From assembly GCA_965228855.1 (NCBI GenBank), contig CBDDIJ010000002.1:1920001-1984000 (forward strand): a DNA stretch of 64,000 bases. The letters are read 5' to 3'. The position numbers and the translations under genes are program-made. The notes beneath the pieces were generated by a model. The model ran no database searches. It was not told the DNA's origin and was given only the letters and a program-made list of their open reading frames with translations. Source of the DNA: Candidatus Obscuribacterales bacterium (GTDB lineage Bacteria > Cyanobacteriota > Vampirovibrionia > Obscuribacterales > Obscuribacteraceae). Position 1 is the first letter of the stretch, and each line of letters opens with the position of its first letter. Of the stretch, positions 1 to 64,000 are shown one piece after another.

Positions 1-1160
1 TCGGCGCTCGCGACGCCCGTGTCCGGGTGCTGGCTGCCCAATAGAGCCTCGCGGATGGTCAGACAATTCGTCAATGCGTTCGCGGCTTTCTTGTAATCTT
101 TCTGCGCATCGTACAGCTTGCCAAGGTATTCGTAGGTGTCTGCAACGTCTTTGTGATTTCGCGGTAATCTGGCTAGTTGTATCTTCAACGCTGATTGCAA
201 GTAGCGATCTGCGCTTTTGTAGTCGCCCTCGTTGAGAGCAATTGCGCCGAGACCGGTGAGGCTCTTAGCGACAAGCGGGTGATTGGAGCCCAGCTTCTTT
301 TCCCGCACGGCCAATGCTTGTTTAAACAACGGCAATGCTTCCGCTTCCCTTCCGGTAACTCGGTATAAACCTGCTAGATCGTTTAAATCAGTGGCCGTAT
401 CCGGATGTGTGGCGCCGAGCGCTGCTATGTCCATTTCCAAAGCGCGTTTATAACAACTCTCGGCTTCCTTGTATTTACCTGTGTCTCGATAGATCGTTCC
501 CATGTTGATGAGAATGCTGGAAGTGGCGACGTCATTTTTGCCAAGCGCCTTTTCCTTCAGCGCAAGCGCTTCTCTGTAGTATTTGTTTGCTTTCTCAAAG
601 CGAGCAGTGTCGCGGTAAACCTTTGCCAACCCGTTTAGAAAGGCAGCACGTCTTGGATCCTGGGGCTCCTTTATATTCTCGTCCCAGAGACGCAACGCCT
701 TTGTGTAGCAAATCTCCGATTCTTTGAACTTTGATTGATCGCGCAGGACCAGAGCCAGCCCGTTGTAGCTAAGTGGAATTTCTTTTCGATTTTTCTTCAA
801 CTGGGATTCAGTTGTTTTGACAAGAAATCGAAAGTAATTTTCCGAGCTAGCGTAGTCCGCGGTCACGCGCTTGAGTTCAGCCATATTGTTAATGGCGCTC
901 AGGTATCTTGTATCTGCGATCCCATACTTCTCGGAATGAGCGATTGCTTGTCGAAATGATTTTTCGGCTTGTGGGTAGTTGCCGGCCTCGAACGCTTGCT
1001 TGCCGTCACCGATTGCGGTGTAGAAGGGAACGCTATCCAGGATGTAGAACCCTGCCACCACCGATGATATCGCGATGACGCATCTTTGATACCACTTGTA
1101 TTTCTTGCTTTCTACAATGGACTTGAAGATTGCTTGAGCGCGCTTGAGTTTCTCTTTCAT
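1..1160 (-). CDS. Tetratricopeptide repeat protein (kinesin-light-chain-like TPR) with N-terminal membrane anchor; 3' end runs off the window
   Basis: Hand-translated from ATG at 1160: MKEKLKRAQAIFK...CVIAISSVVAGFYILD (hydrophobic), then repeats such as LNGLAKVYRDTARFEKANKYYREALALKEKALG and ALGATHPDTATDLNDLAGLYR. Missing from the ORF track, presumably because it is truncated. Confidence 0.85.
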   Translation of the reverse strand, partial: MKEKLKRAQAIFKSIVESKKYKWYQRCVIAISSVVAGFYILDSVPFYTAIGDGKQAFEAGNYPQAEKSFRQAIAHSEKYGIADTRYLSAINNMAELKRVTADYASSENYFRFLVKTTESQLKKNRKEIPLSYNGLALVLRDQSKFKESEICYTKALRLWDENIKEPQDPRRAAFLNGLAKVYRDTARFEKANKYYREALALKEKALGKNDVATSSILINMGTIYRDTGKYKEAESCYKRALEMDIAALGATHPDTATDLNDLAGLYRVTGREAEALPLFKQALAVREKKLGSNHPLVAKSLTGLGAIALNEGDYKSADRYLQSALKIQLARLPRNHKDVADTYEYLGKLYDAQKDYKKAANALTNCLTIREALLGSQHPDTGVASA

Positions 1161-1260
1161 GCGAAATCCAATCAAAAACCGCACGACAGGTCGTGAAAGG
1201 CAGTCTGTTCTACGGTTTTTGTACTAAGGTTTTGGAAAGGCGGCTAAGTCCGCCTGCAAC

Positions 1261-1289
1261 AGACTAAGTGTTGAATTGGTTGAAGTCAA
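1261..1289 (-). promoter_or_regulatory. Putative sigma70 promoter of the TPR gene
   Basis: Minus strand TTGACT-17 nt-TAGTCT, about 100 nt upstream of the ATG at 1160. Confidence 0.45.
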
Positions 1290-1362
1290 GCGGGGTAAAC
1301 CCTGAGGTCGTTTATGTTTAAGAAACTCGGCATCCTGAGTCTGAATGAACGGTGTCAGGGCA

Positions 1363-2676
1363 TCATGAGACGCCCGCTCGCATCGAGTTTGATGCAGCAG
1401 CCAATTGTCGGGAATGAGCGCCGACTGTCAGCGGGCTTGTTAAAGCAACGCATTCTGTTTCCTCCTGCAGTGAGATAAATTGGTCATGAAGAAGTTGGGT
1501 CGCGCGACTAGAGTCGGCTTCATCTATGAGAATTGAAATGGTCGACTCGCTGCTTGAATAGAGTCGCGGTTCAATTCTTGCGGAATTCAGGGTGGCAATT
1601 GCGCGCGAGCGAATCTCAGGAGCATTACCGATTCCCGCACCGACGAGACTAACTCTAGTGACGTTCAAATCAATGAGAACGTCTTTTGCGCCGCACTGAT
1701 TTTTCAAGTCCTCCAGAATCGTTCTAAAGATTGCTTCATCGGAATATCTCAATGAAAGCTGCACGCAGCGCGTGTTTTCGCAAGACCCTTTGCCTTGGGA
1801 AACACTGTCGACGATTATGTTGTCGCGAATGAAGAGAGTTTCGCATTCGGTGAGGAACGAGAACTGCCAGGGAATATCGATGAATGATACGTATGCTTGA
1901 TGCGAGTCTAATGCGACTCCTTTGACTCTACAAACCTTTTCCACGTTACTGTCTCCTGTAATGAGAGTGCCCGGATTGTCCGGTTTAAAAGTATTTCTGA
2001 CACGCAGCTTGATGCTGAAATCTCTGGCGAGTTCTGCAGCGCGTGGATGCAGTACCTGAGCGCCTGCTCGTGCGAGTTCAATTGTTTCCGAGTACGATAT
2101 GGTGTCGAGCAATTCCGCTTGTTGAAATTTGTTAGGGTCGGTCGTGAATATTCCATCCACGTCCGTGTAGATGTGGCATTCATCAGCACCTGCGGCAGCA
2201 GCCAGGGCTACGGCGGAAGTATCGGAACCGCCGCGACCGAGTGTTGTAATTTCGCCGCAATCGCTTTGTCCTTGAAACCCGGCCACAACGATCACGTCGT
2301 GCTCATCGAGAGCGGCACGAATTGAGCCTTTGCATATATCAACGATGCGAGCGCAACTGTGGATATTGTCGGTTTTAATTCCGATTTGGGCTCCGGTAAA
2401 TGACTTAGCTTTTATTCCGCGTTCCTGTAACGCAATAGTCAGAAGTGCGATGGAAACTTGTTCACCGGTCGAGAGCAGAAGGTCTACTTCGCGCTTGTTG
2501 GGTGTCGTTGAGATTCGTTTGGCCAGATCGTACAGATAGTCCGTTGTATCGCCCATCGCCGATACAACTACTACGCATTTATTTTTCTGTTTGGAAACGA
2601 TGTCTACAACGTGATTGATGCGTCCGATGTTTTTGACGGATGTGCCACCAAATTTGAGAACCGAAATCTTGCTCAT
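1363..2676 (-). CDS. lysC: Aspartate kinase
   Basis: VLKFGGTSV, VVVVSAMGDTTD, TTLGRGGSDTSA, YTDVDG motifs and C-terminal ACT region. Start moved to ATG 2676 (AGGAGG RBS overlapping the metB stop). Confidence 0.95.
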   Translation of the reverse strand: MSKISVLKFGGTSVKNIGRINHVVDIVSKQKNKCVVVVSAMGDTTDYLYDLAKRISTTPNKREVDLLLSTGEQVSIALLTIALQERGIKAKSFTGAQIGIKTDNIHSCARIVDICKGSIRAALDEHDVIVVAGFQGQSDCGEITTLGRGGSDTSAVALAAAAGADECHIYTDVDGIFTTDPNKFQQAELLDTISYSETIELARAGAQVLHPRAAELARDFSIKLRVRNTFKPDNPGTLITGDSNVEKVCRVKGVALDSHQAYVSFIDIPWQFSFLTECETLFIRDNIIVDSVSQGKGSCENTRCVQLSLRYSDEAIFRTILEDLKNQCGAKDVLIDLNVTRVSLVGAGIGNAPEIRSRAIATLNSARIEPRLYSSSESTISILIDEADSSRATQLLHDQFISLQEETECVALTSPLTVGAHSRQLAAASNSMRAGVS

Positions 2677-2684
2677 CGCTCCTC

Positions 2685-3953
2685 CTATTTTGTTTGCACG
2701 AGTGCACGTTCGACTGTGCGAGTTTCCAGCTTCGAATTCACGTCTGTGCTTTTGTTGGTCAGGCTTTGCTGATTGCATGGTGAACCGGAGAGCGCCTGGT
2801 CGAGATCGGCGATCAAGTCTTCGGCTTCTTCGATGCCGGGCGATAGACGAATTAATCCGTCCACGATGCCGCAGTGTTCTCGGATCTCTTTCGGTATCGG
2901 TTTGTGCGTCATCGTTGCTGGATGGCAGATAAGCGATTTAACTCCGCCAAGGCTTTCTGCCAGTTGGAATAAGTTCGTCGAGCTGACCGTGTTTGCCGCG
3001 AAATCAATTCCGCCTTTAACGACGAAAGAAACCATTCCGCCGAAACCGCTCATCTGTTTCGCTGCGAGTTCGTGCTGCGGGTGGCTTGTTAAGCCGGGGT
3101 AGTGAACTGTTTCGACATTCGGATGCGATTCCAGGAACTTCGCTATCGCGAATGCGTTTCGTTCATGCTCTCTCATGCGTAGTTTCAGAGTCTTTAATCC
3201 GCGAAGGACAAGGAAGCAATCGAATGGTCCGGGAACCGCTCCAACAGCGTTGTTGTGGTATTGCAATCGTTCATAAAGATCATCGCTCGATGTGACGATG
3301 GCACCGCCAATGACATCACTATGTCCGCCCAGGTATTTTGTGGTGCTATGAATTATGACGTCGGCGCCAAGTTCCAGTGGTCTTTGGAAATAGGGAGTAG
3401 CAAAAGTGTTATCGACGGCAAGGCGCAGCCCATTTGCATGACAGAGATCGGCGATCGTTCTCACATCAGCTAATCGAAGCAATGGATTCGTCGGTGTTTC
3501 GATCCAGACCAATCGAGTTTTTTCGTTTATAGCCTGTTCAATTTCTTCTATGTTGCGTGCGTTTACGTAAGTGAATGATAAACCGTAGCGTGTTAAAACT
3601 TGCTCGAATAGCCTGTAGACGCCACCATAGACATCCTCTCCCACGATGACGTGATCGCCTGCCGACAGCAGATTTGTAACGGTATAAGCGGCGGATAGTC
3701 CGGACGCGGACGCAAGTGCGTACTTTGCGTTTTCCAGTGACGCAATACATTGTTCCAATGCGGTTCTTGTCGGATTGTGCGTGCGAGCGTATTGATACCC
3801 TTTGTTTACTCCAAGTTCGTCGAGAACGAATGTGGAAGTTTGAAATATCGGTGTGTTTAGTGCTCCTGTGCTTGGATCTGCGTCTTGACCGGCATGAATA
3901 GCGCGGGTTGAGAACTGCTGCTGGTTATTGGGATATTGATTGTAAACACTCAT
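2685..3953 (-). CDS. metB: Cystathionine gamma-synthase/lyase (Cys/Met metabolism PLP enzyme)
   Basis: STRAIHAG, YARTHNPT, ETPTNP, DNTFATP, HSTTKYLGGHSD (PLP lysine), LAESLGG. AGGAG RBS. Synthase versus lyase activity cannot be resolved by eye. Confidence 0.9.
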   Translation of the reverse strand: MSVYNQYPNNQQQFSTRAIHAGQDADPSTGALNTPIFQTSTFVLDELGVNKGYQYARTHNPTRTALEQCIASLENAKYALASASGLSAAYTVTNLLSAGDHVIVGEDVYGGVYRLFEQVLTRYGLSFTYVNARNIEEIEQAINEKTRLVWIETPTNPLLRLADVRTIADLCHANGLRLAVDNTFATPYFQRPLELGADVIIHSTTKYLGGHSDVIGGAIVTSSDDLYERLQYHNNAVGAVPGPFDCFLVLRGLKTLKLRMREHERNAFAIAKFLESHPNVETVHYPGLTSHPQHELAAKQMSGFGGMVSFVVKGGIDFAANTVSSTNLFQLAESLGGVKSLICHPATMTHKPIPKEIREHCGIVDGLIRLSPGIEEAEDLIADLDQALSGSPCNQQSLTNKSTDVNSKLETRTVERALVQTK

Positions 3954-3981
3954 TGGCGTAACTCCTGTGTGTGTGAATGCG

Positions 3982-4015
3982 AAAAAACGCCCCCTCTCAT
4001 CCGAGAGGGGGCGTT
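3982..4015 (-). terminator. Intrinsic terminator (attenuator) in the metB-lysC leader
   Basis: Minus strand AACGCCCCCTCTC-GGAT-GAGAGGGGGCGTT-TTTT: a perfect 13-bp stem plus U tract, about 30 nt upstream of the metB ATG. Confidence 0.9.
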
Positions 4016-4043
4016 GAAGTTCTTGATTCTGTTAGCTAATTTC

Positions 4044-4127
4044 TTATGCTATAAACCGTGAACAGCAACGCCACCCTCTCGCGGAGGGCATTTGCATTGC
4101 CATAGACATAGTCACGTGTTTTTGCAT
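4044..4127 (-). CDS. Met-rich attenuator leader peptide, 27 aa (MQKHVTMSMAMQMPSARGWRCCSRFIA)
   Basis: ATG 4127 to TAA 4044, with Met at codons 7, 9, 11, 13 and Cys-Cys at 21-22. It overlaps a segment complementary to the terminator 5' arm. Confidence 0.75.
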   Translation of the reverse strand: MQKHVTMSMAMQMPSARGWRCCSRFIA

Positions 4128-4133
4128 GCCACC

Positions 4134-4161
4134 ATTATGGTCGAACGAAATACTTTGTCAA
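4134..4161 (-). promoter_or_regulatory. sigma70-type promoter for the leader-metB-lysC transcript
   Basis: Minus strand TTGACA-16 nt-CATAAT, then 6 nt and the leader ATG, so the predicted +1 is at or next to the A of ATG. Confidence 0.75.
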
Positions 4162-4260
4162 AGGTTAGCGCGCTCTATGTAACGTTGCTGCAATCTCGTT
4201 CCATATGTATGCAATTTCGATCTGGTTTCAAGATTCGACTTGCTGATGAACTGCAGCAGT

Positions 4261-6570
4261 CTAGAGTTTGGACTGAGCTGAGATAATGAAGTCCATTGGA
4301 TCCTTGTCTTCACTTTTGAGTGACGTAGCATTTATACACTCTGTCATCAATCCGCATTTTGGAAGAGCTGCGCGAATTCGAGCCTCGGTCGCCTCGGTCA
4401 TGTTGCTGTAGAGAATGCCTGTTTGACTCAGTTTTCGCAGGCTGAGCAGAGTATGGTAAATCGCCTTCTCTGATGCTTTGATGTGACTGAGGTGTAGTGC
4501 CTCCAACTTTTTCAGCTTACTAATTACTTCCAGATCGTTATCATCGAGTGGAATGCCTCCCAGGCTGAGCTGCTGCAGATTGGGGCATTTTGCTATTAGG
4601 GGCACGGTCGCGCGTGTTGTTTTTGTGCCGCTCAACCCCAGGGCTTTCATTTTGGCGCCTTTTTTAGTTGCCACCAATTCGACCGTTCTATCCGTAATTT
4701 CCGGACAATCATTCAATTGTAGGTCGTTCAGTTTCGGAAGTGACAGGAGCTTTTCTACGCAATCATCATCACAGGGCGTTGAGTTTAGTACGATACCTTC
4801 AAGTGTTCGACATCCGCTGAGCACTTTGATACCGTTCCTGGTGATATCGGTGACGCCGACGCTCAAGAATTTGAGCTTCGGAAAGCGGCATAGTTCTGCC
4901 ACGACTTCAGGGCTAATATTTTTGCAGTTATCCAAATAAAGCGACTGAAGATTTTTCATCTTCTTGAGCTTTCGAACTTTTGCGAGGGTGATGTTGGTAT
5001 CTTGCAGCGCCAGCTTTTCAATGTTATCCAGCTTGACCAGTTCTGCGAAGCCCGCGTCAGTCAGGTTTGTCGCTGACAGGTCCAGGATTGTCACATTTGG
5101 CGTTCTCAGGTACTTCAATCCGGTTCCAGTTATGGAAGTGTGGTTCAAACTTACTGGAAGAATTTTGTCTTTGTATGTGTAATTCTGGAAGCAAACCAAT
5201 TCTTCATCTCTAAGCAATGTCGAGTTGTACGGCGTATAGTGCTGCTTTGGTGAACGCTCCATGTAATCAGAGTCGCCGCTAGAGTGAAAGAAACTGCTTA
5301 TTTTTTTTGGTTTTTCTGTTATCGGTTTGATCTTGATTGACTCTATGTCGTCCATCCCCGACGTCTCTACTTTTGCGCTCTTTATCGACTTGTCGTGACG
5401 TTTGAATCCGGAGGCGGCTTTAGCTGCCCCGCTATGAGGATCGTGTAGGACAAATGCTGCAAGCCCAAACGCCGCCGCGAGAATTCCGCCGACCGCGACA
5501 ACTGGAAGGGCGGCATGGATGACTCTCAGCGTCATGAATACTTTGTCGCGCTTCGTCGACTCGGTCTTTGCACCACCGGCAGTGCTATCCGGTTTCGCTT
5601 CCAAATCGTGCTTCACTCGCGAAAGCGTCTCCCTGACTTCGATGACACTTTGTGGGCGATCCTTCGGATTTTTCGAAAGCATCGAGTCAAGCAAACGATC
5701 CAGCTGATCGGGAATTTCCCATGCGGGTGCCAGTTCCGAAAGTAGTGGCGGCTGTTGATCAATGTGCTGGCGAAGCAGGTCAAAAATATCTTCGCTGTAA
5801 AACGGGGTCTCGCCGGCTATCATTCGAAAGGCGATACAGGCTAAACCGTAAATGTCGGAGCGTTCGTCACCCAGTCGACCTTGCGCCTGTTCCGGACTGA
5901 TGAACAGCGGGCTCCCGATTGCGGCTCCTGTATCTGTTCGTGATTTCTCCTGGTCGGGATCTTTTGCAAGACCGAAGTCCACTACAACCGCAAGCGGTTC
6001 CGTATCAAAATTTTGCACCATTATATTCGACGTCTTCAGATCTCGATGAGCGATGCTCTTTGAATGCGCGCTCTTTAATCCGTCGCAGATCTGAATCATT
6101 AGATTGAGCGCCAGAGGCAGGGGCAGGCGCCCTTCTTGTTCAATAATTTCGTCAAGACTTTTTCCGTCGACGAAACTCATAATAAGGTAGGCTCGATTCT
6201 TGTGAGTCTTGCCAAAGTTGAGAATCGAAACCAGGTTTGGATGATCTAGCTTGGCGGCGGACTTTGCTTCCTTTTGAAAGCTGATCAAGCCGCGTTCATC
6301 TATATGGCGTAAAACCTTGATAGCGACTCGCTTGTCAAGGTTGCTGTCGTGTGCGCTGAATACTGATGCCGTGGCGCCGCTGGAAATGTAGGTAATATCG
6401 CTGTATCGAGAACCTAGAGCTGACGCGACATCGTCAGGCATCTGGTTTGAATTGAGGCTTTTGATAGCTCTCAAAGTGGGATTCCTCGGGGCTCTAGGGA
6501 TTCGAATGCATGGTCGCAGCCGAGCAAAGCTCTTGCGAATACGCAATGCTGTACCAGAAATATATTCCAC
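4261..6570 (-). CDS. Ser/Thr (Hanks) protein kinase with TM helix and C-terminal leucine-rich repeats
   Basis: VAIK, HRDLKTSN, DFG, SPEQ, DIYGL motifs; TM ALPVVAVGGILAAAFGLAAFVL; LxxLxLxxT-type repeats. True start probably downstream (for example ATG 6441). Confidence 0.9.
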   Translation of the reverse strand: MEYISGTALRIRKSFARLRPCIRIPRAPRNPTLRAIKSLNSNQMPDDVASALGSRYSDITYISSGATASVFSAHDSNLDKRVAIKVLRHIDERGLISFQKEAKSAAKLDHPNLVSILNFGKTHKNRAYLIMSFVDGKSLDEIIEQEGRLPLPLALNLMIQICDGLKSAHSKSIAHRDLKTSNIMVQNFDTEPLAVVVDFGLAKDPDQEKSRTDTGAAIGSPLFISPEQAQGRLGDERSDIYGLACIAFRMIAGETPFYSEDIFDLLRQHIDQQPPLLSELAPAWEIPDQLDRLLDSMLSKNPKDRPQSVIEVRETLSRVKHDLEAKPDSTAGGAKTESTKRDKVFMTLRVIHAALPVVAVGGILAAAFGLAAFVLHDPHSGAAKAASGFKRHDKSIKSAKVETSGMDDIESIKIKPITEKPKKISSFFHSSGDSDYMERSPKQHYTPYNSTLLRDEELVCFQNYTYKDKILPVSLNHTSITGTGLKYLRTPNVTILDLSATNLTDAGFAELVKLDNIEKLALQDTNITLAKVRKLKKMKNLQSLYLDNCKNISPEVVAELCRFPKLKFLSVGVTDITRNGIKVLSGCRTLEGIVLNSTPCDDDCVEKLLSLPKLNDLQLNDCPEITDRTVELVATKKGAKMKALGLSGTKTTRATVPLIAKCPNLQQLSLGGIPLDDNDLEVISKLKKLEALHLSHIKASEKAIYHTLLSLRKLSQTGILYSNMTEATEARIRAALPKCGLMTECINATSLKSEDKDPMDFIISAQSKL

Positions 6571-6827
6571 GGGTATATCGGTTTTTCGCGTCTAAATTCT
6601 GCTCGAAATCCAGAAGAGGCAAGGGCGCCCGGATTTCGATCATTAAACTTTCACGCAGCGTTAAGACCACAACGTTTAGTTGAATAAAGACTACGAGCCA
6701 GTCGCCTATTTACTACCAAATGTGATCGACTGTGTGATGAGGAACGGTCACTTTCGTAAACGTAACCGACATGCGGTAAAACGTCGATCCGGCTACCGAG
6801 GCTCAACCATTCGAGTTCACGGTGCGT

Positions 6828-8972
6828 TCACTCGGGCTGTATCATCTCCAGGCAGTCTTCGACGTTATCACCACTTTTGGGTTTGTTGCCCGGCGTCATA
6901 AACATGCAGTCTCGCCATCGTCTGCGAAGTTCGTCTACGGACTCTGTCGGCGCATCTATTGAAAGCATGAAAATTTTGCGCATGTTTTTCAGCTTGTATA
7001 AGTGAGCAATCCCATTCGCGGAACACATTACTTTTCCGATGTACAGGTATTTTAGTTCGGGAAGATCTCCGAAAATTTTCATCTGCTCATCACCGATTAC
7101 CACTCCTGGTATCTCAATGAATGACAGCCTTTTGCATTTAGCCAGGCAGGCAAGATCTTCAGGTTGTGTGTTGGTAGCACCAAATCCGATGAGCTGAAGA
7201 TTTGGAAGTGCAGTCGTAATTGCGTTTAGCGTTTTGCCCGTCAATTTTTCGCAGCGATTCAAGCGAACATCGATTAGATGTGGCAACTTGAAAAGCGGCT
7301 CTATTCCTGCGTCCGTGAGGTCGGCTCCGTCAAGTTGAACAGTGACTAGGTTGGTGCATTTTGTCAGACAGGCTGCACCTTTATCGGTAACCTTCGATTT
7401 CTTATCGCGCGCGACAAGGACGAGCAGAGATTTGATTTTTGAAACCTCTTCCATCATCTCATCATTCAAGTTTGGATTGGTGTCGAGGCCCAGTTCCATC
7501 AACTTGGGCAGGCGAGACAGCAGGCGCATTTCCTTCGCGCTCACCTTCGTACTTGCCAGAGTCACTGCATGCAAATTGTTCAAGCTCGCGAGAGTCTCGT
7601 ACCCGATAGGTTGTAGGTTTGTGTAATTGAGCTCCAGGCAGAGGTTTGGAATATGTGCCAGATATTTGAGACCCTCTCCGGTTATATTGGAGGCAAAGCT
7701 CAAATTGATGTTGGATGTTGGAAGGGCTTGGCCGTCTAAAACTTCTAGATCTGCATCTGTTAAACTGCCGGCGTCTTTTGCCGCAAGTTGGTCCCAGTCC
7801 AGATGACTCATGAATACAGCGTTTTCGAAACGAAACAAGCGGTCAAGTTTCTCGGCTTTTGTTTCCACCTTAGTTGCTTCTGCAGGTTTTCCCTCTAGTA
7901 ATTTATATGCGATTAAACCAAGTACTGATACTACCAGTAGTGCCCCTGCAATTATCGGTATGATAAACTTGGAACGTTTTCGCCGGTTGACTGGTGTGTG
8001 TGCGATCCGGAGCAGGGGCGCTTGTCCCGCTGCAGGCTGTGCCAGGCGCTGACGTTGAATTTCAAGCAAAGCTTCTCTTACTTCTTTGATAGATTGAAAC
8101 CGATCAGCCGGATCTTTTTCAAGCATTTGATCGAGTAAAGGTTGAAGTAAAGGATCGAAATGCAGATGTGGTGCGGCGTCTGTGAGTCGCGGTGGATTAT
8201 CTTCAATGTGCTGACGGAGAAGATCGAACAAATCATCCGACTCGAAAACATATTTACCGGTGATCGCTCGAAAAATGATGCACCCAAATGAGTAGATATC
8301 TGAGCGTTCATCTCCGTGTAATCCCTTCGCCTGTTCGGGACTTATGAATCGAGGCGTACCGCGTAACTTTCCGCTGGACGAACCCTGTCTGGTTTTGTCC
8401 TGCGGTTTTCGTTCTCTTGCTAAACCGAAGTCGACAACAACTGCGTTCACTCCGTCGGTTCCAAAGTTTTGAATGATTATGTTGGATGTTTTCAAATCTC
8501 TGTGTGCAATTTTTTTTCTGTGCGAATGAATCATTCCTTCGCAGATTTGCAAGAAGATTGGTAGCGCGACATCGAATTTGAGAGGACCGCGCTCTTCAAG
8601 CAGATCCTCGAACTCAACTCCTTCCACGAAATCCATAATCAGATAAGCATGGTTTTTCGGCGTGATACCAAAGTTCAGCGTCGCCACTAGATTGCGATGA
8701 TCGAGTTTGCAGGCGGTTTTTGCTTCGTGCTGGAAGTTCATCAGCCGATGCTCGTCAGCGTTCGACAATAGTTTAATAGCAACGCGTTTATCGAGATTTC
8801 TATCCAGCGCGCTAAACACGGAGCTGGTCGCGCCACTCGAAATATATTCTATGTTTGCGAAACGCCCCTCTCCAAGCGCATCGAGCACATCTTGCGGCAA
8901 TTCGCGCTGGTTGAAAACCTCTTCTGTCGCTGAAGCCGTTGGTTCGATATTTGAATTTTGTTCCGCGTTCAT
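6828..8972 (-). CDS. Ser/Thr protein kinase with TM helix and C-terminal LRRs
   Basis: VAIK, HRDLKTSN, DFG, GTPRFISPEQ, DIYSFG; TM FIIPIIAGALLVVSVLGLIAY; LRRs. Confidence 0.92.
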   Translation of the reverse strand: MNAEQNSNIEPTASATEEVFNQRELPQDVLDALGEGRFANIEYISSGATSSVFSALDRNLDKRVAIKLLSNADEHRLMNFQHEAKTACKLDHRNLVATLNFGITPKNHAYLIMDFVEGVEFEDLLEERGPLKFDVALPIFLQICEGMIHSHRKKIAHRDLKTSNIIIQNFGTDGVNAVVVDFGLARERKPQDKTRQGSSSGKLRGTPRFISPEQAKGLHGDERSDIYSFGCIIFRAITGKYVFESDDLFDLLRQHIEDNPPRLTDAAPHLHFDPLLQPLLDQMLEKDPADRFQSIKEVREALLEIQRQRLAQPAAGQAPLLRIAHTPVNRRKRSKFIIPIIAGALLVVSVLGLIAYKLLEGKPAEATKVETKAEKLDRLFRFENAVFMSHLDWDQLAAKDAGSLTDADLEVLDGQALPTSNINLSFASNITGEGLKYLAHIPNLCLELNYTNLQPIGYETLASLNNLHAVTLASTKVSAKEMRLLSRLPKLMELGLDTNPNLNDEMMEEVSKIKSLLVLVARDKKSKVTDKGAACLTKCTNLVTVQLDGADLTDAGIEPLFKLPHLIDVRLNRCEKLTGKTLNAITTALPNLQLIGFGATNTQPEDLACLAKCKRLSFIEIPGVVIGDEQMKIFGDLPELKYLYIGKVMCSANGIAHLYKLKNMRKIFMLSIDAPTESVDELRRRWRDCMFMTPGNKPKSGDNVEDCLEMIQPE

Positions 8973-9895
8973 CTCATTGCGAGAATAGAAAGAAGCAATT
9001 CTTCAAATGCATTCTTATCCAGCTGGGATGCGACCTGAACCTTACGCCCGCCGAAGAGAGTTGTGAAAGTTCTGCCCTGGCTTTTGCCGCTGACGTTGGT
9101 ATCCAGCCGCATATCTTTGAATTTAAACAGGCTCGGCTCGATTGCTGCAGCCGCGGTTATGGTATCCCAGAAGTAGTATTCAAAGCCCTTAACCAGCGAC
9201 CAGAGTTTCGTCGCAAGTTTTGATGCTTTCGACTTTTCAGCTTGAATCTCAAGCTTTTGCAAAAATTCTTTTGTGACCGGCAGCTGATTAGTCAAATCTA
9301 GCGTTATAAGTTTAATTGGAATTTTGGTGTCGAGAATGGCTTTGAAAGCGCCCGGATCCGCGTAGAGATTCCATTCGGCGCTGCCATCGTGCCCCTCTTC
9401 CTCAACGTTGCCTGGTACGCTGATGGCACCGCCCATGATGACCATCTCTTTGACCTTCTGGGTTAGATCCGGTTGTTCAGCAAACACTTTGGCGACGTTT
9501 GTGAGTGGACCCGTCGTGACAATAGTCATAGGGACCTTGGTGTTAGCCAGGCAGTCCGCGAATACTGATTCGCAACGCCGCGCGCGCCCCGCCTGGTAAG
9601 GTTCCTTCAAATAATTTTCGCCGAACAAAGGCAACTCGTTGATGATGTGGCTTTCCCTTCTCCAGTTGTCAGGGAATGGATTCGGCATTTCGTCTGGAGT
9701 CATGGCTATCTCGGCGCCTTCAAGATCGAGATAGGTTCCAATCTTCAGCATGACCTCCAGTCCCTGCTCGGCGAAGCAGTCGCCGTTTGTCACGCCGATA
9801 GCCTGCAGTTCGATTTCCGGCGCGAGCCAGAGCAGAATTGTGCTTATCAGATCATCTACGTGACCGTCGTGGTCGTGAAGGACAGGCTGACCCAT
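8969..9895 (-). CDS. Nucleoside hydrolase (IU-NH superfamily, purine-preferring IAG type)
   Basis: DHDGHVDD Ca-binding motif, TGPLTN, MGGA, AEWN, YYFWD. Its stop overlaps the kinase start (ATGA). Confidence 0.9.
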   Translation of the reverse strand: MGQPVLHDHDGHVDDLISTILLWLAPEIELQAIGVTNGDCFAEQGLEVMLKIGTYLDLEGAEIAMTPDEMPNPFPDNWRRESHIINELPLFGENYLKEPYQAGRARRCESVFADCLANTKVPMTIVTTGPLTNVAKVFAEQPDLTQKVKEMVIMGGAISVPGNVEEEGHDGSAEWNLYADPGAFKAILDTKIPIKLITLDLTNQLPVTKEFLQKLEIQAEKSKASKLATKLWSLVKGFEYYFWDTITAAAAIEPSLFKFKDMRLDTNVSGKSQGRTFTTLFGGRKVQVASQLDKNAFEELLLSILAMR

Positions 9896-9996
9896 CGAGG
9901 CTGACGCTCTCTAGTATGTTGACATCCGGGAAACCAGAAATCAGTTTACTGCGAGCGGGTCCCTCCTTGCATTAGCACATGAGAAATCGTTGAGGT

Positions 9997-11817
9997 TTAT
10001 AACAGGGGAAAGCCGTCTTCGTGTTTCTTCTTGGCTGTATTCACGATTTTTATGCCTGGACGCGCTTGCTTAAGCGCTTGAATAGCCTGGTTCGTGATTT
10101 TCGGACAGCCGTCGATTTTGAGGTCGAGAAGGCGAGGCATACGCGCCATGCGCTTCATAGTTAGATCCGTGATCTCTTGATTTCGCGAAATCGTCAGCGT
10201 GTCAACGTTTAGCGCGAGTATTGGCTTGATTGATTCGTCATTGAGCTCGTTGAATGATACATTCAGGTCTCGAAGTTCAGGCAGATTTTTCAACTTCTTA
10301 TATCCGTCTATTCCAACCGGAGTATAGGACAAGTCCAGTCGTTGAAGATGGGGCGCGATTTTTTGCAGAGAGTCGATTGATTCATGTGTAAGCTTTCTGC
10401 ATCCTGCCAGCCCTAGATATGTGAGAGTCGGGAGTTCGGAAATTTGCGCGATGCCTTCGTCCGTAATCCAGGAATAGCTTATGTTGAGGTGTTTGAGTTT
10501 CTTCAAATCACCGATGAAATGAAGGTGCTCGTCCTTGATCTTAGATTCCGGCATATCAAGTTTTTCGACTGGCTCTTCCTTCAAATATTGGAGACCCCAA
10601 CCTTCCAATCGCATGGCGTACAGCTGAACAGACTTCACTCGTTTGCCGCGCAGATCTTTGAAGTACTCGTCTCCCATTCTGCAGTCGATGTTGGTCCATG
10701 TATCCATGTCGTTCTTCCGAAACGGCATAAACTTCCAGTCCTTTTCTTCGACGCCTGTGTAAGTGTAGGATAGCGGTCTCACACTAACTACGGCCTTCTC
10801 CTCGTTTCTAATTGCATTAAGTGAGAACATGCTCGTCGCTGCGATTAAAACTGTTGAGGCTGCCAGGGCGATTCGATGCTGGCGGATAAAGGAGGATGCC
10901 TGGAATTTATTTTTCGTGTATTCCTTACCGTTGTCCGGAAATAGTAATTGTGTTTCTTCCGGCAACAGTGCAAGTAATTCGGACTTGAGTTGATAAAACG
11001 ACTGGTAGCGATCGTTTTTATCCTTCGACATGGCCGTTGAAATAATCTGATCGAGGTCCTCTGAATAGTCGCCTGTATAGCCGCGTTCCGCAAGCTTTGG
11101 CACAGGGCTGTTGACGTGGAGGTCGAATAGCTCGATTTGGTTTTGTCCTTTAAATGGCGGCGTCTTCGTCAACGTTTCAAACATCAAGCACCCGAAGGAG
11201 TAGATGTCCGTGCGATGATCGATTGGTTTTGCTTGAAATTGTTCAGGACTCGAATAGGTTGGTGTTCCGATGACTACACCGGTGCGTGTTAGCTTCTGAT
11301 CGCTGGAAACTACCTTGGCTAGTCCGAAATCGACGATGCGAACGTTGCTGTTATCGTTGGATGCATCTACCAACATCACGTTGCTCGGTTTCAGATCCCT
11401 GTGCATAACGCCCTGACCATGAGCATGCGCAAGTGCATCGCAGATCTGGACAAATACTTTTATTGCCTTTTCCAGAGGCATCGGACCGCTTTCTTTCAGT
11501 GCTTGCGAGAGCGTACCCCCCTCCACCAGATCCATTACAAGAAATAAGAGGCCGTTTTCGCCTCTTCCGAAATCGAGCACTGTGACTATGTTTGGATGAT
11601 GGAGTTTGCTCGCCAGTCTCGCCTCTTGTTGGAAGCGTACGGCAAGCTCTTCAATTGCATGATGGCCCGCGACAACCTTAACTGCTACAGGGCGCGCTAG
11701 CACCGAATCATAGGCGCTGAAAACGCAGGCCATGCCGCCCGCTCCAATACTGCGAATGTTGGCGTATCGGAGCCCTAATGCCGCTTGAATTTGTGAGACG
11801 TCAAATGTACTCGGCAT
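9997..11817 (-). CDS. Ser/Thr protein kinase with TM helix and C-terminal LRRs
   Basis: GAGGMACV, AVK, HRDLKPSN, DFG, GTPTYSSPEQ; hydrophobic IALAASTVLIAATSMFSL; LRRs. Confidence 0.92.
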   Translation of the reverse strand: MPSTFDVSQIQAALGLRYANIRSIGAGGMACVFSAYDSVLARPVAVKVVAGHHAIEELAVRFQQEARLASKLHHPNIVTVLDFGRGENGLLFLVMDLVEGGTLSQALKESGPMPLEKAIKVFVQICDALAHAHGQGVMHRDLKPSNVMLVDASNDNSNVRIVDFGLAKVVSSDQKLTRTGVVIGTPTYSSPEQFQAKPIDHRTDIYSFGCLMFETLTKTPPFKGQNQIELFDLHVNSPVPKLAERGYTGDYSEDLDQIISTAMSKDKNDRYQSFYQLKSELLALLPEETQLLFPDNGKEYTKNKFQASSFIRQHRIALAASTVLIAATSMFSLNAIRNEEKAVVSVRPLSYTYTGVEEKDWKFMPFRKNDMDTWTNIDCRMGDEYFKDLRGKRVKSVQLYAMRLEGWGLQYLKEEPVEKLDMPESKIKDEHLHFIGDLKKLKHLNISYSWITDEGIAQISELPTLTYLGLAGCRKLTHESIDSLQKIAPHLQRLDLSYTPVGIDGYKKLKNLPELRDLNVSFNELNDESIKPILALNVDTLTISRNQEITDLTMKRMARMPRLLDLKIDGCPKITNQAIQALKQARPGIKIVNTAKKKHEDGFPLL

Positions 11818-11878
11818 TGTTCACCGAACCGTGGATGGTCTATTTATTCCACAATTCAGGTTAAGTGAAAACGGGCGC

Positions 11879-12187
11879 TTAGATTATGCCGAGCTGCATT
11901 TGAACTTCTTCGCTCGACATTGTTCTTGGATCCCATCTTGGACTCCATACAAGTTCGATCTTCGCTTCGTTGACCCAGGGGAGTTTTTTCACAGCTTGAT
12001 GCGCTTGACCCTGGATGACGGCTCCAAGTGGGCATGCCGGGCTGGTCAAGGTCATTTTGACGGTGACGTTGGAATCCTCGACCTTGATGTCGTAAATCAA
12101 GCCGAGGTCGACGATACTCATGTTGAGTTCCGGATCGACAACCGTTCTTAAATTCTCTCGGACTACATCTTCTTGAAGCGTCGACAT
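11879..12187 (-). CDS. sufT: Fe-S cluster assembly factor, DUF59/SufT
   Basis: VVDPELNMSIVDLGLIY, TLTSPACP, VWSPRW motifs; last gene of the suf operon. Confidence 0.9.
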   Translation of the reverse strand: MSTLQEDVVRENLRTVVDPELNMSIVDLGLIYDIKVEDSNVTVKMTLTSPACPLGAVIQGQAHQAVKKLPWVNEAKIELVWSPRWDPRTMSSEEVQMQLGII

Positions 12188-12243
12188 CTTTCCTCTCCTG
12201 AAACGAATTGCGTCTTTCTCGTTTTTCTATTGCCGAGGAAACT

Positions 12244-12696
12244 CTAGCGTTTTCCTTCGACGGTTTCGATTCCTTCAATCAGCGTGTTCCACGGAAGCAA
12301 CGCGCACTTGATTCGAACCGGGTATTTTTTTACGCCCTGGAGCGCTTCCAGATCCTCGAGGTCTTCCGGAAGATCAAGCTCTTCAGTATCGTTTCCTTTC
12401 GCAAGCATCATCTCTTTAAATGTGCCGATGATTTTGTTCGCTTCATCGATACTTTTTCCAAGAACAGCTTCTGTCATCATGGAACCAGATGCGGTGTTAA
12501 TCGAGCAACCTTTCGCTTCCAATTTCACATCTTTGATTTTTCCATCTTCCACGCTCAGGTAGAGTGTGAGCTCATCACCGCAAAGCGGGTTGACACCCTC
12601 GATTTTCGCATCCGGTGACTCGATCGTTCCGTGATTACGAGGGTTGTGATAATGGTCGAGAATTGTTTCCCGATAAAGCTCATCTGCTAATGACAT
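12244..12696 (-). CDS. sufU: SUF system NifU-family sulfur-transfer/scaffold protein
   Basis: LYRETILDHY, NPLCGD, GCSIN, RIKCALLPW. Confidence 0.95.
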   Translation of the reverse strand: MSLADELYRETILDHYHNPRNHGTIESPDAKIEGVNPLCGDELTLYLSVEDGKIKDVKLEAKGCSINTASGSMMTEAVLGKSIDEANKIIGTFKEMMLAKGNDTEELDLPEDLEDLEALQGVKKYPVRIKCALLPWNTLIEGIETVEGKR

Positions 12697-13966
12697 GACC
12701 GAAAATTCTTTTTGCCTCCACTAACGCGTTGATAAATGCATCAACGTCATCCTTTGTGTTGTATATGTAGAAACTGGCTCTGGCTGTGCCGCTCACGCCC
12801 AGGTCGTTCATCAGCGGTTGGCAGCAGTGGTGACCTGCTCTGATCGCGACAGCCGACTCGTTAAGCAACTGACCTAAATCATGAGGGTGAATGTCGTTGA
12901 ACGTGAAGGAAAGAACGCCACCCTTGAGCGACGCGTCTGTTGGTCCATAAACCTTTACGCCATCGAGTTCGTGGATGCGTTTCATCGCATAGGACGTCAG
13001 TTCGATTTCGTGCTGGCGAACGTTATCCATTCCGATCGCATTCAAGTAATCAATTGCGGCACCAGCTGCGATGACATCAGCGATATTGGGAGTTCCCGCT
13101 TCGAACTTCCAGGGAAGCTCGTTGAACTTGGTTCTGTCGCGATGCACGGATGCAATCATGTCACCGCCGAACATCCAGGGAGGCATTTTTTGAAGCAACT
13201 CTTCTTTGCCGTACAGAACACCGACGCCTGTTGGACCGAGCATTTTGTGAAAAGAGAAAGCGAGAAAATCCACATCGAGATCTTTCACGGAGGTGGCGAG
13301 GTGAGGCACGCCTTGAGCGCCATCGAGGAGAACGACGGCGCCGTTTTTGTGAGCGAGTTGAACGATCTCTTTGACTGGCGTTATTGAACCCAGTACGTTC
13401 GACATTTGCGAGATCGCGACAATCTTAGTCTTCGGTCCAATCACTTCCGCCGCATGCTTCAAGTCAATGCGTCCGTCTTCGGTAAGCTCGATAAAGCGCA
13501 GCGTCGCGCCCTTCTCCAGGGCTAGTTGTTGCCAGGGAACGAAATTCGAATGGTGTTCGAGCGCTGAAATAACGATCTCATCACCGGCATTAACGTTAGT
13601 TCTGCCCCAGCTGTTTACGACCAGGTTAATCGCTTCGGTCGCGCCACGAGTGAAAATAATCTGGCGTTCAGATCCCGCTTCAATGAAGTCGCGAATCTTC
13701 TCTCTGGTTTCTTCGTAAGCGCAGGTAGCCTCTTCGCTCAGCGTATGCAACCCGCGGTGAATGTTTGCATTGTAGTATTCGTAGTAATGAGTCAGTGCTT
13801 TGATGACTTGCACCGGCTTTTGAGATGTCGCTGCGTTATCGAGGTAGACGAGTCTTTTACCGTTCAACTCGCGGTTCAAAATTGGAAAATCGCTGATTAT
13901 CTTTGCTTGATCGAACATGCTTCCCGATTTTTCTGCTACTAACTCACTTTTTACAGATGGTGTCAT
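12680..13966 (-). CDS. sufS: Cysteine desulfurase
   Basis: YLDNAATSQKP, EHHSN, SFHKMLGPTG, RAGHHC. Confidence 0.95.
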   Translation of the reverse strand: MTPSVKSELVAEKSGSMFDQAKIISDFPILNRELNGKRLVYLDNAATSQKPVQVIKALTHYYEYYNANIHRGLHTLSEEATCAYEETREKIRDFIEAGSERQIIFTRGATEAINLVVNSWGRTNVNAGDEIVISALEHHSNFVPWQQLALEKGATLRFIELTEDGRIDLKHAAEVIGPKTKIVAISQMSNVLGSITPVKEIVQLAHKNGAVVLLDGAQGVPHLATSVKDLDVDFLAFSFHKMLGPTGVGVLYGKEELLQKMPPWMFGGDMIASVHRDRTKFNELPWKFEAGTPNIADVIAAGAAIDYLNAIGMDNVRQHEIELTSYAMKRIHELDGVKVYGPTDASLKGGVLSFTFNDIHPHDLGQLLNESAVAIRAGHHCCQPLMNDLGVSGTARASFYIYNTKDDVDAFINALVEAKRIFGHVISR

Positions 13967-14042
13967 ATGTGGTTACCCGATTTTCTTAAGTCCTTCTGAT
14001 TGCCGCGTGAGGATTTTGAATTAAACTTCTCTGTTCGTTTCC

Positions 14043-14357
14043 CTATTCATCTGCTCCGACGAATACATCCTGGTCTCGCGTTTCAACCTTGAATGTCTCA
14101 ATCGGTTTAACAGCTGGAAGGCATAGCGCTTTGCCGTTGGTCACATCGAATCTCGCGCCGTGAAGAGGGCAGGTGACTTCTTTGCCGTCCAATTCGCCAT
14201 CGCTCAGCAATGCATAATCGTGTGAACACACATCTGATACCGCATATAGTGAGCCTTCAACGTTGCAAATCAGGACTTGCTCCCCGTCGATTTCAACGGC
14301 TTTCATTTGACCCGCTGGAATTTCGCTGAGGCTGGCAACTTTTTGAAGGTCGCTCAT
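14043..14357 (-). CDS. Rieske-type [2Fe-2S] ferredoxin
   Basis: CSH...CPLHGARFD Rieske motifs; inside the suf operon. Confidence 0.92.
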   Translation of the reverse strand: MSDLQKVASLSEIPAGQMKAVEIDGEQVLICNVEGSLYAVSDVCSHDYALLSDGELDGKEVTCPLHGARFDVTNGKALCLPAVKPIETFKVETRDQDVFVGADE

Positions 14358-15754
14358 GAGAGGGTACCTGACAATTCCTTCTGCGTTTCTACGGCGTGAA
14401 TTTTGTCACCGATCAAATCTTCGATCCACTGCGCCGCGCCTTCAATCTTCAAAGAGGACAACAGCGATGCGAAGAATCCGGTAACGATGAATTCCTCGGC
14501 TTCCTTCTCGGACAAGCCTCGCGTCATGAGGTAGAACAGCTGATTTTTATCGACTGGACCAACGGTCGCGCCATGCGAACATTTGACGTCATCTGTGAGA
14601 ATCTCGAGACGCGGAATCGATTCCGCCTTAGCGGTTTCGCTCAGCAAAAGGTTTTTATTCGATTGGAACGCATCCGTTCTCGACGCTGTGAGAGCGACTT
14701 TGATATTGCCTTGATAACTGGAAACAGAATTGCCTTTCAATGCGACTCGGAAGTTGATATCGGATTTGGTATCAGGAGAGTCGTGGTTTTGAACGGTGTT
14801 GAAATAGAAGTGTTCGTCCTTGTCGCCGAGAACGATTCCGCGAACGTCGCTTGTGGCGCCGCGGTCTCTGAGTTCTGTAACGATGTCAGATTTGAGTTGA
14901 CCGCCGCCGAGTGCTGCGGTGAAGGAATAGATGAACGCATCCTTCGCGACCAGGTTGTTGTTTCTCGAAACTGAGAATACTTGCCTGCCCAGGTTATACA
15001 GTTCCAAATAATGTATCGAGGCCGACTGTTTCGCGGCGACATCTACGATTGCGCTGGTGAAGACCCACTCGCGTTTTGCGCGCGCTTTCGGTTTTGCCTC
15101 AGGGCTCGGATCTGCTGAAGGACCACCTTCGAATACGTTTACGACCTTGACCGAAGCGTTTTCGTCAGCGACGACGATAACGCGCGGGAAAATAGCCTGA
15201 CCGACTTGAGCGTCTTCGGCGATCGAATTGACGATTACGAAAGGTGCTTCTACGTTTACGTTTTTCGGTACGAAGAGAAACGCGCCACTAGTGAAGAATG
15301 CCGAGTTCATCAAAGAAAGTTTGCCGATTTCACGGTGTGTCCCGTTTTCCAAATATTCTTTGATCAAATCACCATGCTTGGCGACCGCGTCTTCGAACGT
15401 TGTGAAAATCACACCTTTCTTCGCTAGCTCATCATCGATATGCAGTTCAGAACGTACACCGTTGACGATTGAAACCAAGCCGGAAACATTGGTGAGGATT
15501 TTGTCGTAGTCCGCTTTAACATTTTGTCTGGCTTTCGAAGAGTCGCCGCAAAACTGGCTGATTGCCGTCATGTCGACGGTTTCGACCAAGGTTTTGCGCC
15601 AATCGTCTAAACGAATGTTTGGTTGATCTGCTTCGAAATAAGCTTCAAAGGCAGACAATCGCAATTTTTCAAGCCAATCCGGTTCGCCCCGTTTTTTCGT
15701 TAGGCTGTCTACATCTGCACGCGTTATCGTGCTTAAAGCTCTGGACTCTGACAT
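14354..15754 (-). CDS. sufD: Fe-S cluster assembly protein SufD
   Basis: NLLLS...PRLEILTDDVKCSHGATVG, LFYLMTRG. Start moved to ATG 15754 (GGAAAGAAGG upstream). Confidence 0.93.
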   Translation of the reverse strand: MSESRALSTITRADVDSLTKKRGEPDWLEKLRLSAFEAYFEADQPNIRLDDWRKTLVETVDMTAISQFCGDSSKARQNVKADYDKILTNVSGLVSIVNGVRSELHIDDELAKKGVIFTTFEDAVAKHGDLIKEYLENGTHREIGKLSLMNSAFFTSGAFLFVPKNVNVEAPFVIVNSIAEDAQVGQAIFPRVIVVADENASVKVVNVFEGGPSADPSPEAKPKARAKREWVFTSAIVDVAAKQSASIHYLELYNLGRQVFSVSRNNNLVAKDAFIYSFTAALGGGQLKSDIVTELRDRGATSDVRGIVLGDKDEHFYFNTVQNHDSPDTKSDINFRVALKGNSVSSYQGNIKVALTASRTDAFQSNKNLLLSETAKAESIPRLEILTDDVKCSHGATVGPVDKNQLFYLMTRGLSEKEAEEFIVTGFFASLLSSLKIEGAAQWIEDLIGDKIHAVETQKELSGTLS

Positions 15755-15794
15755 TTTTCCTTCTTTCCGTTTCCCATACCTCGTCGGGCTGGAG

Positions 15795-17225
15795 CTAGCC
15801 GACCGAGCCTTCCATCTCAAGCTGAATCAAGCGGTTTAGCTCGACAGCATACTCAAGCGGAAGTTCTTTCGTGAATGGCTCGAAGAAGCCGTTCACCACC
15901 ATCGCCTTGGCCTCGTCCGCGGTTAAACCACGGCTCATCAAATAGAAGAGTTGCTCTTCACCGACTTTGGAAACAGTTGCTTCGTGCTCGACAGAAACAT
16001 CTTTCTCGTCGATTTCCATGGTCGGGTATGTATCTGAACGTGATTGTTCATCGAGAAGCAAAGCATCGCATTTGACTGACGTCTTTACGCCGGTTGCTCC
16101 CGGGTAAACTTTGACCAGACCGCGATACGAGGTGCGTCCCCCGTCTTTTGAGATCGATTTCGATGTGACGATCGACGTCGTGTTTGGCGCAGCGTGGACA
16201 ATTTTTGCGCCGGCATCCTGGTGTTGATCGTGTCCCGAGAATGCGACAGAGAGAACTTCTCCCGTTGCGCCTTCTCCGGTGAGGTAGATCGCTGGATACT
16301 TCATTGTGAGTTTGGAACCGAGGTTGCCGTCGACCCACTCAACTTTCGCATTAGCTTCGGCTACGGCACGCTTGGTCACGAGGTTGTAGACATTACGCGA
16401 CCAGTTTTGAATTGTCGTGTAGCGAATATGAGCGCCCGGTTTTGCAATCAGCTCAACCACGGCAGAGTGCAGTGAGTCGGTTGTATAGATAGGTGCGGTG
16501 CAGCCTTCGATGTAGTGAACGAAACTGCCCGGCTCGGCAATGATCAACGTTCTCTCGAACTGACCCATGTTCTCTGCGTTGATACGGAAATAAGCCTGCA
16601 GAGGGATTTCCACCTTCACGCCTTCCGGAACCCAGATGAAACTGCCACCCGACCAGACCGCCGAGTTCAAAGCTGAGAATTTGTTGTCTGCTGCAGGAAT
16701 GACGGTCGCAAAGTGTTTTTTGACGATCTCTTCATGCTCGCGCAATCCGGAATCCATATCAAGGAAGATAACTCCTTGCTTGGTTAAGTCTTCGCGAATC
16801 GAGTGATAGACGACTTCCGACTCGTACTGTGCAGTTACGCCTGCGAGGAATTTTCTCTCGGCTTCAGGAATACCGAGTCTGTCGAATGTGTTTTTAATAC
16901 CTTCCGGAACATCTTCCCAGTTCTTCTCGCTCTTCTCCGAAGGCTTGATGTAATAGTAGATGTTGTCGAAGTCAATGTCTTCGAGCATCTTGGTGTTGCC
17001 CCAGGTTGGCATCGGCTTCTTTCTGAAGATTTCCAGCGCCTTGAGACGAAATTCGAGCATCCATTGCGGCTCGTTCTTCATCTTCGAGATCGCTTCTACG
17101 ATTTCGGTAGTGAGACCTCTGCCCGACTTGAAGATGTAATCTTCTTTGTCTTGAAAGCCGTATTTGTAGTCTTCTCCAATGTCCCGAATACTTGTATTGG
17201 GGTCATATGCTAGTTCGGCAGCCAT
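15795..17225 (-). CDS. sufB: Fe-S cluster assembly protein SufB
   Basis: [31 protein letters not shown]-terminus. Start ATG 17225 after GAGG. Confidence 0.97.
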
Positions 17226-17238
17226 GATAGTTTCCTCG

Positions 17239-17997
17239 TTAGGCAATGGTCAGTTCCTGTGTAACCCAGTCGTATCCTTGTTCTTCAAGTTTGGTCGATA
17301 GTTCGGGACCGCCTGAAGCAACTATTTTTCCGTCCTGGAATACGTGCACGAAATCTGGTTGGACGTAGTTGAGTATGCGCTGATAGTGGGTGATCAGCAA
17401 GATAGCCGTTTCTTTAGTAGCAAGTGCATTGATGCCGCTTGATACCGTTTTCAGTGCGTCGATATCAAGACCGGAATCGGTCTCATCCAGCACCATTACT
17501 GATGGTTTAAGCATGGAAAGTTGCAGAATCTCCAGGCGTTTTTTCTCGCCGCCAGAGAAGCCGTCATTGACGTAACGCGAAAGAAAATCTTTCGGAACTC
17601 CCAATTTCTCCATGTTTTCGGTCAATTCTTTTCTGAATTCTTTAATCGGTACATCGACACCGCCGCGAGTGGCTTTGGTAGTGGCGCGCAAGAAGTTTGA
17701 AACCGATACGCCCGGAATGGCGACAGGGTATTGAAACGCCAGTGCCAGGCCCAATCTGGCTCGTTCGTCGGTCCCGAGCTCGTTGATGTCTTGACCTTTG
17801 AATAGAATGCGTCCCTTCGTTACTTTGTAGTTTGTGTGACCCATGATCACGTAGGAAAGCGTCGACTTGCCAGAACCGTTGCGGCCCATGAGCGCGTGAA
17901 CTTCTCCGGCGTTGAGCGTCAGTTGAACGCCCTTGAGAATCTCCTTACCGTCGACTTCGACGTGCAGGTCTTCGATTTTGAGAAGTGGAGTTGCCAT
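17239..17997 (-). CDS. sufC: Fe-S cluster assembly ATPase SufC
   Basis: [38 protein letters not shown]. Confidence 0.97.
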
Positions 17998-18399
17998 TGT
18001 CCTTTACACCTTCCTGGAACGAACTCTCGCGAGCCGTTGGCATCGCGGATATATATTGATGATCTCTAGAATCGTACTCTTAATACACTTGGGAACGACC
18101 TTAAAGATCCTAAAGCTTTGATTGTACGGCTTTTACATATAAAATAGTATCAAAAATCTGGAAAGTATTCACCGTATTTAATAATGCCTTCAGGCTGCTG
18201 CCTGTGAGCCGTTCAAAAAATGCGATACTGTTATAAGACAACCTTGGAAGCCCACTCAGGCTGAATCCCGGCCAATCGGACAACAAACTACTTTTCTGAA
18301 GTTTCTTCGAAAAGCCCAGCAGAGCCGGTTTCCTGTGAAGGTCTCGAATTGAGAGTTGATTAAAAGGTTTTGACGACAAAAGGGGCTGTGCTGTAACAA

Positions 18400-19065
18400 A
18401 TGATTACGCATCAACTATCTAAAAAACCTGACAGCACTCAAGATGCAGTCCTTCTTTACTTGAAGAAAGAAGGCGAAATGACTGTGCAGGCGCTCTGCGA
18501 CGTCCTCGGCATCACTGCAATGGCTGTGCGCCGTCATCTTCAGGTTCTGCAGAACGATGGATTGATCGAGTCTCGTATGGAACGTCAATCGCGCGGTCGG
18601 CCTACTTATAAGTACAAACTGAGTTCTAAAGCTGAATCCTTGTTTCCATCAGGTTTCCAAACTCTGGCAATGGACTTGCTCGATGCCGTTTACGATGCAT
18701 CCGGGCATAAGGGCGTAATGGACCTGCTGACGGCGCGAAACCGGAAGCGGATGTCGCGTTTGAAAGAGCGCGTGCAGCAAACAGAACTGCGCGATCGAGT
18801 CGCTGAGGTTTCAAAAATATTTTCTGAAGACGGTTATATGACGGAGTGGACGGAGCTCGATAACGGTGACTTCTTCATTTCGCAGCAGCACTGTGCTTTA
18901 CACGATGTGGCGAAACAATATCGTCAGGTTTGCGCGCTTGAACCACAGTTGATGGAAAGTCTTCTAGGCGTGAAAGTGACGCGCGAGAAATATATTCTTA
19001 AAAACGATCCCGTCTGCGGGTATCTCGTCCACCACGATCAAGAGGCTGAAACTGAGGCTCTCTAG
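18400..19065 (+). CDS. sufR: Fe-S cluster biosynthesis regulator SufR (HTH)
   Basis: N-terminal HTH (LGITAMAVRRHL, RGRP) and three C-terminal Cys (HCAL, VCALE, VCGY); divergent from sufC. Confidence 0.85.
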   Translation: MITHQLSKKPDSTQDAVLLYLKKEGEMTVQALCDVLGITAMAVRRHLQVLQNDGLIESRMERQSRGRPTYKYKLSSKAESLFPSGFQTLAMDLLDAVYDASGHKGVMDLLTARNRKRMSRLKERVQQTELRDRVAEVSKIFSEDGYMTEWTELDNGDFFISQQHCALHDVAKQYRQVCALEPQLMESLLGVKVTREKYILKNDPVCGYLVHHDQEAETEAL

Positions 19066-19115
19066 TTCAGAACAAATCTGTGTCGAAGTTGTGAATTGGC
19101 ACCACTTGTAGTGGC

Positions 19116-19514
19116 TCACGGTTTCTTGAATTCAAAGTCTTTGAAATCTAACTTCGAAGCGGCCTGGGGCAGCGGGCTGAAGTAATCGATGCTGACGGAA
19201 TCGCCTTCCTTCAGACGTTTATAAGTGTTGTCTGAGCAGGATGCGCTGTGCCTGATTGTGTGTCCATTTGCCTCGAATGCATAATCTAGGGTGTAACTCG
19301 AAGCACCATCGTCATCAGTTATGATCCGTTTATTGACGATCGTTCCTTTGCCGGGCACGACGCCAATGTTGAGTGAAAAGATGATTTGATAAGCTGCCGC
19401 GCACAAGACCATGATCAGGATTAGCAGGCCTATAACCGCTGCAATCAATCCTTCGATTTTCTTTGCGCTCGGTTTGTCGTGATTCGGATCTTTGGTCTGC
19501 GACGGCTGCACCAT
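19116..19514 (-). CDS. Small membrane protein, DUF3592-like
   Basis: One TM helix, then GTIV...LDYAFEANG...GDSVSIDY. Confidence 0.6.
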   Translation of the reverse strand: MVQPSQTKDPNHDKPSAKKIEGLIAAVIGLLILIMVLCAAAYQIIFSLNIGVVPGKGTIVNKRIITDDDGASSYTLDYAFEANGHTIRHSASCSDNTYKRLKEGDSVSIDYFSPLPQAASKLDFKDFEFKKP

Positions 19515-19539
19515 ATTCGGTACCTTCTTTGAGCCGAGC

Positions 19540-20988
19540 TTATATGCCTTTCAATTCCCAATCGCTGGTGGGCAGGCGCGGTGAGATAGTTGACAGTTTC
19601 ACAAAGTTTGCCGGACCGCGTGCCGCGATAGGCAAACCGCCTGTTATAACGATGTTGTCCTTCGCTGCCACGACGCCTTTGCGGAGCAGAGTTTGCTCGA
19701 CAGAGTTTAAAGTCGAGATCGAGTCGCTGACTTCCGTGAGCATGATAGGTGTCGTTCCCCAGAGGAGCGTTAGCTGATTGTATACATGTCCGTGCTGCGT
19801 TAGAGCGATGATTGAAACCGGAGGGCGCAGCTGCGAAATCAATCTTGCGGTGGCACCACTCTTGGTGAATGTTGCGATCACTCGTGCTTTCAAATCGACA
19901 GCCATTTCGCAGGCGGCGTGCGCGATTGCGTACGCGGTGCTGCGCACGTCTTGCGGATCTTCGCGTAACTGGTTTTTACCCTGACTTGTTTCAACTTCGT
20001 TGGCAATCTTTTCCATCATACGAACAGCATGAATAGGATAGTTTCCAGTCGCAGACTCTTCCGAGAGCATGACTGCGTCGGTGCCGTCGAAGATAGCGTT
20101 TGCGACGTCCGAAGCTTCGGCTCTGGTTGGGCGTGGGTTGTTGACCATCGAGTCCAGCATCTGCGTTGCTGTTATGACAGGTTTGCCTTTGGCAATCGCT
20201 TTGCGCGTGATAAGTTTTTGCACTGGAGGAACTTGCTCCGGCGGGAGCTCCACGCCCAGGTCTCCGCGGGCGATCATAACTCCGTCGGTCACGTTCAAAA
20301 TCTCGTCAATGGCGGCCACCGCTTCCGGTTTTTCAATCTTCGCGATGACCATCGGCGTTGGCCAATGATCTGCCATCAATTCTCGCAGTTCAAGGATGTC
20401 CTGCGCGTCTCGGACAAAAGACAGAGCAACGAAGTCGACTTCGCATTTCAATCCGAACGCCAGATCTGCGCGATCCTTTTCTGTCAAGGCGGGGATAGAA
20501 AGCCGAACTCCAGGAATGTTTATACCTTGTCTGTTTTTGAGGACGCCACCAGTGACTACTTCACAGACGCAGTCTGTTTCAGTCGTGGAGACGACTTTCA
20601 GTTCCATTAAGCCGTCGTCGAGTAGAATGCTGTCGCCTGCTTTTACTTCTCGCGAGAGCGGCTCGTAGTTGGTGGAGACGCAACTTTCATCGCCTGGAAC
20701 TTTGCGGCTCGTTAGTGTAAATGATTTGCCTTCGACCAGATCGATTTGACCCTTCTCGAGTTTGCCGGTTCTCAACTTGGGACCCGACAAATCTAGAAGA
20801 ATGCCGACCGGTTGATCCAGTCGGGTTGCAACTTCTCTGATGTCCGTAACAAGATCCCGGATGAAGTCGTGCTCGGAATGTGAGCAGTTGATTCGGGCTA
20901 CATCCATACCGGCTTCAATCATCTTTTGAAGCATTTTTACGTCACGACATGATGGTCCGATGGTTGCGACAATTTTTGTGCGCGCCAC
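19540..20988 (-). CDS. pyk: Pyruvate kinase
   Basis: RTKIVATIGP, LDLSGPKLR (K+-independent type signature), AKIEK, MIARGDLGVE, ATQMLDSM, PTRAEASDVANA. Confidence 0.97.
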   Translation of the reverse strand: MARTKIVATIGPSCRDVKMLQKMIEAGMDVARINCSHSEHDFIRDLVTDIREVATRLDQPVGILLDLSGPKLRTGKLEKGQIDLVEGKSFTLTSRKVPGDESCVSTNYEPLSREVKAGDSILLDDGLMELKVVSTTETDCVCEVVTGGVLKNRQGINIPGVRLSIPALTEKDRADLAFGLKCEVDFVALSFVRDAQDILELRELMADHWPTPMVIAKIEKPEAVAAIDEILNVTDGVMIARGDLGVELPPEQVPPVQKLITRKAIAKGKPVITATQMLDSMVNNPRPTRAEASDVANAIFDGTDAVMLSEESATGNYPIHAVRMMEKIANEVETSQGKNQLREDPQDVRSTAYAIAHAACEMAVDLKARVIATFTKSGATARLISQLRPPVSIIALTQHGHVYNQLTLLWGTTPIMLTEVSDSISTLNSVEQTLLRKGVVAAKDNIVITGGLPIAARGPANFVKLSTISPRLPTSDWELKGI

Positions 20989-21330
20989 AAAAGTTTCCTC
21001 GTTATATACGCAGTACTAGAAAGGTACAACAGTGCGAGGTCGTTGGCCTGTACTTTCTAAGAAATATGACCGCCGGTGTGCGTCGGAACATTAACTGGGG
21101 CAAGGCGTCATCCGAAGAGTTGGCAATCTGCACCGTTTACAGAAGGGGTTCTTAAATGGACATCTTCGTCACGGCGCCGTCACCTTTCTTTCGTGCTAGT
21201 AATCAAGCAGTAGTTATTGCAAATCTAGACAGGGACGGACCTGTGGGGTACGATGAAAATAGTGCCCGCGAGAAACCCGCTCAGGTAGCCAGTCTTAACA
21301 GTATTACCGAAAAATTCCGAGGGCTCATCC

Positions 21331-22146
21331 ATGCCATGCGCTCGGGCGACGCTTGCCGTCGCCACGTTTCTATTCTGTCTTTCCGTTTCAATATCCGCTG
21401 GAGATGCCCGCCAGGTGAGCCCTGTTCTGGAGAAGGGTTCCGAAGTCGTTCGACAACAGACTAGCGGTGACTGGAAACGTTTAAAAGATGGAGAGGTGAT
21501 CGTCAACGCTGTAAATGAAGGCACCACTCGATTCGTGGCAGCGAGAATTCTGATCAACGATACGCCTCATCACGTCTGGCGGGTGCTGACCAATCCTTTT
21601 GAATTCGAGGGGCGAATTTCTCCGCGCATGAAGGATGTTGAGATCCTTGTCGATGCCACCACTCGGTCTGTCATGAAGTGCAAAGTCGAAATTTTTCCAC
21701 CACTCATTCCGTTTATAACCTACACTGTTGAGTCTGAGTACAAGCCATTCGAGCAGGTATTGTTCAAGCGAGTTGACGGAACATTGAAAGACTTTCGAGG
21801 CGGTTGGTATTTATCGTCTAGAGAAAATGGTGCATCGACCGAAGTGACGTATCAGATGTTTGTCGATCCTGGAATGCCCGTCCCGCAGTGGATTATTCGT
21901 AAGGCTATGAAAGCGGAACTTCCGAAGACGCTCGTTGCGTTGCGCGATAGGATTCAGACAAATGATACTGCCAATAGTGCCGAGCCATTGCGCTCTATTC
22001 TGGCCGTTGGAGAGATCGCTCCTCTTGTTCAAATTAACCCGCCGCTGACTGTAAGCGCGTCAAGTCGACATGCGAAACCTCCGGCAAAATCCAAGCCGGC
22101 ATCGAAGCCGCGCCAGGTCAGTACCTTACCACTGGGCGAGTTCTGA
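21331..22146 (+). CDS. SRPBCC/polyketide cyclase-like lipid-binding protein with signal peptide
   Basis: PHHVWRVLT, GTLKDFRGGW, TEVTY, DPGMPVPQWII pattern; hydrophobic N-terminus. Confidence 0.75.
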   Translation: MPCARATLAVATFLFCLSVSISAGDARQVSPVLEKGSEVVRQQTSGDWKRLKDGEVIVNAVNEGTTRFVAARILINDTPHHVWRVLTNPFEFEGRISPRMKDVEILVDATTRSVMKCKVEIFPPLIPFITYTVESEYKPFEQVLFKRVDGTLKDFRGGWYLSSRENGASTEVTYQMFVDPGMPVPQWIIRKAMKAELPKTLVALRDRIQTNDTANSAEPLRSILAVGEIAPLVQINPPLTVSASSRHAKPPAKSKPASKPRQVSTLPLGEF

Positions 22147-22151
22147 TTGAA

Positions 22152-23828
22152 CTAACGCTTTGTTGTGGTACTGGTGGCGATACTGGATTCCGTAAGCTTG
22201 AAGTTTTCCAGAGCGATTTCCGGGAAGCAGTTGTCGATGTTTTCGATCTCTGACAGCTTGCCTTCATCAACTTTTCCGGATTTGAGCATTTCATAGATCG
22301 TGTTGAAGCGTTCCTGGTGTCCACGGAAACGCTCAACTGCATACTGCTTGGCTTGCGCTGTTGTGACGAGGAACGGCCAATCGCTCGACTCGAGTAAGAA
22401 GAGTTCTCGTCCAAGCTGTTTTAACGCCCGGGTTTTCAACGGATCTTGCTCGTTGGCCTGGAAGTGTTTTTCAACCAGATCTTTCATGGTTTTCTCGGCG
22501 GCTTCGATAACCGGCCACATCCACTCGGTTTCGTTATTCAACCAGACTTGCCAGTGACCGCCCGAGCCCCAGGATGATTGCGGAAGTTCCATCGCGTGAA
22601 CCGGTGGGGTTTCCGTCAGATATTCACTTGCTGTGCACATCTTCACGGCAGTGTATTCGTGCAACTTTCTTATGACTTGCTCGATGAAGACGATGCCTTC
22701 AAACCACCAGTGACCAAACAATTCTGTGTCAAAGCTCACCATTAACAGACCTGGATTGCTGGTCGAGCGCAACTGTTTAGTCAATGCGCTTTGAATCAAA
22801 CCAACATAGTGATCTGAATTTTCCGAAATCCGCATGATAGCGACTTCCGGGTTGTACAGCTCTTTGTCGCCTAGCTCGGTGGTTTTCGAGGTGAGTTTCC
22901 AGAAGTGCAAACCTGATATATCGTCTTTTTTGTGAAACTCTCGATAGTTGCCATCACCCGGGTAACCGTTGCCGGCGGACCAGACCTGATAACTTGCTTC
23001 CTCGTGGCGCCCCATCACAGCGACCGGGTAGTCTTTCAGCCAGAAAGCTTCGAATGTGTCGTATCCCGTGGGTGGGCGTTTGGGTGCAGGAATGTACTCA
23101 ATTGCGCCGTAAGGGCCAAACACTCTGCGGACTTCCGAAGTTTGTCCGCCTGTGATCACAAATGTTTCCGTGAAAAAGTATTTGAGTCCGGCTTCATGCA
23201 ACCAGTGTCCGATGCCGGGGCGATCGTTTTCTTCCGGTCGGTATGCGCATTCAGGCAGCCAGCAACCCCTCGGTTCGCGTCCGAAATGTTTTTTGTAGTT
23301 GGCCACACCAGCTTTGAACTGAGCTTGAAGTGAGGTGTCTTCGCCAATTAGTGGCGAGAAGCAGTGCGTGGCAGCTGAAGTTGTGATCTCGATTGCATCG
23401 AGGTCTTGGTATTTTCTTAGACCACCGATGATGTCGCGACCCCAGCGAGTGCGGAAAGAGTCCAAAATCTTGCTGTACCAATCTACGTAAAAACGAGCTA
23501 GCCTCAGGCGCTCAGGGTCCGGCGTTTCGCCGCGAGCCATGTAGCGAGCTTCGTCTTCCTTGGCTTTTTCAACGCGGCTCTCCATCCACTTTTCGAAGCC
23601 GGCTTTCATGTGTTCGTCCGAAAGCTGCTCAGCGAGGATTGGGGTTATGCCGACTGTGAGTTTTGCCTTGATGCCATCATCGTAGAGGTTGCCAATCATG
23701 TTGAGGAGCGGCACATAAGTCTCCGCCATGCACTCATACACGTTTTCTTCGCCGAAGGGCCACATTCCAGCCTTTCGATAATAAGGAAGGTGGCTGTGAA
23801 GCATGAATACGAACGAACCAACACTCAC
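22152..23828 (-). CDS. GH57 1,4-alpha-glucan branching enzyme (DUF1957)
   Basis: LHSHLPY, ETYVP, TSAATH, WLPECAY, FDTELFGHWWFEG, SSDW. Start GTG 23828 after GAGGAG. Confidence 0.92.
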   Translation of the reverse strand: MSVGSFVFMLHSHLPYYRKAGMWPFGEENVYECMAETYVPLLNMIGNLYDDGIKAKLTVGITPILAEQLSDEHMKAGFEKWMESRVEKAKEDEARYMARGETPDPERLRLARFYVDWYSKILDSFRTRWGRDIIGGLRKYQDLDAIEITTSAATHCFSPLIGEDTSLQAQFKAGVANYKKHFGREPRGCWLPECAYRPEENDRPGIGHWLHEAGLKYFFTETFVITGGQTSEVRRVFGPYGAIEYIPAPKRPPTGYDTFEAFWLKDYPVAVMGRHEEASYQVWSAGNGYPGDGNYREFHKKDDISGLHFWKLTSKTTELGDKELYNPEVAIMRISENSDHYVGLIQSALTKQLRSTSNPGLLMVSFDTELFGHWWFEGIVFIEQVIRKLHEYTAVKMCTASEYLTETPPVHAMELPQSSWGSGGHWQVWLNNETEWMWPVIEAAEKTMKDLVEKHFQANEQDPLKTRALKQLGRELFLLESSDWPFLVTTAQAKQYAVERFRGHQERFNTIYEMLKSGKVDEGKLSEIENIDNCFPEIALENFKLTESSIATSTTTKR

Positions 23829-24110
23829 GAATAAAACTCCTCGTTTTTCACGAACCACTTGAGATGGCGCCCAGCGAATTCGGCGGCACCTGACATGAGA
23901 GATTGCGACTCGTCGACTCACTTACAACGACGGTCCCAAACGGATCGAAATATAGCAATTACATATAAGGTTTGCCAGACGCAAACAGGGCAACCGTTAC
24001 TATTCTTGAGGATTTCGGAAGGATGAGTCTTGCGGTATGCTGAAAGTAAATCGGGTTTGAATTAGCAACATCGACGTGGTAATTTTGCAATTCCGATCAA
24101 GCTACCAGAC

Positions 24111-24761
24111 TTGGAGAAGCCGATCGAGGCGAAGGTAGGAATCGTACGAATGTCAGGCAGTGAGCCGGATCCCAACAAAGATCTCGAAGAAGATGTCGTG
24201 GAAACCCAGGGCACGCTGCGCTACAAGCAGGCTGCGAACACGCAAGATACTGATGACGACGATGACTTCGACGATTATTATGATGAGATCGTTAGCGAAT
24301 CGGAAACTGTTGTGACCGTTACGAAAACGGAAACCGCTGCAGGCGCCGCTTCTGATATTGCGGTCGCGGGTTCTTCCGAAGTTGAAGAAGACTACTGGGA
24401 AGAGCAGGCGCGATATCAGAGTGCCGATGGCACGCGTGTGATCCGGCATAACCTCAAAGCGAAGCAGAAAAAGGTCGATGACGAGAACGAAGAAACGAAG
24501 CAAGCCGGCGGAACCATCAGGAATAAACTTGGCAGAAGTGTCGAGGAGAAGCCGCGTACAAATGTAGTAGTCAAGCTCCTCGAGAAGAATCCTCTTGGAA
24601 TGACATTGCCGGAAATGGCAGGCGGCGTGCGAAAGCAAAAGCGAATTAAGACGCTGCGACCAATGCTCGCTCAGGCGATTAAAGAAGGGCAAATTATGCC
24701 GGTCAGTCAGCGAGCCGGTCACACGGTATACAAGCTTGTAAAGAACATCGGTCCGCGCTAA
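24111..24761 (+). CDS. Hypothetical protein with acidic N-terminus and basic C-terminal domain
   Basis: 216-aa ORF filling the gap; D/E-rich tract; C-terminal LLEKNPLGMTLPEMA...VYKL resembles a winged helix (inference). Confidence 0.65.
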   Translation: MEKPIEAKVGIVRMSGSEPDPNKDLEEDVVETQGTLRYKQAANTQDTDDDDDFDDYYDEIVSESETVVTVTKTETAAGAASDIAVAGSSEVEEDYWEEQARYQSADGTRVIRHNLKAKQKKVDDENEETKQAGGTIRNKLGRSVEEKPRTNVVVKLLEKNPLGMTLPEMAGGVRKQKRIKTLRPMLAQAIKEGQIMPVSQRAGHTVYKLVKNIGPR

Positions 24762-25093
24762 CCGGTCTTTGCAAGAAGCTCAGTAAGTTTTGCGATTAGT
24801 TTTTCAGAGTCGCCGGTCAGCAGAATTGTTTTCTGTTTTGACTTCTCGCCTTTCAGCAAAGTTACAGAACTTTTGCTCAGGTCGAAACAGTCGGCGAGCA
24901 ACGCCCGAACAGCCTCGTTAGCGGCACCGTCCAGTGCCTTCTTTGTGACGGAAACCTTTATCCTGTCTTCGATAAGCCCAATGACACCTGCTCTGGAGGC
25001 GCCCGGAACGACGTGGAGAAACAGAATCAAGCCGTTGTCTGCGCGCCTGGCGGCTTGGGCAATTCTTGGATGGCTATCATGGCTGTTATTCAT
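24758..25093 (-). CDS. DUF167/YggU family protein
   Basis: LHVVPGASR, DGAANEAV, LLKGEKSKQK. Start uncertain; ATG 25093 avoids overlap with kdsA. Confidence 0.85.
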   Translation of the reverse strand: MNNSHDSHPRIAQAARRADNGLILFLHVVPGASRAGVIGLIEDRIKVSVTKKALDGAANEAVRALLADCFDLSKSSVTLLKGEKSKQKTILLTGDSEKLIAKLTELLAKTG

Positions 25094-25126
25094 TTTGGTA
25101 TTAGAATGGGGCGCACGTAGGAGGCT

Positions 25127-26005
25127 ATGACTGTGACTATTAATATCGGATCTCTGGAAGTCGGGCGCGATAAGCCGTTTCTTATTATCGCCGGTCCGTG
25201 CGTTATGGAAAGCTGGGACATCATCTACAAAACAGCGCAAAAATTGCAGGACCTCTCCAAGAAACATAATTTTTCGCTGGTGTTCAAGTCCTCCTTTGAC
25301 AAAGCCAATCGTACCTCCATCGACTCTTATCGTGGACCGGGTCTTGATGAAGGGCTGGCGATGATGAAGGAGATTAAGGCCAAGACCGGTCTTCCGGTAC
25401 TAACCGATGTCCATGAGGCTGCTCAATGTGCCAAAGCCGGAGAAGTGATCGATGTACTTCAGATTCCAGCTTTTCTCTGCCGTCAAACAGATCTGTTGAT
25501 TGCAGCGGCTGAGACGGGCAAGTGCGTCAACATCAAGAAGGGTCAGTTCGTTGCACCTGATGATATGAAGAATGCGGTGAAGAAGTGCTTTGATTCCGGA
25601 AATAAGAATGTATTCCTGACCGAGAGAGGCACCACATTCGGTTACAACAACCTGGTCGTCGACATGCGTGCAATACCGATGATGCAGTCACACGGAGTGC
25701 CGGTCATCTTTGATGCCACGCACAGCGTTCAACTTCCCGGTGGCGGCGGAACGGTTTCACACGGCTTGCGCCAATACGTTCCACACCTCGCGCGGGCTGC
25801 TGTGGCTGCCGGTTGTGATGGCGTCTTTATGGAAGTGCATCCGAACCCGGATGAGGCGAAAAGCGACGGTCCCAATCAGGTTCCACTGTCTCAAGTCGAA
25901 GAGTTAATCGAACAGTTGCTGAAGGTTCACGAGCTCGTTAAGTCGTTGCCGGCGCTTGAACTGCCGCAAGCGGGCAAGTGCAAAGAAGTGGCGATGAAGG
26001 TTTAA
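25127..26005 (+). CDS. kdsA: KDO 8-phosphate synthase
   Basis: IAGPCVME, FKSSFDKANRTS, QIPAFLCRQTDL, KKGQF, DATHSVQ; AGGAGG RBS. Confidence 0.97.
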   Translation: MTVTINIGSLEVGRDKPFLIIAGPCVMESWDIIYKTAQKLQDLSKKHNFSLVFKSSFDKANRTSIDSYRGPGLDEGLAMMKEIKAKTGLPVLTDVHEAAQCAKAGEVIDVLQIPAFLCRQTDLLIAAAETGKCVNIKKGQFVAPDDMKNAVKKCFDSGNKNVFLTERGTTFGYNNLVVDMRAIPMMQSHGVPVIFDATHSVQLPGGGGTVSHGLRQYVPHLARAAVAAGCDGVFMEVHPNPDEAKSDGPNQVPLSQVEELIEQLLKVHELVKSLPALELPQAGKCKEVAMKV

Positions 26006-26048
26006 AATGAAGCTGTCGGCCAACTTCAATGTATAGATTAAGGAACTA

Positions 26049-28805
26049 ATGGAAAAACTCGCTTTCCGCAAGCTAATTGCATCGTACCTGGCGATGAGTC
26101 TGGGCTGTGCGATCACCGCACCACAGCTTCCGGTCTTCGCTCATGGTATCTCCCGTGATACTACCTTGATTGCGCAAGATGCCGGCGAGGGCGAGGAGGA
26201 GAGAAGCGAAGGTGAGATGGATGGCGATGGCGTAGAGCCTGGCTCTTCATCAGGCTCCGGCGGTTTACGGGGACTGGGCGATGACAATGCTCAGTCCAGT
26301 CAGTCGACCGAAATTGACGCAGCGGGCTCTCCGGCGGAAGACGTGCCCGCCAGAAGTCGTCCGTCACTGTCGACTCCCGGTGCGGTTGATCCGTTAATTC
26401 AATCAAGTAGCGCGTCAGCTTCGGCTGCCGACCTGGATAAAGTCGAGTCGGTTGTTGCAAAAGCAGTCGAGGCGATGGGAGATGCTGCCGGTTTGAAAAA
26501 ACTGGAGAAGTCGATAATAGTTGTTGGAAAGCTCATTCCCGGCAATCAAGATCAATCGGCTGCGTACACGTATAAGAAGTTTCGCAAAGGTAAGAAGTGG
26601 CGCGTAGACCTCGAGTCGCCGAGCAAACCGGGTCAAACCGAAACCCGGCGAATTCTTGCGTACAACGGCATGGCGGGCTGGAGATCGTCTGGAACGATCG
26701 CTGAAGATTTGAGTGCCATTCGTTTGCGACAGTTAAACGACGACAACGAACGCGCGCAAACTATTCTCGCGCGTTTTTCCAATCCAGATTACAAGTTCAC
26801 ATTGCTTGGTCCGACGACGTTTCGGCAGATTCCGGTGTATGCGGTGCAGGTCGATCACGACGGGGAAACACCCACCATTGTCTACATCGACAAGCGCAAC
26901 TTCCTGGTTGATGGAATTTCTTATGAAACCAGCGATCCATCGGATGCGAACGGGCGAAAAATCTCGATGGAGTATGCCGAGTACCGCCCCATCGGCGGTA
27001 CCATGTTTCCCTATCGTCAGACTAAATACATGGACGATAAAGCGGCGTCCGAGATTGTCGTGACCAGTATTTCGATGACTTCTGAGATAGATGAAGCTGT
27101 TTTCGACCGTCCGCAATCTGCAGATAAAGTTCACCTCTCTCGGGCGATTGTTGTTCCTTTCGACTACCAGCAACGTGAAATTCTGGTCAAGGGCCGCATA
27201 AATAGCGGCGAAGAGGTCACGTTCCTCTTTGACACCGGAGCCAGTGACACCATCATCGATCGCCGCGTGGCGGCAGAAAGTTTTCTTAACAAGGAAGGGC
27301 AGAGTGGCTTGATGGCGTTGGGTGGCAGAGTCGACGTCAACAACACTGTTCTCAAAAGATTGGAAATCGGTGGCCTCGTTCTTAACGACGTTGATGCTCG
27401 GATTGCCAATTTAAGCGCTCAATCGACGCAGCTCGGCCGCAAGCTCGCCGGTATCATCGGCACTAACGTCATGGAGAAGGCGGTCGTACGCATTGACTAC
27501 GGAAAGCCCAATCTGACCTTCTACGACAAGGACGCATTTCAACGTCCGGCAAACGCTACTATCGTCCCGCTTGTGCAGCAAAATGCACCGGTGGTGAAAG
27601 CTCGAATAAACGGTGCGGACGAAGTTCTCATGCTTGCAGACACCGGCGCGGCGTTGAATAATTTGCCGGCGGAAGTCGCGAAGAAGGTCCTTCAGCGAAA
27701 CAGCAACCAGGAGACTCATACTACTGAAGGTACGGGTCTGGACGGGCGGCGAGTGAAGCTGGGCAACGTGGTGGCGAAAACTACTTCCGTCGGTCCGCAC
27801 TCAGTCTCCAACATGAACTATACCTATACTGTCTCCGGCGCTGCCGCGGCGAAGCCGGAAGCCGGAAAGGTCGTTGAGGCCAGAGAAGGTTTCTTTCAAA
27901 ATTCATCGATCGGAATTCTCGGAAATTCATTCTGGGAGAATTTCATCGTCACCGTCGATTATAAATTCCAACGTTTGCTGCTAGAGCCGAATCCGGGCGT
28001 TCGCATCAGAAGCGAGATTGGTAAGGCGCTTGATCTTGGCGATTCGAAGCTGTTTGTCTACAGTGATTATCGTGCTGGTGAAGCGGCTTATCAGCGCGGA
28101 TTGATGCTTGCAGCCAACGCCAAAGATCTGAGAAATGAGGCTTTGCTTTGGGGACGCATGGGGAATCTGCGGAGAATGATGGCAAAGGATCTGGCACGTC
28201 CGGAGCATGCAAAAGCTTCGTATGAGTACTTCATAAAGGCTCAGGATATGGCTCGCAGAGCGGGTGCTCACGATGTAGAAGGGCGCATTCTTGCCGATTG
28301 GAGTTTGCTTTACAGTGATAACGGACAGATTCAGGAAGCACGACAGACCATCAATCGCGCGGTCATGATGGCGCCGCAAGATCCGCAGGTCAACCTTGAT
28401 TACGCGATACATCTCTCCAAGGATCAAAATTTCCTGGAGATGCAAAAGTACATCGACAAAGCACTATTTTTCGATCCATCCAACTGGCAGGCGCTATGGG
28501 CGCAGTTCAAACTCTCGGAAAAATTTATGGACTACGCCAGGGGCATCACAACGCTGAAGGAAATTACACGGTATTACCCGTGGTCTAAGTTGGCCGCGTC
28601 CAAACTAGTCGAGTGGCAGGGGTTGCTGAAACAGTCAAAAGCCTCGCCGGCTCCTGGTTCCGCCGCTGCGCCGGGCATGAGACCGGTTAATGCGATTCCT
28701 CAACCTCCGAGCATCAGACCAGGAGCACCACAGACGGTGCCAAGTATACGACCGGGTTATCCTCAGAGTGTTCCAAGCATTCGGCCGGGTTCTTCGATGC
28801 AGTAA
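26049..28805 (+). CDS. Secreted multidomain protein: LolA-like beta domain, two retropepsin-like aspartyl protease domains, TPRs
   Basis: Signal peptide; FLFDTGAS and MLADTGAA with GIIG/GILG; helical repeats near the C-terminus. Confidence 0.8.
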   Translation: MEKLAFRKLIASYLAMSLGCAITAPQLPVFAHGISRDTTLIAQDAGEGEEERSEGEMDGDGVEPGSSSGSGGLRGLGDDNAQSSQSTEIDAAGSPAEDVPARSRPSLSTPGAVDPLIQSSSASASAADLDKVESVVAKAVEAMGDAAGLKKLEKSIIVVGKLIPGNQDQSAAYTYKKFRKGKKWRVDLESPSKPGQTETRRILAYNGMAGWRSSGTIAEDLSAIRLRQLNDDNERAQTILARFSNPDYKFTLLGPTTFRQIPVYAVQVDHDGETPTIVYIDKRNFLVDGISYETSDPSDANGRKISMEYAEYRPIGGTMFPYRQTKYMDDKAASEIVVTSISMTSEIDEAVFDRPQSADKVHLSRAIVVPFDYQQREILVKGRINSGEEVTFLFDTGASDTIIDRRVAAESFLNKEGQSGLMALGGRVDVNNTVLKRLEIGGLVLNDVDARIANLSAQSTQLGRKLAGIIGTNVMEKAVVRIDYGKPNLTFYDKDAFQRPANATIVPLVQQNAPVVKARINGADEVLMLADTGAALNNLPAEVAKKVLQRNSNQETHTTEGTGLDGRRVKLGNVVAKTTSVGPHSVSNMNYTYTVSGAAAAKPEAGKVVEAREGFFQNSSIGILGNSFWENFIVTVDYKFQRLLLEPNPGVRIRSEIGKALDLGDSKLFVYSDYRAGEAAYQRGLMLAANAKDLRNEALLWGRMGNLRRMMAKDLARPEHAKASYEYFIKAQDMARRAGAHDVEGRILADWSLLYSDNGQIQEARQTINRAVMMAPQDPQVNLDYAIHLSKDQNFLEMQKYIDKALFFDPSNWQALWAQFKLSEKFMDYARGITTLKEITRYYPWSKLAASKLVEWQGLLKQSKASPAPGSAAAPGMRPVNAIPQPPSIRPGAPQTVPSIRPGYPQSVPSIRPGSSMQ
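28707..28790 (+). repeat. Three 11-aa-period PSIRPG repeats at the protease C-terminus
   Basis: PSIRPGAPQTVPSIRPGYPQSVPSIRPG in the translation. Confidence 0.8.
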
Positions 28806-28841
28806 GGAGTTTCGTCTCCAGTCGGTTTAGACGTTTCCGTC

Positions 28842-29624
28842 TCAGTGTGTAGAACGCTCTTTCACCGCATTTCGAAGTTTGTCGTACTTCACACCGAACC
28901 AGTATTTCCGCATCTCCTTATAGGTATCGTCGAAGCCCCAGTTGTCGCGAGTGACGCGCCAGATGCCAATCATGCAGCCGGTTCTGTCTGAGCCATGTGC
29001 GCAGTGAACCAGGACAGGTTCGTTTTTCTCCTTGGCACTGTCTATGGTGGCAAGCAGCGTTTCCACTTGCTTTTTCGTCGGTGCTTCGGCGGTCATGGTC
29101 AAATTTATGTACTTCATGCCGAGCTTCTTGGCGAGTTCTTCCTCATTGTGCGCGGCCTCGGTTTTGGCTCTCAGGTCGATCAAGGTTTTCACACCCATCT
29201 TCTGGAGCTGTACCATGCCTTCGGGGCTAGGTTCGCCCCCTCTATATAAGTAGTCCGTGACCTTGTGGAAGTTCGGCAATGCCTGCGTCTCTTTAGGACG
29301 AGCTGCGCTCATTTTGTCTTCTGGTTGTTTAGCAACCGGTTTACCAGGCTCTGCGCCTGCGGACGATTTAACCGGATGAGTCTCCAGGGGCTTAGCGGGT
29401 GCGTTAGCGGCCTCGTTAGCCTGTCTCTTCACCGTCTCGCCGGCTGGCGAATCGGATAAAGTAGATCCTGATGTCTGAGCGTCAACGGAAAAACTGTTGA
29501 AAACAACAGTGCCGCAGGCAGCTATGGACGCCAAAATGGTCTTCACGAACTTTCTGGTGGAAGGCTCGTCTAGGAGATTGAAGTCATGGGGTTGCTTAAA
29601 TTTGCTTAATTTTTGCGTTTTCAT
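28842..29624 (-). CDS. Dual-specificity/tyrosine phosphatase family protein with N-terminal signal/anchor
   Basis: NFHKV..LYRGGEP, IDLR, VHCAHGSDRTG (CX5R). Start uncertain; ATG 29624 avoids overlap with the sigma gene. Confidence 0.88.
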   Translation of the reverse strand: MKTQKLSKFKQPHDFNLLDEPSTRKFVKTILASIAACGTVVFNSFSVDAQTSGSTLSDSPAGETVKRQANEAANAPAKPLETHPVKSSAGAEPGKPVAKQPEDKMSAARPKETQALPNFHKVTDYLYRGGEPSPEGMVQLQKMGVKTLIDLRAKTEAAHNEEELAKKLGMKYINLTMTAEAPTKKQVETLLATIDSAKEKNEPVLVHCAHGSDRTGCMIGIWRVTRDNWGFDDTYKEMRKYWFGVKYDKLRNAVKERSTH

Positions 29625-29651
29625 TGAACTTTTCTCGTGCTTTTTACGTTG
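29625..29651 (+). promoter_or_regulatory. Putative ECF-sigma (autoregulatory) promoter
   Basis: TGAAC-17 nt-CGTTG, matching the AAC/CGT pattern of ECF promoters, about 30 nt upstream of the sigma ATG. Confidence 0.45.
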
Positions 29652-29681
29652 ATCTAAGTGTAACCAATCGTTGGGTTGGAT

Positions 29682-30323
29682 ATGGAAGTCGAAATGACCG
29701 ATGAGGCCCTTGTCAAAAAATACAGACAAGCCAGGGACATGAATTCATTCAAGACCCTGGTGCGCCGATACCAAAATCGAATATTCAATTCGGCTTACCA
29801 CTTAATTGGTAACAAAGAGGAGGCTGAGGAGGTTGTGCAAGACACCTTCGTGAAAGTCCACCAGGGGATCGACAACTTTAGAGAAGACGCATCTTTTGGA
29901 GCCTGGGTTTTTCGCATCTCGCACAATCTTTGCATGGACATCTTGAGAAACAGGAAGAAGAGAGTTGCAATTCAAACTATCCCGATTCTGGCACGTACCG
30001 GTGAAGAAACCGATGGTGACTATGAAGCGGGAGTGGACGATATTGCCGATATGACTCTAGAGCCTGCTCAAGTTCTCGATCTCAAAGAGGAGAGCGAGAT
30101 CATAGAGTTGTCGCTCAAGAGTCTTCCTGAGGCTCAGAGAGCCGTTCTGATCCTGCATGACCTCGAAGGATTTCAGTATCAACAAATTGCTGAAATCATC
30201 GGAGCCAGCATAGGGACTGTGAGATCGAGGCTTCATTATGGCCGAATCAAACTGAAGGAGATGCTCGACGCGTATTACGCGATGAAGGGCAATCCTGTTA
30301 CTCCACCGATAACTCCAAGGTGA
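29682..30323 (+). CDS. ECF sigma-70 factor
   Basis: DEALV, AEEVVQDTF, FGAWVFRI, QIAEIIGASIGTVRSRLH. Start 29682 or 29694. Confidence 0.93.
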   Translation: MEVEMTDEALVKKYRQARDMNSFKTLVRRYQNRIFNSAYHLIGNKEEAEEVVQDTFVKVHQGIDNFREDASFGAWVFRISHNLCMDILRNRKKRVAIQTIPILARTGEETDGDYEAGVDDIADMTLEPAQVLDLKEESEIIELSLKSLPEAQRAVLILHDLEGFQYQQIAEIIGASIGTVRSRLHYGRIKLKEMLDAYYAMKGNPVTPPITPR

Positions 30324-31180
30324 TTGATATGAACGCTAATGATAATTGCCTAGACATGAGGGAGCTGATAAGCGCCTATCGTGATGCTGAGCTGGATGCC
30401 GACGAGCATCGTCGCGTTGACGAGCATCTGGCTTCGTGCTCCGGATGTCGGGAAGAACTCGCGACCGTCGAGTCGGCAGTCCGGAGTCTAAAAAGCCTCT
30501 CGCCGGTCAGGCTCTCAGTCGATTTCGCCGATGATATCGACGCAATCATCAAGCGCGCTGAAGCGAGCGGTGCTAGTGAGGTTACGGTGACGGAACCGAC
30601 TGGTATTTCGCCTTCAGCAACCGGTTCGAACGACGGTGCCAATGTTGTACCATTCAAGCGCAAGTCTCAAAAAGCCTGGCTCGCGGTAGCCGCTGCAATT
30701 ACGGTTTCACTGCTTGCCGCTGCCTACTTCGGCAATGGTGGAAGTGGACCGGCTGTGATTGCGGATAGACCGGACAATGTGATGGAATCCGTCGATCAGG
30801 CCGATGAGGACGAAATTGCCAGCTCTGACGACATTCCGCCGCTAAACGACGATAACAAGGACGCTTCGAAGAACGAGACTGTTGCTCCGGAAGTTGCCAC
30901 CGCAGGTGGTGTTGAGGTGAAAGCCAAACCCGACACCATTCAAGTTCAAAAGGAGAAAGCTCCTTCTTCTCACATGAAGGATGACAGCGTCATCGCTCAG
31001 GCTCCGAAGGTACAACATCCTGGGGTTTCCAGCGATAACAAAGGACCACGAACAGAACTTTTTGTTGACGATCTATCAGATAACGAGGCCCTGGTCGCTT
31101 TATCCGATTCGTATGACGATGGTGGTATCTTTGACGGTATCAGCACAGATGAGGACGGTCTCTATGCGATTAAGATGTAG
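30320..31180 (+). CDS. Zinc-finger (zf-HC2) transmembrane anti-sigma factor
   Basis: LISAYRD, HLASCSGC, single TM WLAVAAAITVSLLAAAYF; overlaps the sigma stop. Confidence 0.9.
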   Translation: MIDMNANDNCLDMRELISAYRDAELDADEHRRVDEHLASCSGCREELATVESAVRSLKSLSPVRLSVDFADDIDAIIKRAEASGASEVTVTEPTGISPSATGSNDGANVVPFKRKSQKAWLAVAAAITVSLLAAAYFGNGGSGPAVIADRPDNVMESVDQADEDEIASSDDIPPLNDDNKDASKNETVAPEVATAGGVEVKAKPDTIQVQKEKAPSSHMKDDSVIAQAPKVQHPGVSSDNKGPRTELFVDDLSDNEALVALSDSYDDGGIFDGISTDEDGLYAIKM

Positions 31181-31220
31181 GACGAACCTGACCGCAGATC
31201 GTGCGAAAGGGGAGAAGGGA

Positions 31221-32045
31221 GTGCGAAATCTCACTCTCTCCCTTACTACCTTGTCTTTTTTAGCAGCCGTCAGCCTGTCTCATATGCCGGCCTGCGCAGC
31301 GCCCGGCGATGATAGCAGTGCAAGCTCGACCATGTCTGAGCGAATCAGGAAGTACACGGGAGAGGAAGAGGCTGAGTCGGGGAGCGGTTTGCCGGCTGAC
31401 CGAATGCAGAGAGTTCGGGAAAAGCTTATGCAGATGCCTCCTGAGCAGCGCGAAAAGTTGATGCAGCAGATGCGCGAACGACGTGGCGCGAAGCGCGGCG
31501 CGAATTTTGGACCTGACGGTGGACCCGATGGCGGACCACCGCCGGATGGAATGGGACCGGACGACGGTCCTCCCGGCGGGCCGCCGGATGGCGGTCCAGG
31601 CGGGTCTCGTCGTCCGCGGCACTTTGGAAACGGACCATCAATAAAAGGTGGAAAGTTCTTTGGGCGTGAGCCTCTCGATTTAACGAAATTGAATTTGACG
31701 CAAGAGCAGAAGGCTAAAATTCAGACGATGCGCTCGGCGAACGGTCAGAAAGCGCGCGCATTGCATGCTGATCTGAAGCAGCGCCGCGAGAAATTTCGAG
31801 AGATGTTATTTGATCCCAACGCCTCGAATGATGACATTCTTGCAATGAGGCGCGAGGTCAACAAGCTACAGACCCAAGCCGAAGATCTGATGCTTACAGA
31901 CTTTCTGGGAATCAGAAAGTTGCTGACGAAAGAACAGATGGAACTTTTGCCGTCCATTCGGCCGCAAGAGCCACCCAGGCGAATGGCTAAACCACGCAAG
32001 AAGACTGGAGGTTCGGAGATATCCGGCCATGGCGCTGATTCATAG
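31221..32045 (+). CDS. Spy/CpxP family periplasmic chaperone
   Basis: GTG start after GGAGAAGGGA; signal peptide, G/P-rich linker, LNLTQEQ and LLTKEQ motifs. Confidence 0.85.
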   Translation: MRNLTLSLTTLSFLAAVSLSHMPACAAPGDDSSASSTMSERIRKYTGEEEAESGSGLPADRMQRVREKLMQMPPEQREKLMQQMRERRGAKRGANFGPDGGPDGGPPPDGMGPDDGPPGGPPDGGPGGSRRPRHFGNGPSIKGGKFFGREPLDLTKLNLTQEQKAKIQTMRSANGQKARALHADLKQRREKFREMLFDPNASNDDILAMRREVNKLQTQAEDLMLTDFLGIRKLLTKEQMELLPSIRPQEPPRRMAKPRKKTGGSEISGHGADS

Positions 32046-32049
32046 TCAG

Positions 32050-33210
32050 CTATTTGCCTTTTTTGCCGTCGGATGCCCAGTCCAATAGATAGCTGGGATC
32101 TTCTTCAGCTGCGTCAGGCGCAGAAGATGCTGCTGGTTTGGGTTTCTTCTTCTCTTTCGGTTTTTCGGCCGGCGGTTTGGTAATGCTTGCTTTCGTCTCC
32201 AAAATGAAACCGCTCGGTGGCGGCGGCATCATGCCGAAACCAGCGTTGAAGACTGGACCTGGCGGAGGTGGTGGAACGAGACCATTTTTCGATTTCTTAG
32301 AAGGTGCGGCGGAGGCAACGATTTGCTGCGGCTCGACCGGTTTTGGTTTTGACACTCGAACCGTCGGTGGTTCCTTTTTCGCTGCCGCTACGACAGGTTT
32401 TTCAACAGGTTTTGCTTTGGCGACCTTTGGTTTCGCCGGCACTGCAGGTGGTGCCTTTGCTTTTGGCTTTACGATCTCCTTGATTTCGATTTTTGGAGGC
32501 GAGACGTTGGCGACAACCGGCTTGGGCTTTGGTTGAGCCTTGGTCTTCGGTTTTGCAAAACTGTTTCTCCAGTTGGAAATATTAGCCATAGTCGCGGCAA
32601 CGGAATTATGACCCATGTTCCTCAGGTTGAAGCATTCCCAGGTGGCTGCGACGTTTGCGATCGCGCCTTCTGCCGTTCTGTGGCTGGCCTGGCTCATCAT
32701 GAATTTGACCATTGCCTGTTGGGCGATTGGCGAGCCGGGGCTGATCTTCAGCGCTTCTTGAATCTGTGCAAAGGCGTCGCTTGTATTTCCGCGCATTGTC
32801 AGCAAGTCTGCGTACTTCACCCGAGCCATAACCGAGTTCGGTTTTTTTGATACTGCTTTCTTCAAATAGTTTTCGGCGTTTTGAAACTGCCCGTCTTCCA
32901 GCGCTATCGTTCCCACTTCGTAGCAGAGGTCGGCGACGAAAGTGGAATCTTTGCCGTACGCGGTCTCTCCGGCCTGGATTGCGCGCCTGTAAAGGTCGCT
33001 GGCACCTGGCAGGTCGCCTTCGAGATATTTCTGAAACGCCGCGAGCCTGAGTTCTCTCGGGTCGCTGTCCTGCATCGCTGAAGGGAAAGCCCCTTCCGAA
33101 AATGCGGGTGCGGCCATGGTCGAAACAAGGAGTACGGCGGCGACTAGAGCTGATTTTTTCATAGGGCTGACTAACCCTGCTCGCCGGTTGATTAGTTTCA
33201 TCTTATCCAT
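32050..33210 (-). CDS. Secreted TPR protein with Pro/Lys-rich C-terminal tail
   Basis: Signal peptide; TPR-like helices (AENYLKKAVSKKPNS, AFAQIQEALKISPGS). Confidence 0.8.
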   Translation of the reverse strand: MDKMKLINRRAGLVSPMKKSALVAAVLLVSTMAAPAFSEGAFPSAMQDSDPRELRLAAFQKYLEGDLPGASDLYRRAIQAGETAYGKDSTFVADLCYEVGTIALEDGQFQNAENYLKKAVSKKPNSVMARVKYADLLTMRGNTSDAFAQIQEALKISPGSPIAQQAMVKFMMSQASHRTAEGAIANVAATWECFNLRNMGHNSVAATMANISNWRNSFAKPKTKAQPKPKPVVANVSPPKIEIKEIVKPKAKAPPAVPAKPKVAKAKPVEKPVVAAAKKEPPTVRVSKPKPVEPQQIVASAAPSKKSKNGLVPPPPPGPVFNAGFGMMPPPPSGFILETKASITKPPAEKPKEKKKPKPAASSAPDAAEEDPSYLLDWASDGKKGK

Positions 33211-33406
33211 TCTACGGATCTTTGAAACAATGTACAGGGGAAAAACGATAGTTTCTCTCTTAAATGGCGGCTTTCTTGCTAGAATTCCTTCTGCTTCAGT
33301 GTGCCTTACAGCTTTCGAGGCACCGTCCAGGCAGATTCGAGTCTGCCGCTGAAGGTTCAGTCAGTTTCCGACTCTGTCGGTTTAGCCAAATTGGGAACGA
33401 GGAATT

Positions 33407-34309
33407 ATGCGTCGCGGACGTCAAAAAGGCAAAGGTCAACATCAACGGCAGGAGCAACCTCGCATAGCTCGGGTTCACGAACCAGCTTCTTCTGCTCGGA
33501 TTTACATGAATCACGGTATCGACATCAACACCAATCTTGGTGAGGGTTTCGGTCACTATAAAGTGGACAACGAAGCGGAGATATTGCCGTACGTCACTTC
33601 CGCCAACATCGCCTGTGGCGCTCATGCCGGCGACCCCGTCCACATGGAAGAAGCGCTTGAGATGGTTCGTTATTACGGTCTGGCACTCGGAGCCCACATC
33701 GGCTATCCGGATTTACAAGGCTTCGGACGTCGCGAGCTGCATCTATCGTCGTCTGAGCTGAGAGCAAATGTTTTATTTCAGCTTGGTGCATTGAGCGGAA
33801 TGGCTCGTACATTCGGTTTCGAAATAACTCAGGTTAGACCGCACGGCTATCTCTATCGTCAGATGTCTCACGATGTGCGGGTTGCCACGATCGTCGCTAA
33901 AGCCATCGCCGAATTCGATCCGTGGCTCGTGGTAATCGGACCGGCCAGCAATCCGCTTCTGCAATCGGGCGAGAGAGCTGGAATACGAGTTGCTCCCGAA
34001 GCCTGGGTCGACAGAGTCTACGACGCCGACGGCAATCTTCTTCCACACACTCACAGCCGAGCCATTTTGAAGAACCCGAACGAGATTCTCAAACAGGCTG
34101 CCAATCTGATTTATAAAAACCAGGTTGTGGCCGTTGACGGAACGATCGTGCATCTCGATTTCCAGACGATTCACTTGCACGCGAATGTCCCGGAAAGCCA
34201 TTACATCGCCGAGGAAATCAGGCGGATGGTGCCGAACGCATGCGCACTGACTTCCGAGCCTTTCTCTGTTGAACAGGAAGACGGCGATCCGGAGTTGGCT
34301 TTCAGCTAG
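33407..34309 (+). CDS. LamB/YcsF (5-oxoprolinase subunit A-like) protein, divergent
   Basis: LGEGFG, TSANIACGAHAGDP, GAHIGYPDLQGFGRR, RPHG, DRVY; GAGG RBS at 33407. Confidence 0.85.
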   Translation: MRRGRQKGKGQHQRQEQPRIARVHEPASSARIYMNHGIDINTNLGEGFGHYKVDNEAEILPYVTSANIACGAHAGDPVHMEEALEMVRYYGLALGAHIGYPDLQGFGRRELHLSSSELRANVLFQLGALSGMARTFGFEITQVRPHGYLYRQMSHDVRVATIVAKAIAEFDPWLVVIGPASNPLLQSGERAGIRVAPEAWVDRVYDADGNLLPHTHSRAILKNPNEILKQAANLIYKNQVVAVDGTIVHLDFQTIHLHANVPESHYIAEEIRRMVPNACALTSEPFSVEQEDGDPELAFS

Positions 34310-34404
34310 TTCTACCGCTGGCGTGATACCGCTGGCGGTGTCATAACGCAACGAGGACAGTTGCCTGCCCTCGTTTGAATATCATTTCGGTTTGATGGCT
34401 GCTC

Positions 34405-34950
34405 TTAAGGAATTCGCTTGGAAGCGGGCACGATTTCGTCATACCAGCTCGCATAATATTCCGGATAGTCCTCTCCCGTAGTAGACGTCACTGTCTTCTC
34501 CAGTGCGCGTCTGATCGCTCGGCGACCGCCGCTGCGATAGCGTCTCAGCCATTCGAGCTCTTTCGGGTCGATGTCCACGCCTGCTTCCAGGAGCTCCTTA
34601 ACGATGAGAATTTCGTGGACGATGGCTTCCGTTTCTTCTTCCAGGCATCGGTCTACGAATTCCTGACGACCCGTTTCGCCGGGGACCGGGTCGATTGTCG
34701 GTCGGATGACCGCGTGCACAAACTCATGCGCGATGCTGATCAGTTTGTAATTGCGCGGACACCATTTTCCGATGTATATCGTTCGCTTCTTCCTGTCGTA
34801 GTACGCGCGGCAGGGACCGTTAACCAACCTGATCTTGACCCCATCCTCGCGGATGCGGTTCAGGTCGGCAACGAGCGTCGGGCACTTGGCCGCCGTCTCG
34901 ACGAATTTCTTGCCGAATTGTCTTTTTAGTCGTTTTACTGCGTCACTCAT
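34405..34950 (-). CDS. Putative zinc metallopeptidase (HExxH)
   Basis: AYYD...IYI...IAHEFVHA...EEETEA pattern. Confidence 0.65.
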   Translation of the reverse strand: MSDAVKRLKRQFGKKFVETAAKCPTLVADLNRIREDGVKIRLVNGPCRAYYDRKKRTIYIGKWCPRNYKLISIAHEFVHAVIRPTIDPVPGETGRQEFVDRCLEEETEAIVHEILIVKELLEAGVDIDPKELEWLRRYRSGGRRAIRRALEKTVTSTTGEDYPEYYASWYDEIVPASKRIP

Positions 34951-35250
34951 ATTTAATGTTAAATTCCTCGCTCTTCTGGCGGGGTTAAATTAATTCTATC
35001 CTATTTTGGGGCGCTTAGGAAGTGCTCTAAATGGTTGGTTGGCGGGACCTCTGAGCTCCTGCCAAGTGATAATAGCCGTTTTGGAGAACTTAAAATATTT
35101 CTCATATCAAACATTGACAGCCCGTTTGCCCTTTCAGCCTTACGTTTCCAGCGCTTAGAAAGGTCGTGAAGATTCGACTACTCGCCGTTTCGCTTTGAAA
35201 CGCCTAATTTCTCTTAGCGCGAAAACAGCTTTCTATTGTTGGACAAGAAC

Positions 35251-35301
35251 TGCGGGAAATCCTTGTAAGGGATTCCCGTGCCGACATAGGGTTTGCCCGT
35301 A
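35251..35301. promoter_or_regulatory. Three clustered 15-bp operator-like sites
   Basis: TGCGGGAAATCCTTG (+, 35251-65), CACGGGAATCCCTTA (-, 35266-80), TACGGGCAAACCCTA (-, 35287-301). Confidence 0.55.
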
Positions 35302-35379
35302 TGTCATCATAGTAAAGGTGTCACTGGCGCGGAAATTTCTCCCATCTTTGACGCTTGGAATCTCCTAAGGAATCTCGAT

Positions 35380-36663
35380 ATGTTCTCCTCAAGTAATGAC
35401 AGACCCTACAACGACCAAATGGATGAGCTTGTCCTGACAGAACTTCAATTGCCACTATTAGTCGTTGACGGTCGAACCGGAATCGTTGTGAGAGCGAATG
35501 ATGTCGCCCATCGCACTTTTTCAATCGAACGTCAGGGATGGCAGCCGCGTCCTCTGGATGAACTCGTCCCCTTCCATGCGGAGTTGAATGCACTCATTTC
35601 CGGCATGAGCGACGGCAGAGGTCGGCGGCCGTATGGCGCCTGCCAGCTCCAGTACAACGGCAGCGCATGCCAGGCGGTAGCGTCAAGGCTGGAAGAGTCC
35701 GGGGAGCAGATCTGTATTCTGTTTTTTCCGCAAACTGATGGCATGGGCGAAATTTCGAAGAGTCTGGCCGGATTGACTGGCAGTCAGCATGACGGTGGCG
35801 CAAACACCGTGGAAGCGTTGAATAAACAGCTGCACTTCGAGCGGATGGTGCGCCAGATCATGACGAAGGTCTACAGCTCGCTGGATAAAGACGCCATACT
35901 TCAAGCGCTGGTCGATAATCTGGGGCGAGCCCTGAAATGCCAGCGCTGTCTAGTAATCGTAGAGAACGCCCAGGCACTGCCGGTGGTGACACATGAGTAT
36001 GCTGAAGCAGACATCTCTCCTCTGGGTCTCGGGCGAACTGCCAAGTTCCCCGTGAGCGTGTTTGAGCGACTGCTTGAGGGCGTAGTTGCCGTGCCTGACG
36101 TCACGAATTTACGAACCGTCAAGGGTGTGATGCTGGAAGACGTGAATGATCTTCTGGACAACAGCGTTAGTAGCATGGCTGGAGTACCCATGGTTCATCG
36201 TGGTGTTATCCACGGTGTCATTGTCGCGCTGCAGCTCGGGCACATCCGAAAGTGGGAGGTGCAAGACCTGGACTTTCTGCAAATATGCGCGCATCATGCG
36301 GCCATCTCGCTTGAGCATTGTCAGAACTTGCAGCGCGTAAAAGACCAGCTGTTCAACGTCAACGTCTGGAGCAATTTGACTCAACAACTCACCTCCACGC
36401 TCGAGCTGGCTTCTCGCACTCCTCAGCGCGTTGCGGAAAAACCGTCGAGGACCGAGACTGGAGGCGAATTACCGGCGCTATCTTCTCGTGAGCTGGAGGT
36501 TCTGAAATTAATTGCCAGCGGTTTGGCTAATAAAGAGATTGCCAACCAATTATTTCTGACCGAATCCACAGTCGAACTGCATGCTTCCAGAATCCGGAAG
36601 AAGCTGAAATTGCGCAGCCGCACCGCACTTGTCAAATACGCCTGTGACCACGGCATAGTTTGA
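35380..36663 (+). CDS. PAS-GAF-LuxR HTH transcriptional regulator
   Basis: PAS-like start (PLLVVDGRTGIVVRAN), GAF (SSLDKDAILQ...RKWEVQDLDFL), LSSRELEVLKLIASGLANKEIA. Start uncertain (35380 or 35419). Confidence 0.88.
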   Translation: MFSSSNDRPYNDQMDELVLTELQLPLLVVDGRTGIVVRANDVAHRTFSIERQGWQPRPLDELVPFHAELNALISGMSDGRGRRPYGACQLQYNGSACQAVASRLEESGEQICILFFPQTDGMGEISKSLAGLTGSQHDGGANTVEALNKQLHFERMVRQIMTKVYSSLDKDAILQALVDNLGRALKCQRCLVIVENAQALPVVTHEYAEADISPLGLGRTAKFPVSVFERLLEGVVAVPDVTNLRTVKGVMLEDVNDLLDNSVSSMAGVPMVHRGVIHGVIVALQLGHIRKWEVQDLDFLQICAHHAAISLEHCQNLQRVKDQLFNVNVWSNLTQQLTSTLELASRTPQRVAEKPSRTETGGELPALSSRELEVLKLIASGLANKEIANQLFLTESTVELHASRIRKKLKLRSRTALVKYACDHGIV

Positions 36664-36703
36664 GCGCGATTGGTTAGTTGTGAAACCGCTGCTGGTTTGC
36701 AAT

Positions 36704-38032
36704 CTATAGCCTTGCGCGCGTTTTGATCTCCAGATACTTATCAACGATTTTGTCTGACAGCTCTTGAGGCGGGCAGTCGAGAATCAGGCATCCTCTGCGT
36801 TGCAAAACAGTCAAGGCCAGTTCGCGTTGCTCGAGCAGATCGGTCGCGACGGCGCGTCGATAAAGAGTGTTCATCACCGCTTCATTTGGTTCCGCTGAGG
36901 AGAAGGGCTGCTGTCGAGCGGCGTCGGTAATTTGTCTGTCTTTCAACGTTACGCAAAAGGGCAGGTGACGGCCGGAGAGTCCAGCGAGCGCCGCCAACAG
37001 TGCTTGTGAGCCTGTCGGGTCTGTAAGGTCAGTCAACAGGCATATTAAAGACCGTCCCTTTTGATTAGCAGCGAAATAGCTGAGCATTCCAACGTAATCA
37101 GGCTCCGTCATGCGTGGTTCAAGACTGAACGTATTCTCCAGAATGTTTTTCATATACGCTTTGCCTCGACGAGGAGGCAGGTACATCAGCGGTTTGTCTG
37201 CGAAGGCGCCAATGCCAACCTGATCGTTGTGACTCAACCCTGTCAGCGCTAAACAAAGCGCTGCGTTTAACGCGTGATCGAATCGGCTTAAGCCCTCCAG
37301 GTCGGAGACCATCATTCGCCCTGCGTCGAGAAGGATTAAGAGTCTCTGCTCTTGCTCGGCTTCGTAGGTGCGGAGTACGGGACGGTCTCTTCTTGCGGTG
37401 GCTTTCCAGTCAATCGCTTTGGTGTCATCGCCACTCGTATATTCTCTCAATGATGCGAAATCGGTTCCCTGACCTCGTTTGCGCTGGTGCAATTCTCCGA
37501 GTTCGGTGGACTGCGCCAGTTTTATCGAGAGATCGTAAAGCGCTTTGAGGTCGGAATAGACCTTAATCTGTTCGGTCTGTTTGTGAATCGCTTGGCGCCA
37601 AAACAATCCAAGTCGGCTCCGGTAGCGGATCGTCACGTTGCCGAAGTTGTAAGCGCCGCGGCGCTTTGGAGTCAATTTATATTCAAGTGTGCTTGAACCT
37701 TTTGAAGGTAAGTTGAATTCAAACAGCTCAGTGTCGCTTTCAATCTCCTGCGGAAAGTCGTCTTTGAGGCGAACGTGCAGATTGGCGGCACCGCTATTGG
37801 TGACAGTTATGATGACTGGATTTGAACGCCCGATCGACAGGCGGTCGGCTACGCTGCGACTCATTTCAAGAAAATTCGGTCGTTGAGTTATTTGATAGTC
37901 GATGATCAGGAGGACAAGAAGACCGACATTGTAAGCCGTTGCGACTGTAGCCAGCGCCGGGTGAAGCCCGGACAGGGCGTATGGTATTACGGCTAGTGCC
38001 AATAGAAAGTAGAGTTTCTTTGAGCCGGTCAT
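36704..38032 (-). CDS. DUF58 (vWA-like) protein
   Basis: GTDFASLREY, IDWKATAR, LLDAGRMM; adjacent to moxR. Confidence 0.92.
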   Translation of the reverse strand: MTGSKKLYFLLALAVIPYALSGLHPALATVATAYNVGLLVLLIIDYQITQRPNFLEMSRSVADRLSIGRSNPVIITVTNSGAANLHVRLKDDFPQEIESDTELFEFNLPSKGSSTLEYKLTPKRRGAYNFGNVTIRYRSRLGLFWRQAIHKQTEQIKVYSDLKALYDLSIKLAQSTELGELHQRKRGQGTDFASLREYTSGDDTKAIDWKATARRDRPVLRTYEAEQEQRLLILLDAGRMMVSDLEGLSRFDHALNAALCLALTGLSHNDQVGIGAFADKPLMYLPPRRGKAYMKNILENTFSLEPRMTEPDYVGMLSYFAANQKGRSLICLLTDLTDPTGSQALLAALAGLSGRHLPFCVTLKDRQITDAARQQPFSSAEPNEAVMNTLYRRAVATDLLEQRELALTVLQRRGCLILDCPPQELSDKIVDKYLEIKTRARL

Positions 38033-38039
38033 CTTTCTA

Positions 38040-39017
38040 TTAGCGAGGGACTGGAACTTGTCGCATCAGGTTATTGATGATCTGGGTTATGGTGACGCCG
38101 TCGAGCTCTGCTTCCGGGGTGAGAATGAACCGGTGCCTTAGCACTGGCTCTGCTACGAACTTGATGTTGTCCGGAGTGACGAAATCCTTGCCCTCGATGG
38201 CGGCGTGCGCCTTGGCTGCGGAGAGCCACGAGAGTGCAGCTCGGGGGCTGGCGCCCAGCTGCAGATCCGAGAGCGATCGCGACTTCGTTACTAGATTAGA
38301 TAAGTAGTCGATCACTGAGTCTTCGACTTTGATATTCGAAAGCTGCTTGCGGCAATCAATTATGTCTTGCGCGCTGGTGACGGGATCCGCCATCGGAGTG
38401 TGGCGATCATACTTTCCATTCTGCCAATTTCGCAACATCTGCTTTTCCGCGTCGCCTTGCGGATAACTGATTAGAATCTTGAGCATAAATCTGTCGAGCT
38501 GCGCTTCTGGTAAGGGATACGTTCCTTCGAATTCGATCGGATTCTGGGTCGCTATCACCATGAACAACTCCGGCAGAATTTCAGTTCTGCCTTCGAGACT
38601 GACCTGGCGTTCTTCCATAGCTTCCAGAAGTGCCGACTGTGTCTTAGGTGGCGTGCGATTGATTTCATCTGCCAGTAGCAGGCTCGTGAAAATCGGCCCG
38701 CGTTTCAACGCAAATGTTTTAGTAGTCAGGTCGTAAATGCTTGTGCCGAGAATGTCTGAGGGCAACATATCCGGCGTCAATTGGATTCGCCCGTACTCCG
38801 TTCCGAGAAAACGCGCCATGGTTTTAACCATCAAGGTTTTCGCGGTGCCGGGAACGCCCTCTAGAAGCACATGCCCATCGGCGAGTAGAGCGATGAGAAT
38901 CTGATCGATAACGAGCGGCTGTCCGACGATGACTTCGTTCAATCTGTTGCGTAAGCGCCCGAAGACATCGTTGATTTTGTCAACGACCACTGTCTCAGTT
39001 TTCACTTGTTCTTGCAT
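38040..39017 (-). CDS. moxR: MoxR family AAA+ ATPase
   Basis: GHVLLEGVPGTAKT, LADEINRTPPKTQSALLEAM, ATQNPIE, LPEAQLDRF. Confidence 0.95.
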   Translation of the reverse strand: MQEQVKTETVVVDKINDVFGRLRNRLNEVIVGQPLVIDQILIALLADGHVLLEGVPGTAKTLMVKTMARFLGTEYGRIQLTPDMLPSDILGTSIYDLTTKTFALKRGPIFTSLLLADEINRTPPKTQSALLEAMEERQVSLEGRTEILPELFMVIATQNPIEFEGTYPLPEAQLDRFMLKILISYPQGDAEKQMLRNWQNGKYDRHTPMADPVTSAQDIIDCRKQLSNIKVEDSVIDYLSNLVTKSRSLSDLQLGASPRAALSWLSAAKAHAAIEGKDFVTPDNIKFVAEPVLRHRFILTPEAELDGVTITQIINNLMRQVPVPR

Positions 39018-39029
39018 AATGTCTCCAGG

Positions 39030-40328
39030 TCAGGATTTCGAGCTTGTCAGCACTCTTGTAGTTGACGGCTCCGGCGAAGTTTCAGAGGTGATCTTATCGC
39101 AGGTTTCTACCATGTTTTTCAGTTCCGAGTCTGTAACGTGCCGCCGCGTCATAAACTCTTCGTACTGTGCGAGCAGGGATTCCAAATTGTGAGTTGACTG
39201 ATATTTAGACTGTTGCCAGGCTTCATTCAATCGCTCCGTGGGTTCATGCGGGGAAACCGCCAGAGCCCTGGAAAGTTTATTCTTGAATGCATGAAAGAGA
39301 ATTTCTAACACTGCGGTGTTAGCCCTGGCACGCCTGTAGGCATGTGATAGACCGCTTATAAACTCCAGATTGGAGATTTTTCTGCGCACCTCATTGCCTC
39401 TTGCTGCGCCGAATCTCTGACTTTCGCTAATCACTCCGACGACGAGAATGAGTGCAATCTGCGCAGCGACTGCTCCTACAGGTGTATTGGCGATATACGC
39501 GAAGACATTCGTTCCACCGGAGAAGCCGTGGCCGTATTCGTCAAAATAGATGGTACCAGGGGTGGTTCTACAGAAATTGGCAAACAGTTGGAAGTTTCCC
39601 CAGAATTCTTTTTTCGCGATCGTGTTATTTGCAAGAAAACTGGGGCAGGTTCCGAAAAGCACACGCCCCTTACCAAACTTCTTAATGGTGAAGTATGCGC
39701 CCCGGTCGTCTTTGGCGATTGGAGTTCCACCGTCGACCCTGGTCGTCGATTGCAGCCTCAAAGTTTTGACGTTTTCCAGCTCCGGCACCGCACCTGAAGG
39801 AACTATGTCGACTTCCTCAGCTTTCTTTCCGGCTGGTCCTGCCGCTTTGGTTTGAATTCCTAACTTGGTAGCGACACTGTTGGATAGCTCGAACGTCATG
39901 TCGTCGGTGTAGATCAAATCGTTGCCCTCGCTGACCCAGGAGAGGATTTGTTCAGTTTGAAAAGGCTGCAGCGACTCAGTTGGAGAGATCAATACCAGTG
40001 TGCCGCGTTCCCCTTTAAGCTCACGATAGGGATGATCCCACGCCTCGACAGTCAAGCCGACGGATTTGGCCAGTTGGGCAGCCGCTTTCAGACCGGTAGC
40101 TCTCTTGTTGTGCATAGACGCCATCTGGCGGCCTTCCGGAACCACCTTTTTCCACTCTTCGTCGAATGCACTGCCGGTAAAAACGGCGAGGGTACTCACC
40201 GCTAGAAGCGCCGCGATCTGCCACCACATGCGGTTTGTCTTGCCATTGCTTGCGCTGCTAAGTTCGGCGTGGTCATCCGGTGTTGACGCCGCGATTGGAA
40301 AACTCTCCTTGTCGTTTTCCTCGCTCAT
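39030..40328 (-). CDS. DUF4350 domain membrane protein
   Basis: TM, ATGLKA, WVSEGN, YFDEYGHG, second TM plus QRFG; typical MoxR-cluster context. Start ATG 40328 coupled to the upstream stop. Confidence 0.8.
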   Translation of the reverse strand: MSEENDKESFPIAASTPDDHAELSSASNGKTNRMWWQIAALLAVSTLAVFTGSAFDEEWKKVVPEGRQMASMHNKRATGLKAAAQLAKSVGLTVEAWDHPYRELKGERGTLVLISPTESLQPFQTEQILSWVSEGNDLIYTDDMTFELSNSVATKLGIQTKAAGPAGKKAEEVDIVPSGAVPELENVKTLRLQSTTRVDGGTPIAKDDRGAYFTIKKFGKGRVLFGTCPSFLANNTIAKKEFWGNFQLFANFCRTTPGTIYFDEYGHGFSGGTNVFAYIANTPVGAVAAQIALILVVGVISESQRFGAARGNEVRRKISNLEFISGLSHAYRRARANTAVLEILFHAFKNKLSRALAVSPHEPTERLNEAWQQSKYQSTHNLESLLAQYEEFMTRRHVTDSELKNMVETCDKITSETSPEPSTTRVLTSSKS

Positions 40329-40990
40329 GGAGTGACCTCCGCTTTTTCCGCGTAGTAACGGATATCCTGGGAGAGGCTTGTGGAAAGCTGAACACAGCTG
40401 TCGTATTCTTCTTGACCTGCCTGCAAATTTCCGAACCACGATTCTTCGACGATATCGGCAAGTTTTCGGAAGCCGCTTTGTAAGTCGCTCTTGCCGTGCA
40501 AGGCGTAGAAGTATTCGTAGTTCGACCTGGTCGGTGTGAATGCCAGAATCTTCTGCTCATCCAGCGAATAAATAACGCTCAGATAGACTGCCCGGCAAGC
40601 GTCTTTGAAAAGGCGCTCACGCGCGAGTTCTTCGCTCTTTTGCATCCACCCTGCGCTATCCAAAATTTCTTCAAGTGAGAGAGCTCCGCGTTTTGCGAGT
40701 TCGGCTTGCTTGCGTAACTGTTTCATCCTGGTCGACATGAGATAGAGAACCACGCCCAGGCAGATGACGCCAACAATGACGATCAGCACTTGCATAACAT
40801 TGCCGACCGCGCTTGTATCGGCCATGCCCGGCAACGAAATCTTGAATTGTTTTAGAAAGTCCGCAACCGCTCGAAGAACGTAGCTCACAAGCTCTTGCAA
40901 ACGAATGAGAAAATCCGGCGGATCCTTATATTGGAATTCGCTCGACAGTTTTTCAAGCTGAGGTGAAACGTCCTGAAATTCCATCGTCAC
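40325..40990 (-). CDS. DUF4129 domain membrane protein
   Basis: ACRAVY, RSNYEY, WFGN motifs and cluster context. Confidence 0.8.
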   Translation of the reverse strand: MTMEFQDVSPQLEKLSSEFQYKDPPDFLIRLQELVSYVLRAVADFLKQFKISLPGMADTSAVGNVMQVLIVIVGVICLGVVLYLMSTRMKQLRKQAELAKRGALSLEEILDSAGWMQKSEELARERLFKDACRAVYLSVIYSLDEQKILAFTPTRSNYEYFYALHGKSDLQSGFRKLADIVEESWFGNLQAGQEEYDSCVQLSTSLSQDIRYYAEKAEVTP

Positions 40991-41898
40991 TCCAGAAGCG
41001 CGCGTTGTTTAAGTTTAATGGTTTCCAGAGATTCGAGCACGTCAATGCCTTCGTATCGCAGTCTTAAATCGTAATAGTAAAAGCCATAAGCGAGCAGAAG
41101 AATTGGCTGGGTGATCATTTCGATCAGCGTTTCCCAGGCGACGACCGTGACCTGCCAGTGCAGCGGTAATCCTTGAACCATGCCGGCTCCTCTAACTGCG
41201 TCCAGCGAGCCCAGGATGGAAATCGGCAACCAGAGGGGCGTGGCGAGCAGGTTGACGGTTATCGCTGCAATCAGACCACACCACATCGTGCGCCAGAAGC
41301 TTTTACTCGAGAGCGTAAACCCCCTCGACAACAGTGTTGTCACTCCACTGTCCTCGCATGCCAGAGCTACTATGGAAAGGAAAAACGCAAAGATCATAAA
41401 TGCGAATGAGACGACAAGACCCAGAAAGCCGAAGACCATCGCGAAAATCGCAGGCGCCAGGGCAATTTTCAGAAGAACAGCTGCGGCTATGATTTCGAGC
41501 AACCAGAGAACTGAAACTGCCGAGAATATTGTCAGGCAAAGGATTGCTATACCGGCTAGCGTCCATTTGCGGCGCCGCATGTATGACATGGCATCATCCA
41601 GAGTGCCGGCAAATCGGTTGGAAAAGCGAACGAACGCGAGCAGTTTTAAACATAGCCACCATTTGCCGAGCATAACGATGCCCAGTCCGGAAATCAGGAA
41701 GCCAAGCGATGGCAGGTGGCTCTGATTTTGCTGAAAAGAGAAAGCTGAGGTCTGGTAAATTACGCGTCCCACCAGAACCGTGATCGTCGGCAAGAGAAGG
41801 AGCGGCGCCCACTGTCTGATGCTGGCTCGATAAACGCGCACAGCTCGACCTACAAGGTCGCCAATTGTCTGCGGATTTAAATTCTGTTCGTCAGGCAA
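40987..41898 (-). CDS. Integral membrane protein of the MoxR/DUF58 cluster
   Basis: About 6 TM helices; IGDLVGRA start and YYDLRLRYEG end. Start uncertain (TTG 41898 or GTG 41967). Confidence 0.8.
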   Translation of the reverse strand: MPDEQNLNPQTIGDLVGRAVRVYRASIRQWAPLLLLPTITVLVGRVIYQTSAFSFQQNQSHLPSLGFLISGLGIVMLGKWWLCLKLLAFVRFSNRFAGTLDDAMSYMRRRKWTLAGIAILCLTIFSAVSVLWLLEIIAAAVLLKIALAPAIFAMVFGFLGLVVSFAFMIFAFFLSIVALACEDSGVTTLLSRGFTLSSKSFWRTMWCGLIAAITVNLLATPLWLPISILGSLDAVRGAGMVQGLPLHWQVTVVAWETLIEMITQPILLLAYGFYYYDLRLRYEGIDVLESLETIKLKQRALLE

Positions 41899-42157
41899 GG
41901 CTTCTTCTCCGATGCCAATTTTAGCGCTTTCACGCCCAAATGAACCGGATCGTGCGACTCGGTGCACGCGCTGCTGAGCCTTGGCGGAAGAATCTGCTGA
42001 GCGCTGACCGGTAATTTCCGTTAGTCTGATATTGTCAAAGGGCGCGGTTCCGAAAGCTCGCGGTGCTCAGCATCTTGACTTGTTTTGATAACGAAACTTG
42101 CTCTCTTGTTATTGGGGATAGCCGCATTGGTATGAAAATGAGAGATACTAAAGGCTA

Positions 42158-44974
42158 TTGTTTATAGGCGTTGATCATTTGACAAGTTCTGCAGACTTTG
42201 GAGAATTTCCCTACAGGCCCAGTCCGCTGGTGCAAAAACTGTTCGGTGTTCGGGATCTGAAACGGATTCTTGAAACGACCGTTCGGGAGCTCGGCGATAC
42301 GTTCAATGCCGATGCTTGTCAGGTGATGCTGTCCAATCCGCTGGACCCGAATGTCACCTCCATTTGCGAGTTTCGTGCCTCGCCTGATTCAACCGATAGC
42401 GAAGCCTGTGTGACGGTTCCGCTTGTTCTGCAAGGACGCACTTTTGGCTCCGTGAGCGTCAGTCGCGACACGCAGTTGACGCCTGATGAGCTCAACGCCC
42501 TGCGCGTTCTTCTGGGCGAACTCGGAGATATCATTCGCCTTGCCCAGATCAATGACATCGTCCAACGCGACACTTTCCGAGAAACCTTCCTCGTCGAAAT
42601 CGGCAACGTCATGGCCTATTCGATGGGTATTGGCGATGCGCTTTTCCTCGTGGTCAACATTCTGGGAAAGGCTCTGCAAGCCAGCCGTTGTCTGTTTATC
42701 TGCACTGACGAACAACAGGCGGGATGGAAGTGTTATGAGTTTTGGCAGCAGGACAAGGTTGCCAGCTGCCAGGAATATTACTGGCCTGCTACGGATTCAC
42801 CGCTGGTCGCTCAAGTGTTGCTTTCACGCACGCCGCTCAAAGTATTCGAAGGGCGCATGAATTCATACGTCTCTCCCGTTCAGGAAGAGCTGCAGTTCAT
42901 CAACGTTAAGTCATTGCTCGGTGTGCCGCTTCGCAGCGAAAAAGGCACACACGGTTGCGTGATTCTTCAACAATGCGACTACCGGCGAGCCTGGACGCGC
43001 AGCGAAACCGACATGGTGCAGAATGTCGCAGATAAAGTCGCAGAAGCGCTTCTCAAGCTGCCTGCGGAAAAGCTCGCGCGCGAGCCGATCATGCAGTTGC
43101 ATCAACGCATCGTCACTGCTAATCCTCAAGACCAGGGACAGTCGGACGTACAATTGCGTCGTGCCCTTAAGGGCGCTCTCGGACAGCAAGCGATTCCTTC
43201 GGCTCGGAAAACCTCGCAACAACAGATTCCAGCCGCCGCGCAGACACCGCCACCACCTTCTCCTCCACCACCACCTCCTCCTCCGACACCGCCACCTCCT
43301 GCAGTGACGATGCCAGATCCAATGGTCGCGAGTGTGGAAGGCGGCGTACCCATGGGCTTTGCTCCTGCAGAGCCAGTTCCGCCTCCGATGCAGCCTCAAC
43401 CTGCTATGCCGCAACCACCGGAGATGCAGCCACCAGCCCTGCAACCAGCCGCTGAAGCTCAAGCTCCGGCACAAGCTGCTGAAACCGCCAGTGGCGTCTG
43501 GGCGTCCCCGGCTGTCGCAATCGACTATACTCAATCACCCGAAATTCCAACTCCTCAAGCTCCCTCCGGCTCTCTCGATGTGACTGCGACCATGCCGGTT
43601 ACACCGCTTGAGAGTCTCGCACCCACTCCGGACGCCGGGCCGTCGCCGACTATCAAGCCCATAACGCGCACCGGACGCACTGACACCGCGCTGCAAAAGC
43701 CATCGGAAGATATGTTGTCTTCCGGGCGGCAGCAGAGAATGTCTGTGGAAATTGATCTCGGCGCTGCGCCTCCGAAAGCAGAAGATCCATACGCAGATCT
43801 CGATTTTGGAGACGAACCGCCAGCACCGCCTGCGGTGCCTGCTGAACCGACGGGGCCTTCCGTATCTCCGCTCGCGGACGCCATTGTGGCCCAGGCTATG
43901 CCGGTAGAGCCGGTCATGCCGCCGCCGGTAGCTCCGGCAGAAGCGCCGCTCGCCGCAGCGGTCGCCGAATCGACTACAGTTCCCTCCGGCACTGCTGAGC
44001 CAGTGGCCGAGGCGGGTGGCTGGGGTAATCTCGACGCCATCCCGACTCCCAAGAGCGGTGGTGCTGCCACTACATCTGGTGTCGCTCCCTCGTGGGGTAA
44101 TCTTGATGATATTCCTACACCGTCATCAGCTGGCGGCGGCGGTCTGGGCGGTGGTCTAAAAGGTTCAATGATGAGCAAGGCGAAAGCGACAAGTGCCGCC
44201 AGCCCGCTCATGTCATCTTTCAAGAAGTCTCGCGGAACTGAAGCGGTCAATTCGCCTCCTTCCGAAGCGGCAGCGGCTCCTGCTGCTCCTGCTCCTCCAA
44301 TCGACGAAGCGGCAGCTAAGAAGAAACTCGATCAAATAATGTCGAGTTCTACAAACGAGACATCTGATTACATCTTCCAAACACCCGGTCTCGATGCACG
44401 ATTGCTCGGTCGCATCGACGGTTGGGTTGCACAGATTGAACAAAAGGATCGGTATAAAAACGGTCACGCTCGCCAGGTTGCCCAATACGCTGTCGCTATT
44501 GCCGAAGAACTGGGTATGAAACCGCCTGAGGTCGCAACCATTCGCCAATCCGCTCTGGTGCACGATCTCGGAAAGCTCGGCATTCACCAGCAAATATTGC
44601 AAAAGGCCGATGACTCACTCGAAGACGAACAATTCGTTTTAAAAATGGGGCACGCAGTTGCCGGTGCCCAGCTGCTCGAATCGTTTCCGGATTTGAAACA
44701 CCTTGCACCAATCGTCATGGCGCACCACGAAGAATACGACGGCGAGGGCTTCCCGCAGGGTCTGAAGGGCGACGAAATTCCTGTCGCCGCGCGGATCGTA
44801 TGCGTAGCCAACAGCTATCATGAACTCGTTGCCGACAAGGTTTACGGAGCCGGAATGAATCCAACCGAAGCACAACAGCAAATGGTGGAAGGCGCCGGCA
44901 GCCAGTTTGATCCGACTCTTGTCGAAGCGCTCATTCAGGCAATTCAATCCGGCAAAGTCCCGCCGACTTGCTAA
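42158..44974 (+). CDS. GAF-GAF protein with Pro-rich linker and HD-GYP domain
   Basis: Two GAF-like regions, a long Pro/Ala-rich linker, then GHARQV, VHDLGK, HHEEYDGEGFP, QFDP. Confidence 0.88.
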   Translation: MFIGVDHLTSSADFGEFPYRPSPLVQKLFGVRDLKRILETTVRELGDTFNADACQVMLSNPLDPNVTSICEFRASPDSTDSEACVTVPLVLQGRTFGSVSVSRDTQLTPDELNALRVLLGELGDIIRLAQINDIVQRDTFRETFLVEIGNVMAYSMGIGDALFLVVNILGKALQASRCLFICTDEQQAGWKCYEFWQQDKVASCQEYYWPATDSPLVAQVLLSRTPLKVFEGRMNSYVSPVQEELQFINVKSLLGVPLRSEKGTHGCVILQQCDYRRAWTRSETDMVQNVADKVAEALLKLPAEKLAREPIMQLHQRIVTANPQDQGQSDVQLRRALKGALGQQAIPSARKTSQQQIPAAAQTPPPPSPPPPPPPPTPPPPAVTMPDPMVASVEGGVPMGFAPAEPVPPPMQPQPAMPQPPEMQPPALQPAAEAQAPAQAAETASGVWASPAVAIDYTQSPEIPTPQAPSGSLDVTATMPVTPLESLAPTPDAGPSPTIKPITRTGRTDTALQKPSEDMLSSGRQQRMSVEIDLGAAPPKAEDPYADLDFGDEPPAPPAVPAEPTGPSVSPLADAIVAQAMPVEPVMPPPVAPAEAPLAAAVAESTTVPSGTAEPVAEAGGWGNLDAIPTPKSGGAATTSGVAPSWGNLDDIPTPSSAGGGGLGGGLKGSMMSKAKATSAASPLMSSFKKSRGTEAVNSPPSEAAAAPAAPAPPIDEAAAKKKLDQIMSSSTNETSDYIFQTPGLDARLLGRIDGWVAQIEQKDRYKNGHARQVAQYAVAIAEELGMKPPEVATIRQSALVHDLGKLGIHQQILQKADDSLEDEQFVLKMGHAVAGAQLLESFPDLKHLAPIVMAHHEEYDGEGFPQGLKGDEIPVAARIVCVANSYHELVADKVYGAGMNPTEAQQQMVEGAGSQFDPTLVEALIQAIQSGKVPPTC

Positions 44975-45055
44975 GAATCTCGTTTCAATCATCAAAAGCA
45001 GGTAGAAGCCTGCATGAACGATTGCATTGACTCTATATATGGAAGGGCGCCCGGC

Positions 45056-45087
45056 AAAAAAATAGGCGACTCTTTCGAGCCGCCCAT
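45056..45087 (-). terminator. Intrinsic terminator of rpsA
   Basis: Minus strand GGCGGCTC-GAAA-GAGTCGCC-TATTTTTTT just after the rpsA stop. Confidence 0.75.
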
Positions 45088-45115
45088 TCTAAGTTTCTAT
45101 CTTTCGAAACTGGCT

Positions 45116-46270
45116 TTAGCCGCCAGATCCGAGCAAGTCGCTTACATCCATGCCTTTGAGGCTCAAGCTGATCTTGTGTTCTTTTGGCGAGAACTTCTTG
45201 ATCAGAGCTTTCACTTCTTGTCCGACTTGGACAACTTCTTCGGGCTTGACGTTGGGCTGTTCGCTCATTTCTACGGTCGGGAGCAGTGCATCGACACCCG
45301 GATAGATTTGAACGAATGCGCCGAACGATTGGATCTTTCTGACAGTACCGGTGATGACTTGTCCTTCTTCGAACTTGTCTTCAATTTCTTGCCACGGATC
45401 AGGCTGCATCTGCTTGAGTGACAAGCTGATGTGGCCCTTGTCCTGGTCGACTTTGAGAACCTTGGTGGTGACGATCTGTCCAACCTTCAAAACATCGCTC
45501 GGGTGCGAGACGCGCTCCCACGAGATTTCGGAGATCGGCAGCAAGCCGTCGAGTCCGCCGAGATCGATGAAGGCACCGAAGTCCGCGATACGGACAACTT
45601 CGCCGGATACGATCTGACCAGCTTCGAGTGTGTTCAAAATCTTCTCGCGTTGAGCAGCTTTCTCTTCTTGGACTGCCAGTCTTTGCGAGAGGATCAGTTT
45701 GTTGCGCTTGGTGTCGGTTTCCAAAATCTTCATCGGAATTTCCATACCGATCAATTCTTCCGGAGTCGTTCCCTTGACGCGCAATTGGCTTGCCGGAACG
45801 AATCCGCGCAATCCATATACGTCTACAACTACGCCGCCTTTGACGACAGCGGAAATTTTGGCGCGAATGGTTTCGTCGTTTTTCTTCTGGTCTTCGAGCT
45901 TGACCCAGCCGCGAGCTTGAGCAACGCGCTTGAGTGAAAGGGTCAGCTGACCATATTCGTTTTCTTCACGGAGAATGTAAAACTCGTATCTATCGCCGAC
46001 TTTGACGACATCTTCGATTTGATCCATCGGCATGTTGGATACTTCTTTTAAAGGCACGAAGCCTTCGGATTTAGCACCTACGTCTACCAGAACCCCATCG
46101 CGCTCGATGCGAACGATATCACCTGTGACGATGTCTCCCTGCTCATATCTGAATTGCAGAGTCTCTTCAAGAAGTTTTTCGAACTCTTCTCTGAGAGGGT
46201 TTTGCTCTACTTTGTTTTCCGACACTGAGTTTGTTTCTCCTTTGACCTTTGTTTGTGGCATTTTTGACAC
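45116..46270 (-). CDS. rpsA: 30S ribosomal protein S1 (four S1 domains)
   Basis: VDVGAKSEGFVP, GLRGFVPASQ, FGAFIDLGG..GLL, HPSDVLKVG; GTG start after GAGG. Confidence 0.93.
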   Translation of the reverse strand: MSKMPQTKVKGETNSVSENKVEQNPLREEFEKLLEETLQFRYEQGDIVTGDIVRIERDGVLVDVGAKSEGFVPLKEVSNMPMDQIEDVVKVGDRYEFYILREENEYGQLTLSLKRVAQARGWVKLEDQKKNDETIRAKISAVVKGGVVVDVYGLRGFVPASQLRVKGTTPEELIGMEIPMKILETDTKRNKLILSQRLAVQEEKAAQREKILNTLEAGQIVSGEVVRIADFGAFIDLGGLDGLLPISEISWERVSHPSDVLKVGQIVTTKVLKVDQDKGHISLSLKQMQPDPWQEIEDKFEEGQVITGTVRKIQSFGAFVQIYPGVDALLPTVEMSEQPNVKPEEVVQVGQEVKALIKKFSPKEHKISLSLKGMDVSDLLGSGG

Positions 46271-46892
46271 GATCCTCTGGACACTGTATTCCCGCTGCCT
46301 ACGCGCTCATGAAGACGCTTGCAGCTTCGTTTGCCGCCGACTCAAAGTCATCCGGGGACAACGAGAAGTCGCGATGGGTCCAAAAGATCCACCATCCACG
46401 GCGAAAGAACTAATATAGAGTAAGTGCTGATGGGACTTCAAGAGCTCTCCTAAAGTATTTTGCGAACCTTTGCTGTTCACAAAACGCGGGACCATCCTCT
46501 TGCTTCGCGACGCCCACACCGGCTTGCTTGCGGTTCATTAACTACAGTCTAGCTCCTTTGTATATAAAGGTGTGTATATTCTTATCTTGCGCGAGATATA
46601 GAGGCGCTCGCTCTTGGCTATTTGCTCCGGCATGCTCTCATGCGGCTCTCCGTCGATCGACAAGCGTTAAGCACTTGCTTATCAATTTTGAAGCCGGCTA
46701 TATGTCTTGGTTGCACAAAAGATCTCGAATGGGTGCGAACGAAGGCGCGTTTGTATAACCGCGCCTTGTGAGGTTTTTCATAATGGTCCGGATCGTATCT
46801 TTTTGATTCATAATTTCTGTAATCGCCTGTTCATGGGTTTTCTGAAACACCTGTTTTCGAACTACTATTTCCTACCGTACTGAGGCATCGAC

Positions 46893-47483
46893 ATGAAAGT
46901 TAGAAATCTAGCTGCAACACTCGCGTTGGCATTTGCTTTGCCAATCGCTTTCCAAAGTTCATCCATGGCACAGGAATCGCTTGTGCCGGGAACCGACACA
47001 CAAGCCAATATCGATTCGGCAAAGGACCGCCTCGATAAAGCGAAGGTGAGACTCGATATCGCCAACAAGCAAGTAGAGGCTGCTAAAGCCAGACTCAAGG
47101 CTGCTGACGCAGAATTCAAAGCTGCCAAGGCTAACCTTGATTCAAGAAACCTCGAGCATCACGCCAAGAAGCTATCTGACGCGTCGGGACTTCCTGAGAT
47201 CACGGAAGGTCAAATCGAGCGGGGCAGAACCAAAGCTATAGCCGAGAAGGTCGTTGAGCCGGCTAAGACTGAAACCGCTCCAGCCGCTCCTGTTGATCTG
47301 TCGAATACCCGTCTCGACTTCAATGCTCAACCTGACAATGCACAACCCGTTCCAGGCGCAGCACCTGCTGTTGAGCCTCAATCGGAAGCTCCCAGTCAGG
47401 ACAAAGAAGCCTCAGCTCAGCCGGTATACACCATGGCACCGACCCAGGTAGCCGCGACCGAGCAACCCGCTATCGTTCCCTAA
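46893..47483 (+). CDS. Secreted hypothetical protein with coiled coil
   Basis: GAGG RBS, signal peptide (..SSSMA), Ala/Lys heptads, Pro-rich tail. Confidence 0.75.
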   Translation: MKVRNLAATLALAFALPIAFQSSSMAQESLVPGTDTQANIDSAKDRLDKAKVRLDIANKQVEAAKARLKAADAEFKAAKANLDSRNLEHHAKKLSDASGLPEITEGQIERGRTKAIAEKVVEPAKTETAPAAPVDLSNTRLDFNAQPDNAQPVPGAAPAVEPQSEAPSQDKEASAQPVYTMAPTQVAATEQPAIVP

Positions 47484-47505
47484 GCCGGGATAGAGATTGA
47501 AAAGC

Positions 47506-47538
47506 AAAACGCCTGCCGTCAATGACGCAGGCGTTTTT
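47506..47538. terminator. Bidirectional intrinsic terminator
   Basis: AAAACGCCTGC-cGTCaatGAC-GCAGGCGTTTTT between convergent genes. Confidence 0.8.
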
Positions 47539-47580
47539 ATTATTCAGTTTTGAAGAAGCCCAATCTCAGTGGTTTGAAAA

Positions 47581-48321
47581 CTAGGCGTTTTTCAGCTTTT
47601 CCATGGCTGCTTTGGCTGCTTCTTGTTCCGCTTCCTTCTTAGTGGCACCAGATCCGGTGGCGATTGCTTCTCCGGATATGCTTACGGCAATGGAGAAGAC
47701 CGGAGAGTGTGCCGGACCTTCGGTGCTGAGCACCGTGTATGCGGGCAGACCTTGTGCTCGAGCTTGAGTGTACTCTTGAAGCTGTGCTTTGAAATTTTGC
47801 TTGCATTCATCGCGATCAATTTCTGTTGCATGTGCGCCGAACAATCTCACGATGACGTTCTGCACATGGAACAATCCCTGATCTTGATAGATGGCGCCGA
47901 GAATGGCTTCCATTGCGTGTGCCATGATCGACGGTTTCATCTGGACCTGGCGTCCCAGAAGGATATAACGATCGAGACCTATCGTTCTCGCGATTTCCGC
48001 GAGCACCTTATCACTGACCAGAACAGCACGGATTTCCGTAAGTTGCCCTTCGTTGTAGTCAGGAAAGCGGTCTATCAGATATTCACTTACGACGAACTTG
48101 AGAACAGCATCGCCAAAAAATTCGAGCCGTTCGTAATCATTAGAGCCAGGGTGCTCTGAACTATATGATCCGTGCGTTAAAGCCTCATTGATTAAGACCA
48201 TGCGACCGCAGCTGACATGAAGCTTGCCCAAAAGCTCATCCAGCTCTTTCAAACGACGCGGACTCAGACTTTGCGTTTGGCTGGCTTCACCAGGCAAAAC
48301 GCATGTTGCTACCGTTGACAA
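47581..48321 (-). CDS. rnc: Ribonuclease III
   Basis: ALTHGS, YERLEFFGDAVL, EAILGAIY, and a dsRBD (KAQLQE...KKEAEQEAA). Start uncertain. Confidence 0.93.
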   Translation of the reverse strand: MSTVATCVLPGEASQTQSLSPRRLKELDELLGKLHVSCGRMVLINEALTHGSYSSEHPGSNDYERLEFFGDAVLKFVVSEYLIDRFPDYNEGQLTEIRAVLVSDKVLAEIARTIGLDRYILLGRQVQMKPSIMAHAMEAILGAIYQDQGLFHVQNVIVRLFGAHATEIDRDECKQNFKAQLQEYTQARAQGLPAYTVLSTEGPAHSPVFSIAVSISGEAIATGSGATKKEAEQEAAKAAMEKLKNA

Positions 48322-48780
48322 AGAAATACCGTTCTTCAATTTTGAATTCCCACTTGGACACCTATCTAACTTGTAATGTACGACCGCTTTGATCTCTTTG
48401 CACCCCTTTGTAAAACAATATTTCTCTAGCATTCACGATAAAAAATGTGTACCTGAAAGGGGCTTAAAAACTAAATTTCGGTAATCTTGCCTGGTCATTT
48501 TCTGGAGTAACAAAAAGACGGTTTTCATATAAGGCGGTTTCGCGCTCCAAATCTCAAGCAAGACTTGCAAACTCAAGTAATAAAGAGCTTGCAAGGAAGG
48601 CGATCCTTACGTCGCTATCATTTAGTCCCTGTGCCCGTTTGAAGCAATCCTGTTATCCTTAGCACTTGATTCTGAACAGTCCAACCTCTTGATAATGCGC
48701 TCCGGCTGCGTTTCCAAGCAAAGAATCTAGTTACAATGATCCCGTGTAGGGACGGCTTTGAATGGTGTTCTAGGAAATCT

Positions 48781-49179
48781 ATGTACGAGCTACAGCTGAC
48801 TCAAATAATCATTTTCGTACTCGCGGGATTCGCGCTACCGGCTCTGGGGATGATTCTCCTCGCCTGGGTGCTGCAGAATGTGTTGGGTTATCACCAACCG
48901 AACGCGATGAAGAATCAACCTTACGAATGCGGCATGAAGCCTTTGCAAGAAGCGATCGTGCAATTCGACATTCGTTATTACTTGTACGCGCTCCTATTTA
49001 TACTGTTCGACATCGAAGTCATTTTTATTATTCCGTGGGCACTGGCGACTGATAACCTGCCCAACATAATCACTGGAGACTCGCTCTGGCTCGGGCCAAT
49101 CGAGATGGCCGTTTTCCTCGTCATCCTCGCTTTCGGGCTTGCCTACGCCTGGAAGAAGGGCGCGCTTGAGTGGGAGTAA
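48781..49179 (+). CDS. nuoA: NADH-quinone oxidoreductase subunit A (NdhC)
   Basis: PYECG, IRYYLYALLFILFDIE, YAWKKGALEW. Confidence 0.95.
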   Translation: MYELQLTQIIIFVLAGFALPALGMILLAWVLQNVLGYHQPNAMKNQPYECGMKPLQEAIVQFDIRYYLYALLFILFDIEVIFIIPWALATDNLPNIITGDSLWLGPIEMAVFLVILAFGLAYAWKKGALEWE

Positions 49180-49185
49180 AGCATC

Positions 49186-49854
49186 ATGTCCGAAGATAAA
49201 CCAACCACAGCATCATTTGCTCTTCCGGTCCCGGAAGAACTGCGCGATACAGTCACTCTGACCAACATCGACGCAATCACACAGGCTCTGTCTGACATCA
49301 TTTCACCAATTGCCAACCTGGCTCGTTCGAACTCCGTATGGCCGCTGACCTTCGGTACGTCATGCTGCGCGATCGAGATGATGTCGGTCGGTATGTCGAA
49401 GTACGATATCTCGCGTTTTGGCTCTGAAGTATTCCGCGCTACACCGCGTCAAGCCGACATGATCATCACGGCTGGAACCGTGACCAGAAAGATGGCTCCC
49501 GCTCTTATTACTCTGTACGAGCAGCTCCCGGAGCCGAAGTACGTTATCGCAATGGGCGCCTGCACTGTCACTGGTGGCATGTTTAACGACTCCTACTCTG
49601 TTGTGCAGGGTGTCGACCGTATCATTCCGGTCGATGTTTATCTGCCCGGCTGTCCTCCGCGTCCGGAAGCGCTTCTTGATGCTCTGATTAAACTGCAGCA
49701 TAAGATTCGCACCGAGAATTATGCGGATAGAAAGAAACGCATGTACCAGCAACGCGCGATCCGCTATGTCGACTACGACACCGGATTGCCAATGGAAGAT
49801 TTGGTCGACGAGGTTCGTGAAGATACCGCGTTAGCCCTCGGAAAAGCAGACTAG
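49186..49854 (+). CDS. nuoB: NADH-quinone oxidoreductase subunit B (NdhK)
   Basis: [26 protein letters not shown]. Confidence 0.96.
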
Positions 49855-49882
49855 TAGATACGTTACGTAGAATCGCAAAACA

Positions 49883-50641
49883 ATGACAGACTCAACACCG
49901 GACAATACAAAACCGAAACCGCCAGAACTGAAGGCGGACGATAAGCCCGCGGAAGAGGCGAAACCAGCTGCCGATGCAGCTGCGAAGCCTGAGGAAAAGC
50001 CGACTGACGCTGCTGCTAAACCAGCCGCAGCCGCTCCTGCTGGCGCGAAAGCCGCACCTGCAGCCGCGCCTGCCGGTGCAAAGGCTGCGGCCCCAGCTGG
50101 TGCGAAAGCGCCCGCCGCTCCGCCGGCACCAAAAGAGCCTCTTAAGCCGGGCGTTTTCGGGACCTTCCTTTCGGAGCATGGAATTTCCTCTGAGCGTCTC
50201 GACGATCACGCTGGTGGCGTCGAGTGCATAGTTGTCGCTCCCGAGCACATTCAAAAGGCGTTGAAGCTCTTGCGTGGTTCGGAAGAAACCAAACTCAATT
50301 ACTTGCTCACTGTTTCCGGCGTCGAACAAAAGGAATCGTTCGAGTCGGTCTACCACCTGTGGTCTTACAACAATTTGAACGAGCTCGTTGTGAAAGTGCA
50401 GATCAAAAAAGCTGATGTGCCTGAAGGACAACTGCCGATGGTGCCCAGTCTGTCGCGCTTCTGGAAAGCGGCGAACTGGCATGAGCGAGAGACCTACGAT
50501 CTCGTCGGCATTCGATATCTCGGACATCCTTACCCGAGACGCATTCTCAACACATGGGACTGGGACGGTCATCCGCTCCGTCGCGATTATCTTCAACCGA
50601 TTGATGCGCTTAACGACAAAGCTCCTGGATCTTTCCGCTAA
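49883..50641 (+). CDS. nuoC: NADH-quinone oxidoreductase subunit C (NdhJ) with Ala/Pro/Lys N-terminal extension
   Basis: ANWHERETYDLVGI, GHP, GHPLRRDY. Confidence 0.93.
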   Translation: MTDSTPDNTKPKPPELKADDKPAEEAKPAADAAAKPEEKPTDAAAKPAAAAPAGAKAAPAAAPAGAKAAAPAGAKAPAAPPAPKEPLKPGVFGTFLSEHGISSERLDDHAGGVECIVVAPEHIQKALKLLRGSEETKLNYLLTVSGVEQKESFESVYHLWSYNNLNELVVKVQIKKADVPEGQLPMVPSLSRFWKAANWHERETYDLVGIRYLGHPYPRRILNTWDWDGHPLRRDYLQPIDALNDKAPGSFR

Positions 50642-50661
50642 TGCATAGAGGCAACCGATAA

Positions 50662-51801
50662 ATGACTTCCGCCGATACAGAACTCAAACCATTAAAGACT
50701 GATGAGATGGTCATCAACATGGGACCGCAGCACCCTGCGACCCACGGCGTTCTTCGAATGGTGCTGACACTTGATGGAGAAATCGTCAGACACGCTGAAG
50801 CGGTCATCGGTCACCTTCATAGAGCGCAGGAGTGGCAAGGACAGAACCGTACCTGGTTCCAGTACCAAGCTCTAATCGATCGGGTAGACTATCTTTCCGG
50901 CATGTTTACCTCGCTGGCGATGGCTCGAGCTGCTGAGACTCTTGATGGCGGAGAAATTCCTGAGCGCGCCGAATACCTGCGCGTGATTGTCTGCGAGATG
51001 AACCGCATCACCTCTCACCTTCTCTGGTTGGGAACCTATTTGATCGACTTGGGCGCGATGTTTGGTTTCCCCTTCTATCCTTTTAGAGAGCGCGAAAAAC
51101 TTCTCGATTTGTTCGAAGAGATTGCCGGCCAGCGCATGATGTTTAACTACATCCGCATCGGTGGAGTTCAGCGTGATCCCAAGCCGGATTGGTTTAAACG
51201 CTTAGCTGCGTTCACCAAAGAGTTTCCGGATCGTGTTTCCGAATACGAGGCGATAGTCACAGAAAACCCTATCTTCTTGAAGAGAACAAAGGGCATTGGA
51301 ATTTTGCCATTGGAAACAGCGATGGAGTATGGCGTCACAGGACCGACTTTGCGCGGTTCCGGAAATGCGATGGACCTCCGAAAAGATAGACCCTATTCAA
51401 TCTATCCTAAGCTCGAGTTCCAGACGCACTGGTTCGACAAGCCGGAGGGTGGCGATACCTGGGATCGCTATATGCTCCGCATTCGTGAGATGCGCGAGTC
51501 CAACGAGATAATCAAACAGTGTCTCGACATGATCACCGAAGGACCGATCATGGGCAAAAAACAGATTGCCGGTATGCGTGTGAAAGCCGGAGAAGGTTTC
51601 GCCGCGATCGAATCGCCTCGCGGAACGCTGGGCTGCTACGTCATCTCCGATGGTTCTGACAAACCTTACAGATACAGATGGAGAAATCCCTCATTCTGCA
51701 ACCTGGCTGTTGTTGGTGAGATGTTAGTCGGTTCGCCAATCGCCGACATCATGGCAATTTTCGGATCCGTTGATGTCATCTTGCCTGACGTTGATCGGTA
51801 A
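50662..51801 (+). CDS. nuoD: NADH-quinone oxidoreductase subunit D (NdhH)
   Basis: NMGPQHPATHGVLR, DRVDY, ESPRG, DVDR C-terminus. Confidence 0.96.
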   Translation: MTSADTELKPLKTDEMVINMGPQHPATHGVLRMVLTLDGEIVRHAEAVIGHLHRAQEWQGQNRTWFQYQALIDRVDYLSGMFTSLAMARAAETLDGGEIPERAEYLRVIVCEMNRITSHLLWLGTYLIDLGAMFGFPFYPFREREKLLDLFEEIAGQRMMFNYIRIGGVQRDPKPDWFKRLAAFTKEFPDRVSEYEAIVTENPIFLKRTKGIGILPLETAMEYGVTGPTLRGSGNAMDLRKDRPYSIYPKLEFQTHWFDKPEGGDTWDRYMLRIREMRESNEIIKQCLDMITEGPIMGKKQIAGMRVKAGEGFAAIESPRGTLGCYVISDGSDKPYRYRWRNPSFCNLAVVGEMLVGSPIADIMAIFGSVDVILPDVDR

Positions 51802-51854
51802 GTTGAAACGGAACTCTCGGATACTAAAAGGAAGAACAAGGACAGCATCGAAAA

Positions 51855-53234
51855 ATGATTCCCAACGCACCTGAAATTGGAAAGCTACTTTTCATAATCT
51901 TATTTTGGATTTGCGCAATCTTCCTTCCCGTCTGGCTTGTAGGCTGGGCTGTTGGAGTGATGCTTCCGATGGTGCTTGAGTCAATGTCCTCAGCTCCGGA
52001 GATGACGGTCGTGTGCGACACGTTGAGAGCGCTTACGCCAATCCTCTCCGTGATGGTTTTCATTCCGATCAACGCTATGTTCATGGTTCTCTACGAACGC
52101 CGTGCGCTGGCTCTCTTCACGGTGCGCATGGGACCAAACCGCGTCGGTCCAGACGGTCTTTTGCAAACCGCAGCAGACGCTGTGAAATTGCTATTTAAAG
52201 AAGACATCACTCCCCGCGGTGCCGATGCGTTTATGTTTACGCTCGCTCCCATCATCTTCTTTGCGCCTTCTATCTTCGGCGCCCTGCCGCTCCTGGCAGC
52301 TATCACCGACAACCACAACCTGTTCGCTATTACTAATCTGCCGACCGGTATGTTCTACATTCTGGCAGCCGCCTCAATTCCTGTGGTGGCGCTGGTGATG
52401 GCTGGATGGTCGAGCAATAACAAGTATTCGCTCGTGGGTGGATTGCGAGCCGCGGCGCAAGCCATCAGCTATGAAATCCCCCTTGTGCTCTCGCTCGTCA
52501 CTGTTTGCTTACTGGCTGGAACGCTTGATGTTGTTCAGATTGCAAAACAGCAAGATGGTGGGTTCCTGAACTGGAACATCCTCGGTGGTGGCGCTCTGCG
52601 TGGCGTAAACGCTGCGATTCAAACATCGCTTGCGGGCGGCAACGTTCAAGAAGTCTTAAACACGTTCTATCCAGCAGGCTTTCTGTCCGCCGTCAGTGCA
52701 GTGGTTCTAATCATTTGCGCTCACATTTTGCTCGGACTTTACCTGACCGGCGCCTGTGCTGAAATCAACCGAATTCCGTTTGACTTGCCTGAAGCAGAGT
52801 CAGAACTGGTTAGCGGGTACAACACCGAATATAGTGGCATCAAATTCGCTATCTTCTTCCTGGCAGAATTCACTAACTTGTTTATAGTGTCGAGCATCGC
52901 GACTGTGATGTTCCTCGGAGGCGGCGATAACCCAATCCCGCAGTGGGTTCTCGACAAGCTTCCGCTTGCGCCGATTCAGGCTGCGCTCAGCACCGCACTT
53001 GATCCGTTAATCAACACGCTTCACCTGATCAACCCTGATACATTCTGGGCCGCAATATGGGTGATCGCAAAGGTTTATACCCTCGTATTTGTTGCAATCT
53101 TGATCCGCGGCACCTTGCCACGCTTCCGTATCGACCAATTGATGGACTTCGGTTGGAAACGGCTTGTGCCTTTATCTCTGATTGCATTCTTCCTCGTTAT
53201 ATTCGCTCGCGTTCTGGTGGTATGTCATGGGTAG
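51855..53234 (+). CDS. nuoH: NADH-quinone oxidoreductase subunit H (NdhA)
   Basis: GPNRVG, ADAVKLLFKE, SNNKYSL, SYEIP, RIPFDLPEAESELVSG, LPRFRIDQL. Confidence 0.96.
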   Translation: MIPNAPEIGKLLFIILFWICAIFLPVWLVGWAVGVMLPMVLESMSSAPEMTVVCDTLRALTPILSVMVFIPINAMFMVLYERRALALFTVRMGPNRVGPDGLLQTAADAVKLLFKEDITPRGADAFMFTLAPIIFFAPSIFGALPLLAAITDNHNLFAITNLPTGMFYILAAASIPVVALVMAGWSSNNKYSLVGGLRAAAQAISYEIPLVLSLVTVCLLAGTLDVVQIAKQQDGGFLNWNILGGGALRGVNAAIQTSLAGGNVQEVLNTFYPAGFLSAVSAVVLIICAHILLGLYLTGACAEINRIPFDLPEAESELVSGYNTEYSGIKFAIFFLAEFTNLFIVSSIATVMFLGGGDNPIPQWVLDKLPLAPIQAALSTALDPLINTLHLINPDTFWAAIWVIAKVYTLVFVAILIRGTLPRFRIDQLMDFGWKRLVPLSLIAFFLVIFARVLVVCHG

Positions 53235-54075
53235 CAATTTGATCGGTAGAGCTTTTAGCAGTTTCGCTCGCATCGGCGAGGGTTTGAGAACAGTTCTCAT
53301 GCACTCGTTCCGCGAGCCAATCACCAAGACCTATCCCGACGCGGTTTCGCAATTGCCGCCGCACTTCCGCGGTCGGCTCGGGCTTAACGTCAATCCTGAC
53401 ACGGGCGAGCACCTCTGCATCTCATGCCGTCAGTGTGAGCGCGTCTGCCCTGACAAGTGTATTGAGATTACAGCGCACAAGAGTCCTGATACCAATAAGT
53501 TGGAACTCATCGATTTCAAAATCGATCATGGTCTGTGCATGTTCTGCGGTTTGTGTACTGAGGTATGCCCGACTCAGTGCATCATTAACACCAATGACTT
53601 CGAGATGGCAGATTACACGCGCGAATCGCTGGTGTATGACATCAAGCGATTAACTCTGACGCAAGAAGAATCCGGATATTACTTCGAGCAAAAAGAATTA
53701 CCGAAGCCGAAACCGAAGCCGCCGAAACCGGCTCCGGGCGCTGCTCCTGCAGCACCTGCCGGTGCCAAGGCTGCTGCTCCTGCAGCTGGCGCTGCTGCGC
53801 CGGCTGGCGCGAAAGCCGCTCCAGCTGCTGCCGCTAAACCTGCTGCTGACGCTTCTGCTCCAGCTGCTGATGCTGCTGCAAAACCGGCTGCTGAAGCTGC
53901 GAAGCCAGCGGAAACGAAACCTGAAGCTGAAGCGAAACCCGCTGAAAGCAAACCTGAAGCTCCCGCTGCAAAGCCGGAAACCGCAGAGAAACCCGCTGAG
54001 GCAAAACCGGAAGCGGCAGAGAAGAAAGAAGAAAAAGCCGACACTAAGACTGAAGGCGAAAGCAAGGAAGGTTAA
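53227..54075 (+). CDS. nuoI: NADH-quinone oxidoreductase subunit I (NdhI) with Ala/Pro/Lys C-terminal extension
   Basis: Two CxxCxxCxxxCP motifs; ATG 53227 overlaps the nuoH end. Confidence 0.95.
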   Translation: MGSNLIGRAFSSFARIGEGLRTVLMHSFREPITKTYPDAVSQLPPHFRGRLGLNVNPDTGEHLCISCRQCERVCPDKCIEITAHKSPDTNKLELIDFKIDHGLCMFCGLCTEVCPTQCIINTNDFEMADYTRESLVYDIKRLTLTQEESGYYFEQKELPKPKPKPPKPAPGAAPAAPAGAKAAAPAAGAAAPAGAKAAPAAAAKPAADASAPAADAAAKPAAEAAKPAETKPEAEAKPAESKPEAPAAKPETAEKPAEAKPEAAEKKEEKADTKTEGESKEG

Positions 54076-54080
54076 CGAGC

Positions 54081-54695
54081 ATGGACCAGTACATGATCCT
54101 CAAAGAATACGTTGCCTCGTCATCTGTCGAGACAGCCGTTTTTTACGCAATCGCGATTCTCGCCATAGCGCTTTCGGTCGGTGTTATCTCTGATCGAAAC
54201 GTCATCCGAAGCGGCTTTCTGTTAATCGGTGTTTTTGGTGCCATCTCCGGTCTCTTTCTATTGCTCCAGGCTCAATTCCTCGCGCTGGCGCAAGTCATGA
54301 TCTACGCTGTCGGGATCACTCTCGTGGTAGTAATCGCTCTGATGTTGACCAACCCTAAATCGGAAAAGGACAGCAGCTACGAAGAGAACGCTCCCGCGAA
54401 TCAAGGCGGTTCGATGCTCGGACAACTTCTGAAAGCTAACGGAGCGCTTCCGGCCCTGGTTGGCGTACTCTCATTTTTCACAATCTATGTTGCGATCCGT
54501 TCCGAAAGTTGGGTTTCAACTCAAGAACCAGTCGCTGCGGATAACGTTCGCGTACTTGGTGAGGCGCTCACGACTAAGTATTCGCTACCTTTTGAATTCG
54601 CTTCTGTCCTTCTTTTGGCCGCTCTGATTGGAGCGATTATGCTTGCGAAGGGCGATCCGAAGGTTTCACCTACCGATTCGCCAGTGGAAGAGTAG
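54081..54695 (+). CDS. nuoJ: NADH-quinone oxidoreductase subunit J (NdhG)
   Basis: AQFLALAQVMIYAVG, LPFEFASVLLLAALIGAI. Confidence 0.93.
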   Translation: MDQYMILKEYVASSSVETAVFYAIAILAIALSVGVISDRNVIRSGFLLIGVFGAISGLFLLLQAQFLALAQVMIYAVGITLVVVIALMLTNPKSEKDSSYEENAPANQGGSMLGQLLKANGALPALVGVLSFFTIYVAIRSESWVSTQEPVAADNVRVLGEALTTKYSLPFEFASVLLLAALIGAIMLAKGDPKVSPTDSPVEE

Positions 54696-54736
54696 TTCTC
54701 GAGCTTCTAGTAGACAAGAAATTCCGGAGTAATCAA

Positions 54737-55297
54737 ATGTCAGGTTTCACTAACTCTCAGATCTTCAAAGATGTGCTCTATTCCGGGCTTATCTTCGTTG
54801 CTGTCTGCGCCTTCCTCGGAACGTTCGGTAACCCGGCGACTGCGGATTGGATCCTCAATTATTCGATCGACCTCTACATGTTTATTGCGATAATCCTTGC
54901 CGGTCTTGGTTTTCTCGCCTGGGGAGCGCGATCTTCGACTGTCATCGCCAGTGGTGCTATCGGTTCCTTTATCGTATTCACTGCGACGCAGGACATGCTT
55001 GTCAGATACCTCTCGTTAAGCGCCTTGCTTTTTGCGATTGGAATGTATGGAATGGTGCGCTCTAGAAACGCCGTGCGTGTTCTTATGTCGATTGAATTGA
55101 TGCTGAACGCAGTCAACATCAACCTGATCGCATTCTCTCGCTACATCGACCCGTCTGAAGTTAAGGGTCAACTCTTTGCGATCTTCATTCTCACGGTTGC
55201 GGCCGCCGAGGCTGCGGTGGGTCTTGCAATCGTTCTTTCCGTTTACAGAAATATGTCGACGATCGACATGAACAAATTCAATTTGTTGAAGTGGTAG
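54737..55297 (+). CDS. nuoK: NADH-quinone oxidoreductase subunit K (NdhE) with extra N-terminal TM segment
   Basis: RNAVRVLMSIELMLNAVN, AAAEAAVGLAI, NLLKW; GGAG RBS at the long start. Confidence 0.92.
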   Translation: MSGFTNSQIFKDVLYSGLIFVAVCAFLGTFGNPATADWILNYSIDLYMFIAIILAGLGFLAWGARSSTVIASGAIGSFIVFTATQDMLVRYLSLSALLFAIGMYGMVRSRNAVRVLMSIELMLNAVNINLIAFSRYIDPSEVKGQLFAIFILTVAAAEAAVGLAIVLSVYRNMSTIDMNKFNLLKW

Positions 55298-55320
55298 AAA
55301 GTCGGTTGAAGGTTTTGAAA

Positions 55321-55359
55321 CGCTTAGAAAAACGGCTGTAACGCCCCGTTTTCTGAGCG
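55321..55359 (+). terminator. Stem-loop after the nuo operon
   Basis: CGCTTAGAAAAACGG...CCGTTTTCTGAGCG inverted repeat; no clear U tract. Confidence 0.35.
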
Positions 55360-55599
55360 ATCAGCGAATTATTATACTTTCGCCAAACCTTCGCATTCTG
55401 CAGAGTGACACTAATTTAGTGGTATGAGAGTGGCACGATAAAATCAATCACCCATCTGGGGGATTCTTTGATGCTTAGATCATAACTAAACTAAATACAG
55501 CTCCTTTCGGTGCCTCGGGTGTCTCCTGGTTAACCCCAGTTCGGCAGAATCAATACAGCAGCAACGCCCGCCGTTGCTAGCAGTAACACGGAGTTTTGT

Positions 55600-56307
55600 A
55601 TGAGTCGCAAGCTCAAATTACTAATCGCGGAGGATCATCAGATCCTGCGCATCGGTCTTCGCCTGTTGATGACCGAATGGAGCGATGTCGAGCTGGTCGG
55701 AGAAGCCTCCACCGGCTACGAGGCAATTGAAATTGCCAGTGAGACGCATCCGGACCTGGTAATCATGGACCTCGGCATGCCTCTTCTAGATGGGATCGAA
55801 GCTTGCAAAGTTATCAAAAAGGACCACCCGCAAACCAAAGTGATCGTTCTTACCTCGCATACGGACAGCAGAGATATTTCTGCTGCGCTTTCTGCGGGAG
55901 CGACCGGCTATTGTCTTAAAGACGTCGATAGCGATCGTTTAAAAACGGCCATTCAGTCCGTCGCGAGCGGGGACGTGTGGCTTGATTCAAGGGTAGCAGC
56001 TCAGATCATGTCAACTAAAGTGAAACCATCAGATCCTATTCAACCAAACACCACACCAAGTCAACCCGCGGGAAGCGAACCTGTTCAACCCTCGTCCGTT
56101 CCGGAGATTGAGGCAGATGTTCTCTCTCCGCGGGAACTTGAAGTTCTGGCATTACTTGTCGAAGGTTTATCCAACAAGAAAATCGCCGAGCGCTTATTCA
56201 TAAGTCCTGACACCGTCAAGACTCACATTCGCCACATCATGGAGAAGCTGGCTGCTGCTGATCGCACGGATGCTGCAGTGAAAGCAGTGCGTAACAAACT
56301 GGTCTGA
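55600..56307 (+). CDS. NarL/LuxR family response regulator
   Basis: IAEDH, MDLGMP, LTSH, GYCLK; LSPRELEVL...TVKTHIRHIMEKL. Confidence 0.95.
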   Translation: MSRKLKLLIAEDHQILRIGLRLLMTEWSDVELVGEASTGYEAIEIASETHPDLVIMDLGMPLLDGIEACKVIKKDHPQTKVIVLTSHTDSRDISAALSAGATGYCLKDVDSDRLKTAIQSVASGDVWLDSRVAAQIMSTKVKPSDPIQPNTTPSQPAGSEPVQPSSVPEIEADVLSPRELEVLALLVEGLSNKKIAERLFISPDTVKTHIRHIMEKLAAADRTDAAVKAVRNKLV

Positions 56308-57900
56308 CTATCCGCGACTAATCGACACGGGGAGTCGAACAGTGAATGTGGTCAGGTCTGGATTGCTCCTGCACGCTATAGTGCCGTTAAGGACATTCAT
56401 AATCTGTTGGCAGTAGTATAGGCCCAGCCCGCTGGTCGCCACGTAGCTTTTGCCGGGGGTCCCTCTCCAGAATTTTCTGAAGAGATCTCTCTTGTCTTCT
56501 TGTGCGATGTAATGTCCAGGATTCGAAATTTTGATTGAAACACGCGTGTCGCTTGATTCAATACGCACGGAGATGGTGTCACCTGTAGTGGCAAACTTTA
56601 CCGCATTAGAAATCAGCTCGTCGATAACTTCACGTAATAATCCCGGGTCCGTGTGTAGGCTGGGCTCCACTTCGGATCGGAAGATTTCTACTTTTAGTTC
56701 CTTCTTCTGAATATCATTCTGCCGTTCTGCGATAACTGCGTTGACGATTTCCAGTGGGTTGGTAAGACGCCATTCTGCATCGACGGAGCCGAATTCGACC
56801 CTATATAGATTGAGCAATTTGTTCAAACGATTCAGCAAGACTTTGTTTGAATCGTTGAGAACCAAGATGGCGTTTCTCAGCTCCGCAGTCAATTCTCCTA
56901 CGTTGCCGGCTAAAATATGCTCGAGGATTCTATCTGCACCTTGAACGGGAACGCGTAGATCGTGAGCCAGAGCGCTGTGGAAATCTTCGATCGCTCGCAG
57001 TCTCAAAACCGACTTTTCCGCGCGAAATCGAGCGATTGAATATCGAATGCAGCGCGTTAGGGCATCCGGCGAAATACGTCCTTTAACTAAGTAGTCCTGT
57101 GCTCCACATGCGACAGACTCATCAGCAAGCGGCGTGTCATCGAGAGCAGTCAGTATGAGGATTGGCACCTCCGGTGCCAGATCGTGCACCGCGTGAAACG
57201 TTTTGATCCCCTCGCTGTCTGGTAAGGCCAGGTCTAGCAAAATAATGTCTGGTTCGCAGTCGTTCAGAAACTTTGCTGCTTCACCGAGAGATCGTGCGCT
57301 TAGAATTCCCTTGTTGAAATGTTCGTCGCTGGAGAGGACGGACTGAATGATACTGATGAAAAATGGATCGTCCTCGATGAGGAGTACAAGCTGCCCGCTA
57401 TTTTCCCGAAGTTTCTCGACCTCGTCGAGTTCCGCAGCGGTAGCGTTTGTTAGCAGTCTCACCGTCGAGTCCGACGTTTCCAGCCGATGTTCTAAAACAT
57501 TTGTGTCGGCGGCTCCGCAGGAACTGCGACAAAGTGTGATCGAAGACTTCAGGCTTGTTAACGCCAATTGATCCTCTAGAAGATTTCGCTGCTGGACTAA
57601 CTTTAACTGATCTTCAAGAACGGCGAATGATGCCGAAACCATGCTCAATCCAAGCGTTCCGGCTGTCCCCTTGATACGATGAGCAAGTATGATCGATTCA
57701 GTGACGCGTTCCTTTTGGGAGTTGCGATCCGGCACTCTAAGAAGATCTTCAATCGTATCGATCGATTCGGGAAGTGACTGTAAAAATGATTCTGCAAGTT
57801 CACCCAGCTCTTCTACGAGGCTTGGCGGTAGGACTTTGGCCGTCTCTCCTGAATCTGTTTTAAAACCTGACATGAATTCTCCTGTTGTCATTGCTAACAT
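56308..57900 (-). CDS. Hybrid histidine kinase: Hpt-REC-HisKA-HATPase
   Basis: AHRIKGTAGTLG (Hpt), IEDD/LLDL (REC), AHDLRVP (H box), NAVKF, SGLGL. Confidence 0.9.
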   Translation of the reverse strand: MLAMTTGEFMSGFKTDSGETAKVLPPSLVEELGELAESFLQSLPESIDTIEDLLRVPDRNSQKERVTESIILAHRIKGTAGTLGLSMVSASFAVLEDQLKLVQQRNLLEDQLALTSLKSSITLCRSSCGAADTNVLEHRLETSDSTVRLLTNATAAELDEVEKLRENSGQLVLLIEDDPFFISIIQSVLSSDEHFNKGILSARSLGEAAKFLNDCEPDIILLDLALPDSEGIKTFHAVHDLAPEVPILILTALDDTPLADESVACGAQDYLVKGRISPDALTRCIRYSIARFRAEKSVLRLRAIEDFHSALAHDLRVPVQGADRILEHILAGNVGELTAELRNAILVLNDSNKVLLNRLNKLLNLYRVEFGSVDAEWRLTNPLEIVNAVIAERQNDIQKKELKVEIFRSEVEPSLHTDPGLLREVIDELISNAVKFATTGDTISVRIESSDTRVSIKISNPGHYIAQEDKRDLFRKFWRGTPGKSYVATSGLGLYYCQQIMNVLNGTIACRSNPDLTTFTVRLPVSISRG

Positions 57901-57903
57901 TTG

Positions 57904-58362
57904 CTAACGCATGACTTCCTGAGCGGCCTCATTGAGAGCACCATTGGCGGTGCTAGTTAGAAGACGATTACGAAGTCTATTTGTTTCGAACGTATCCACC
58001 AGGAGTTGGATTTCGTCGGTTAGCGTAGCTGGGTCAAATGGTTTTTGAATTAGCCCGGCTACGCCCATAGCTGTATAGTATTCACTTACCTCCGTCAGTA
58101 CCTTCGCTGACATCATTATTACCGGAATTTCTTCGGAAAGCCCCTGATTTCGCAGAGCCTTCATTGTTGTCGGACCGTCAGAATCAGGCATCATGATATC
58201 GAGTATGACAAGGTCAGGCTTGATCCTCTTCGTGTATTCGAGCGCTTCCTTGACGTTTGTACAATATTCTACGTCCCAGTCTGCCATTTTTTCGAGCACA
58301 AGTTTGACCATCTTGCCGATGATTCGGTCGTCGTCTACGTGCAGAACTGTCTTAATTTTCAT
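57904..58362 (-). CDS. Single-domain response regulator
   Basis: VDDD, ILDIMMPDSDG, MSAK, KPFD. Confidence 0.92.
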   Translation of the reverse strand: MKIKTVLHVDDDRIIGKMVKLVLEKMADWDVEYCTNVKEALEYTKRIKPDLVILDIMMPDSDGPTTMKALRNQGLSEEIPVIMMSAKVLTEVSEYYTAMGVAGLIQKPFDPATLTDEIQLLVDTFETNRLRNRLLTSTANGALNEAAQEVMR

Positions 58363-58369
58363 GACTATT

Positions 58370-60061
58370 TTAAATTACACACATCGCCAGCGCGTGCTTC
58401 AATTCGTGCATGGTTTGAAAGCGCTTGGCTGGATCTTTGTCGAGACATTTAAGCACCACCGATTCGAGAACCGGAGGTACTTGAACTTTGGGATTCACGT
58501 GTTTGAACGAGTCAGCCTTAGTGTAAATCTGGTGATACATGACCTCCGGTGCAGATTGCGCCTGAAAAACCGTTTCACCTGTTAGCACTTGGTACATCAA
58601 ACAGCCCATTGAATAAATATCGGAGCGATTGTCGAGCCGGAGACCGCGGCATTGCTCGGGGCTCATAAACGCCGGAGAGCCAAAGATTTCTCCGGGAACG
58701 GTCATGACTATGTTGTTGTCGCCGGTAACTTTTGCCAAACCAAAGTCGAGCACTTTTACCTTTGAACCCTTTTGTCCCTGGTTCAAAATGTGAACGTTGC
58801 CGGGTTTTAAATCTCGATGAATAATTCCTGCTTCGTGCGCGACAGCAACTCCCTCGCAGACCTCCATGAAGATTGGAAGTGCCTGCCGGTAGTCGAGCAT
58901 TCCGTTTTCTCTGATCATGGAGACGAGGCTCTTTCCGTCAAGATAGTCCATCACCATGTAGAAGGTGCCTTCCCCGGTCATACCAAAATCAATTACCGAC
59001 ACCAGATTAGGATGATCCAGCGAGGCTATAGCGATGGCTTCCTGTCTAAATCTCGCGACCAGATCGCCGCTTTGAGCCAGGTCCGAGTGCAGGATTTTTA
59101 CGGCGACAACTTTTTCCGTGTAGCGGTGCCTTGCCTTATAAACGGCGCCATTACCGCCGGTGCCGAGAAGCGAAAGAATGAGATACCGATCCGTCAATTG
59201 CGTGCCAATTAAAGGGTCGGCGATCAGGCCTGCGCCATCATCCGGACAGCTGTCCTGCCCGTCAACACGGGAGCGGCAACGTGTGCAGATCATCGCCACT
59301 TCGAACTGATTGCTGCTCTGTGCCGCTTTTGACATATACCGCGACGTCGATGATTGCCCTTTGGCGGTTCGGCGTAAAATCGCTGTAGTCAGATCGTGTA
59401 CTTTGACGAATGGAAGGCACAGCTCGTGAGCGATTTCCTGTGTGCTCATCCCCGCTTTCACCATGACCATTATGCGCAGCTCCTGATCGGTCAGATTGTA
59501 GTCGGAGTGAGGCAAACGGGGAAACATCTGCGACGCGACGCTGTGCACGATAGAATCATCAATCCACGATGCTCCATGTGCCACTGAATATAGTGCAGTG
59601 AGCAAGTCGTCGGATTTCGTGTCTTTTAATAGAAAACCATCTGCGCCTGCTTCTAGCGCGGCAATAACCGAGCGCTCGTCCACATGGCTTGTGAGGATAA
59701 CAACCTTCTTGTTCGTACTCTGCTTGATTCTGCGAGTGGCCTCTATGCCGTCAATTCCAGGCAAGCCGATATCCATTATGACGATTTGCGCATCGGATTG
59801 ATTTGCCAGCGCTACTCCGTCAGTGCCAGTGCGCGCTTCTCCGACTATCTTAATTTGACCGCTACTCTCCAGTGACAATTTTACTGAAAGGCGAACCAGG
59901 TCGTGGTCCTCAATAATTAGCGCGGTCACTTTCGCTTGATTGTCATTTTGGACGGTTGAGTCGTACTTTTGTTGTAGCTGTTGAGCCATGTGTCTTTCCC
60001 TGAGTTCGTCGGCTGAGGAATCCATAACACTACTATCGCTTGGATTACCGAGCGGCGACAA
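58370..60061 (-). CDS. REC-LuxR-like HTH-Zn ribbon-Ser/Thr kinase fusion
   Basis: IEDH/MDIGLP (REC), LTDQELRI..TQEIA, CTRC..CPDDG, GTGGNG, AVK, HRDLKPGN, DFG, SPEQ. Start uncertain. Confidence 0.9.
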   Translation of the reverse strand: MSPLGNPSDSSVMDSSADELRERHMAQQLQQKYDSTVQNDNQAKVTALIIEDHDLVRLSVKLSLESSGQIKIVGEARTGTDGVALANQSDAQIVIMDIGLPGIDGIEATRRIKQSTNKKVVILTSHVDERSVIAALEAGADGFLLKDTKSDDLLTALYSVAHGASWIDDSIVHSVASQMFPRLPHSDYNLTDQELRIMVMVKAGMSTQEIAHELCLPFVKVHDLTTAILRRTAKGQSSTSRYMSKAAQSSNQFEVAMICTRCRSRVDGQDSCPDDGAGLIADPLIGTQLTDRYLILSLLGTGGNGAVYKARHRYTEKVVAVKILHSDLAQSGDLVARFRQEAIAIASLDHPNLVSVIDFGMTGEGTFYMVMDYLDGKSLVSMIRENGMLDYRQALPIFMEVCEGVAVAHEAGIIHRDLKPGNVHILNQGQKGSKVKVLDFGLAKVTGDNNIVMTVPGEIFGSPAFMSPEQCRGLRLDNRSDIYSMGCLMYQVLTGETVFQAQSAPEVMYHQIYTKADSFKHVNPKVQVPPVLESVVLKCLDKDPAKRFQTMHELKHALAMCVI

Positions 60062-60203
60062 TTACCTAGTAGTTTGATTCGACAGCGTTTGAAGGATGAC
60101 TGTTTCGAGTGGAAAAGTCACTCAATCGGCGTTTCGATAGCTAATCCAGCAGGATTACTACGGTCATCCATTCGGGTGATTTGATGGTGAACAGCCGAGA
60201 AAT

Positions 60204-61655
60204 CTAGGTCAGTGCTTGACGTAGAAAGCCGAGCGCCCAATCATGCAGTTGGTTCCAGCCTATGACGTGCCGCATGCTGGTCATCCGGCGGCGCTTCTCT
60301 TCAATACCCATACTCAAAGCTTTCGCCAGGGCATCGGAAAATTCAGATGGACTGGTTGGCGAAACCAGAAGTGCTCCCTGACCGAGTTCTGCCGCACAGC
60401 CAGCGCGCTCGCTGAGAATAAGCGTACCTTGCTCGTCTTGACGGCAAGCGACGTACTCTTTAGCGATTAAGTTCAATCCATCCCTTACAGAATTGACGGT
60501 CATCACATCAGCCGCCTGATACCAAGCAGCAAGCTCTTTCTGGTTGAGTTGAGCCTGGATATGGAGAATTGGACGCCATCCATCCTGCTCGTACTTTTCG
60601 TTCAGCTCCTGAATTTTTGCTTCTACCTTTTTAGAGTATTCGGAGAAACTTGGTTCGTTCGATTGTGCCGGTTGGGAAATTTGTACGTAATGGAAGCGGC
60701 GGTGCATGTCCTTTGCGTTTTCCAGGTAATGTTCAAGACCGCTCAACTTCTCGAGAACGCCTTTGGTGTAATCAAGACGGTCGATGCCCAGCAAAATCTG
60801 GTTGGCAAGCCTGTGTTTAACCGGCAGCGCTTCAGCCATCGGTCTCGACATTTTGGCGAGTTTGTGCCACTTCGAAACGTCGATACCCAGCGGCATCACT
60901 ACAATTTGTGTCTTCTGACCCTTGAAAGACACCGTCATCTTCAAGCTGTCGACCTGGGCCGCGTCGCAGAGCGCTTCCACTGTTTGCAGGAAGTTATGAG
61001 CGTACTCGGCTGTGTGGAAACCGAGCAGGCGATTACAGAGTAGAGATTCAACCAGCTCTTTCGTGACCGGCTCGTTTCTCATTATTGCAACTTCCGGCCA
61101 CGGAACGTGCCAGAACTGGCAAGCTATGGTGCCTCGATCCGACGAGATTAGCGGGGCGCACATTGCCAATTGGTAGTCGTGCAACCAGCAGAGGGTCGGG
61201 AAACTTTCTGAGAGAACGGATTGGCACTCGGACGCGACTCGCGAGCAGAGCATCTTATAGTTTCTCCAATCCTCTGCGTCAAACAGTGCGTGTTCGCGCA
61301 TCCCGTGGAGCAGTGGCCAGAGATAGTTGGCTGAAAAACGTTTGTGCCCGTCAATCAATCGTTTTGGAATGCTTGCGGAGTAGAAGGCGAATCCGGAGTT
61401 GATAGAGGGAGAAAAGTTTCGGACTTGTTCAAACGGAATCGGCTCCACGTCAGAACTCTGGTTTTCGATCGAAAACCAGTGCACCTTTGTGCCCAGGCGC
61501 TTAACGATAGGCTCAAGGCTGGTTGCCACTCCACCGGTTTGACCAGGTCCGCTGAACGAGAGCACTTTGAGCGTCGGAAGATGGATGTCGAGATCGACTA
61601 TATCTTCTGCGGAGATAGGCGTAAGCAGTGGGAGAGCATGTGGGCTTATTACCAT
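60204..61655 (-). CDS. otsA: Trehalose-6-phosphate synthase-like GT20 glycosyltransferase
   Basis: LWPLLH, WLHDYQL, FWHVPWP, IDRLDYTKG, RDGLNLIAKEY. Confidence 0.85.
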   Translation of the reverse strand: MVISPHALPLLTPISAEDIVDLDIHLPTLKVLSFSGPGQTGGVATSLEPIVKRLGTKVHWFSIENQSSDVEPIPFEQVRNFSPSINSGFAFYSASIPKRLIDGHKRFSANYLWPLLHGMREHALFDAEDWRNYKMLCSRVASECQSVLSESFPTLCWLHDYQLAMCAPLISSDRGTIACQFWHVPWPEVAIMRNEPVTKELVESLLCNRLLGFHTAEYAHNFLQTVEALCDAAQVDSLKMTVSFKGQKTQIVVMPLGIDVSKWHKLAKMSRPMAEALPVKHRLANQILLGIDRLDYTKGVLEKLSGLEHYLENAKDMHRRFHYVQISQPAQSNEPSFSEYSKKVEAKIQELNEKYEQDGWRPILHIQAQLNQKELAAWYQAADVMTVNSVRDGLNLIAKEYVACRQDEQGTLILSERAGCAAELGQGALLVSPTSPSEFSDALAKALSMGIEEKRRRMTSMRHVIGWNQLHDWALGFLRQALT

Positions 61656-62105
61656 TCGGACGCGCCTCGTGCAGATTGAGCTGTGTTTTCAATTCCGCGA
61701 AAGTCAGGCAAGTGCGCGACGATGCACGACGGAAGCAACGCGCTTCCATCCCTAGCTCGCGGAGGACGCCATTTGAATAAAATCGATTCGATATTTCATC
61801 GATTGAAAGACTGCATATAAGGTAAAGGATATTGGAGTGGTAATCAAGTAACTAAATGACCATTTTGGGTAAGGTTAAATGAATGTTACGTTGCCGTCTA
61901 ACCGTTACTCCGGAGCAAGTAAATATCAGGGTTTCACCGACTTCGCCGGTTTTCAAACGGGCAAAGCGGGCTACCCCAGAAATAAGCGTTTCATGGAGTG
62001 TTATCAGTGCGGGAAAATAAACTGAGGAGCTAGTTTGCACGAGTGGCCAAGCGAGGTGATACTGCTGGCGGTGGCGATCTAGTTTCTCTACTCGTTTGGA
62101 TCGAA

Positions 62106-62624
62106 CTAATTGGGTTCAAGTAACCCTGGCAAATCTACTACTTCGACGCGCCCTGCCTTCAAGTCCACCGTGGGGACAAGAGCTCTTACGAAAGGCACGA
62201 GATACGTTTCCTTATTGTCTTTGCTGGAAACTTCCAGGAGTTCAGCCGAGTTTCCTGTGATACCGCTTATGGTGCCGACTTCTTTACCATCGGTCGTAAA
62301 TACTGCTAAGCCGACCAAATCGTTAACCCAGAATTCATCCTCTTCCAGTTCATTAAGCTGATCTCTGGTTGTGAACACCTGGGCGTCCAGGAAGTGTTCG
62401 ACGGATGTTCTATCGGAGTAGTTTTCAAACTTGATATACAGCATTCGCTTCTCAAGTTTTACATCTTTGATTTCTACTCGCAGGCGTTCTTTGCCTGCGA
62501 GAATTTCGACATCGTCAATGTCCAACAAAAGAAGCGGGTTGTTTGTTTCAGGGCGAATTTTAACCTCGCCCCGCAGTCCGTGAAAACCGACAATTTTGCC
62601 GACTGGAAAGTTATATTCACTCAT
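62106..62624 (-). CDS. rimM: Ribosome maturation factor RimM
   Basis: VGKIVGFHGLRGEVK, EFWVNDLVG, LVPFV..VPTVDL. Confidence 0.95.
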   Translation of the reverse strand: MSEYNFPVGKIVGFHGLRGEVKIRPETNNPLLLLDIDDVEILAGKERLRVEIKDVKLEKRMLYIKFENYSDRTSVEHFLDAQVFTTRDQLNELEEDEFWVNDLVGLAVFTTDGKEVGTISGITGNSAELLEVSSKDNKETYLVPFVRALVPTVDLKAGRVEVVDLPGLLEPN

Positions 62625-63267
62625 GAGTTTTTGCTCGTTGTGGTGTCACTATTGGTGCCGCGTCCTGTTTCCACCGTTTAAATAAAGCGTTATCGAAATC
62701 AAATTGATCGAGGACGCGTCCGACGACAAAATCGATTTGATCAGAAACGCTTTCAGGGCGGTGGTAGAAACCCGGGCTAGCGCAGGAGACGATTGCACCT
62801 GCTTCGGAGAGTGCCACCATATTTTTCAACTGAATGTGACCGAAGGGCATTTCGCGCACGACGACGACCAGTTTTCGCCGTTCCTTTAAACATACAGCAG
62901 CTGCGCGGTGGACCAGGTTTTCGGTCAGACCATTAGCTAGTGCGCCGAGCGTTCCTATGCTGCACGGCAGAATGGCCATGCCTAGTGTCTTGTAAGACCC
63001 GCTGGATACAGACGCTCCGTAGTCCATCAGATAGTGATGCTTTATCGGAGCATTCTCCGGCAACTCCAGATAGCGAAGCAGACCTTGAGTGTCGTTCTCT
63101 GCCAAAACCAGGTCATGCTCTTCTTTCATGACTCGCAGAGCGGCTTTCGACATAACTAACTCAACAGGTTGTTCTATGCTGAGAAGATATTGCAGCATTC
63201 GTAATCCGTAGATAACGCCGCTCGCGCCTGTTATCCCGAGAACAAAAGGAATCTTTTTCTCGCTCAT
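62617..63267 (-). CDS. ubiX: Flavin prenyltransferase UbiX
   Basis: GITGASG, SSGS, PCS, RAAAVCLKERR, PGFYHRP. Confidence 0.93.
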   Translation of the reverse strand: MSEKKIPFVLGITGASGVIYGLRMLQYLLSIEQPVELVMSKAALRVMKEEHDLVLAENDTQGLLRYLELPENAPIKHHYLMDYGASVSSGSYKTLGMAILPCSIGTLGALANGLTENLVHRAAAVCLKERRKLVVVVREMPFGHIQLKNMVALSEAGAIVSCASPGFYHRPESVSDQIDFVVGRVLDQFDFDNALFKRWKQDAAPIVTPQRAKTHE

Positions 63268-63353
63268 GAATCTCACTGTCGGGTTGAAACGCCAGTCAGT
63301 CTAACCTGAAACAGATGCGCCCGTAAAGGACGAACAGCGCTACTGTAAAGGGA

Positions 63354-64000
63354 TTAAAACGCCTCACCGGGTTTCGACTGACCCTGTTGTGCGTCGCCTT
63401 GCGCTCCACCCTGTTGTTGAAAATTTGGTGGCTGTTGTTGGAAATTAGGAGGCGGTCCTCCTTGCTGGAAGTTCTGTTGTGGACCACCCTGTTGCATGCC
63501 TTGTTGGGTGCTTTGTGCAGGGGTGAATGACTTCTTCTTGTTTCGGAGAAACGCAGGCAGCCCATCGTCCGGCTCAGGCGGTTGAACTGGTGCGACAGCT
63601 TGAGGTTGCTGTTGCTCTTCCTCTTGCGGCGCTCGAGTGGCGGGCTGGAAGCGTCGAAAATTACCGGGGCGTGTGCCGTCCTCAAGCGAGGGAGTTACCT
63701 CGTCGAGATCAACTGATAAAGCACCTTTAGAGGGTGCAATGCTTAGCTTCAGTGGCGCGTCGAGGCGCACCGTAAGTGGTGACCCACTATAGATGTAAAT
63801 CTCATTTCCCTGGCGCCGAATAGAGCGAATTACCGGTGTTCCGTACTGCGAACCTTGTCCACGTCCACCATCGTTGCCCATAATCGGATCGCGGAAGAAC
63901 TCTCTTTTGTTTACGACTTTCGGTCCTCGATTTCCTTGACCGGCTCTGGTGTCGAATCCGGGGTGCACTGCATCGAAACTAGCTTGACTGCCGACATAAC
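63354..64000 (-). CDS. Hypothetical protein, 5'-truncated by the window, with Gln/Pro/Gly-rich C-terminus
   Basis: The frame of the 63354..63968 ORF stays open to position 64000. Confidence 0.7.
   Translation of the reverse strand, partial: YVGSQASFDAVHPGFDTRAGQGNRGPKVVNKREFFRDPIMGNDGGRGQGSQYGTPVIRSIRRQGNEIYIYSGSPLTVRLDAPLKLSIAPSKGALSVDLDEVTPSLEDGTRPGNFRRFQPATRAPQEEEQQQPQAVAPVQPPEPDDGLPAFLRNKKKSFTPAQSTQQGMQQGGPQQNFQQGGPPPNFQQQPPNFQQQGGAQGDAQQGQSKPGEAF

What the first reader, a model, noticed from the sequence alone, without database searches (positions are those of the whole stretch)
3982..4161. Candidate methionine-sensing ribosomal attenuator with a leaderless Met-rich peptide upstream of metB-lysC
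Seen on the minus strand, in order: (1) TTGACA-16-CATAAT promoter (4161-4134); (2) an ATG 6 nt later with no RBS; (3) a 27-codon ORF MQKHVTMSMAMQMPSARGWRCCSRFIA with Met at 7/9/11/13; (4) segment 1 GCCCTC (4089-4084), which can pair with GAGGGT (4078-4073); (5) segment 2 GAGAGGGTGGCGTTG (4080-4066), complementary with one bulge to the terminator 5' arm CAACGCCCCCTCTC (4016-4003); (6) a perfect 13-bp terminator plus U tract; (7) the metB RBS. Established: this is the 1:2/2:3/3:4 logic of trp/his/thr attenuators, whereas Met genes are normally controlled by SAM riboswitches, T-boxes or MetJ/MetR. Inference: stalling at the Met codons masks segment 1 and frees the antiterminator, giving read-through into Met-pathway genes. 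I know of no well-characterised Met-codon attenuator; novelty needs a literature check.
Basis: partly seen in the sequence, partly recalled or inferred. Interest (0 to 1): 0.88.

Follow-up and report, generated by a model that had tools for sequence, protein, structure and literature searches.

The report
Methionine-codon transcription attenuator in Melainabacteria
In front of two methionine-pathway genes of an uncultured non-photosynthetic cyanobacterium lies a tiny gene rich in methionine codons that overlaps an RNA stop/go switch; the arrangement is conserved across its relatives and likely lets a ribosome stalled by methionine shortage switch the genes on, a methionine version of the textbook tryptophan attenuator that I found no paper describing.

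Summary
The window is from Obscuribacterales (Vampirovibrionia, 'Melainabacteria'). All 56 loci of this cystathionine gamma-synthase clade that I examined (17 genera) carry the same promoter, a start codon 6-7 nt behind the -10 box, a Met-rich 22-34-codon ORF, an antiterminator and a terminator; 14 of 14 CBS-linked paralogue loci lack it. In 50 distinct leaders, 177 ATGs lie in frame and none in the other frames. Antiterminator and terminator covary, and in a folding model the switch point falls 1-4 codons after the last Met. Related Met-rich leaders precede lone lysC, metK, metY, a SAM hydrolase, a sulfur-carrier-like gene (two leaders in tandem) and an unnamed protein family in six families of the class. 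No Rfam family matches, and this genome shows no SAM-I, T-box or MetJ. No RNA data were available, so the mechanism is untested. Ten literature searches found no Met-codon attenuator; a recalled 2004 prediction (Pasteurellales thrA, Thr/Ile/Met) could not be read. This scan had already noted similar Met leaders on other DNA (Clostridia, Patescibacteria), but none in this lineage. Verdict: new variant of a known kind.

The parts
4156..4161 (-). -35 hexamer TTGACA
   Evidence: 0, 1 or 2 mismatches in 26, 16 and 8 of 50 distinct leaders
4134..4139 (-). -10 hexamer CATAAT; predicted start site at or within 1 nt of 4127
   Evidence: gap to the leader ATG is 6 nt in 23 and 7 nt in 27 of 50 leaders; start site inferred, not mapped
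4044..4127 (-). leader ORF, 27 codons plus TAA, predicted leaderless
   Evidence: homologous ORFs of 22-34 codons in 56 of 56 orthologous loci; Shine-Dalgarno-like pairing in only 2 of 50
4089..4109 (-). control codons: Met7 (4109), Met9 (4103), Met11 (4097), Met13 (4091); a single Thr codon at 4112 lies just before
   Evidence: 177 in-frame against 0 and 0 out-of-frame ATG in codons 2-16 of 50 leaders; 6 of the 7 invariant alignment columns lie in ATG codons
4084..4115 (-). segment 1 (extended): predicted to pair with 4078-4058 as the 1:2 protector hairpin
   Evidence: folds of the growing transcript; -29.6 kcal/mol, 8 of 12 Met-codon bases paired; 3 or more Met-codon bases paired in 49 of 50 leaders; 73% of cells paired, weak two-sided covariation
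4058..4080 (-). segment 2, partner of either segment 1 or segment 3
4003..4080 (-). antiterminator 2:3: 14 outer pairs with one bulge plus inner helices that enclose the stop codon
   Evidence: -37.3 kcal/mol; 47 cells with two-sided change against 27.7 in shuffles; cognate duplex -27.4 against non-cognate -20.3 kcal/mol over 17 genera
3982..4015 (-). intrinsic terminator 3:4, 13 pairs, 4-nt loop, T run; predicted 3' end near 3982
   Evidence: 12 of 13 pairs with two-sided change
3962..3966 (-). ribosome-binding site AGGAG of the first structural gene
2685..3953 (-). metB-type cystathionine gamma-synthase, 422 aa
   Evidence: NF005871 over cut-off; one side of a branch (SH-aLRT 99, quick tree) against CBS-linked paralogues; enzyme activity inferred
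1363..2676 (-). lysC aspartate kinase, 437 aa
   Evidence: NF005154, NF005155 over cut-off; follows metB in 54 of 56 loci, the other two end at a contig edge

Best explanation
This leader is likely a ribosome-mediated transcription attenuator that would read the supply of charged methionyl-tRNA: transcription is predicted to start at the leader ATG, a ribosome short of Met-tRNA would stall on codons 7-13, leave segment 2 free to pair with the terminator's 5' arm, and so let RNA polymerase read on into metB-lysC. With methionine plentiful the ribosome would pass codon 13, enter segment 2 within one to three codons and keep it from pairing with segment 3; the 1:2 hairpin would refold behind it and the 13-bp terminator would end the transcript near 3982. 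Shown: anatomy, conservation, frame-specific Met enrichment, covariation, association with methionine and SAM genes. Modelled: structures and switch point. Inferred and untested: start site, translation of the leader, termination, response to methionine, enzyme activities.
For: Leader in 56 of 56 loci of the enzyme clade and in 0 of 14 CBS-linked paralogue loci. ATG 177/0/0 by frame; Met is 23.6% of residues 2-16; 44 of 50 leaders have 3 or more Met. Peptide tails differ in frame and length while the Met block and helices stay, so codons, not the peptide, are conserved. Covariation of 2:3 and 3:4; cognate segment pairs beat non-cognate ones for 2:3, 1:2 and 3:4 in 0 of 100,000 permutations over 17 genus representatives (related sequences, so not a true probability). 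Mean probability that the terminator arm is sequestered is 0.91 up to two codons before the last Met, 0.74 on it, 0.56, 0.34 and 0.20 one to three codons later; the boundary stays 0-5 codons after the last Met for footprints of 9, 12 and 15 nt. The same model puts the boundary just behind the control codons of E. coli thrL, hisL and pheL. Met-rich leaders of the same layout precede lone aspartate kinase (G061, G008), metK (G052), metY (G125, G115, G145) and SAM hydroxide adenosyltransferase (G220, G168), while sister leaders change codons with the target: Thr before thrS in this genome, Cys/Met before cysD-cysN-sulfite reductase, Phe/Tyr/Trp before DAHP synthase-aroA. No SAM-I, T-box or MetJ match in this 95%-complete genome, with controls ringing.
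Against: No expression evidence was obtained. The full-length equilibrium model shows both states (terminator below 0.5 at some Met codon and above 0.5 at the stop) in only 22 of 50 leaders. In the truncated model the antiterminator returns when the ribosome sits at the stop codon in 40 of 50 leaders, so termination needs kinetics (1:2 refolding first) that I did not model. The model is weak on two of five E. coli controls (trpL, leuL). Two-sided covariation of 1:2 is not above shuffles (22 cells against 14.7, 70 of 500), and for 2:3 the number of pairs with two-sided change is below the shuffled mean (6 against 7.9) on an alignment with visible register errors. Six leaders of one genus keep only 1-2 Met codons. 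Actinobacterial ilvB and leuA leaders are a published case where such a layout did not behave as classical attenuation (PMC1262725, passages). Neither MetA nor MetX was found in the genome, so the substrate of the first enzyme is unsettled.
Confidence: 0.87

Rival explanations
1. Same mechanism but multivalent: the leader reads methionine together with threonine (aspartate kinase feeds both) or cysteine, as the thr leader reads Thr and Ile.
For: Thr is 10.8% of residues 2-16; 11 of 17 genus representatives have 2-3 Thr codons before the last Met; codon 6 (Thr) lies inside the switching window of this leader; Cys codons join Met in leaders before metY and cysD.
Against: This leader has one Thr codon and two genus representatives have none; Ser is as frequent (12.7%), and spacer codons are constrained by pairing with segment 2; threonine has its own leader before thrS.
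Confidence: 0.2
2. The nascent peptide, with a ligand such as SAM or methionine, arrests the ribosome, as recalled for plant CGS1 or TnaC, rather than tRNA shortage doing so.
For: Met-x-Met-x-Met followed by Pro-Ser in 24 of 50 leaders; the target is a cystathionine gamma-synthase, the enzyme under SAM-dependent peptide arrest in plants (recalled).
Against: The sign is wrong: a stall here is predicted to give read-through, so product-induced arrest would induce the pathway. Spacer residues, Met number and the tail vary freely, with frame changes; the Pro-Ser codons form the GC core of the 1:2 hairpin.
Confidence: 0.04
3. An undescribed metabolite- or protein-binding RNA switch controls the same terminator, and the ORF is incidental.
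For: Mutually exclusive helices are also the expression platform of riboswitches; metK and a SAM hydrolase are typical SAM-riboswitch targets.
Against: No Rfam match at gathering score; almost the only invariant bases are in ATG triplets, all in one frame; there is no conserved unpaired core; sister leaders swap codons with the target pathway.
Confidence: 0.04
4. A constitutive small transcript or small protein gene with its own terminator, with only basal leak into metB-lysC or an internal promoter.
For: Strong promoter and strong terminator; no expression data exclude it.
Against: The conserved, covarying antiterminator has no role in such a unit; only 28 nt separate the T run from the metB start; no other promoter-like site was found on the minus strand in 3500-5000; the peptide tail is not conserved.
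Confidence: 0.03

Closest known systems
Classical leader-peptide transcription attenuators (E. coli trpL, hisL, thrL, leuL, pheL; Rfam Trp, His, Thr, Leu leader families)
   Same: Short ORF with codons for the pathway's amino acid, 1:2 / 2:3 / 3:4 helices, intrinsic terminator before the first gene; mechanism as described in PMC1183508 (passages); same switch profile in the model for thrL, hisL, pheL.
   Different: Control codons are Met; predicted leaderless start; no sequence match to any Rfam leader; phylum Cyanobacteriota, for which PMC4833913 states there are no reliable data on attenuation (passage); the ribosome-free RNA favours the antiterminator at equilibrium (above 0.5 in 47 of 50, against 0.06-0.37 for five E. 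coli leaders). PMC3766115 lists His, Leu, Thr, Trp, Ile/Val and Phe as the known specificities (passage).
Predicted Thr/Ile/Met leader of thrA in Pasteurellales (Vitreschak et al. 2004, PMID 15135544; recalled, paper not held)
   Same: Met codons proposed as control codons in front of an aspartate kinase gene.
   Different: As I recall it, a multivalent variant of the thr attenuator, prediction only; here Met is the dominant codon and the targets are dedicated methionine and SAM genes.
Polycysteine leaderless short-ORF attenuators of mycobacteria (bioRxiv 10.1101/834739, passages)
   Same: Leaderless sensor ORF for a sulfur amino acid, repeated in front of several operons ('ribulon').
   Different: Cysteine, and the dissected case acts by hiding the ribosome-binding site; here a conserved intrinsic terminator with antiterminator points to transcription control.
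SAM riboswitches, Met-specific T-boxes, MetJ
   Same: Control the same gene set (metB, metY, metK, aspartate kinase), riboswitches and T-boxes often through a terminator.
   Different: Different sensor; no match at this locus or, for SAM-I, T-box and MetJ, in this genome.

Membership tests
Classical ribosome-mediated transcription attenuator | Short leader ORF with a cluster of codons for one amino acid | tested here: met
   4 Met in codons 7-13; 177/0/0 ATG by frame in 50 leaders
Classical ribosome-mediated transcription attenuator | Control codons match the pathway of the downstream genes | tested here: met
   metB-type, lysC, metY, metK, SAM hydrolase by family models; activities not assayed
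Classical ribosome-mediated transcription attenuator | Intrinsic terminator between leader ORF and first gene | tested here: met
   13 pairs plus T run; hairpin with T-rich tail in 56 of 56 (tail displaced in one); covariation
Classical ribosome-mediated transcription attenuator | Antiterminator that excludes the terminator | tested here: met
   z below -2 against shuffled segment 2 in 50 of 50
Classical ribosome-mediated transcription attenuator | Control codons placed so that a stalled ribosome leaves segment 2 free and a moving one covers it | tested here: met
   model only: boundary 1-4 codons after the last Met at a 12-nt footprint in 17 of 17 genus representatives
Classical ribosome-mediated transcription attenuator | 1:2 protector or pause hairpin | tested here: met
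   predicted in 49 of 50; cognate preference but two-sided covariation not above shuffles; pausing not tested
Classical ribosome-mediated transcription attenuator | [quoted passage not shown] | tested here: inconclusive
   42 of 50 in the full-length model but 10 of 50 in the truncated model
Classical ribosome-mediated transcription attenuator | Super-attenuation when the leader is not translated | tested here: inconclusive
   equilibrium at the decision point favours 2:3 by 14.6 kcal/mol here, median 7.6; the growing chain forms the long 1:2 hairpin first
Classical ribosome-mediated transcription attenuator | Leader is translated and read-through rises on starvation for the amino acid, lost when control codons are changed | not testable with these tools
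   needs reporters, ribosome profiling and 3'-end mapping
Rfam amino-acid leader families (Trp, His, Thr, Leu and others) | Match at the family's gathering score | tested here: not met
   best hit 26.6 bits against 65 (PyrG leader, terminator only); 0 matches in 20 loci
SAM riboswitches and T-boxes | Aptamer or T-box match at gathering score | tested here: not met
   the SAM-alpha genome search rang in no control and shows nothing
Mycobacterial polycysteine leaderless attenuators | Leaderless start of the sensor ORF | tested here: inconclusive
   predicted from a 6-7 nt gap in 50 of 50 and Shine-Dalgarno-like pairing in 2 of 50; start site not mapped
Mycobacterial polycysteine leaderless attenuators | Cys run that pairs with and hides the downstream ribosome-binding site | tested here: not met
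   control codons are Met; the ribosome-binding site lies 16 nt beyond the T run, outside the conserved helices

The most novel reading that the evidence does not exclude
Vampirovibrionia run a class-wide methionine regulon on Met-codon attenuators alone, and the switch is built 'on by default': because the start codon itself needs a methionyl-tRNA, failure to initiate gives read-through instead of super-attenuation, which solves the sign problem that a methionine attenuator would otherwise have. The unnamed 400-450 aa family behind these leaders is then a new methionine uptake or salvage protein.
Probability: 0.3. Interest if true: 0.85.

Novelty: new variant of a known kind. Interest (0 to 1): 0.74.

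Why it matters
Methionine is the textbook amino acid controlled by riboswitches, T-boxes and repressors rather than by leader peptides. A dedicated Met-codon attenuator conserved across a family, with homologues on six kinds of target gene across a class, would add a specificity to one of the oldest regulatory mechanisms known and place leader-peptide attenuation in Cyanobacteriota. It makes a simple question testable: how a translation-based sensor can read the amino acid that also starts translation. The 146-nt leader with a near-consensus sigma-70 promoter can be tested in E. coli. The leaders also annotate genes: they separate the biosynthetic enzyme from its CBS-linked paralogue and point to a methionine-related role for an unnamed Melainabacteria protein family.

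Tried and rejected
Expression: no RNA holder listed; four guessed-RNA runs were contigs, two marked probably DNA besides the best one, and show no start or end; no evidence either way. Rfam: only chance hits to the terminator, none in 20 loci; SAM-alpha search uninformative because no control rang. Second copy in the own genome: model hits other than this leader have E 0.02 or worse; the one opened (C3:235312) is not a leader. A Val-rich candidate (C3:551070) has no long same-strand ORF within 1.7 kb and looks like a gene end; rejected. In the phylum sample, 90 genomes from other families gave six weak hits (E 4e-5 or worse); two were opened and are not leaders: not found in those searched, not shown absent. 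Of 78 metB-like loci from other phyla, 11 had a short ATG-led ORF with 2 or more Met upstream; by eye most are tails of the upstream gene, and I did not test them for terminators. The idea that 'on by default' is special to methionine is not supported: the thrS leader of this genome scores 0.89 and Cys leaders 0.63-0.83. The unnamed family has no Pfam or NCBIfam match, atlas neighbours are unnamed Melainabacteria clusters, hydropathy shows only 2-4 segments above 1.5, and a structure prediction had not finished when I stopped, so its function stays open. The careful tree did not finish; the quick tree is cited. Two papers were not held: PMC6710462 and PMID 15135544.

Full report
Observation. 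The two genes behind it are a cystathionine gamma-synthase (NF005871, 523 bits against a cut-off of 513) and an aspartate kinase. Four or more extra Met occur in 227 of 155,325 comparable stretches of the genome; among 173 promoter-adjacent short ORFs, 7 are followed by a terminator and only this one is Met-rich. The closest named relatives of the first enzyme (87% and 86%) are labelled Candidatus Obscuribacter and Obscuribacterales, so the window is from the non-photosynthetic cyanobacterial class Vampirovibrionia (class name recalled; the atlas labels related clusters Melainabacteria).

Conservation. A search of 104 genomes of the family gave 193 matches at E 1e-60 or better; I examined 70 of them (the best 30, and 40 that I chose from the list). 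Fifty-six carry the leader and 14 do not. All 14 lie directly behind a cystathionine beta-synthase gene and none of the 56 does; the own genome's paralogue has the same context. In a quick tree the 57 leader-bearing enzymes (56 plus one found later) are one side of a branch with SH-aLRT 99. Aspartate kinase follows in 54 of the 56; the other two end at contig edges. The 14 paralogue loci were dropped before the counts below. Leader starts were picked by script as the promoter-adjacent ATG, taking the most Met-rich if several, and by hand in 9 loci. The 56 leaders (17 genera) collapse to 50 distinct sequences. In these, codons 2-16 hold 177 ATG in frame and none in either other frame; 44 have three or more Met; ORFs are 22-34 codons. 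The -10 box lies 6 or 7 nt before the ATG in all 50, and only 2 show Shine-Dalgarno-like pairing, so the leader is predicted to be translated leaderless. Six of the seven invariant alignment columns fall in ATG codons, at 48% mean identity. The peptide after the Met block changes frame and length between genera. One genus (6 genomes) keeps only 1-2 Met, a possible decay or retuning.

RNA switch. The antiterminator of this leader folds at -37.3 kcal/mol and encloses the stop codon. On the plain alignment the terminator shows two-sided change at 12 of 13 pairs, the antiterminator 47 such cells against 27.7 in shuffles though only 6 pairs against 7.9, and 1:2 is not above shuffles for two-sided change. 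Without an alignment, each leader's segment 2 pairs better with its own segment 3 than with those of other genera (-27.4 against -20.3 kcal/mol, 17 representatives, 0 of 100,000 permutations), and likewise for 1:2 and 3:4; relatedness inflates such tests. With a ribosome masked at successive codons on the transcript cut at the terminator loop, the terminator arm is sequestered with mean probability 0.91 until two codons before the last Met and 0.20 three codons after it; the boundary is 1-4 codons after the last Met at a 12-nt footprint and 0-5 over 9-15 nt. The same script recovers the switch of E. coli thrL, hisL and pheL, poorly that of trpL and leuL (22-25 nt upstream assumed). Against a clean picture: on full-length transcripts only 22 of 50 leaders show both states, though this leader does, with terminator probability near 0 at codons 6-10; and the antiterminator returns with the ribosome at the stop in 40 of 50 truncated folds, so termination relies on the local 1:2 hairpin refolding first, which the growing-chain folds suggest but do not prove.

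Specificity from other targets. Two covariance models were run over the order, class and phylum. Of 17 further order-level hits opened, 6 are Met leaders (four before metB-type genes, one of them cut by a contig end, and two directly before aspartate kinase), one is a Cys/Met leader before cysD-cysN-sulfite reductase, two are Cys-rich, two ambiguous, six not leaders. Targets: metK (G052), metY (G125, G115, G145), SAM hydroxide adenosyltransferase (G220, G168), a small protein ending in Gly-Gly with a weak Urm1 hit below cut-off, preceded by two Met attenuators in tandem (G107, G113), and an unnamed 400-570 aa family in 14 genomes of three families. Several of these leaders have a ribosome-binding site, so leaderless initiation is not universal. 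In this genome a Thr-rich leader with the same promoter layout precedes thrS, and in G180 a Phe/Tyr/Trp leader precedes DAHP synthase and aroA. Codons thus track the target pathway, which is the strongest sign that the ribosome reads them. The genome (95% complete) has MetH but no match to SAM-I, T-box, MetJ, MetA or MetX, with controls ringing.

Mechanism. Most likely (0.87) a classical attenuator for charged Met-tRNA: stall at codons 7-13, 2:3 forms, read-through; fast passage, segment 2 covered and then caught in 1:2, termination. Thr or Cys may contribute in some genera (0.2). Peptide-ligand arrest, an unknown riboswitch or a constitutive unit are each unlikely. One open point is what happens without translation. 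The ribosome-free transcript favours the antiterminator in 47 of 50 leaders (by 14.6 kcal/mol here, median 7.6), unlike five E. coli leaders (0.06-0.37). That would suit a methionine sensor, whose start codon also depends on methionine (inference). But the Thr and Cys leaders of the lineage behave alike, and the long 1:2 hairpin forms first, so this remains a hypothesis.

Literature and novelty. Ten searches of the held library listed no paper whose title or abstract describes a Met-codon attenuator or attenuation in this lineage. I read passages, not whole texts or supplements, of PMC4833913 (no reliable data on attenuation in cyanobacteria), PMC1183508 (mechanism and super-attenuation; no occurrence of 'methionine'), bioRxiv 10.1101/834739, PMC2965389, PMC12925634, PMC3766115 (known specificities His, Leu, Thr, Trp, Ile/Val, Phe), PMC1262725 (methionine under S-box control; a caution that attenuator-like leaders can fail the test) and PMC11550727. 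The library lacks most subscription papers; the main review and the 2004 survey were not held, and I recall that survey predicting Met codons in the thrA leader of Pasteurellales. Supplementary tables of genome-wide terminator or leader screens, which I did not open, could list such elements. The scan's own notes hold 128 findings with these words in other genomes, the eight shown being Met or Met/Cys leaders in gut Clostridia, Patescibacteria and others (unchecked AI notes), and none for this lineage or genome. I rate the element a new variant of a known kind: it works like the trp/his/thr attenuators, meets every defining feature that can be computed except two inconclusive ones, is not a member of any Rfam family, and has a specificity and a phylum that I could not find described. 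Interest 0.74.

Noticed in passing
L094 (G000:C3:2639751, + strand), own genome: Thr-rich 28-codon leader with the same promoter spacing and a terminator in front of thrS; switch boundary just behind the Thr run in the model.
   Followed up: partly
L080 (G064:C60:18615-18779, +): Leader with alternating Cys and Met codons and a terminator before cysD, cysN and a sulfite reductase.
   Followed up: partly
L179/L199 (G107:C76) and L184/L198 (G113:C74): Two Met-rich attenuators in tandem before a roughly 110-aa protein ending in Gly-Gly, with a weak Urm1 hit; likely a sulfur-carrier protein.
   Followed up: partly
L178, L180, L181, L182, L209-L211, L213, L214, L216, L217, L221, L223, L224: Unnamed 400-570 aa Melainabacteria protein family with no Pfam or NCBIfam match sits behind Met-rich leaders in 14 genomes of three families; 2-4 hydrophobic segments; candidate methionine uptake or salvage protein. 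Fold not obtained.
   Followed up: partly
L222 (G180:C7:8327-8484, +) and L220 (G074:C1:1053114-1053257, -): Phe/Tyr/Trp-rich leader before DAHP synthase-aroA, and a Tyr-rich leader before a protein with a weak iron-redox-enzyme hit.
   Followed up: partly
L082 (G017:C49) and L085 (G022:C298): Cys-rich leaders with terminators before similar-looking 190-207 aa proteins without Pfam match.
   Followed up: no
L083 (G052:C30) and L081 (G010:C5): Leaders of the same layout with unclear control codons, before a PLP-dependent decarboxylase and an ABC transporter.
   Followed up: no
L032-L036, L039 (one genus): The metB leader keeps only 1-2 Met codons among Lys/Arg codons, and the ribosome-free RNA favours read-through; possible decay or retuning.
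   Followed up: no
own genome, whole: Neither MetA nor MetX was found although the metB-type gene and MetH are present; the enzyme may use O-phosphohomoserine like the plant enzyme (recalled, untested).
   Followed up: partly
L095 (G000:C5:1031500-1039500): Paralogue of the first enzyme lies behind a CBS-domain cystathionine beta-synthase, likely the methionine-to-cysteine operon; metH lies about 9 kb further on.
   Followed up: partly
window 4261-11817, minus strand: Three paralogous-looking Ser/Thr kinase genes with leucine-rich-repeat-like tails (769, 714, 606 aa) around a nucleoside-hydrolase-like gene; a TPR gene follows lysC at 1184 (only the first kinase and the TPR protein were scanned).
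   Followed up: no
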